Shown: positions 1-32,000 of the stretch, in pieces
How positions within the stretch are numbered: the first letter of the stretch is position 1
How the letters are laid out: each line of letters begins with the position of its first letter
NCBI RefSeq assembly: GCF_900095195.1
Contig: NZ_LT606950.1
Location: 787,207 to 819,206 of the forward strand
Reading direction: 5' to 3'
Source: Polynucleobacter necessarius
GTDB taxonomy: Bacteria > Pseudomonadota > Gammaproteobacteria > Burkholderiales > Burkholderiaceae
Length of the DNA: 32,000 bases
Made by a program: the position numbers and the translations under genes
Notes under the pieces: generated by a model
Database searches by the model: none
What the model saw: only the letters and a program-made list of their open reading frames with translations
What the model was told of the DNA's origin: nothing

Positions 1-603
1 AATATGACCAGGGCGGAAGATGCCTGCTTTTTCCAAGGCAATCGCTTCGCGGGTTCCGCCTAGGAACTCAGCATGGTCGATATCGATGCTGGTGACAATA
101 GCGCAATCCGCATCAACGATATTCACGGCATCTAAACGGCCACCCATACCGACCTCAAGGATGACTGCATCGAGACTCGCCTTCGAAAACAAATGCAGGA
201 TCGCTAGGGTGGTGAACTCAAAGTACGTCAATGTTGGTGCATCAACCAAACTCACACGCGCCTTTTCCACGGCAGCAAAGTGCTCTAACAGCAAGGCATC
301 GCTAACATCCTCGCTGTTAATGCGAGCGCGTTCATTAAACGACAACAAATGCGGTGAGGTGTGGCAACCCACTCGGTAACCTGAAGCGCGCAAGATACTC
401 TCGAGATAGGCGCAAGTAGAACCTTTACCATTTGTTCCCGCAACCGTTATCACAGGACATTCAAAATGAAGATCTAGGGCAGCCTTGACGCGATTGATGC
501 GCTCTAACCCCATATCGATTCCGACGGGATGCGCAGTTTCGAGGTGGCTAAGCCAAGCCTCTAAACTGGTAAATAAATTTGGGGGTTGGTGTGCAGTACT
601 CAA
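1..603 (-). CDS. folC: dihydrofolate synthase / folylpolyglutamate synthase, N-terminal 201 codons (the rest lies beyond the window start)
   Basis: Absent from the ORF track because it runs off the window edge. The minus-strand frame is open from 603 to 1. The translation reads LEAWLSHLETAHPVGIDMGLERI...VITVAGTNGKGSTCAYLESIL, which includes the Mur-ligase/FolC P-loop. After the upstream in-frame TGA there is no ATG or GTG, so TTG at 603-601 is my best start guess. It lies directly downstream of accD. Confidence 0.85.
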   Translation of the reverse strand, partial: MSTAHQPPNLFTSLEAWLSHLETAHPVGIDMGLERINRVKAALDLHFECPVITVAGTNGKGSTCAYLESILRASGYRVGCHTSPHLLSFNERARINSEDVSDALLLEHFAAVEKARVSLVDAPTLTYFEFTTLAILHLFSKASLDAVILEVGMGGRLDAVNIVDADCAIVTSIDIDHAEFLGGTREAIALEKAGIFRPGHI

Positions 604-607
604 GCGC

Positions 608-1495
608 TTAAACGGCTGCGCTACCTGCAACGGCAGGTTCAGGTAATTTTTGCAACAACGCCAATAGACGAGCAATCTCGCCGCGCATTTGGCGACGATC
701 GACAATCATGTCAATGCCACCCTTTTGCAATAAGAATTCAGAACGCTGAAAACCTTCAGGCAATTTCTCACGAACTGTTTGCTCGATCACGCGTGGACCA
801 GCAAAACCGATTAAGGCTTTGGGTTCAGCCATAACGACATCGCCCATGAATGCAAAACTGGCAGAAATACCGCCCATGGTTGGGTCCGTCAATACGCTGA
901 TGTATGGCAAGCCTTTTTTAGACAAGAGGGTCAGCATCGAGTTGGTCTTGGCCATCTGAAATAAGGACAGCAAACTCTCTTGCATGCGTGCACCACCAGT
1001 GGCCGTGACACAAATGAATGCACACTTCTTATTGATTGCCTCTTGCGCTGCTCGTGCGAAGCGCTCACCTACTACAGAACCCATTGATCCACCCATGTAT
1101 TGAAATTCAAAACACGCGGCAACTACTGGAATATTTTCAATTTTTCCACCCATAACGATGAGAGCTTCAGTCTCACCGGAAGCATCATTGGCTTCCTTAA
1201 TACGATCAGGGTACTTTTTTGAGTCTTTAAATTTCAGCGGATCTGTCGGATAAATCTCTGCGCCGATTTCGTAACGGCCTTTGGGATCTAACAAACTTTC
1301 TAAACGTTGGCGCGCGCCGATACGCATGTGGTGACTGCATTTTGGGCAGACCGAAAGGTTTGCTTCGATATCAGTGCTGTAGAGAACAGTTTCACAACCA
1401 GGGCATTTAACCCATAATCCTTCAGGAACCGATTTACGATTCGCAGGATCCGTATGTTGAATTTGGGGAGGGAGTAATTTATCAATCCAGCTCAT
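608..1495 (-). CDS. accD: acetyl-CoA carboxylase carboxyltransferase beta subunit
   Basis: 295-aa ORF with an N-terminal Zn-ribbon ([26 protein letters not shown]) and a carboxyltransferase core ([20 protein letters not shown]). Confidence 0.95.
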
Positions 1496-1501
1496 TAGTT
1501 T

Positions 1502-2299
1502 TTAGCTATCCAATGCGTCACGAATCTCACGAATGAAGGTTTCTAGTGATTGTACTGCCTGCCCTGGGGGCGCATCCTCTAAAAGGCGAATAATTCGGCT
1601 ACCAATAACGACCGCATCAGCACTGTTTGAAACCGCTTTTGCGCTCGCAGCATCGCTAATCCCGAAGCCCACAGCAATCGGAATATCCGTTTCCTCACGA
1701 ATTTTTGGGATGATGCTAGCCACGTCCTGGGTATTGAGGTGCGATGCCCCAGTCACCCCGCGCATCGATACGTAGTAAATGTAGCCAGAAGCGATCTTGG
1801 CCGCCTCTTTAATCCGCCCGTGGGACAAAGTCGGCGCCAACAAGAAGATGGGGTCGATGCCGGCAACACGCATACGCGCTGCAAAATCAACGCATTCTTC
1901 TGGCGGATAGTCCACTACCAGCACACCATCAACACCAGCCGCTTTAGCTTCAGTTGCGAAACGTTCAGCACCCATTTGCTCGACGGGATTAGCGTACCCC
2001 ATCAACACCACTGGTGTTGTGGAATCCTTTTTACGAAACTCTTTCACCATCTCTAGGCAAGAGTGCAAAGTCACGCCGTGCGTTAATGCACGCTCAGAAG
2101 AGCGCTGAATGACTGGTCCATCTGCCATGGGATCGGAAAATGGTACGCCCAACTCAATAACACTTGATCCACCACGCACAAGCGCATGCATGAGTTCAAC
2201 TGTCATTGAGGGGTCAGGATCACCAGCAGTGATAAACGGAATTAATCCTTTTTTGCCACTAGCTTTTAATTCTTGAAAGAGCGCAGTAATTTTTGACAT
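1502..2299 (-). CDS. trpA: tryptophan synthase alpha chain
   Basis: 265-aa ORF with [10 protein letters not shown] and [17 protein letters not shown] motifs. It lies downstream of trpB. Confidence 0.95.
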
Positions 2300-2349
2300 G
2301 TAAATCTCGTATTTTTTCTTTTTTTATATTCTTTTATCTTCTCGGGTTT

Positions 2350-3543
2350 TTAGCCTTCGGATCCTGTTGCTTGCGCCACAGTGTGCATATCTTTATCGCC
2401 ACGTCCAGAAAGGTTCACCAAAATTGTTTTATCTTTTGGCAGAGTCTTGGCTAGCTTGCAAGCGTATGCAATGGCATGGGAGGACTCAAGTGCAGGGATG
2501 ATACCTTCAATACGGCAACATTCATGGAATACCTGCAAAGCCTCCTCATCGGTAATCGCAACGTAATCAGCACGACCCGAATCTTTTAACCAGGCATGCT
2601 CAGGACCAACCCCTGGGTAATCCATGCCCGCAGAAACCGAGTGCGTTTCCGAAATCTGTCCGTTTTCATCCTGCAACAAGTAGGTGCGATTGCCATGCAA
2701 AACCCCAGGCTTTCCAACGCACAGTGCTGCTGAATGCAAAACGCCACCTAAACCGTGACCTGCAGCTTCTACACCAACCAGTTTTACTTGAGGCAAATCA
2801 ATGTAGGGATAAAAAATGCCCATGGCATTTGAACCACCGCCAACACAAGCAAGCACAAAGTCTGGCTGCTTACCTGTCATCTCTGGCATTTGCACCTTAC
2901 ACTCTTCACCAATCACGCTTTGAAAATCACGTACCATCATTGGGTAGGGATGTGGGCCCGCTACAGTACCAATAATGTAGAAAGTATTTTCCACATTGGT
3001 GACCCAGTCGCGCATCGCTTCATTAAGCGCATCTTTTAAAGTTTTCGTGCCAGACTCTACTGGAACAACCTTGGCACCCAGAAGCTTCATACGGAAAACG
3101 TTCTGCGCCTGGCGGGCAACGTCAACAGAACCTTGGTAAACAGTGCAATCCAAACCAAAGCGAGCACAGATCGTTGCAGTAGCAACGCCATGCTGCCCAG
3201 CCCCTGTCTCAGCAATGATGCGAGGCTTACCCATACGTTTTGCCAGCATTGCTTGCCCGATAACGTTATTGATCTTATGGGCACCCGTATGGTTTAAATC
3301 TTCACGCTTGAGGTAGATCTGTGCACCACCCAACATCTCACTCCAACGCTTAGCGTGATACACCGGTGATGGTCTACCGACGAAATGCTTGAGCTCGTAA
3401 TGAAACTCTTCAATGAATTCAGGATCGTGTTGATATTTTGCATAAGCCCCTTTCAGCTCATCTAATGCATACATCAACGTCTCGGAAACAAACACGCCGC
3501 CGTAAGGACCGAAATGTCCTCGTGCATCTGGCTTGTCATACAT
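2350..3543 (-). CDS. trpB: tryptophan synthase beta chain
   Basis: 397-aa ORF with the PLP-lysine motif [11 protein letters not shown] and the GGGSNAMG loop. Confidence 0.97.
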
Positions 3544-3573
3544 AGCTACCTCTTTTGATTTATTTACAGCAAA

Positions 3574-4251
3574 TTATTGGGATGATGCATTTGCATCCGC
3601 TGCACGCACTGCGTTAACAAACTCCGCCATGAGTGCAGGATCTTTCACACCCCTGCTGCTTTCTACGCCACTACTGACGTCAACTGCGCAAGGATGCAGA
3701 CGAGCAATCGCCTCGCCCACGTTGTGCGTGTTCAATCCACCACTCAAAACGACCCGAGGCGCGTTTTCGCTTACCCATGTCTGTGGAATTCCTTGCCAAT
3801 CAAAAGGAACGCCTCCTCCGCCATACCCATCAACTAGGGCGTCCAGCAGAAAAGCGTTTGCTCCCCCATATTGTAGGGAAAATTCATCAAAAGCGAATCC
3901 AGCCCCGATGCGGGCTGCCTTCATCCAGGGCTCACCACGAGCCAATTGAACGCATCGTTGGGGGGTCTCATCCCCGTGAAACTGCCACAGCGTAATAGAC
4001 GCGGCAGCTCGAATGGTGGCAAACTCCTCATCCGTTGCATTCACGACCAATCCAACGGCGTCTGCCCCGGCTGGAAGCCTTGAAATCAGCTGGGCCGCGA
4101 TATTGGGGCTAACTGCCCTAACGCTGGGCGAGTAAAAGACAAATCCAACGGCATCCATCCCTGCTAAAACAGCAGCATCCACATCTGCCGAGGTCTTTAA
4201 ACCGCAGATTTTGACTCGTGTTTGGCCTGGAGAGAATGTTAGTAAGCCCAT
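3574..4251 (-). CDS. trpF: N-(5'-phosphoribosyl)anthranilate isomerase
   Basis: 225-aa ORF with a VKICGL N-terminus, a TIM-barrel PRAI-like sequence and trp cluster context. Confidence 0.9.
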   Translation of the reverse strand: MGLLTFSPGQTRVKICGLKTSADVDAAVLAGMDAVGFVFYSPSVRAVSPNIAAQLISRLPAGADAVGLVVNATDEEFATIRAAASITLWQFHGDETPQRCVQLARGEPWMKAARIGAGFAFDEFSLQYGGANAFLLDALVDGYGGGGVPFDWQGIPQTWVSENAPRVVLSGGLNTHNVGEAIARLHPCAVDVSSGVESSRGVKDPALMAEFVNAVRAADANASSQ

Positions 4252-4267
4252 AAAAGAATAATAAGGC

Positions 4268-5104
4268 TTATCTTGCGATCACCGTGGCTGGAAACCACGA
4301 GTTTTCCAACCAAGGGCTGGGGATGGCAAATTCTTCTGGATAGGTGATTTTGCTCAGATACAGGCCATCCGGCATAAATGTCGGCGCAGCCAGTTGACGA
4401 TTTCTAGAAGCCAGTAACCCCCCCATCCATTCCGGCTTTTGCCGACCACGACCAATCTGTAAAAAACTGCCAACCAGATTACGAACCATGTGGTGCAAAA
4501 ACGCGTTGCCCCGAATCCGAAAATACAACCAGGGCTCATCCGAAATGATGTCTATCGCGTACATTGTTTTGACTGGAGTTTTATTTTGACACTCTGAAGA
4601 GCGAAAGGAACTAAAGTCATGCTCACCAATGAGATATTGAGCCGCCGCATTCATTGCATCAATATCAAACCAAATATTCGGTGGCAACATCACATAACCC
4701 GCTCTCTCATTCATCATCGGTGAACGGCATTGGCCTGCATGCAACGCATAAATATACGTGCGCTCGAACGCGGAGAAACGCGCACTAAATTCATCTGGAA
4801 CTACCTTAGCCCAGTTCACCACAATCGATCCTGGTAAATACGAATTCACACCCCTGACCCAAGAAAAATCATCGCGCTCAACTGGCGTATCAAAATGAAT
4901 CACCTGCCCTAGCGCATGAACTCCAGCATCGGTTCGGCCAGCGGTGATGGTATGCACAGGGTTTGCTTTACACGCTTGTGCGCCAATGAATGCGCTAATG
5001 GCTTTTTCTACTTCGCCTTGGACGGTCAACTGATTAGGTTGTAGTTGCCAGCCCGCATATGGACTTCCATCGTATTGAAGGCCGAGTGCAATGCGCATCG
5101 TCAT
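4268..5104 (-). CDS. truA: tRNA pseudouridine(38-40) synthase
   Basis: 278-aa ORF with the catalytic GRTDAGVHA motif and a typical length. Confidence 0.93.
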
Positions 5105-5114
5105 TTATTCTGGC

Positions 5115-6454
5115 TTACGCCTGGCGATGAGAAAACTCTGACAATAAACCCTGCGCTTCAATGGTGATGTACGCTCGGGCTAAATTCAGTTTGACACGCA
5201 GAGTATCCGCTAAAGGATTGCTAGCTCCAGAGGTATCCACAGGCGCAGGCGCTACTGGATGCGCGCCAACTGGTGCTTGCTTTGCCGGTTTCGTTAAATC
5301 TAAATCAATGCCCGCAAACAATGCTTTTGCACGCTCCGGCATTTCAAATGCGGCACCTGAACTGGGAGCAGCAGTCTGTTCGCCATTCTGTAACTGAATT
5401 GCTCCGTCAAATGCTGGCCCTTCTGAACGTCTAGCATGACGTGCTAGACCCCAAAGCAGCAAACCCGTCAAGGCAATCAACCCAATTGCCAATATAACTG
5501 GTCCGAAGCCTCCAAATCCAAAGTTGTTATCAACTGCTTTTTTCTCCTTAGATTTTTCCAAGAGGCGTTGTAAATCAGCGATGTTCTTTTCTAGCTCAGC
5601 TACTCGTGCCTTAGCTTGCTCTAACTCTTTTTCTTGCGCCACTAAATTTTCGGTATAACGACGCTCTTGCTCATTGCCATCAGCACTAGAGCCAATCTTC
5701 AAGCGATCTTTCGCTGCTGACGCTGCTGAAGACGCGGATTTGCCTCCTCCGCTAGCGTCGCCTTTGCCATCCTTGGACTGTTCTGCCTGCCACCGCTCAT
5801 TTGCTTGCGCAACAAACTGGTAAGCTTCAGCCGGACTAATGGAACGCAAAAGTGCTTGACTCGGTTTATTGAGTTCTACGCCAGCAGCAAGGCGATTGAT
5901 ACTGCCACTAGCAAACGCATCAGGATTGGCTTTGTAGAGCCCATGATGGCTTGGATCCAATGTGGCGCCCTCCAATTGCGGCGCCATCAGCATTGCAATC
6001 TCAGAGAGTGTTTGACCGGGCTTCACAACAACTTTTTGCGCTCCCCCAATTAATAACGTGAAAGTTTTGGTAATACTGCCACTAGACCAATTGAGATTTA
6101 CTAATACGTCTAAAAAGGATCGTCCGTAATAGGTACTGAATTGACCGTTTCAACCAACACCATCAATTGCTCAGCACGGTTTCGATACACCATCGCCTGA
6201 GGATTGAGCTCGAGGACTTTTTGCGAGACGCCTAAACGCTCATACGATGCTTTTCCAGGCAAAGCAACCTTGAGCGACTCGAGCGCACCGCTCTCTTCCG
6301 CCGCAATACGAATCGGAATCTCAACGCGCAGGGGTTCGCCAGGACGTGACTGGAGTTGAGGCGCACCCAAGGTGACCGCCCAAGTTGTGCAAGCCCAACG
6401 GGGCAGAACAAAGCAAAACGCTTTGAGCAAGCGAAGTTGGGTCCTTAACAACAT
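5115..6454 (-). pseudogene. fimV: FimV-like peptidoglycan-binding protein, split by a 1-nt frameshift
   Basis: The N-terminal ORF 6454-6110 has a signal peptide and the FimV N-domain, and ends ...PITDDPF-stop. The conserved continuation LDVLVNLNWSSGSITKTFTLLIGG, then the LysM-like VVVKPGQTLSEIA, reads on without a stop in the adjacent frame into ORF 6026-5115. The junction is a T5 run on the coding strand (A5 on plus, about 6112-6116), where T6 would give PFLDV. It sits between asd and truA, as in other Burkholderiales. Confidence 0.75.
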
Positions 6455-6472
6455 TAGGGCATTAAAGGAGAA

Positions 6473-7630
6473 TTACTTCTCAAGCAAGATACGGAGCATG
6501 CGACGCAACGGTTCTGCAGCACCCCATAACAATTGATCACCTACCGTAAATGCGCCAAGATATTCAGGCCCCATCGCCAACTTATGCAAGCGCCCAATAG
6601 GTACAGTTAAGGTGCCGCTTATTGCAGCAGGCGATAGATCGCGCTCGGTAGTCTCACGATCGTTCGGAACCACTTTGACCCACCGATTATCGTTTGCCAA
6701 AATAGTTTCAATATCCTGAAGCGGAATGTCTTTCTTCAACTTGACCGTCAAACCTTGCGAGTGGCAACGCATGGCGCCAACACGAACGCATAAACCATCA
6801 ATCGGAATACTGCCTGGCGAACGGAATGCAGGTCGGCCTAGAATTTTGTTAAATTCAGCGCCGCTCTTCCACTCTTCCTTAGTTTGACCATTCTCAACAG
6901 GAACGTCGATCCATGGAATTAAGCTACCAGCCAGGGCGGTGTTGCGGAAATTCTTTTTCGGAAAGTCGGCTGAGCGCAGTGTCTCAGTGACCTTACGATC
7001 GATATCCAAGATCCATGAAGACGGATCAGCCAATTCTGTGGCAACGCTGTCACGCAATGCACCCATCTGCAAGAGCAACTCGCGCATGTTCTGCGCGCCA
7101 GCACCTGAGGCTGCCTGATAGGTCATGGCGCTAATCCACTCCACCATGTCAGCCTTCACCAAGCCGCCCATAGCCATCATCATTAAACTGACCGTGCAGT
7201 TCGCACCAATCCAGTTTTTGCCACCAGCTGCTAGAGCCTTATCGATGACAGCGCGATTAACGGGATCCAAAACCAGTACCGCATCATCCTTCATGCGCAA
7301 TGCGCTAGCAGCATCAATCCAGTGACCATTCCAACCCGCTGCACGCAGTTTCGGGAAGATTTCATTGGTATAGTCGCCGCCTTGGCAAGTCAAAATAATG
7401 TCGCAGCGTGACAATGCACTGATGTCATTCGCATCTTGCAATGTATTTTCACTCTTGGTGACTTTTTTACCATTGAGCAATGGCACTTCGCCACCCGCTT
7501 GGCTGGTGCTAAAGAAAACGGGTTCGATCAGTTCAAAATCCTTCTCAGCAAGCATGCGCTCCATTAGCACGCTTCCTACCATTCCGCGCCAGCCAACCAA
7601 TCCTACCAATGGTGTATTTGAATTTGCCAT
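6473..7630 (-). CDS. asd: aspartate-semialdehyde dehydrogenase
   Basis: 385-aa ORF with [13 protein letters not shown] (NAD-binding), [10 protein letters not shown] (active-site Cys) and a C-terminal [16 protein letters not shown]. Confidence 0.95.
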
Positions 7631-7686
7631 GATTTCACTATCTATAAAAAGTTGTATCGCTACTACTATTAATGATTATTTCAAGA

Positions 7687-8757
7687 CTAAGCTAAGGCCG
7701 CTACCACTGCATCACCCATTTGCACGGTGCTTACCTTTTGAGTGCCTTCCGTGTAAATATCCGCAGTGCGCAATCCCTGCGCCAATACTTTTTGCACCGC
7801 TTTATCAATACGATCTGCTTCAGTAGGCATACCCAAGGAATACCGCAACATCATGGCAGCGGACAAAGTTGTCGCCAACGGATTCGCAATACCCTTACCC
7901 GCAATATCTGGTGCAGAGCCATGACTCGGCTCATATAAGCCTTTATTGTTCTTATCCAAAGATGCAGAAGGCAACATTCCGATAGATCCAGTCAACATCG
8001 CCGCCTCATCCGACAGAATATCGCCAAAAAGATTGCTCGTTACCACCACATCGAAGGCCTTAGGCGCTTTAACCAGCTGCATGGCTGCGTTATCCACATA
8101 CATATGCGATAACTCGACATCTGGATAGTCCTTTGACACCCGAATCATCACTTTACGCCATAGTTGTGAGGTCTCGAGTACGTTTGCTTTATCCACGCTA
8201 CAAACTTTTTTGCCTCGCTTACGAGCAACCTCAAATGCAACACGACCGATACGCTCTACTTCAGGCTCGCTGTAATGCATGGTGTCAAACCCCTCGCGCG
8301 CACCCTTAAATAATTCCAACTCCGAAGTGCGAATGCCGCGCGGTTGTCCAAAATAAATATCGCCGTTGAGTTCGCGGACAATCAAAATATCCAAGCCACC
8401 AATAATTTCGGGTTTTAAACTCGAAGCAGCGGTAAGCTCTGGATAACAAATTGCTGGCCTGAAGTTGGCAAACAACGCTAAGTGTTTGCGCAATCCTAAA
8501 ATCGCTTGCTCTGGGCGGAGTTCACGCGCCAGAGTGTCGTATTTCCAATCGCCAACAGCACCAAATAAGATTGCATCGGCTTTTTTTGCCAATTCTAGGG
8601 TTGCTGGTGGCAAAGGGTGCCCTGCCACATCATAAGCAGCTCCGCCTACAGGCGCTTCCTCTAAATCAACCTGCGTTCCGAGCGCCTTGAGCACACGAAC
8701 GGCCTGAGCAACGATTTCCGGGCCTATCCCATCGCCCGGGAGAACCGCAATTTTCAT
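7687..8757 (-). CDS. leuB: 3-isopropylmalate dehydrogenase
   Basis: 356-aa ORF with [41 protein letters not shown]. Confidence 0.96.
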
Positions 8758-8780
8758 GAAAAACCATTAAATCTACAAAA

Positions 8781-9428
8781 TTACGGCAATTGAGTTGCAA
8801 GCCAAGGCATCTTCAGAATGCGCTCAGCTTCGTAAGCCTTAATTTTATCTGCATGGCGCAGGGTTAAGCCAATATCGTCAAGGCCATTAAGAAGGCAGCA
8901 CTTCCGGAAAGGCATGATCTCAAAGCTATAAGCGGTACCGTCCGGGGTTACCACCTGCTGAGCCTCTAAATCAATCGTTAATTGATAACCATTAAATGCC
9001 TGGGTTTTATTAAATAAATGATCTACCTGCATTTCAGTCAATACGATGGGTAAGAGACCATTTTTGTAGCAGTTATTGAAAAAGATATCTGCAAAACTTG
9101 GGGCGATCACGGCTCTGAAGCCAAACTGGTCCAAAGCCCAAGGAGCATGCTCACGGGAACTGCCGCAACCAAAATTTTTGCGGGACAACAAAATACCAGC
9201 GCCTTTGTAACGTGGTTGGTTGAGAACAAAATCGGGGTTGATTGGTCGAGCGCTGCAATCTTGACCAGGCTCACCATGATCTAGGTAACGCCACTCATCA
9301 AACAAGTTTTGACCAAAGCCTGTTTTTTTAATCGATTTTAGAAACTGTTTTGGAATGATTGCATCGGTATCCACGTTCTCGCGATTTAACGGAGCAACCA
9401 CACCTTTGTATACCGTAAATTTTTCCAT
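8781..9428 (-). CDS. leuD: 3-isopropylmalate dehydratase small subunit
   Basis: 215-aa ORF with [15 protein letters not shown], in leuC/leuB context. Confidence 0.95.
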
Positions 9429-9485
9429 GATGCTAACTTCGATTCTGTAAATAGTGTTTATTTAACCGGGGTAACGACAACGTCC

Positions 9486-9665
9486 TTACCTTGTGTTTGC
9501 GATTGGTTTTGCTGTGTTGGTTTTGCTCCAGACCCACCCATTGAATCCCATGGTCTGCAAATCTTTTCCCATGCCCTCAAGTGTGCTGCTGCAGGCGGCA
9601 ATCAGAAGACCAGCGATACCAACAATGGCCAAACGAGCAATCAACGATATTGGAGAAAATTTCAT
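9486..9665 (-). CDS. small entericidin-like lipoprotein (59 aa)
   Basis: This is the internal Met of the 112-aa track ORF: MKFSPISLIARLAIVGIAGLLIAAC. It has a signal peptide with lipobox IAAC followed by an EGMGKDLQ motif resembling entericidin EcnA/B. AAGGA lies 5-9 nt upstream of the ATG. The longer ORF would overlap the 3' end of leuC. Confidence 0.6.
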   Translation of the reverse strand: MKFSPISLIARLAIVGIAGLLIAACSSTLEGMGKDLQTMGFNGWVWSKTNTAKPIANTR

Positions 9666-9675
9666 CGCGATATCC

Positions 9676-11094
9676 TTATGAAATCTTACGAACGTCAACG
9701 AAATGGCCTTCGATCGCAGCTGCTGCCGCCATTGCAGGACTGACCAAGTGTGTACGTCCACCGTTGCCTTGACGTCCCTCAAAGTTACGGTTGGAGGTCG
9801 ATGCGCAGCGCTCGCCAGGTTCAAAACGATCCCCGTTCATCGCCAAACACATAGAGCAACCAGGCTCGCGCCATTCAAAGCCAGCCGCTTTAAAAATGCG
9901 GTCCAGACCCTCACGCTCGGCTTGCGCTTTCACTAAGCCAGACCCTGGAACAACCATGGCCAACTTAATATTTGGGGCTACTTTTTTACCGATACGATCA
10001 ACCACTTTTGCAGCAGCACGAATATCTTCAATGCGGCTGTTTGTGCAGGAACCAATAAATACTTTATCCACTGCAATACTGTTTAATGGCGTATTAGGCA
10101 CTAAGTTCATGTATTCCAAAGCGCGCTCAATGGCTGAACGTTTATTTGGATCGCGCTCTTTCTCGGGATCCGGCACGCGTCCATCAATGGATAGAACCAT
10201 CTCGGGAGATGTTCCCCACGTCACTTGGGGTGCAATTTCTTCTGCACGCAATTCCACGACAGCATCAAACTTTGCGTCCGGATCAGAATGAAGGGTTCTC
10301 CAATATTGCAGTGCTTGTAATAGCGCCGGGCCCTTAGGAGCATATGGACGACCTTGAACGTATTCAATAGTAGTTTCATCTACAGCCACAAGTCCTGAGC
10401 GTGCGCCCGCCTCAATTGCCATATTGCACAAGGTCATGCGACCTTCCATGGACAGATTGCGAATCGCCTCGCCAGCAAATTCAATGGTGTAACCAGTGCC
10501 ACCTGCAGTACCAATCTTGCCAATCACTGCCAGCACGATGTCTTTCGCGGATGCGCCTGGTTGCAAACGGCCATCAACGCGTACCAACATGTTTTTGCTC
10601 TTTTTCATGAGCAAGGTTTGTGTAGCCAGTACATGCTCCACTTCTGAGGTACCGATACCAAACGCTAACGCACCAAATGCGCCATGCGTACTGGTATGTG
10701 AATCGCCGCATACCACCGTCATGCCAGGCAAAGTAGCACCCTGCTCTGGTCCAATGACATGAACAATTCCCTGACGGGTATCGTTCATCTTGTATTGCGT
10801 AATACCAAAAGCATCACAGTTTTGATCAAGCGTATCGACCTGCAGCTTCGAAATTGGATCCGCAATTCCTTGTGAGCGATCCGTTGTCGGAACATTGTGG
10901 TCGGATACCGCCAAATTGGCGGAGATACGCCAAACCGGGCGGCCAGCCAGATTCAATCCTTCAAATGCTTGAGGGCTGGTTACCTCATGGAGAAATTGAC
11001 GATCAATGTAGATCGTGGCTGTGCCATCCTCTTCTGAGTAAACAACGTGGTCATTCCACAATTTGTCATAAAGCGTACGAGACATGAGAGACAT
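9676..11094 (-). CDS. leuC: 3-isopropylmalate dehydratase large subunit
   Basis: 472-aa aconitase-family ORF with [26 protein letters not shown] and GCSMCLAMN Fe-S ligand motifs. Confidence 0.96.
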
Positions 11095-11102
11095 TAAGAC
11101 CT

Positions 11103-12416
11103 TTATTTACGAGCAGAGATATTGGGTACCTTGCGTGAAGTTTCACCAACGTACAACTGACGTGGACGTCCAATCTTGTACTCTGGATCGGTGATCATCT
11201 CTTCCCACTGCGCAATCCAGCCCACTGTTCTGGCTAGTGCAAAGATGCAGGTGAACATTTCGGTTGGGATACCCAAAGCGCGCTGGACAATACCAGAGTA
11301 GAAGTCAACGTTTGGATACAGCTTACGACTCACAAAGTAGTCATCTTCCAACGCAATCTTCTCTAGTGTCATCGCCAACTTGAACAATGGATCATCTTGC
11401 AAGCCAAGCTCATTTAAGACTTCATAGCATGTCTCACGCATCAATTTAGCGCGTGGGTCAAAGTTTTTGTAAACGCGGTGACCAAAGCCCATCAAACGTA
11501 CACCAGAGTTTTTATCTTTTACTTGCGCAATGAACTCATGGATCTTCTCAACGCCACCTTGAGCTTGAATCTCATTGAGCATCTGCAAACAGGCTTCGTT
11601 TGCACCACCATGCGCAGGGCCCCAGAGGCAGGCAATACCAGCAGAGATGGCAGCGAATGGATTGATGCCTGAAGAACCACACAAACGCACTGTCGAAGTT
11701 GAGGCATTTTGCTCATGGTCTGCATGCAATGTGAAGATGCGATCTAAAGCACGAACCAGCACTGGGTTTACTTTGTACTCTTCACAAGGTGTTGCAAACA
11801 TCATGCGCATAAAGTTTGCGGTGTATGACAAGGAGTTATCTGGATAGATAAATGGTTGCCCTACTGAGTATTTGTATGCCATCGCTACCAAGGTAGGCAT
11901 TTTGGCAATCAGACGAATTTGTGCTACTTCGCGAGTATACGCATCGCTGTAGTCGATTTCATCATGGTAGAACGCCGCCATTGCACCCACCAAACCAGTC
12001 AATATGGACATTGGGTGGGCATCACGACGGAAACCGCGCAAGAAGAATTGCATCTGCTCATGAACCATGGTGTGGTGCATCACCATGTTTTCAAAATCTG
12101 TCTTCTCTTTCGCATTAGGCAATTCGCCGTTGATCAAGAGGTAGCAAACCTCCAAGAAGTCACAGTTACCTGCTAAATCTTCAATGGGGTAACCACGATA
12201 GAGCAGCTCGCCCTTATCGCCATCGATGTAGGTGATTTTGCTATTGCATGACGCAGTAGACAGAAAACCGGAATCGTAGGTGAACTTACCAGTCTGACCA
12301 TAGAGCTTACGAATGTCGATCACATCAGGACCTACCGTCCCTTTGTAAATTGGCAGATCAATATCTGGTGTGCCATCCGAAAACGAGAGTTTTGCCTTGA
12401 TGTCCGATTCAATCAT
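11103..12416 (-). CDS. gltA: citrate synthase (type II)
   Basis: 437-aa ORF with [15 protein letters not shown] and [14 protein letters not shown]. Confidence 0.96.
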
Positions 12417-12498
12417 TTCTAATCCTTAGTCATTCAAAATTATGATTAATACACTATTCGTTCACACGCCTACACAGCCACTGCACCAAAATGCTGAT

Positions 12499-12768
12499 TT
12501 ATTTCTCTCTCAGCTTTTGTAATACCGCTTTAAAGGAATCTGACTGCATTTCCTTCTCCATCCCAGCAATCACGTCTTTTCGGCCGATCAATAAATCCAT
12601 AAGATCGTTATCACCTAAAGCCAATAGCTGACTTAATACTTTTCCATCTTCTACGCTTAGCTGAGCGCCGTATCGCTCAAAGAAACGTTGCAGAATTAAA
12701 TCGTTCTCCAGCAATCCCCGACGGGCATCACTCTTTAAACGATATAACTCTGCATTTCCGAGGGTCAT
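12499..12768 (-). CDS. sdhE: succinate dehydrogenase assembly factor 2 (SdhE/flavinylation factor)
   Basis: 89-aa ORF with the RGLLENDL (RGxxE) motif. It overlaps the sdhB stop by 4 nt. Confidence 0.8.
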   Translation of the reverse strand: MTLGNAELYRLKSDARRGLLENDLILQRFFERYGAQLSVEDGKVLSQLLALGDNDLMDLLIGRKDVIAGMEKEMQSDSFKAVLQKLREK

Positions 12769-13469
12769 ACCGCCCTGCGAACCATCAACTCCTTAATCTT
12801 GCCAATCGCCTTCGTTGGGTTCAAATGCTTAGGACAGACGTCCACGCAATTCATGATAGTATGGCAACGGAATAAACGGTATGGATCCTCAAGATTGTCG
12901 AGACGACGTGCAGTTTCTTCATCACGACTATCGGCAATAAAGCGATATGCCTGCAACAAACCTGCTGGTCCAACAAACTTGTCTGGATTCCACCAGAATG
13001 ATGGGCATGATGTAGAGCATGAAGCGCACAAAATGCACTCATACAAACCATTCAACTCTTCTCGCTCTTCAGGACTCTGAAGACGTTCTTTTTCTGGCGG
13101 CGGATTGTCATTCACCAAATATGGCTTGATGGATAAGTATTGTTTGAAGAACAAGGTCATATCAACGATCAAGTCACGCACCACTGGCAAGCCAGGCAAA
13201 GGACGCAATGTAATCACTTTTGGCAAGGTCAACATGTTTGTCAAACAGGCCAAGCCGTTTTTGCCATTGATGTTCATTGCATCTGAACCGCACACGCCTT
13301 CGCGGCAAGAGCGACGATACGAAATCGTTTCGTCTTGTTTCTTCAATGAAATTAACGCATCCAACAACATACGCTCGCCTTTGAGCTCAAGCTCATAGCG
13401 CTGCATGCGTGGGGCTGCATCGACATCTGGATCGTAACGATAAATTTCAAATATACGGGTATCACTCAT
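12765..13469 (-). CDS. sdhB: succinate dehydrogenase iron-sulfur subunit
   Basis: 234-aa ORF with three Cys clusters: CREGVCGSDAMNING, CILCASCSTSCP and CHTIMNCVDVCP. Confidence 0.96.
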   Translation of the reverse strand: MSDTRIFEIYRYDPDVDAAPRMQRYELELKGERMLLDALISLKKQDETISYRRSCREGVCGSDAMNINGKNGLACLTNMLTLPKVITLRPLPGLPVVRDLIVDMTLFFKQYLSIKPYLVNDNPPPEKERLQSPEEREELNGLYECILCASCSTSCPSFWWNPDKFVGPAGLLQAYRFIADSRDEETARRLDNLEDPYRLFRCHTIMNCVDVCPKHLNPTKAIGKIKELMVRRAV

Positions 13470-13485
13470 TCTCTATCTCTCTTGC

Positions 13486-15264
13486 TTAGAAAGTACGTTC
13501 TTTTGGAGGAACTGATTCAACAGTCAATGGTTTCAATTGGACTGGCTTGTAGTCCAAACGATTGCCTTCGCTATACCAAAGAGTATGCTTCATCCAGTTG
13601 TCGTCATCACGATGTGGATGGTCGTCATGCGAGTGAGCGCCACGACTTTCTTTGCGGGCTGCCGCAGAAGTCATGGTTGCGTTTGCAGTCTCAACCAAGT
13701 TCGCCACCTCAAGAGCTTCGATACGTGCAGTATTGAAAATCTCAGACTTATCTTTGACCCATAAATGTTTAGCGCGCTCGGTTAACTTCGCCATTTGACG
13801 AACACCTTCGTCCATCAACTCCTGGTTACGGAATACACCAGCGTATTTCTGCATGCACTTACGAATATCGTTTGCAACGTCTTGTGCGTACTCGCCAGAA
13901 ATAGAGCTATCCAACTTCGCAATACGCTCGAGAGTTTGCTGACCAGCATTTTTTGGCAATGGCCTGAATTCGCGATTCTTGAGGTTCAAACTAACAATGT
14001 GGTTACCTGCTGCGCGACCAAATACCAAGAGGTCGAGCAAAGAGTTGGTGCCTAAGCGGTTAGCACCGTGTACTGAAACGCATGAGCACTCGCCAATCGC
14101 ATACAAACCATTAATCACTTCATTGTGTTTACCGTTTGCTGGCACAACCACTTGACCATTGATGTTGGTAGGGATACCGCCCATCTGATAGTGAATGGTT
14201 GGCACTACTGGAATCGGCTCTTTGGTTACGTCAACGTTCGCAAAGTTGATGCCAATTTCGTATACAGAAGGTAAACGCTTCCTGATGGTATCGGCACCGA
14301 TATGCGTCAGATCGAGCACCACATAGTCACCGTTAGGACCACAACCGCGCCCTTCTTTAATCTCTTGGTCCATTGAGCGGGATACGAAATCACGTGGCGC
14401 CAAATCTTTCAAGGTTGGCGCATAGCGCTCCATGAAACGCTCACCACCCTTGTTACGCAAGATACCGCCTTCACCGCGGCAACCTTCTGTCAACAACACG
14501 CCCGCACCAGCAACGCCGGTTGGGTGGAATTGCCAGAACTCCATATCTTCCAATGGAATACCTGCGCGAGCTGCTAAGCCCATGCCGTCGCCGGTATTAA
14601 TAAAGGCGTTAGTCGACGCATCCCAAATACGACCTGCACCACCAGTAGCCAACATCACCACCTTGGCTTCCAAAATGTAGACTTGGCCAGTTTCCATTTC
14701 GAGGGCGGTAACACCAACTACATCGCCTTCGTCATCACGGATTAAATCCAGCGCCAACCACTCTACGAAAAAGTTGGTTTTTGCGCGTACGTTACGCTGA
14801 TACAGAGTGTGCAACATTGCATGACCAGTACGGTCCGCAGCGGCACAGGCACGTTGCACTGGCTTTTCACCATAGTTTGCAGTGTGGCCACCGAATGGAC
14901 GCTGATAAATTGTGCCGTCAGGGTTACGGTCAAATGGCATACCAAAGTGCTCTAACTCGTAAACCGCTTTGGGAGCTTCGCGACACATAAATTCAATAAC
15001 GTCCTGATCACCTAACCAGTCAGAACCCTTAATCGTGTCATAAAAGTGGTAGTGCCAGTTGTCTTCGTTCATGTTACCCAATGACGCGCCGATACCACCT
15101 TGCGCGGCAACGGTATGAGAACGCGTTGGGAAAACTTTAGTCAATACAGCAACGTTGAGACTGGCGTCGGCTAACTGCAATGAAACACGCATACCTGAAC
15201 CACCCGCACCAACAATCACCGCATCAAAACGGCGGTGTGGAAATGATTTTTGAATCGCAGTCAT
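13486..15264 (-). CDS. sdhA: succinate dehydrogenase flavoprotein subunit
   Basis: Contains FDAVIVGAGGSG (FAD-binding), RSHTVAAQGG (covalent-FAD His) and HPTG. I place the start at the Met of MTAIQKSF (codon 17 of the track ORF), because the longer form overlaps sdhD, which ends at 15269. Confidence 0.95.
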   Translation of the reverse strand: MTAIQKSFPHRRFDAVIVGAGGSGMRVSLQLADASLNVAVLTKVFPTRSHTVAAQGGIGASLGNMNEDNWHYHFYDTIKGSDWLGDQDVIEFMCREAPKAVYELEHFGMPFDRNPDGTIYQRPFGGHTANYGEKPVQRACAAADRTGHAMLHTLYQRNVRAKTNFFVEWLALDLIRDDEGDVVGVTALEMETGQVYILEAKVVMLATGGAGRIWDASTNAFINTGDGMGLAARAGIPLEDMEFWQFHPTGVAGAGVLLTEGCRGEGGILRNKGGERFMERYAPTLKDLAPRDFVSRSMDQEIKEGRGCGPNGDYVVLDLTHIGADTIRKRLPSVYEIGINFANVDVTKEPIPVVPTIHYQMGGIPTNINGQVVVPANGKHNEVINGLYAIGECSCVSVHGANRLGTNSLLDLLVFGRAAGNHIVSLNLKNREFRPLPKNAGQQTLERIAKLDSSISGEYAQDVANDIRKCMQKYAGVFRNQELMDEGVRQMAKLTERAKHLWVKDKSEIFNTARIEALEVANLVETANATMTSAAARKESRGAHSHDDHPHRDDDNWMKHTLWYSEGNRLDYKPVQLKPLTVESVPPKERTF

Positions 15265-15268
15265 CGAA

Positions 15269-15634
15269 TTACACTTTCCACAAAATTTGTACAGCATAGG
15301 CCGCACAGGCAACGAGATACAAAACGGTCAACACCTGAAGTGTCAAACGAATGCTGACGGGCTTGATGTAGTCCATCCAAATATCACGCACACCAATCCA
15401 TGCGTGATAGAACAAGCTAAACAATGCCAACAACGTTAGCAACTTCATGAATTGGTTACTGAATAGGCCTGACCAGCCCTCGTATGTAGCGCTACCAGTA
15501 ATGCAATAGTCGACCAACAACGCGATCGCAAAGACCACCATCACAATCGCAGTTACGCGTTGAATAATCCATTCTTTAGGATCGTAATGCGCACCGACAA
15601 CTAAGCGCTTTGGTCCGATTTGATAAATAGGCAT
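15269..15634 (-). CDS. sdhD: succinate dehydrogenase hydrophobic membrane anchor subunit
   Basis: 121-aa, three-TM protein between sdhC and sdhA. Confidence 0.85.
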   Translation of the reverse strand: MPIYQIGPKRLVVGAHYDPKEWIIQRVTAIVMVVFAIALLVDYCITGSATYEGWSGLFSNQFMKLLTLLALFSLFYHAWIGVRDIWMDYIKPVSIRLTLQVLTVLYLVACAAYAVQILWKV

Positions 15635-15658
15635 GAAATTTCCTTAATGAAGAAGCGC

Positions 15659-16078
15659 TTAATACAGGCCGAACATTTTGAGACCAACTACTGCAGTCAA
15701 AGCAATGCCAACGACCAACACGATGATGGCCGAACGATTTGATTCAGACTTCTCTACGCCGATTTCGAGATCGAGCAAGAGGTAGCGGATACCAGCACAG
15801 AAGTGGTGCAAGAAAGACCAAATCAAACCGAGGCAAATTAGTCTTACCAAGATGTTGCTAGTGAAAGCTTGGAATTTTTGATAACTCAATTCAGAGGCTA
15901 AGCTCTGATCAAAGAGGTACAAAATGAACGGCAACAAGAGGAACAACACTGCTCCGCTGATGCGATGAAGGATGGAAACTTTTCCCACCCAAGGAAGTCG
16001 ATATTTAATTAACTGGGCAAGACCAATATTGCGATAAACCGGTCTATCTTTTTTAACGCTTTGCTGTGCTTCAACCAT
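15659..16078 (-). CDS. sdhC: succinate dehydrogenase cytochrome b556 subunit
   Basis: 139-aa, three-TM protein with an HRISG motif. It is the first gene of the sdh operon. Confidence 0.85.
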   Translation of the reverse strand: MVEAQQSVKKDRPVYRNIGLAQLIKYRLPWVGKVSILHRISGAVLFLLLPFILYLFDQSLASELSYQKFQAFTSNILVRLICLGLIWSFLHHFCAGIRYLLLDLEIGVEKSESNRSAIIVLVVGIALTAVVGLKMFGLY

Positions 16079-16122
16079 GGGTAATCTCTATCTTTAGGTG
16101 GAGGTTCAGTACGACCTTGTTG

Positions 16123-16139
16123 TGTTGCAACATATTCTA
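16123..16139 (-). promoter_or_regulatory. candidate sdhC -10 box (TAGAAT, 16139-16134) abutting a perfect 10-bp palindrome TGTTGCAACA (16123-16132)
   Basis: Read directly on the minus strand: TAGAAT-A-TGTTGCAACA, 45-60 nt upstream of the sdhC ATG. The palindrome has the GT-N4-AC shape typical of GntR-family operators. I found no convincing -35 box. Confidence 0.3.
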
Positions 16140-16150
16140 TTAGAAACCTT

Positions 16151-16200
16151 GGGTCTATAGTGGGTTCTTAAGGGTTTATAGGGGTTAAAAAGGGGGTTTT
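16151..16200. repeat. five helically phased GGGT(T/C)+A/T-rich units (about 10-12 bp period)
   Basis: The units are GGGTCTATAGT GGGTTCTTAA GGGTTTATAG GGGTTAAAAAGG GGGTTTT. GGGT starts at 16151, 16162, 16172, 16182 and 16194, giving spacings of 11, 10, 10 and 12. The array lies between the gntR stop and the putative sdhC promoter. Confidence 0.6.
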
Positions 16201-16223
16201 GCAGAATTTTTTACTCAAGTATT

Positions 16224-16982
16224 TCAGTTCAATTTGTTTTCATAATGCTGCTCAGAAGTGTCGTATCTTGCGTGCCGAATTTCTACTGGTTTATTCCCGT
16301 AGGTATAGGCAACCCGCTTTACTGAGAGCAAGGGTGCACCAACAGCTATCTGAAGATGGGCAGCCAGGGTTTCATCTGCGGCTACGGCCTTGATCTTTTC
16401 CTCCGCCCTCACCATGTGGGTGGCGTACTGGCTTTCATAAAGCGCATAGACTGGGCCATGCCAATCATTGAGCGTTTCGAGCTCCAAACCCTTGAAGCGA
16501 GTGCTTGGAAGCCAAATCTCTTCAAAAACAATGGGTTGGCCAGCAAAGCTCTGAATTCGGTCGATGTAGATAACGGGGTCACCTGCCTTTAATTTAAGCA
16601 AGTTTGCGACATAGGGGGTGGCCTTGGTGTTTTGGCAAACCAGGAAACGGTTGGTTAGATGAAATTTTTCGCCAGAGTCAAACGCCAAGCGCAAGAATCG
16701 GTATTGCCAATCATCCTCGGTATGGGTGGCAACAAAAGTGCCTTTGCCCTGCCGTTTTACCAAGAGATTTTGGGCAGCGAGCTCATCGATTGCCTTGCGA
16801 ACGGTACCTTGACTCACCGCATAGCGACTTGCCAACTCCATTTCACTGGGGATAGCTTCGCCAGGAAGCCATTCAGAGGCTTGCAGGCTTGCCAAAATCA
16901 TCGCCTTGATCTGTTCATACAGAGGGCTAAATGAGGCAACAGGCAAATTTACTTCTGACAAATGATCTCCAGCACAAAGCAA
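16224..16982 (-). CDS. GntR-family transcriptional regulator, HutC subfamily (wHTH + UTRA-like C-domain)
   Basis: 252-aa ORF with PLYEQIKAMI...LPSEMELASRYAVSQGTVRKAIDELAAQNLLVKRQGKGTFV. There is no ATG upstream of the HTH, so a TTG start is required and the exact start is uncertain. It is divergent from mdh and upstream of sdhC. Confidence 0.85.
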   Translation of the reverse strand: MLCAGDHLSEVNLPVASFSPLYEQIKAMILASLQASEWLPGEAIPSEMELASRYAVSQGTVRKAIDELAAQNLLVKRQGKGTFVATHTEDDWQYRFLRLAFDSGEKFHLTNRFLVCQNTKATPYVANLLKLKAGDPVIYIDRIQSFAGQPIVFEEIWLPSTRFKGLELETLNDWHGPVYALYESQYATHMVRAEEKIKAVAADETLAAHLQIAVGAPLLSVKRVAYTYGNKPVEIRHARYDTSEQHYENKLN

Positions 16983-17007
16983 TTGGATAAAATTCCAGAC
17001 AATTCTA

Positions 17008-17021
17008 GTCTTATATAAGAC
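17008..17021. promoter_or_regulatory. perfect 14-bp palindrome GTCTTATATAAGAC, candidate GntR/HutC-type operator
   Basis: The sequence is self-complementary when read directly. Its GTCT/AGAC half-sites resemble the GTCTAGAC core of HutC-subfamily operators. It lies 26-39 nt upstream of the gntR start and immediately upstream of the putative mdh -35 box. Confidence 0.45.
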
Positions 17022-17025
17022 ATCA

Positions 17026-17055
17026 TTGACAGTGTAGAGCTAAAGTCCCTACACT
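17026..17055 (+). promoter_or_regulatory. candidate sigma70 promoter for mdh (TTGACA-N18-TACACT) overlapping a 7-bp-arm inverted repeat AGTGTAG-N11-CTACACT (17031-17055)
   Basis: A consensus -35 TTGACA sits at 17026-17031 and a 4/6 -10 match at 17050-17055. GGAG lies about 11 nt before the mdh ATG. Confidence 0.35.
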
Positions 17056-17119
17056 TGAATGGATAATAGAAAAGTTTTTATTTTTTAACCCTCTTAACCT
17101 TCCTCTGGAGTTATTAGTA

Positions 17120-18109
17120 ATGGCAAAAGCCCCAATGCGTGTCGCCGTAACCGGTGCAGCCGGTCAAATCGGATATTCCATTCTATTCCGCATCGCCAAT
17201 GGCGACCTATTGGGCAAGGATCAGCCCGTCATCCTCCAATTGCTCGAAATTCCAGACGAAAAAGCTCAAAAAGCGCTAACTGGCGTGATCATAGAGCTCG
17301 AAGACTGTGCGTTCCCATTGTTGGCTGGCGTTACCGCCCATTCTGATCCTTTGACCGCACTCAAAGACATTGATGTTGCCCTGTTGGTTGGTGCACGTCC
17401 ACGTGGTCCTGGCATGGAACGGAAAGATTTATTATCTGCGAACGCCCAAATCTTTACTGCGCAAGGTAAAGCATTGAATGCTGTTGCGAAGAAGACTGTC
17501 AAAGTATTGGTGGTTGGTAACCCAGCAAACACCAACGCTTACATCGCCATGAAATCTGCTCCAGATATTCCTGCGAAGAACTTCACTGCAATGTTGCGCC
17601 TCGATCACAACCGCGCACTCTCCCAATTGGCAACCAAGTTGAATAAGCCAGTCGCAGGCATTGAGAAATTAGTTGTCTGGGGCAATCACAGCCCAACGAT
17701 GTATCCAGACTATCGCTTTGCAACGATCGATGGCAAGTCTGTGAAAGATGAGATTAACGATGCCGCCTGGAATAAAGACGTATTTATTCCAACTGTTGGC
17801 AAACGTGGCGCTGCCATTATTGATGCACGCGGCCTTTCCTCTGCAGCGTCTGCTGCGAATGCTGCAATTGACCATATTCATGATTGGGCGCTCGGTACTA
17901 GCGGTAAATGGGTCACGATGGGCATCCCATCGAAAGGTGAATACGGCATTCCAGCGGAAGTGATTTATGGCTTCCCAGTGACTTGCGAAAACGGCGAATA
18001 CAAGATGGTCGAAGGCTTGGAGATCGATGAGTTCTCTCGCGAGCGTATGACACACACCTTGAATGAGCTGCTTGAAGAGCAAGCTGGTGTGAAGCATTTG
18101 CTTCCGTAA
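17120..18109 (+). CDS. mdh: malate dehydrogenase (LDH-like family)
   Basis: 329-aa ORF with [15 protein letters not shown] (NAD-binding) and MLRLDHNRA (catalytic His). Confidence 0.96.
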
Positions 18110-18127
18110 TTTTTCCTAGGAAAGCAC

Positions 18128-18502
18128 ATGAACAAATCCCTTCTATCCATTAGCCTTGTACTAGCCGCCCTTTTGGGCACCGCTACTGCGAGCGCTGATC
18201 AAGAGGTCGTTTCTTGGGCTTGTAGCGAGAGCAAGCAATTTAAAACCGCTGGCTCTTTTGAAAAGGTTCGTTTGACTTGGGAAACTAAGACATACGAATT
18301 AGTAAAACAGAATTCGTTACCTGGTAGCCTGCGTTACAAAAACGCAGATTCTGGTCACGACCTTGTTGTCTTGGGCAACAAGGCAATGCTGTTTAACATC
18401 AAGACAGGCAACCGCTTAGCGGATTTCTGCCAAACTGCAGAAATGAAATCCGGTAAGTTGCCACATTTGTTTGCGGGTGCTGAGCCTTTTGTAGCGAATT
18501 AA
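18128..18502 (+). CDS. small secreted protein, possibly MliC-like (lysozyme-inhibitor fold); function unknown
   Basis: 124-aa ORF with a signal peptide ending ATASA-DQ. Two Cys (WAC...FC) bracket a YEL..Q.S..GS.RY....G..L...GN.A.L pattern reminiscent of MliC. It lies 18 nt after mdh and ends at the terminator. Confidence 0.55.
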   Translation: MNKSLLSISLVLAALLGTATASADQEVVSWACSESKQFKTAGSFEKVRLTWETKTYELVKQNSLPGSLRYKNADSGHDLVVLGNKAMLFNIKTGNRLADFCQTAEMKSGKLPHLFAGAEPFVAN

Positions 18503-18529
18503 GCAGGTTTTTAACTGCATCAAAGAAAA

Positions 18530-18552
18530 GTCGAGGACTCCTCGGCTTTTTT
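18530..18552. terminator. bidirectional rho-independent terminator
   Basis: The stem GTCGAGG-ACT-CCTCGGC has 7 bp including one G-U pair. It is followed by TTTTTT on plus and preceded by AAAGAAAAG (T-rich on minus). It sits between convergent genes ending at 18502 (+) and 18559 (-). Confidence 0.7.
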
Positions 18553-18558
18553 ATTGCT

Positions 18559-19770
18559 CTAGTGAAAAAGAGGTTGTTGTGTAGGGGTATCTTCTGGCAT
18601 TTCGGCATGCACTGCCTCACCAGATCGATCGGGGAATAAAGGGGCGCCACAATCGTCACACAATTCTGGATCAAACAACATCGCGTGACGAAAAACGTCT
18701 TCCACACCCGCATCATGCAATGCATCACAAATCTTTTTGATGAGGCTTTCATCGTCGGATAAATCATTTAGCGCATCATTCGCAACGCTCTCACGATCGT
18801 AGAGTGGCCAAATCACTCCATACATCACCTCGGGTAAACCCTTGGCACTGAATGAAATGCGATATTCATCTGCCTGTTCCTCACCGAACGCACCTACCAC
18901 GCAAGATAAACCTGCTGGCAAGATGCCCAGTGTGCTCTCGAGAAAATTCACTGCGGCACGGATACATAAGGGGCGAACATGTTTGACGGCCAATCGGCAA
19001 TTCGTAAAATAGGTTTCTGGTAGTAAAAGCTCAAATTCACAACCAGGCAACATGGCTGCAATCGCATCGTGCATAGCGTTTTGCCAACCAATCAAACTCA
19101 CTCCACGCTCTTGCCGTGCGGGCGACTCTTCTTGCCATTTAAAAATAGGCGAACCGCTCGGCGCACTCAGTGCTGCGACGATAAATCGCGGATCAGCAAG
19201 AACCGCGATCGTCTCCGACATATCGCGCAACTCTAGCTTGACGTCTTTACCAGAAATCGCAGCATTTGCTAGCGCCTCAGTAAGCACACGAGTTTGGCAA
19301 TGCGAGTGTGGCATCTGATCAATACTGTAGAGCCAAGGTACGATGGCTAAGCGCGTATCTGTTGCAGCAATAGCACCGTGCAAGGCACTGGCCGTTGCCT
19401 CAATCACGTTGGCAGGCAATGGGCCTGAGGGAATCTGATACCGCGTATGCGCAACAATTGGCATCGCCAACAAAAGTACATCCCACTGTTGGCCCTCGTG
19501 TTCCATCTTGAGAGACTCGGCTAGCGTTTCAGCGATATCTGCCAACACCTCAAACGCCACAGTATTAATCCGGAAGGTTTGATCGAGCGCAGCATCAATT
19601 ACATTTTGATTTTGACTTTTGAGCAAACGCATTAAGCGCACATTCAGACGCTCTTCCCAAAAACGGTCTTCAACTTGACTACCCGATGCAGCCAAGGAGA
19701 TCGCATCTGCGACCAGTTTTTCGACTTCGGGAGAACTGCGTTGCGAGGGTTTGGTGCGATGCACTGCCAT
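18559..19770 (-). CDS. conserved hypothetical protein (I recall this as DUF2863-like; unverified)
   Basis: 403-aa intact ORF. Its stop is adjacent to the terminator and its start overlaps the yaaA stop by 1 nt. I recognise no catalytic motif. Confidence 0.65.
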   Translation of the reverse strand: MAVHRTKPSQRSSPEVEKLVADAISLAASGSQVEDRFWEERLNVRLMRLLKSQNQNVIDAALDQTFRINTVAFEVLADIAETLAESLKMEHEGQQWDVLLLAMPIVAHTRYQIPSGPLPANVIEATASALHGAIAATDTRLAIVPWLYSIDQMPHSHCQTRVLTEALANAAISGKDVKLELRDMSETIAVLADPRFIVAALSAPSGSPIFKWQEESPARQERGVSLIGWQNAMHDAIAAMLPGCEFELLLPETYFTNCRLAVKHVRPLCIRAAVNFLESTLGILPAGLSCVVGAFGEEQADEYRISFSAKGLPEVMYGVIWPLYDRESVANDALNDLSDDESLIKKICDALHDAGVEDVFRHAMLFDPELCDDCGAPLFPDRSGEAVHAEMPEDTPTQQPLFH

Positions 19771-20546
19771 TACTTTTTCTCAGCTCGTCTAAAAACGGGT
19801 TTATCGGGTTTGGAGTCTGCGGCGTAATATTTGTATCCGTCCAGATTAAACCCTTTTAGGTCCGCTGGATCGGTAATCCGATTTTCAACAACGTATCTTG
19901 CCATGAGTCCACGGGCACGCTTGGCATAGAACGAAATAATTTTGTATTTGCCGTCCTTAGCATCCTGAAAGACTGGAGAAATTACAGGACAGACCAAATC
20001 TTTTGGTTGCAAAACCTTGAAATACTCTTCCGAGGCAAGGCTTAACAAAAATGGTTTCTTTTGCGCATCAAAGACTTTTTTGAGGGATTCGGTCACACGA
20101 CTACCCCAAAAAGCGTATAAATCTTTTCCTCGACTACTTTTCAACGAGGTGCCCATCTCCAGTCGGTAGGGTTGCATCAAATCAAGAGGTCGCAATGCAC
20201 CATAAAGACCTGACAAGATCCGCACGTGATTTTGCACAAATTCCACCGCTTTCGCACTTAAGCTCTTAACATCGAATCCATCATAGACATCGCCATCAAA
20301 GGCATAGATCGCGGGCTTACTATTTTCATCGGTAAATTTCTTAGACCAATCCCGATAACGTCCGATATTGAGTACTGCAAGCTGATCGGACAAACCCATC
20401 AACTTAGCAACATCTTGGGGCGCCAATTTCTTGAGGTCGGAGATCAACTTGGCGGACTCGGACACAAACTCGGGTAAGGTGGGCGCCTTAACCTTGACGG
20501 GGGTCTTGTAATCGAGGGATCTAGCAGGTGAAAGGACGATCAACAT
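19770..20546 (-). CDS. yaaA: peroxide stress protein YaaA (UPF0246/DUF328)
   Basis: 258-aa ORF with the MLIVLSPARSLDY N-terminus characteristic of YaaA. Confidence 0.88.
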   Translation of the reverse strand: MLIVLSPARSLDYKTPVKVKAPTLPEFVSESAKLISDLKKLAPQDVAKLMGLSDQLAVLNIGRYRDWSKKFTDENSKPAIYAFDGDVYDGFDVKSLSAKAVEFVQNHVRILSGLYGALRPLDLMQPYRLEMGTSLKSSRGKDLYAFWGSRVTESLKKVFDAQKKPFLLSLASEEYFKVLQPKDLVCPVISPVFQDAKDGKYKIISFYAKRARGLMARYVVENRITDPADLKGFNLDGYKYYAADSKPDKPVFRRAEKK

Positions 20547-20625
20547 GGCACAATTTGCTTATGGTTTTTTTAGGTCATTTCTACCATTCTAGCGACTACT
20601 GAATTTATCTGTCTAAACAGGATTT

Positions 20626-21297
20626 ATGACAACCTCTACCACCCCATCATTTCCGAGTCGACTGCACAGGTTGGTACAACAATTTTTACGGTGATGTCTG
20701 CGCTAGCCACCCAACATCAAGCCATTAATTTAGGACAAGGTTTTCTGGATTTTCCCTGCGATCGCCATTTGATTGCCAAAGTGAATGAAGCAATGCTGGC
20801 CGATCACAATCAATACCCCACATTGATTGGTATTCCCAGCCTACGCAATAGAATTGCTCAAAAGATTCAGAATTTGTACGGCCATCAATACGATGCCGAT
20901 TCCGAAATCACGATTACTGCAGGGGGACCCAAGGAATATTAACCGCAATCTTGGCATGCGTTAGTCCTGGTGACGAAGTTGTCATCATTGAACCGGCCTA
21001 TGACAGCTATAGACCGTCGATTGCGTTAGCGGGCGGCAAAGCAATTGCGGTTTCGCTAGAAACGATTCGCAATTCTAGTGGGCAAGTAAGCTCGTATGCC
21101 ATTCCCTGGGGTGCCCTCCAAAAAGCCATTAATCCGAAGACGCGCTTGATCATCATCAACACACCGCACAATCCCACTGGCATGGTTTGGCAAAAAGCCG
21201 ATCTTGATCGTTTGGCGAATTTAGTAAAAGAAACCAACGCTTTGATTTTGAGTGATGAGGTCTATGAGCACATGGTCTATGACGGTGAAATACAGCA
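20626..21297 (+). pseudogene. YbdL-like class-I/II (methionine) aminotransferase, N-terminal two thirds; two frameshifts, then truncation by an inversion breakpoint
   Basis: The ATG at 20626 gives MTTSTTPSFPSRL. Net -1 shifts near 20665 and near 20928 lead through (P)QVGTTIFTVMSALATQHQAINLGQGF and ITITAGG to QGILTAILACVSPGDEVVIIEPAYDSY...NTPHNPTG...LSDEVYEHMVYDGEIQH. The reading then runs into unrelated (inverted) sequence. Confidence 0.85.
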
Positions 21298-21766
21298 CCC
21301 CATAAAGACACTTAGCTTCGTTAGTGTACCGATTGATTGCGTACTCAATTTTCTCGGGGGCGTACAAGCGGAAGCGATGGTTTTGCCCAAACATGGGGTC
21401 TAAGCCACCCATCTGGAACATCAGCCACTGCAAGACCTCGTATTTACCTCGTGTAGATTTAGGTAAGAACTTGCCAGCTTTACTGGCAAGGTAGAGCAAA
21501 ATAGCGCCGGATTCAAAGATGCTAATGGGTTTGCCATCCGGACTGTTGGGATCAACGAGCGCGGGGATCTTATTGTTAGGACTGATCTTCAAAAAGGTCT
21601 TCTTGAACTGATCACCAGCACCAATATCTACCGGATGTGCAATCCAGTCTTTGCTCAAACGATAGTTGCATTCTTCAAGCATGATGTGAACCTTGTGGCC
21701 ATTGGGGGTGGGCAAACTGTAGACATCAATGAAATTTCCAGCAGCAGGGGATGATTTTATGGCCAT
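21298..21766 (-). pseudogene. Nu-class glutathione S-transferase (YfcG/YghU-like), N-terminal part (about 156 codons)
   Basis: Reads LPTPNGHKVHIMLEE...ISPNNKIPALVD...IFESGAILLYLA...AINRYTNEAKCLYGVL. The ORF then continues into antisense aminotransferase sequence (YFTVIDHV...), which is not GST-like. Confidence 0.85.
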
Positions 21767-21802
21767 AAGTTTCCCTGAATGGTTCTTTGTTGTTCTAATC
21801 TG

Positions 21803-22331
21803 TTAAGTGGGGATTGCCTGTAAACGCTTTAGCGCTTCTGCTAGCGTTTGTTCTTGTTTAGCAAAACAAAATCGTACAACGCCTGATTCCGTTGGCTCCT
21901 CGTAAAACGCGGAAACCGGAATCGCAGCGACACCGATATCGGTTGTCAGCCACCGACAAAAGTCCGCCTCGGATAATTTCGCCTGGGGAATATTCAAGCC
22001 AGAATAGTCCACGCATCGAAAATACGTTCCAGGCGTTGGCAATAGCGTAAAGGGCGTTCGCTCAAGACCGGCTCTAAAAAAATCCCGCTTCGCTTGATAG
22101 AAGGTCGGCAAGTTTTGGTAATGCGACGGATCTTCAAGATAGGATGCTAATCCAAACTGCATTGGCGTGTTCACAGTAAAGACATTGAATTGATGAACTT
22201 TCCGGAACTCTAACGTTAAAGCTGCCGGCGCTGCAACATAGCCCACCTTCCAGCCAGTGACATGATAGGTCTTGCCAAAATTTGATATTAGAAAACTCCG
22301 CGTCGCCAGCTCGGGATGCGATGCCACGCTA
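21803..22331 (-). pseudogene. YbdL-like aminotransferase, C-terminal third (inverted)
   Basis: Reads (QH)SVASHPELATRSFLISNFGKTYHVTGWKVGYVAAP, which carries the PLP-lysine motif, through to a normal C-terminus. It continues exactly where the plus-strand fragment stops. Confidence 0.85.
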
Positions 22332-22603
22332 TGCTGGACACGCAGTTGAAAAATAATCCATATATCTGTGGAAAAGAGTATTCGATTGCTGATATCGCTA
22401 TTTATCCATGGACCCGAAATTGGAAAAACCAGGGTATTGATATCGCGGATTTTCCCAACTTCAAACGCTGGTTTGAAAAGATCGGTAAACGCCCTGCTGT
22501 CGTTCGAGGGTGTGAAGTATTAACCGCATTACGTAAGCCCTTGCATGATGACAAGGCGAGAGAGCAGTTATTTGGAGCAACGCAGTATCAACGAAGGAAA
22601 TAG
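22332..22603 (+). pseudogene. Nu-class GST, C-terminal domain
   Basis: Reads LDTQLKNNPYICGKEYSIADIAIYPW...FPNFKRWFEKIGKRPAVVRG. It continues exactly where the minus-strand GST fragment stops. Confidence 0.85.
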
Positions 22604-22604
22604 G

Positions 22605-23041
22605 ATGAGCATTCAATCGGTTGGTGTAATCGGTGCAGGCACCATGGGTAATGGCATTGCACAGGTATGTGCAGTTGCTGGTTTAAATGTGGTGATGGTC
22701 GATATTAATGACGTAGCTGTGCAACGTGGTCTTGATCAAATCAGCAAAAGTTTGGATCGACTCGTCAAAAAAGAAACATTAACTACTGAAGCTAAAGATG
22801 CCGCGCTCAAGCGAGTCCTGAAGATATCGATGCCGGCATGAAGCTGGGCTGCAATCAACCGATTGGTCCTTTGGCATTAGCAGACTTAATTGGTTTAGAT
22901 GCCTGTTTAGCAGTGATGGAAGTCTATTTTGAAAACTTTAGCGATTCCAAATACCGCCCCTGCCCACTCCTACGTGAAATGGTTGCCGCCGGCTACTTAG
23001 GTCGCAAGACTGGACGTGGCGTCTACACTTACGATAAATAA
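22605..23041 (+). pseudogene. 3-hydroxybutyryl-CoA dehydrogenase with a large internal out-of-frame deletion
   Basis: The N-terminal 71 aa (MSIQSVGVIGAGTMGNGIAQ...AALKRV) are fused near 22817 to the C-terminal roughly 74 aa ([28 protein letters not shown]...[13 protein letters not shown]) in another frame. The central half of the enzyme is missing. Confidence 0.85.
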
Positions 23042-23058
23042 GGCTTGGATTCTTTAAC

Positions 23059-23564
23059 TTGAATAACATCATCGTGAACACCAGCAACAATCCCATTCCA
23101 CCGCTTGTTTTAAAACTTGGCTACGCAGGCCTCATTCCATTTATTGGCTTGGCGCTTTTAGTACGACTTGCGCCAACCCCGTTAAATTATCTAAACGCAG
23201 AATCATTGGCTGGGTATGGTGCAGTGATCACCTCGTTCATGGGTGCATTCATTGGGGCGCAAACCTTCACACCATCGGGAGGGCTCCAAGTGGCGATCGC
23301 TGGATTGACCGTAATGCTTGGATCTGGGGTGTCATTCCTGCTCTGGTTGCCTGGGTCGCGTTGCATATTTACATTCCTGTCGGACTATTGATCATGGCAT
23401 CGACATTGATCATTCAACGCAATATTGATCAAAACACCTATCAATACTATTTTGCAGATGATGTCACTCGCGCAGCGTTCATGGTCATGCGCAATCGCTT
23501 GACGTATATTGCTGCCGCCTGCCTCACTTGGGCAGTGATTGTCATTCTCTTTATTCAAGCTTGA
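23059..23564 (+). pseudogene. DUF3429-like membrane protein, one frameshift
   Basis: Reads LGYAGLIPF...YGAVITSFMG, then a net -1 shift near 23246. The continuation IHWGANL...WGVIPALVAWVAL joins track ORF 23361-23564. Confidence 0.7.
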
Positions 23565-23568
23565 GGGT

Positions 23569-24889
23569 ATGAGCGGTCTTTTTGACAGCACTCCACCGCC
23601 GCCACTGGCGGAAGCGCTGCGACCTAAAACTATTGATGATGTTATTGGGCAAACCCATCTTCTAGCGACTGGTAAGCCATTACAACTCGCCTTTGCGTCA
23701 GGCAAGCTCCATTCCATGATTCTCTGGGGCCCGCCGGGCGTTGGCAAAACAACCTTAGCACGCCTGTCGGCGAAAGCATTCGATCGAGAGTTCATTGCCA
23801 TCTCCGCAGTACTTGCTGGCGTTAAAGAAATACGTGAAGCAATTGAGCAAGCCCAGCAGAATATGGCGCAGTACGGAAAGCAAACCATTTTATTTGTCGA
23901 TGAAATTCATCGGTTTAATAAAAGCCAACAAGACGCACTGCTTCCGCATGTGGAGTCTGGCTTGTTTACCTTTATCGGCGCCACAACTGAAAACCACCTC
24001 CTTTGAAGTCAATTCAGCGTTACTGTCACGTGCCCAAGTCTACGTACTCAAGTCTTTAACTGCAGCTGAATTAAAAACCCTATTTGAGCGTGCGCATCAG
24101 TATGCAATGCCTGACGTGCAGTTTGATTCTGCTGCAATCGATACATTGATTAGCCATGCCGATGGCGATGCTCGTCGTCTATTAAACCTGGTTGAACAAG
24201 TCCGCAATGCCATTCAGACACCGAATTCCTCTGTAAACAGCGTAGATCAAACTTTTATTGACAATGCCCTTACGGTACAAGCAAGGCGCTTTGATAAAGG
24301 CGGCGATCAATTTTACGATCAAATCTCCGCATTGCATAAATCCGTTAGGGGCTCAAATCCAGATGCAGCACTCTATTGGTTTTGTCGCATGTTCGATGGT
24401 GGAGCTGATCCACGATATCTTACCCGCCGCATTATTCGCATGGCCTGGGAGGATATTGGTTTGGCGGATCCGCGCGCAATGCAATTGGCAAACGATGCTG
24501 CTTTAACGTATGAACGACTAGGCTCACCGGAGGGAAAGTTGGCCTTGGGACAAGCAGTGGTGTATTTGGCAGTCGCATCTAAAAGTAATGCAAGCTACAA
24601 AGCGTTTAATGCCGCGCGCGCTTTTGTCGCAAATGATCAATCGAAACCTGTACCCGAACACCTGCGCAATGCCCCTACCAAACTCATGAAAGAACTTGGT
24701 CACGGCAAAGAGTATCGTTACGCTCACGATGAACCCCATGGCTACGCTGCCGGTGAATCGTATTTACCCGATGGAATGACTCAGCCTCATTGGTACGAGC
24801 CGGTTGAACGTGGGTTAGAGAGCCAGATTAAAGAAAAAATGGCCTTCTTACGCCAATTGGATACCGAATACAAAACTAAATCGGACTAA
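23569..24889 (+). pseudogene. rarA: replication-associated recombination protein A (AAA+ ATPase RarA/MgsA), frameshifted
   Basis: Reads MSGLFDS...[13 protein letters not shown] (Walker A), [12 protein letters not shown] (Walker B) and GATTEN. There is a net +1 shift at about 23994-23998, and (P)[18 protein letters not shown] continues in the ORF that ends at 24889. Confidence 0.88.
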
Positions 24890-24893
24890 TCTC

Positions 24894-25522
24894 ATGACGA
24901 CCAAGATTCCTGCGACGTTTTACTCCGATATCGTCTCGCCATTTGCTTATTTATATATCAAGCAACGTCAACGGCTGGAATCAACACTTGAGATTACCCC
25001 TGTGCCGGCCCTTTTGGGTGGCTTATTGAGAACTTCAGACAATAAGGGTCCCGGTGAGATTGCTGCGAAGCGTCCGCACACCTATCAATTTTGTGTATGG
25101 CAAGCAGAAAAATTGGGAATTCCATTTCGCTTTCCAGAACACCATCCATTTATGACAGTGGCTGCTCAACGCTTACTTGTTGAACATCATGCAAACTGGA
25201 ACATGGTTGAACGTGCATTTGATTATGTGTGGGTTGAAGGTAAAGACCCTAATCTATCGTAGCCTGATTTTTGCGCATATGTGGGATTGCCGGCAGATAC
25301 AGCGAAACCCGATACTCCCGAGGTCAAAGCAAAACTCATCAACAACACCAATCAAGCAAAGGTTGCAGGGGCGTTCGGCGTCCCTGCCCTAGTCGTCAAT
25401 GGTCACTGCTTCTGGGGAGTAGATACGATCGATTGGACGTAGGTTACCTAGCCCGACCAACCATGTTCGATGAGGCGCCTTATGCCTTCGCAGCCAATGT
25501 CCCCAATGGCTTAGCGCCCTAG
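24894..25522 (+). pseudogene. 2-hydroxychromene-2-carboxylate isomerase / DsbA-like thioredoxin-fold protein, with a nonsense codon and a frameshift
   Basis: After FYSDIVSPFAYLY...PALLGGLL there is an in-frame TAG at 25260-25262. The same frame continues PDFCAYVGL...GAFGVPALVVNGHCFWGVDTIDW. A net -1 shift near 25438 then leads into VGYLARPTMFDE... Confidence 0.8.
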
Positions 25523-25605
25523 ACTAAATCGCGCCGAACACCGCATTGGGCAATACAATACAAAAAGAACAATAACGCTTTTTATACAAATTCTTAGGAG
25601 ATTTC

Positions 25606-26181
25606 ATGCGCAAGCTTTTCGCCAGCCTTTTTCTCATAACCGCTTTCTTTGCTAGCCAAGCGGCAGTCGCAGGCCCTAAGGTGGAATTTAAAACCACGAT
25701 GGGTAATTTTGTCGTGGAGCTCGACGATGTAAAGGCCCCAAAGACCACTGCTAATTTTTTAAATTATGTCAAAAGTGGTTTTTATAACGGTACGATTTTT
25801 CATCGTGTGATTGATGGCTTCATGATTCAGGGTGGTGGATTTACTCCTGACCTCGTACAAAAACCCACTGATGTGCCCGTAGCATCAGAGGCAAATAATG
25901 ATCTTAAAAACAATACGTACACCATTGCCATGGCCCGTACATCTGATCCCGATTCTGCAACCTCACAGTTTTTTATCAATGTGAAAGATAACGAGGGACT
26001 GAACTACCCTAATGCAATGGGCAATGGTTACACCGTCTTTGGCAAAGTGATTTCGGGCACGCAAACCATTGATGCCATCCGTAAAGTGCCAACAATGGTT
26101 GCTCCCGCTGCACGCATGGGCAGAATGGCTGATGTACCCACCAAGACTGTTGTCATTGAATCAGCAACAATCCTCAAGTAA
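25606..26181 (+). CDS. ppiA: periplasmic peptidyl-prolyl cis-trans isomerase (cyclophilin type)
   Basis: 191-aa ORF with a signal peptide ending AAVA-GP and cyclophilin motifs FHRVIDGFMIQGGGF and SQFFIN. An AGGAG ribosome-binding site lies upstream. Confidence 0.93.
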   Translation: MRKLFASLFLITAFFASQAAVAGPKVEFKTTMGNFVVELDDVKAPKTTANFLNYVKSGFYNGTIFHRVIDGFMIQGGGFTPDLVQKPTDVPVASEANNDLKNNTYTIAMARTSDPDSATSQFFINVKDNEGLNYPNAMGNGYTVFGKVISGTQTIDAIRKVPTMVAPAARMGRMADVPTKTVVIESATILK

Positions 26182-26206
26182 CAAAATACTGTAGTGTCTG
26201 GTCGCC

Positions 26207-28027
26207 ATGATTTTGCTCGATGATGCGCAAAGTACGGCGGCCAATTGTTGCAATCGATCGAAGTGGCTCTAGTTCAATACTGGCAGGTGATGCCTTCGGA
26301 TAATGATGCAACTGATCGTGAAGCCATCGAAGTCTGCTTGCAGGCAATCACTCAATCTCTTCAGAATGGTCAATATATTGTTGCCGCTTTTGCGTATGAA
26401 GTTGGGAAAACCATTCACAAGCTTCCTCGCAAAATACCGACAGGAAACAGTCCCCACTCATCGAAGCATGGGCTTTTGATGGCTTTCAAAAACTCGCTAA
26501 AGAAGATGTAGACCAATATATTCTGAATGCGTTAAACGCACTTGATAAAACCCAAACCATCGCGGGCGTCGTGGATGTACGGGAGTCCATCAGTGAAACG
26601 CAATTTTGTGACGATATCGCGCAGATTCAGGAATACATCCGCGCAGGCGACACCTATCAAATTAACCATACCTATAGGATCACTGGGGAAACCTATGGCG
26701 ATCCTTTAGCGCTTTACAAACGGCTACGAGAGCGGCAACCAGGACGGTTTGGCGCATACATCGCCCACCAGTCTCGATACCTCTTATCGCAACTGCCCGA
26801 ACTCTTCATTGAGTGCAAAGGCGACATTCTCAAAGCGATGCCCATGAAAGGGACTGCCAGCGCCCTCTCCGAGAATAAGAGTGCGCTATCGGATGATCCA
26901 AAAAATCAGGCAGAAAATGTCATAATTGTGGATTTATTGCGCAATGATCTCAGTCGCATATCACTTCCAAATACAGTTTCCGTACCTAATTTATTTGCCA
27001 TGGCACGGTATGGCGATGTCTTACAAATGACATCAACTGTACAGGGACAGGCAAAGCCTAATATCGCGTTGGGCGATGTTTTGCATGCCGTCTTTCCATG
27101 TGGGTCTGTCACGGGCACGCCGAAGAAACGCAGCATGGAAATTATTCAAGAGCTTGAACCAGAGAATCGAGGCTATTACTGTGGCGCTTTGGGATGGCTT
27201 GACCCTGGGGGCGATTTTGCTTTTAGCGTCCCAATTCGTACGGTGGAGATTGAACGAGACAATCTATCCCGCAAAAATACCTTCAGTCTGGGTGTTGGCG
27301 CCGGTATTACGATCGACTCCGATCCCAAAGAGGAGTGGCATGAATGTGAAATCAAATCCGCCTTTTTAACGAAACTCATTAGTGCCACCGGATTATTTGA
27401 GACGATTGCTATCAATCAGAATGTGCCTCAACGATTACAGCAACACTTGGATCGTCTGGAGTCCTCTGCCACTGCTCTACGAATCGCTTTTGATCGAAAA
27501 CATGCAAGCACTCTAATTGTGAATGCCTGTTCTGAGCTCAATTCCGCCCTGAACTTTCGACTACGACTCGATCTTCTAGCAGATGGAGCAATGAATATCA
27601 CCACGGGGCTACTTGACCTATTGAGCAATCCGTCAAACTATTTTGGGCAAGCGACATTCTTCCTAGCAACTGCACAATGTATTCGGGAGACCCCTTATTA
27701 CGACATAAAGTGAGTCAGCGCGCCCTATGCGATGCCGCATGGCAAGCGGCGGTCAAGCTCGGAAGCTTTGATGCACTATTTGTGAACGAGCAAGGTTACG
27801 TTACGGAAGGTGACAGAACTAGCATTTTTATTAAATCCAAAGGGAATGCTGAATGGCTTACTCCACCGGTCTCAGCCGGATTACTGCCCGGGGTAATGCG
27901 TGCCGCACTTCTAGCAGACCCGCAATAGAATGCCCGTGCGGCCAACCTGACTATTCAGGATATTTCCATGGCAGATGAGATTATTCTATGCAATGCCTTG
28001 CGAGGCGCCATTAAAGCCCATTTCTAG
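26207..28027 (+). pseudogene. pabB: fused aminodeoxychorismate synthase component I / aminodeoxychorismate lyase (PabB-PabC), with 3 frameshifts and 1 nonsense codon
   Basis: The gene starts MILLDDAQSTAAN. Net -1 shifts occur near 26243, in the CCCC run at 26452-26455, and somewhere in 27617-27704. The PabB core is recognisable (AMPMKGTA, DPKNQAENVIIVDLLRND, CGSVTGTPK, RGYYCGALGW, GAGITIDS). A class-IV aminotransferase-like tail follows (RHKVSQR...EGDRTSIF...GLLPGVMR). An in-frame TAG lies at 27926-27928, and the frame continues to the stop at 28025-28027. Confidence 0.8.
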
Positions 28028-28036
28028 AAAGAAATC

Positions 28037-28590
28037 ATGAAGTATTGCTCACACTGCGCTGCTACTTTAATCATCAAGAGACCGGCGGACGATTCACGTG
28101 AGCGTTTTGTTTGTGAAAACTGTGGCAGCATTCATTATCAAAATCCCCGCAATGTCGTCGGTAGCATTCCAATTTATGGCGATCAAGTATTGTTGTGTCG
28201 TCGCGCCATCGAACCACGTTATGGCTATTGGACATTACCAGCGGACTTTATGGAATTAGGTGAAAGTACGAGTCATGGCGCCGCTAGAGAAACACTCGAA
28301 AAAGCGGGTGCAGTGGTTGAAGTGGGACCACTCTATTCCCTACTGAATATGCCCCATGCCGAGCAAACGCATTTGTTTTATCTAGCCAAGATGCACGCCC
28401 CAGAATTCTTTGCTGGCGAAGAAAGTCTTGAAGTTGCACTTTTCATGAGCAGGAGATTCCCTGGAAGGAATTGGCCTTTCCGACCGCCAAACAAACGCTG
28501 GAATGGTTTTTTGCAGATCGCGCAGCTGGCGTTCTGAATGGAGAATTTTATGTCCGCAGTCGCGATGTCTTACCCTCTGAACGCATTTGA
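28037..28590 (+). pseudogene. Nudix hydrolase with N-terminal zinc ribbon; C-terminal frameshift and a degenerate Nudix box
   Basis: Contains CSHC...CENCG. The Nudix box reads DFMELGESTSHGAARETLEKAG against the consensus Gx5Ex7REUxEExGU. A net -1 shift near 28443 leads into the plausible tail HEQEIPWKELAFPTAKQTLEWFFADR..., which ends at the TGA at 28588-28590. Confidence 0.78.
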
Positions 28591-28599
28591 TAGCTTCTC

Positions 28600-29337
28600 A
28601 TGAGTCAAATTGCTTGGTTAGGACCAAACGATTCCTTTCCCAATCCTCTGCAAAAACCCGACCCCGATCCTAACGTCCCTGGATTGATAGCTGTCAGCGA
28701 ACGAATTTATCCCGGTCAATTGTTGCAAGCGTACCAACGCGGTATTTTTCCATGGTACTCCGATAATCAGCCTGTTTTATGGTGGTCCCCAGACCCCCGA
28801 ATGGTTTTGCAACCCCAACACTTTAAATGCAGTGAGTCATTACAAAAAGTCATACGGCAGTTTTGCCAAGACTCGCAAAGTCAATTGCTAGTCGACACAG
28901 ACTTTGGTGCCGTGATTCGCGCGTGCGCAACCAGCATTCGCAAAGATCAAGACGGCACTTGGATCACCCACGAAATTATCGATGCGTACACCACCTTTCA
29001 TGAACAAGGCCATGCCCATTGCATCGCCCTTCAAGAACAAGGTGAACTGATTGGCGGTTTATATTGCGTTGCCTTAGGGGGTATGGTCTTTGGTGAATCA
29101 ATGTTTAGCCGTAAACCCAACGCCTCTAAAATAGCTTTAGCAGCCTTGAGCGCATGGTGCATTGAGCATGGGATGGCGATGATTGACTGCCAGCAGGAAA
29201 CAGCTCACCTGCGCTCTCTAGGCGCTGTGCCCATTTCTAGAGCTCAGTTTTTAGATCAACTGCAAATCTCGCTAAATCAATCTAATATTGAGTTACCTTG
29301 GACTTTTGATAAGCAGATCCTGACTCACTGGCTATGA
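28600..29337 (+). CDS. aat: leucyl/phenylalanyl-tRNA--protein transferase
   Basis: 245-aa ORF with [26 protein letters not shown] and FGESMFS. Confidence 0.93.
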
Positions 29338-30056
29338 CTCGGCTCAAAGAACCTCCCTTAACCGCCATACAGTTTTACGCAACTGCACCCTACCCATGCA
29401 GTTCTCAAGTAGCCACACCATCGCACCTCATTCATGCTGATGTCTATAACGAGTTACTGAATGCGGGTTTTCGTCGGAGAGGTCTGTATACCTATCGCCC
29501 GTATTGCGATCACTGCAAAGTGTGTATCGCTACTCGGATTTTGGTTGACCAATTTCATCCAACCCGCAGTCAACGTCGCGCCTGGAAAAAACACAGTGGT
29601 CTCGAGGCATTTGTTCTGAATCTCGGATACCAAGAAGAGCACCACCAACTCTATCAACGCTATCAAACACAACGGCATGCTGGTGGCGATATGGACAACG
29701 ATGACCAAGATCAGTACATGCAATTTTTATTGCGAAGCCGGGTGAACTCCCGCATTGTTGAGTTTCGGGATGGGGCCCACGATCCGCATCCAGGACGGCT
29801 ACGCATGGTCAGCATGATTGACATTCTGGAGCAAGGCATCTCCTCGGTATATACCTTCTATGACAGCTTGGATTCCACCGCAAGCTTTGGTAACTACAGC
29901 ATTCTGTGGCAAATCGAGCAAGCGCGGGCTCTCAAACTTTCGTATTTCTATTTGGGCTACTACATTAAAGAGAGTGAAAAAATGTCGTACAAGGTGAATT
30001 TTCAGCCCATGGAAGGATTGCTTGACGATCATTGGCAACCATTGACTGGTTCATAA
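29334..30056 (+). CDS. bpt: arginyl-tRNA--protein transferase family (bacterial Bpt, aspartate/glutamate leucyltransferase); possible in-frame deletion
   Basis: 240-aa ORF with [42 protein letters not shown] and LGYYI. A 4-nt ATGA overlap couples it to aat. The segment after PCS looks about 8 residues short (see findings). Confidence 0.8.
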
Positions 30057-30065
30057 TAGCTATCC

Positions 30066-31136
30066 ATGATCGATCGCTATTCCCTCTTACGCCCCTGGCT
30101 CTTTTGCTTAGATCCCGAACAAGCGCATAACCTGACGCTCACGAACTTAGATCGAGCACGGCGCTGGGGATTTCTCAACAAGTTGGTTAGCAAACCGATT
30201 TCGGATCCGCAAACTCTGTGCGGCATCACCTTCCCCAATCCTGTTGGACTGGCAGCGGGCCTTGATAAAGATGGTAAGCATATTGATGCGCTGGCTGCGC
30301 TGGGTTTTGGTTTTCTAGAAATTGGCACCGTCACACCACGCCCTCAGCCAGGTAACGCAAAGCCTCGTATGTTTCGCCTGCCGCAAGCCCAAGCAATCAT
30401 TAACCGTATGGGCTTTAATAATGATGGTGTAAAGGCCTGTGTAGCCCGCGTTCGTCGGTCAGGATTTTGGCAAAACGGTGGTGTTCTTGGTTTAAATATC
30501 GGCAAAAACGCGACCACACCGATTGATGATGCAGCCAGTGATTACGTCATGGCCATGGATGCGGTCTATGACATCGCTACCTACATCACGGTTAACATCT
30601 CCTCCCCCAATACACAAAATCTCCGGGTCCTTCAAGGTGAAGATATGCTCCGTGATTTACTGCGTCAATTAGGTGATGCGCGAAATCGTTTAAGCGATCG
30701 CTTTGGAACGCGTAAGCCACTCTTTTTAAAGATTGCTCCCGACTTAGGTCAAGACGATGTTCATTTGATTGCCGATCTCCTGCTGGAGTTTGGTATTGAT
30801 GCCGTGATTGCTACAAACACCACGATCGCACGCGATGCTGTTCAAGGCATGGAATATGGCGAGGAAACAGGCGGACTCTCTGGTGCGCCCGTTCGCGCTG
30901 CATCCAATAAAGCCATTAGGGCTTTAAAAGCAAGACTAAAAGATCAACTTCCCATTATTGGTGTGGGCGGCATCATGAGTAGCGCTGACACTAGAGAAAA
31001 GATCATGGCGGGTGCAAGCCTAGTTCAACTCTATAGTGGACTGATTTATCGCGGCCCAGATCTTGTTAATGAGTGTGCCAAGGCGCTTAGACAGCCCATC
31101 CCAACGAAGAACCCTGAGCTCACTCGCCCTTGGTGA
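30066..31136 (+). CDS. pyrD: dihydroorotate dehydrogenase (quinone), class 2
   Basis: 356-aa ORF with [36 protein letters not shown] and GVGGI. Confidence 0.95.
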
Positions 31137-31234
31137 CGCCTGAGGGTTGCCCTAATTCCAAGCATATTGTCGGCGGTTCTATAAATGACGTTTCATAATA
31201 TGCAATACATCCTGAAATCGCTACAATATCGCCT

Positions 31235-32000
31235 ATGAGCACGGCCAAAACAGTCAAAACCACCAAAAATACTGGGGAAGTCGCCAAGACTGCCATCCAG
31301 GTGGTCGACCGTATGATGAATTTGCTCGATACCCTTGCCATACACGAAGAGTCGAGCAGCCTCAAGGCACTCGCTGAAGAAACGGGTCTCCACCCTTCTA
31401 CGGCTCACCGCATCCTCAATGGAATATGGTCCCTGCCGACTGGTTGAGCGTGGCGATGGTGGCCCTATAGACTGGGTTTAAAACTATTGGAGTTAGGCAA
31501 TCTTGTGAGAAAGCCCGCTTATCGGTTCGTGAAGCCGCTCAAGGTCCAATGCGCACCCTGCACAAGTTAACCGGTGAGACGGTTAATCTCTCAGTACGCC
31601 AAGGCGATGAAATTGTGTACATCGATCGCGCCTATAGCGAGCGTTCAGGCATGCAAGTGGTCCGCGCTATTGGAGGTCGCGCACCATTACATCTAACTTC
31701 CGTTGGAAAACTATTTCTGGCAAGCGACGATGCAAATCAGGTTCGCGCCCATGTGACTCGCACTGGCCTTTCTGGCCATACACGCAACAGCATTACCGAT
31801 TTAGCCAAACTCGAATCTGAACTGAAATCTGAACTGAATCATGTACGCAGAGTGGGGTAGCGCGCGAGACGATGAAGAGCTGGAGCTTGGCGTGAGTTGC
31901 TTGGCTGCATCCATCTTGGATGACACCGGCAAATTGGTAGCCGGCTTATCGCTTAGCGCCCCTACTGACCGTATTCAGGCAGATTGGTTGCGCTCCTTGC
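31235..32000 (+). pseudogene. IclR-family transcriptional regulator with at least 4 frame changes (continues past the window end)
   Basis: Recognisable pieces sit in different frames. They are ...SLKALAEETGLHPSTAHRILN, then LVERGDGGP, then YRLGLKLLELGNLV, then RLSVREAAQGPMRTLHKLTGETVNLSVRQGDEIVYIDR...GRAPLHLTSVGK...HVRRVG-stop, then ARDDEELELGVSCLAASILDDTGKLVAGLSLSAP. Confidence 0.8.
31816..31839 (+). repeat. 12-bp in-frame tandem duplication (TCTGAACTGAAA / TCTGAACTGAAT) inside the IclR pseudogene
   Basis: The two units are adjacent and 11/12 identical, encoding SELK-SELN. Confidence 0.6.

Follow-up and report, generated by a model that had tools for sequence, protein, structure and literature searches.

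In the chromosome of Polynucleobacter necessarius (taxid 576610; 1,550,368 bp), an aminotransferase gene and a GST gene that should follow one another on the same strand are each found in two pieces that lie on opposite strands. This arrangement raises the question of whether the locus is a switch that can be turned, a lesion that broke two genes, or a construct of the assembly, and, if it is a lesion, how it arose and what it cost. The window, as the term is used here, is the whole 32,000-nucleotide stretch of DNA that was analysed, and all positions refer to it. The features that matter for the argument are the following, each with the evidence from which it was delimited.

20626 to 21297, plus strand: 5' part of a YbdL-type (methionine) aminotransferase pseudogene, codons 1 to about 216 (translations; tblastn).
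21293 to 21297, no strand: CAGCA, left arm of a 5-bp inverted microhomology, with the crossover somewhere inside (sequence comparison; simulation).
21298 to 22331, minus strand: inverted segment of 1,034 bp (reversed in blastn against all eight related Polynucleobacter loci; in silico flip).
21298 to 21766, minus strand: 5' part of a YfcG-type (Nu-class) GST, codons 1 to 156 and the first base of codon 157 (translation; Pfam; alignments).
21767 to 21802, minus strand: 36-nt spacer between the aminotransferase stop and the GST start, inside the inverted piece (ORF coordinates).
21803 to 22331, minus strand: 3' part of the aminotransferase, SVASHPELA...QAIPT and stop, containing the FGK motif (ORF translation; alignments).
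22332 to 22336, no strand: TGCTG, right arm of the 5-bp inverted microhomology (sequence comparison; simulation).
22332 to 22603, plus strand: 3' part of the GST, (V)LDTQLKNNPY...QYQRRK and stop, in its original orientation (translation; alignments).

The plus-strand frame of the aminotransferase can be followed up to ...VYDGEIQH, whose last two codons, CAG CAC, occupy 21293-21298; there it stops matching and runs on into antisense GST. The aminotransferase is carried on by SVASHPELATRSFLISNFGKTYHVTGWKVGY on the minus strand, starting at 22331 and closing with a stop codon at 21803-21805, and a minus-strand ORF at 21803-22327 encodes (S)VASHPELATRSFLISNFGKTYHVTGWKVGY...QAIPT. The start codon of the GST is an ATG at 21766-21764 on the minus strand, and its N-terminal part, which covers the thioredoxin-like N-domain and the beginning of the C-domain, extends down to 21298; the corresponding minus-strand ORF, 21221-21766, encodes MAIKSS...NEAKCLYG(V), the N-terminus of the GST, and then 23 residues of junk. 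The C-terminal part of the GST, LDTQLKNNPY..., is back on the plus strand from 22334 onwards, where the ORF at 22316-22603 carries ...LDTQLKNNPYICGKEYSIADIAIYPW...QYQRRK.

An earlier note on this DNA had claimed that flipping 21298-22331 restores both proteins as co-directional neighbours separated by 36 nt, and this was borne out to the base. After reverse complementation of the segment, the aminotransferase (from ILTAIL... to the stop), the 36-nt spacer and a complete GST of 246 codons all lie in one frame, and their translations give continuous, collinear alignments to YbdL-like and YfcG-like proteins. The restored aminotransferase matches Aminotran_1_2 (PF00155) as a single stretch over profile positions 81-361, and it scores 436 bits against NCBIfam PRK09082 (cut-off, 420 bits) over positions 104-385 of 386. 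Its best match among solved structures is E. coli YbdL (PDB 1u08, residues 106-384, E = 3e-78), again in one stretch that passes through the junction; the FGK motif, which sits on the inverted piece, aligns to Lys236 of YbdL, which we take to be the PLP lysine. In the restored GST, Pfam finds GST_N and GST_C in one chain, two domains that currently lie on opposite strands of the genome. The best structural matches of this protein are 4l8e (E = 3e-74) and E. coli YfcG (3gx0, residues 2-200, E = 3e-66, a single stretch through the junction), and its match to the YfcG-type family PRK13972 of NCBIfam, over positions 2-201 of 215, reaches 233 bits, below the equivalog cut-off of 332 bits, so that the protein is best described as apparently YfcG-like, short of a demonstrated YfcG equivalog. 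Aligned with four to five Polynucleobacter orthologues, the restored proteins run through both junctions without a gap: VYDGEIQH/SVASHPELA pairs with VYDGAQHHSIASHPELA, and YGV/LDTQL pairs with YGVLDGQL. Both restored proteins align collinearly with E. coli YbdL and YfcG, the aminotransferase over its full length and the GST apparently so; in the present genome each of the two genes is divided, and the aminotransferase is frameshifted besides.

The relatives establish which of the two orientations is ancestral. A scan of genome collections with the restored GST as the query returned 80 loci, the closest of which belong to Polynucleobacter, with 81 to 83% protein identity. In whole-window blastn comparisons, the earlier note's suggestion for an independent check, two related Polynucleobacter loci (L001 and L002) are collinear with the window from about 11.85 kb to 32 kb, or some 20 kb, and six further Polynucleobacter loci are collinear with it across shorter spans. 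The only exception, found against all eight, is a single reversed segment between collinear flanks, from about 21290/21317 to 22302/22336 in the window, which aligns to 10465->9461 in L001. The order in the relatives is aminotransferase (398 aa), GST (243 aa) and hbd, all on the plus strand, and the first two genes are separated by 9 nt in L001 and L002, as against 36 nt in the window. Since all eight relatives are non-inverted and otherwise collinear, the inversion is derived and lineage-specific, and it is conservative to the base. The searched collections contain no close sister genome by which the event might be dated: out of 5.8 billion proteins, the homologue nearest to the GST is 85% identical. 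Dating by dN/dS yields only a weak signal of relaxed constraint, with dS either saturated or undefined for the nearest relatives and the lineage of the window accelerated in all genes.

The breakpoints themselves are informative about the mechanism. Their inverted identity is exactly 5 bp, CAGCA and TGCTG, with mismatches on either side, as seen in the reconstructed ancestral sites, which read GAAATA-CAGCA-TAGCGTG in the aminotransferase and, on the complementary strand, GTGTC-CAGCA-CCCCAT in the GST. Any breakpoint inside this 5-bp overlap gives an identical flip product, and one placed a single base outside gives a different product. Among 200,000 simulated pairs of random breakpoints in the same sequence, microhomology of at least 5 bp occurred with a probability of 0.0054; a coincidental match is unlikely, though chance stays at about 1 in 200. 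The two arms are made of ordinary codons, Gln-His for CAGCA in the aminotransferase and Val-Leu for TGCTG in the GST, and since the codons of the relatives differ at the GST site, synonymously or non-synonymously (GTACTG, GTATTG, GTCCTA, GTTCTT), the 5-mer is not a conserved site. A repeat search over 19500-24500 found no longer or imperfect inverted repeat bracketing the segment, and the inverted pairs that it listed are matches of 70 to 93% away from the breakpoints, at chance level. The breakpoints had indeed been described at the outset as sharing only 5 bp of inverted microhomology, with no long inverted repeat, and the search confirms this description.

Nothing in the surroundings points to machinery that could have carried out the inversion. 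Pfam scans of 20 ORFs across the 32-kb window detected housekeeping families only, with no recombinase, transposase or IS element, and the remaining genes of the window pair one to one with orthologues in L001, a collinearity which means that no gene-sized element has been inserted between 11.8 and 32 kb. The earlier statement that no IS element or recombinase gene lies nearby therefore holds. Neither tRNAs nor Rfam RNAs were found in the 32-kb window, and the breakpoints lie directly in coding sequence, with orthologous sequence on both sides and no copies or ends of mobile elements. Scans for promoters and terminators returned fewer sites than in shuffled sequence, with nothing pointing to regulation, and no sigma-70-like promoter match was found upstream of the detached minus-strand pieces. 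The inversion is without a regulatory role.

These observations bear directly on the possibility of a programmed switch, that is, of a reversible inverton or phase variation in which a site-specific recombinase would toggle both genes. A short inverted segment bounded by an inverted match is what such a system would leave, and its short length, inverted boundaries and orientation opposite to that of relatives are shared with the targets of the Hin/Gin/Cin invertases, with fimS/FimBE, with the invertons of Bacteroides and with shufflons. In contrast to all of these, the locus has no recombinase or invertase among 20 scanned ORFs of a window that is otherwise collinear with relatives, no promoter or alternative coding ends to exchange, and arms of 5 bp that are unconserved and lie within no longer inverted repeat; recombinase sites are typically roughly 10 to 30 bp long. 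Moreover, only one orientation occurs in the eight relatives, the flipped state destroys both ORFs, and the aminotransferase is dead in either orientation. A programmed switch fails on every point that could be tested, and we regard it as barely conceivable at this locus. It is also quite unlikely that the chromosome is truly collinear with its relatives and that the inversion is a product of assembly or of chimeric molecules, such as the inverted chimeras of multiple-displacement amplification. The inversion is seen here in a single assembly, and the DNA of ciliate symbionts is often amplified before sequencing, a procedure whose chimeras are typically inverted, with short microhomology at the junction. 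Nevertheless, both reciprocal junctions are present here and perfect to the base, and no sequence has been dropped or doubled at them, whereas chimeras have single junctions, usually with a deletion or a duplication, and are random across molecules, so that they do not come to dominate a consensus. A repeat of 5 bp is far under any assembler k-mer, from which the assembly graph should be unambiguous at this place; the contig has the size of a closed chromosome, 1.55 Mb, and the other lesions nearby are not sequencing errors of the homopolymer type. The 24-mer of the left junction had no match in metagenome contigs, a result that is uninformative, since a control 28-mer from yaaA had none either. 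Very unlikely as well, in our view, is that the segment is still flipping or is heteroplasmic among the chromosome copies of the polyploid endosymbiont, or that microhomology-bounded inversions are recurrent in repair-degraded Polynucleobacter symbionts; such recurrence, if true, would represent an unrecognised pseudogene-forming route in an IS-free reducing genome. Illegitimate recombination, which the earlier note had favoured over a site-specific or phase-variable switch, is much the best explanation, supported by the 5-bp arms and by the lack of a recombinase, an IS element or a longer repeat, and a site-specific switch is unsupported.

The genomic context is one of gene decay. Eight intact proteins encoded in the window are identical to RefSeq proteins of P. 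necessarius, of which WP_114662480 to WP_114662533 fall within it. In two reviews (PMC11253213, PMC4285135), P. necessarius is described as an obligate endosymbiont of Euplotes with a reduced coding density and many pseudogenes; for the decay of its genome, Boscaro et al. 2013 and 2017 are cited in PMC9837558, PMC4285135 and PMC11253213. A search of the window with the proteins of L001 showed all 10 genes at 11.8 to 20.5 kb to be unbroken (gltA, sdh, mdh, DUF2863, yaaA and others), as opposed to about 9 broken genes out of the 13 at 20.6 to 32 kb. The lesions downstream of 20.6 kb are indels of 1 to 5 bp, mostly outside homopolymers, along with a deletion of 418 bp in hbd, and the neighbouring pabB-like pseudogene has at least three frameshifts. 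Sequencing error was considered as a source of the nearby frameshifts and rejected, as the indels are mostly non-homopolymer and include events of 4 to 5 bp and of 418 bp. The locus shares with the known decay of P. necessarius the organism and the syndrome of small indels and deletions under drift. However, the usual lesions of symbiont decay are frameshifts, nonsense codons and deletions, and it is unusual for two neighbouring genes to be split by one small reciprocal inversion; our search of articles that cite the genome studies of P. necessarius found no mention of such a lesion.

In such a region, the inversion may have struck genes that were already non-functional or dispensable, so that, although real, it inactivated nothing. 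This is a serious possibility, if on the whole a somewhat doubtful one. The neighbouring genes are mostly pseudogenes, and the 5' part of the aminotransferase contains, upstream of the breakpoint, two independent 1-bp deletions, at about 20665 and about 20924, found in the indel list and as a passage from frame 3 to frame 2 in tblastn with L001. In the free-living isolate JS-Safj-400b-B2, the aminotransferase orthologue has a TGG->TGA nonsense codon; the genus can evidently do without this gene, which may have died before the inversion. Of the residues that do not vary among five relatives, the window has changed 8.8% in the GST (12 of 137, among them W->L in YSWPTPNGHK and R->C in EAKR) and 7.2% in the aminotransferase, as compared with 2 to 5.6% in the intact neighbours. 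This excess is consistent with relaxed constraint on the two proteins, but the acceleration of the entire lineage and the saturation of dS keep it from being decisive. On the other side, the restored GST keeps its TPNGHK motif, and neither its 246 codons nor the approximately 300 aminotransferase codons downstream of about 20924 contain a stop or a frameshift, so few further lesions, set beside the three or more frameshifts of the pabB-like neighbour, being slightly unexpected if the inversion were old. Since the restored GST is otherwise unbroken, the inversion is its only demonstrable disabling lesion. The earlier view that one event inactivated two genes stands for the GST, of which the inversion is the sole visible lesion, but not for the aminotransferase, which carries the two 1-bp deletions besides and was possibly dead earlier. 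The aminotransferase, at least, may have been a mere passenger of the inversion.

Taken together, our results make it very probable that the locus is a fixed, lineage-specific inversion that arose by RecA-independent, microhomology-mediated illegitimate recombination under relaxed selection, and that it is not a switch. In the scenario that we propose, the ancestral arrangement would have been aminotransferase, GST and hbd, all on the plus strand, and a single reciprocal illegitimate exchange would have had as its two sites CAGCA, inside the aminotransferase, and TGCTG, the inverted copy that lies inside the GST. Everything between the two arms would have been flipped, with zero bases lost or gained; one reciprocal exchange between inverted repeats keeps both repeats and flips the interval, which gives the structure seen here. 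The aminotransferase would have lost its C-terminal 176 or so codons, including the FGK motif aligned to the YbdL lysine, and the GST 89 codons from its C-terminus; the minus strand now carries the detached pieces. The outcome would have been a loss-of-function lesion, or a neutral one in genes that were already dispensable, and drift in a pseudogene-accumulating genome would have fixed it.

The exchange was presumably independent of RecA, since 5 bp is far under the length on which RecA depends; Shen and Huang, in 1986, reportedly put the requirement of RecA-dependent exchange at roughly 20 to 25 bp. The enzymology could be replication template switching, subunit exchange by topoisomerase or gyrase, or two breaks rejoined at the microhomology, and the fact that nothing was lost or added at the junctions would speak mildly against two resected breaks. 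The locus has in common with illegitimate inversion at very short inverted repeats an intramolecular flip, the lack of a mobile element or dedicated recombinase, and conservative junctions. Such inversion has been studied in E. coli, Schofield being said to have used, in 1992, an experimental system with 12- and 23-bp repeats, whereas the match is only 5 bp here and the event is natural and apparently fixed in an endosymbiont. Template switching, microhomology-mediated break-induced replication (MMBIR) and end joining are given as sources of bacterial inversions without homologous recombination in PMC11040001.

The inversion adds a fresh case to a class of mutation that is already known, and it introduces no new mechanism, system or regulatory switch. 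What it offers is a textbook-clean natural inversion at a 5-bp microhomology, base-perfect and reciprocal, with both breakpoints inside genes and no mobile element in the 32-kb window. For the annotation of this genome, the four fragments are to be read as two pseudogenes rather than as four gene remnants. For the biology of P. necessarius, the locus indicates that, in a symbiont only recently restricted to its host, genes are lost through illegitimate recombination as well as through small indels and deletions.

Gene decay is strongly lopsided across positions 11800-32000 of the window. At 11.8-20.5 kb none of the 10 genes is broken, a set that includes those for citrate synthase, succinate dehydrogenase, malate dehydrogenase, DUF2863 and YaaA, whereas at 20.6-32 kb 9 of 13 are broken: the aminotransferase, the GST and hbd, together with the following.

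~23250: membrane protein, 135 aa
~23996: rarA-like gene
~25440: DsbA-like gene
26.2-28.0 kb: pabB-like gene, at least three frameshifts
~28441: NUDIX gene
~31426-31854: last gene

The hbd-like 3-hydroxyacyl-CoA dehydrogenase gene adjoining the GST (22545-23041) has lost ~418 bp internally, which makes it a second structural lesion, located ~480 bp downstream from the inversion's right breakpoint. By comparison with the related Polynucleobacter locus L001, the deletion, with its junction at ~22811-22814 and microhomology of at most 1-2 bp, corresponds to L001 positions 10939 to 11355 and removes residues ~91-227 of 303; the frame is also altered. Further along, an arginyl/aspartyl-tRNA protein transferase-like gene (29334-30056) keeps an open frame and carries a 24-bp in-frame deletion at ~29401 relative to L001 and L002, the latter from the free-living Polynucleobacter sp. 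JS-Safj-400b-B2.

In two more distant Polynucleobacter MAGs (L005:6143-7292 and L006:6098-7289), the entire DUF2863 gene is reversed relative to the window (18559-19770) and likewise to the loci L001, L002 and L009. This is a different event in another lineage, in which a single gene was inverted or rearranged without being disrupted.

The spacer between the aminotransferase and the GST (21767-21802) measures 36 nt, and its counterpart in L001 and L002 is 9 nt long; in the alignment, insertions of 9-24 nt fall around the stop and start codons that bound it, and the aminotransferase of the window ends in two additional C-terminal residues (..AIPT). The aminotransferase orthologue of L002 (8793-9989) itself carries a TGG-to-TGA nonsense codon (...HNPTGMI*), and the gene appears to be dispensable also outside symbiosis.

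Follow-up and report, generated by a model that had tools for sequence, protein, structure and literature searches.

Gene content of the window and distribution of lesions

The window, by which we mean the whole 32-kb stretch of DNA analysed, consists of a core-metabolism block (1-20.5 kb) followed by 13 genes at 20626-32000, nine of which are broken. As the ancestral state, we took about 60 free-living Polynucleobacter genomes, in which these 13 genes stand in the same order, each as a single full-length ORF. Disruptions were called from an ORF-coverage matrix over 80 loci and from tblastn and blastn comparisons with L002, the syntenic locus of a free-living-type Polynucleobacter MAG. The broken genes, together with the intact genes of the second block, are as follows.

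5115..6457, minus strand: fimV/hubP-like pseudogene, frameshift near 6114
9461..9698, minus strand: short conserved ORF lying between leuC and leuD, 66-81 aa long in relatives, 2-nt deletion near 9547
20626..21290, plus strand: aminotransferase (PF00155) pseudogene, 5' part, codons 1 to about 221 (tblastn/blastn against L002)
21294..22336, unstranded: inverted segment of 1043 bp, equal to L002 1831-805 (blastn)
22337..22603, plus strand: GST pseudogene, 3' part in original orientation (tblastn/blastn against L002)
22605..23041, plus strand: remnant of hbd, 3-hydroxyacyl/butyryl-CoA dehydrogenase (tblastn/blastn against L002)
23074..23564, plus strand: DUF3429 pseudogene, -1 at 23249
23569..24889, plus strand: pseudogene of rarA/mgsA, replication-associated recombination protein A, +1 at 23996
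24894..25522, plus strand: DsbA-like (HCCA-isomerase family, PF01323) pseudogene, TGG>TAG at 25260, -1 at 25439
25606..26181, plus strand: ppiA, cyclophilin PPIase, intact (tblastn/blastn, ORF coverage)
26207..28027, plus strand: pabB-pabC fusion (PF00425 + PF01063) pseudogene (tblastn/blastn against L002)
28037..28590, plus strand: Nudix hydrolase pseudogene, -1 in a T-run at 28440
28600..29337, plus strand: aat, Leu/Phe-tRNA-protein transferase, intact, product 100% identical to WP_114662529.1
29334..30056, plus strand: ate, arginyl/aspartyl-tRNA-protein transferase, ORF open, 24-nt in-frame deletion at 29400
30066..31136, plus strand: pyrD, dihydroorotate dehydrogenase, intact (tblastn, ORF coverage)
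31244..32000, plus strand: iclR-family regulator pseudogene, truncated by the window end (tblastn/blastn against L002)

All of the 80 best genome loci matching the window are from Polynucleobacter. The window falls within subcluster PnecC of this genus, and the genome it matches is labelled P. necessarius: WP_114662529.1, the protein identical to the window Aat, is annotated as Polynucleobacter necessarius and encoded on a contig of 1,550,368 bp. The initial annotation had proposed this genus from the letters alone, and its proposal is upheld by both lines of evidence. Sibling strains, 97.5-99% identical to the window, were available as independent public assemblies from three other data sets (ERZ27248707, SRR32119647 and SRR8208349). 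The closest intact relative found was L172, a Logan contig 93.3% identical to the window at the nucleotide level; at 87-89% amino-acid identity, too, the nearest relatives have the genes intact.

Exactly the nine genes that had been named as broken from the sequence alone proved to be disrupted, their orthologues being intact in the free-living loci, and the comparison with L002 recovered every type of lesion proposed: at least 15 frameshifting indels, two TGG>TAG substitutions, a net 418-bp deletion and the 1043-bp inversion. Only ppiA, aat, ate and pyrD are intact in this part. The fragments are nearly full length and retain 66-97% amino-acid identity to intact orthologues. At 1-20.5 kb, 22 of the 24 reference ORFs are full length. 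The single broken gene out of 23 that had been counted there, fimV, is indeed frameshifted and is the only large one affected, while the small leuC/leuD ORF had been overlooked, so that the count becomes two of 24 (Fisher p = 2.4e-4 against nine of 13). Sibling L164 has the same 2-nt deletion in the small ORF and in addition has lost 5384-6216 of fimV. Over the whole window, 11 of 37 genes are broken, with orthologues essentially all intact in the free-living loci, and the local share of pseudogenes within these 32 kb lies far above that of free-living relatives.

The initial annotation spoke of a dense pseudogene field, and the density stands. If a genome-wide pseudogene fraction of 0.18-0.35 is assumed, a run of at least nine broken genes out of 13 has a probability of 7e-5 to 1e-2 per position, and therefore, with essential operons taken into account, the field is not an exceptional cluster. 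Dispensable genes happen to stand in a row here, adjoining a row of indispensable ones.

Lesions in the window and in sibling strains

The aminotransferase gene carries single-base deletions at 20664 and, within a G-run, at 20923, and is severed near 21290 by the left breakpoint of the inversion. The deletion at 20664 is private to the window, since sibling L167 keeps the base. The inverted segment, which also matches L163 317-1365 in reversed orientation, bears on its minus strand the 3' part of the aminotransferase gene (22336 to about 21812) and the 5' part of the GST gene (about 21871 to 21294), the latter gene being broken near 22334. A 5-nt inverted microhomology, CAGCA/TGCTG, is found at the breakpoints, and L167 keeps the ancestral right junction. 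In hbd, some 430 bp present in the ancestor are gone at 22798-22813 (net -418 nt, out of frame), with the loss of half its length; the junction is common to the window and L167. The DUF3429 lesion at 23249 is private to the window, siblings having a -1 at 23107 instead. In rarA, siblings show a 581-bp deletion covering 23921-24501. As for the DsbA-like gene, its TAG is common to L167 and L169, and its -1 at 25439 is window-private.

Further downstream, ppiA has a dN/dS of 0.15 against L172 and is broken by deletions in siblings. The pabB-pabC fusion has lost one base at 26257 and another near 27620, bears a TGG>TAG at 27926, and contains at 26452 a frameshifting deletion that amounts to 1 nt against close relatives and 4 nt against L002. 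The TAG is present in siblings and absent from L172, where the protein is intact at 607 aa. The Nudix deletion at 28440 is also found in L169 in an identical sequence context; in L172 the gene is intact (184-aa product), as is aat. The 24-nt deletion in ate is likewise present in siblings and absent from L172; ate is frameshifted in siblings, and its pN/pS between window and sibling is 0.95, a value based on few sites. With its 24-nt deletion, ate may be an incipient pseudogene. Finally, the iclR-family gene contains at least four frameshifts between 31415 and 31854, as well as a 12-nt tandem duplication at 31808; the +1 at 31854 is common to L169, and the lesions at 31463, 31507 and 31808 are window-private.

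We found no mobile elements in the 32-kb window: its longest stretch without a counterpart in seven intact relatives measures 12 nt, which leaves no room for one. The initial statement that neither IS nor transposase is present is thereby borne out. The window is colinear with intact relatives, with synteny retained and without IS proliferation. We also considered early erosion driven by IS elements, of the Sodalis or Serratia symbiotica type, and rejected it, given that no insertion occurs in 32 kb and that the breakpoints have only 5-nt microhomology.

In this lineage, small inversions are found repeatedly at microhomologies of 4-7 nt, and they are perhaps worth following. Five of them lie in 11 kb among strains with at most about 3% divergence: that of the window, a 97-bp one in L167, and, in L169, L170 and L171, two overlapping ones in pabB-pabC and one of 184 bp in the Nudix gene. 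It is tempting, if rather unlikely to hold, to regard in-place inversions of 0.1-1 kb at 4-7-nt inverted microhomologies as a recurrent, IS-independent class of lesion in eroding Polynucleobacter symbionts. If so, the pattern would point to template-switching during replication, possibly set free when fork-maintenance or repair genes were lost, for instance rarA/mgsA, itself a pseudogene of the same field, and public read sets would offer a strain-resolution "time-lapse" of genome erosion.

Selection, age of decay and rival explanations

Between the window and siblings, broken genes have a pooled pN/pS of 0.91 and intact ones a value of 0.30 (Fisher p = 1.8e-4), although the latter value, at about 1% divergence, partly represents unpurged polymorphism and cannot simply be read as relaxed selection. 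Substitutions amount to 1.66% in broken versus 0.87% in intact genes, and small indels to 3.44 versus 0.68 per kb, whereas pS is the same (0.0186 versus 0.0167). The broken genes evolve neutrally, with a pN/pS of 0.91, and constraint on the retained genes appears weakened. The relaxed selection suspected initially is apparent in the contrast of pN/pS, in the twofold substitution density and in the fivefold small-indel density of broken genes.

The decay is recent, because L172, at 93% identity, still has intact pabB-pabC and Nudix genes. No excess dN of broken genes was found against distant references, and on both grounds the early impression of recency was correct. Against intact relatives, omega is 0.01-0.17; the pabB-pabC value against L172 (omega 0.17, dS about 0.2) would be consistent with a short terminal neutral phase. 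The decay is still running in sibling strains, which have lost pieces of the very same pseudogenes by deletion and in which further genes are broken, namely yaaA, ppiA, ate, trpA and trpB.

Could the lesions be errors of sequencing or assembly in a free-living-type genome whose genes are in fact whole? Two frameshifts do fall within short homopolymers (the G-run at 20923 and the T-run at 28440), and some nine small indels, private to the window, are known from its assembly only, among them the single-base ones at 20664, 23249, 25439, 26257, 26452, 31463 and 31507. However, at least seven lesions recur in independent assemblies from the three other data sets; the T-run deletion at 28440, the two nonsense codons and the 418-nt loss in hbd are among them. 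Window and siblings have in common the hbd junction, the TAG codons of the DsbA-like and pabB-pabC genes, the +1 at 31854 in iclR, and the deletions of 1 nt in the Nudix gene, 24 nt in ate and 2 nt in the small ORF; for these lesions, their recurrence excludes sequencing error. Each sibling has, besides, private lesions and extra deletions of its own. Most frameshifts lie outside homopolymers, and they number about two per kb in broken genes against none in the 22 core genes, ppiA, aat and pyrD (about 23 kb). Nor can indel errors cause the doubled substitution divergence and the pN/pS near 1 of the broken genes. We therefore rejected an artefact, with lesions found in three independent assemblies, confined to 11 genes and mostly outside homopolymers; this explanation is largely refuted and deserves hardly any credence.

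It is just as improbable that the split genes still function through separately translated fragments, programmed frameshifting or read-through. Their near-full length and high identity to intact orthologues would suit such a reading, yet it conflicts with the neutral pN/pS over broken genes, with the multiple independent lesions in several of them, with the loss of half of hbd and the severing of the aminotransferase and GST genes by the inversion, with the 0.1-1.2-kb deletions in the same genes of siblings, and with lesion positions that differ among siblings (e.g., DUF3429, 23249 versus 23107). Sequencing or assembly errors, and relatives in which the same split architecture goes with evidence of function, had been named initially as findings that would speak against decay. 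Neither applies: several lesions recur in independent assemblies, and split architecture in relatives goes along with neutral evolution and further deletions, not with function. A regional factor acting on an otherwise intact genome, whether a hot spot of mutation, the loss of one regulon or an island that is silenced or was acquired horizontally, might claim the strong clustering of lesions (nine of 13 versus two of 24 genes) and the recurrence of inversions and deletions in the same 11 kb of siblings. We consider it improbable, too, if slightly less so. The region is no island: about 60 Polynucleobacter species have it unbroken and in synteny, and its GC is flat; the nine genes are unrelated in function; the four interspersed intact genes have low dN/dS, so the local mutation rate cannot be catastrophic, and pS is alike in broken and intact genes. 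Breakage also extends beyond the field, to fimV and the small ORF in the window and to trpA, trpB and yaaA in siblings, and the source genome has 1.55 Mb compared with about 2.0-2.3 Mb in free-living strains (PMC5018217).

Probable host restriction and comparison with known systems

Overall, we consider it very likely (probability about 0.9) that the window belongs to the chromosome of a Polynucleobacter living as an obligate endosymbiont (P. necessarius sensu lato, a Euplotes symbiont), with a 1.55-Mb genome and outside the STIR1 lineage. Host restriction we infer from the literature and from the species to which the identical protein is assigned. It would have ended the maintenance by selection of unrelated accessory genes, presumably the aminotransferase, GST, hbd, DUF3429, rarA, DsbA-like isomerase, pabB-pabC, Nudix and IclR genes. 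Spontaneous mutations would then have piled up in them at the neutral rate that their pN/pS of 0.91 indicates. Some of these were indels of 1-4 nt or nonsense substitutions; larger ones were a deletion of 0.4 kb and an inversion of 1 kb, the latter at an inverted microhomology of 5 nt. The neighbouring TCA-cycle, Leu, Trp, Asd and AccD genes, together with ppiA, aat and pyrD, would have been kept by purifying selection, albeit weakened as a pN/pS of 0.30 suggests, and mobile elements would have played no part, as the window itself attests. The decay probably set in shortly before the split of window and siblings, about 0.02 neutral substitutions per site ago.

Judged by the species label and by the literature (PMC5018217, PMC9539572), the organism would live only in the cytoplasm of Euplotes and be refractory to cultivation. 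The genome of P. necessarius is rich in pseudogenes (PMC5018217); according to a passage in PMC5632650, citing Boscaro 2013, pseudogenisation reaches about 18% in the absence of mobile elements. Gene decay of this kind in Euplotes symbionts is thus already on record. According to passages in PMC9539572 and PMC11253213 (citing Boscaro 2017), the genomes of these symbionts measure 1.5-1.9 Mb, the size class of our source genome, and the symbionts were repeatedly acquired from free-living strains. As far as those accounts go, STIR1 and other Euplotes-symbiont Polynucleobacter share with the window the genus and the subcluster, many near-full-length pseudogenes, absence of mobile elements, conserved synteny, unchanged GC and an elevated dN/dS, attributed to drift. 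Judged by sequence identity, the window lineage is distinct from the STIR1 type strain, because P. yangtzensis JaK3, the nearest free-living relative of STIR1, is only about 73% identical to the window, against a published ANI of 84% between STIR1 and JaK3 (PMC5018217); the closest intact relative of the window is L172, at 93%. In PPGSP2 (1.89 Mb), also labelled P. necessarius, only DUF3429 and pabB-pabC are broken in this region, at positions that differ from those in the window. Such a pattern would fit independent, parallel erosion.

Sodalis glossinidius and SOPE are, like Serratia symbiotica, early-stage insect symbionts with massive pseudogenisation. In S. symbiotica (PMC3056288), hundreds of pseudogenes are near full length, as are those of the window, and the two lineages have in common neutrally evolving dead genes, ongoing loss by deletion and, probably, a recent host restriction. 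The general pattern of early-stage symbionts includes proliferation of IS and other mobile elements and IS-mediated rearrangements (PMC4760077). Unlike early insect symbionts, the window contains no insertions, and its lineage is rearranged by small inversions at 4-7-nt microhomologies. In Mycobacterium leprae, a large share of recognisable pseudogenes lies among intact essential genes, and these pseudogenes are old and heavily diverged. Pseudogenes of the window are similarly interspersed with intact essential genes; unlike in M. leprae, their neutral phase spans only about 2% divergence, and siblings differ in the set of genes that are broken.

The broken gene block and the operons upstream

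At the nucleotide level, window positions 20491-31996 are colinear with L002, a syntenic locus from a free-living-type Polynucleobacter MAG that we used as a reference. There are two exceptions: an inverted block (L002 1831-805, matching window 21294-22336) and a stretch (L002 2294-2723) whose counterpart is absent from the window. The L002 block is composed of 13 tightly packed genes, named by Pfam: class I/II aminotransferase, GST, 3-hydroxyacyl-CoA dehydrogenase, DUF3429, RarA/MgsA, DsbA-like (HCCA-isomerase family), cyclophilin PpiA, PabB-PabC fusion, Nudix hydrolase, Aat, Ate, PyrD and IclR regulator. The initial annotation had listed nine of them as broken (aminotransferase, GST, hbd, DUF3429, rarA, the DsbA-like gene, pabBC, Nudix and iclR), and tblastn of the L002 proteins detected frame changes or truncations in exactly those nine. 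In a stop-to-stop ORF coverage matrix across Polynucleobacter loci, each of the same nine forms one full-length ORF in virtually all of the ~60 other loci covering it.

Lesions were catalogued by nucleotide alignment and then refined against closer relatives. The catalogue holds at least 15 frameshifting small indels, mostly outside homopolymers, and the following changes:

Further lesions between 20.6 and 32 kb (window coordinates)
21294-22336, inversion of 1043 bp flanked by CAGCA/TGCTG, severing the aminotransferase and GST genes
hbd, out-of-frame deletion, net 418 nt
25260 and 27926, nonsense codons (TGG>TAG)
iclR, 12-nt duplication
ate, 24-nt in-frame deletion, the ORF being otherwise open

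Overlapping tblastn hits had hinted at inverted duplications at the inversion ends; none were found, the overlaps being spurious extensions. In pabBC, substitutions are densely clustered at 26240-26262, beside the 26257 frameshift: the window reads TCGAAGTGGCTCT, while L169, a close sibling, and L172, a more distant relative, both read CTTTACGAGGCTCC. From the aligned sequences, this cluster looks like one multi-nucleotide mutational event and not like independent point changes. The ate gene (29334-30056) lacks eight codons near its N-terminus owing to the deletion at 29400, which is also present in the siblings (where ate is frameshifted) and absent from L172. Its pN/pS between the window and a sibling is ~0.95, based on few sites, and the gene is possibly a cryptic pseudogene, the tenth of the field.

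For the upstream block (1-20.5 kb), the window was compared with metagenome loci around leuC, whose ORFs were named from NCBIfam and Pfam hits on relatives. Full length was retained by 22 of the 24 reference ORFs, including accD, trpA, trpB, trpF, truA, asd, leuB, leuD, leuC, gltA, sdhE, sdhB, sdhA, sdhD, sdhC, a GntR regulator, mdh, a 124-aa ORF, DUF2863 and yaaA. The earlier view that fimV alone is broken here holds in part: fimV is frameshifted near 6114, but a small ORF between leuC and leuD is frameshifted as well, near 9547. This conserved ORF (9461-9698, minus strand) encodes 59-81 aa in relatives, gave no hit in a Pfam search and carries a 2-nt deletion in both the window and the sibling L164. 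Thus, broken genes make up 2/24 upstream vs 9/13 in the field (p = 2.4e-4). The reported absence of mobile elements was borne out: against seven intact relatives, the longest unmatched piece of the window measured 12 nt, and no foreign DNA is present in the 32 kb. GC content is flat across the window (~0.47), and tRNA and Rfam scans of it found nothing.

Relatives and the distribution of lesions among strains

When species-representative genomes were scanned with the window PyrD, all loci returned were from Polynucleobacter, L002 being the best of them for the 20.6-32 kb region. The window Aat is 100% identical to WP_114662529.1, annotated as Polynucleobacter necessarius and encoded on a single contig of 1,550,368 bp; both results agree with the origin initially proposed. 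Among protein-database cluster representatives, no relative exceeded 89% amino-acid identity. Membership of the window in the STIR1 lineage (the P. necessarius type lineage) was ruled out: P. yangtzensis JaK3 is the closest free-living relative of STIR1, with an ANI of 84% (PMC5018217), and its locus is only ~73% identical to the window and not the best match. Closer relatives were retrieved via an exact match to the conserved SdhB and via Aat cluster members:

Close relatives of the window
L164 and L169, siblings, ENA ERZ27248707
L167 and L170, siblings, Logan SRR32119647
L171, sibling, Logan SRR8208349
L172, 93.3% identical to the window, Logan SRR22045393 (SRR22045393_454924), window-equivalent 25809-29602

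The siblings, from independent public assemblies, are 97.5-99% identical to the window, and a literature search for their run accessions found no mention of them. The L172 contig covers three genes, pabBC (607 aa), Nudix (184 aa) and aat, all of them intact. Named free-living Polynucleobacter are 76-84% identical to the window and L172 is much closer; it may represent a free-living sister lineage of the symbiont.

Lesion polarity was established by comparing the window site by site with the siblings and L172. Shared with siblings are the hbd deletion junction, the DsbA TAG, the pabBC TAG, the Nudix -1, the ate -24, the iclR +1 at 31854 and the small-ORF lesion. Since these lesions are present in siblings and absent from L172 wherever it covers the site, they are real and date back to the ancestor from which the eroded clade descends. 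Found in the window alone are the lesions at 20664, 23249, 25439, 26257, 26452, 31463, 31507 and 31808 and the 1-kb inversion, whose ancestral right-hand junction is retained in L167. Among the lesions private to siblings, frameshifts affect the DsbA-like gene, hbd, DUF3429 and rarA, and deletions remove 833 bp of fimV, ~1.2 kb of aminotransferase/GST, 581 bp of rarA, 128 and 194 bp of ppiA and 193 bp of pabBC.

The siblings are more eroded than the window strain. Their copies of the shared pseudogenes carry extra internal deletions of 0.1-1.2 kb, and frameshifts (trpA, trpB, yaaA, ate) or deletions affect trpA, trpB, yaaA, ppiA and ate, all open in the window; window-equivalent sites include 1967 and 2510 in L164, 20108 in L167, and 25601-26186 and 29559-29923 in L169.

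Across these 11 kb of pseudogenes, strains diverged by no more than ~3% show between them five small in-place inversions, from 97 bp to 1 kb. Besides the 1043-bp inversion of the window, they are (window-equivalent positions):

21399-21495, 97-bp inversion in L167
26539-27036, two overlapping inversions in pabBC of L169, L170 and L171
28016-28199, 184-bp inversion in Nudix of L169, L170 and L171

No IS elements are involved in the five, and 7/9 junctions examined have 4-7-nt overlaps (microhomology). The dead genes of this region seem unusually rich in micro-inversions flanked by microhomology.

The same block is also eroded in P. necessarius PPGSP2 (LT606947.1, 1.89 Mb), where only DUF3429 and pabBC are broken among the 13 genes. 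Its lesions (locus 3386 and 6091-7914) lie at sites different from those of the window, which suggests independent, parallel loss of the same genes.

Selection and the age of decay

Against free-living references (L002 and others), dS was saturated (1.2 to > 2.8), and sibling and L172 comparisons were used instead for dN/dS. In pooled Nei-Gojobori counts between the window and siblings, intact genes gave pS 0.0167, pN 0.0051 and pN/pS 0.30, and broken genes pS 0.0186, pN 0.0170 and pN/pS 0.91 (Fisher p = 1.8e-4 for the difference in pN/pS), in line with the relaxed selection proposed in the initial annotation. Raw substitution divergence was 1.66% in broken vs 0.87% in intact genes, and small indels numbered 3.44 vs 0.68 per kb.

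Recent decay, likewise proposed earlier, is upheld by the intact pabBC and Nudix of L172 and by the absence of excess dN in broken genes relative to distant references: window-to-reference dN divided by L002-to-reference dN is ~1.0, and therefore the neutral phase was short relative to the reference divergence. Between the window and L172, dS is ~0.2 and the omega of pabBC is 0.17. Taking a functional omega of ~0.10, the excess dN amounts to about 0.02 substitutions per site under neutrality, which places inactivation just before the split of window and siblings, in agreement with the shared TAG.

Interpretation and comparison with known symbionts

Overall, the observation is confirmed and its initial interpretation supported. 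The field is most probably a series of accessory genes that became dispensable in a Polynucleobacter recently restricted to its host; they decay neutrally via ordinary spontaneous mutation, and the adjoining essential operons are still maintained. Sequencing error is excluded for the shared lesions, reproduced as they are in independent sibling assemblies, and is implausible for the private ones, given that none occur in ~23 kb of intact coding sequence. The idea that the split genes still function is excluded as well: their pN/pS is close to 1, single genes carry multiple lesions, and siblings have deleted further parts of them.

A purely regional cause of decay is unlikely, as siblings are losing genes beyond the field too, and pS is equal inside and outside it, which argues against a local hot spot for point mutations. 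If a fraction of 0.18-0.35 of all genes in the genome are pseudogenes, nine or more broken genes in a run of 13 have a probability of 7e-5 to 1e-2 per position; with essential genes clustering in operons, the field calls for no special regional explanation.

The window shows cleanly, and with good controls, how genome reduction in an endosymbiont looks at its earliest stage: dispensable genes are inactivated by ordinary point indels, by nonsense mutations and by deletions and inversions of small size, with mobile elements uninvolved and the neighbouring essential operons kept. With siblings that differ in their broken or deleted genes and an L172 intact at the three genes covered, individual lesions can be ordered in time; this strain-level time-lapse, together with the micro-inversions, is a modest upside.

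Passages in the literature describe symbiotic Polynucleobacter genomes of 1.5-1.9 Mb vs 2.0-2.3 Mb in free-living ones (PMC9539572, PMC5018217), and symbiont erosion that is driven by drift, with repeated recruitment from free-living strains (PMC11253213, PMC9539572, citing Boscaro 2017). Pseudogenes are present in large number in P. necessarius (PMC5018217), and a passage in PMC5632650, citing Boscaro 2013, puts pseudogenisation at ~18% without mobile elements. The decay pattern of the window matches published P. necessarius in both its pseudogenes and its absence of mobile elements. Organism and phenomenon were already known, and the established Polynucleobacter/Euplotes model is confirmed, not extended.
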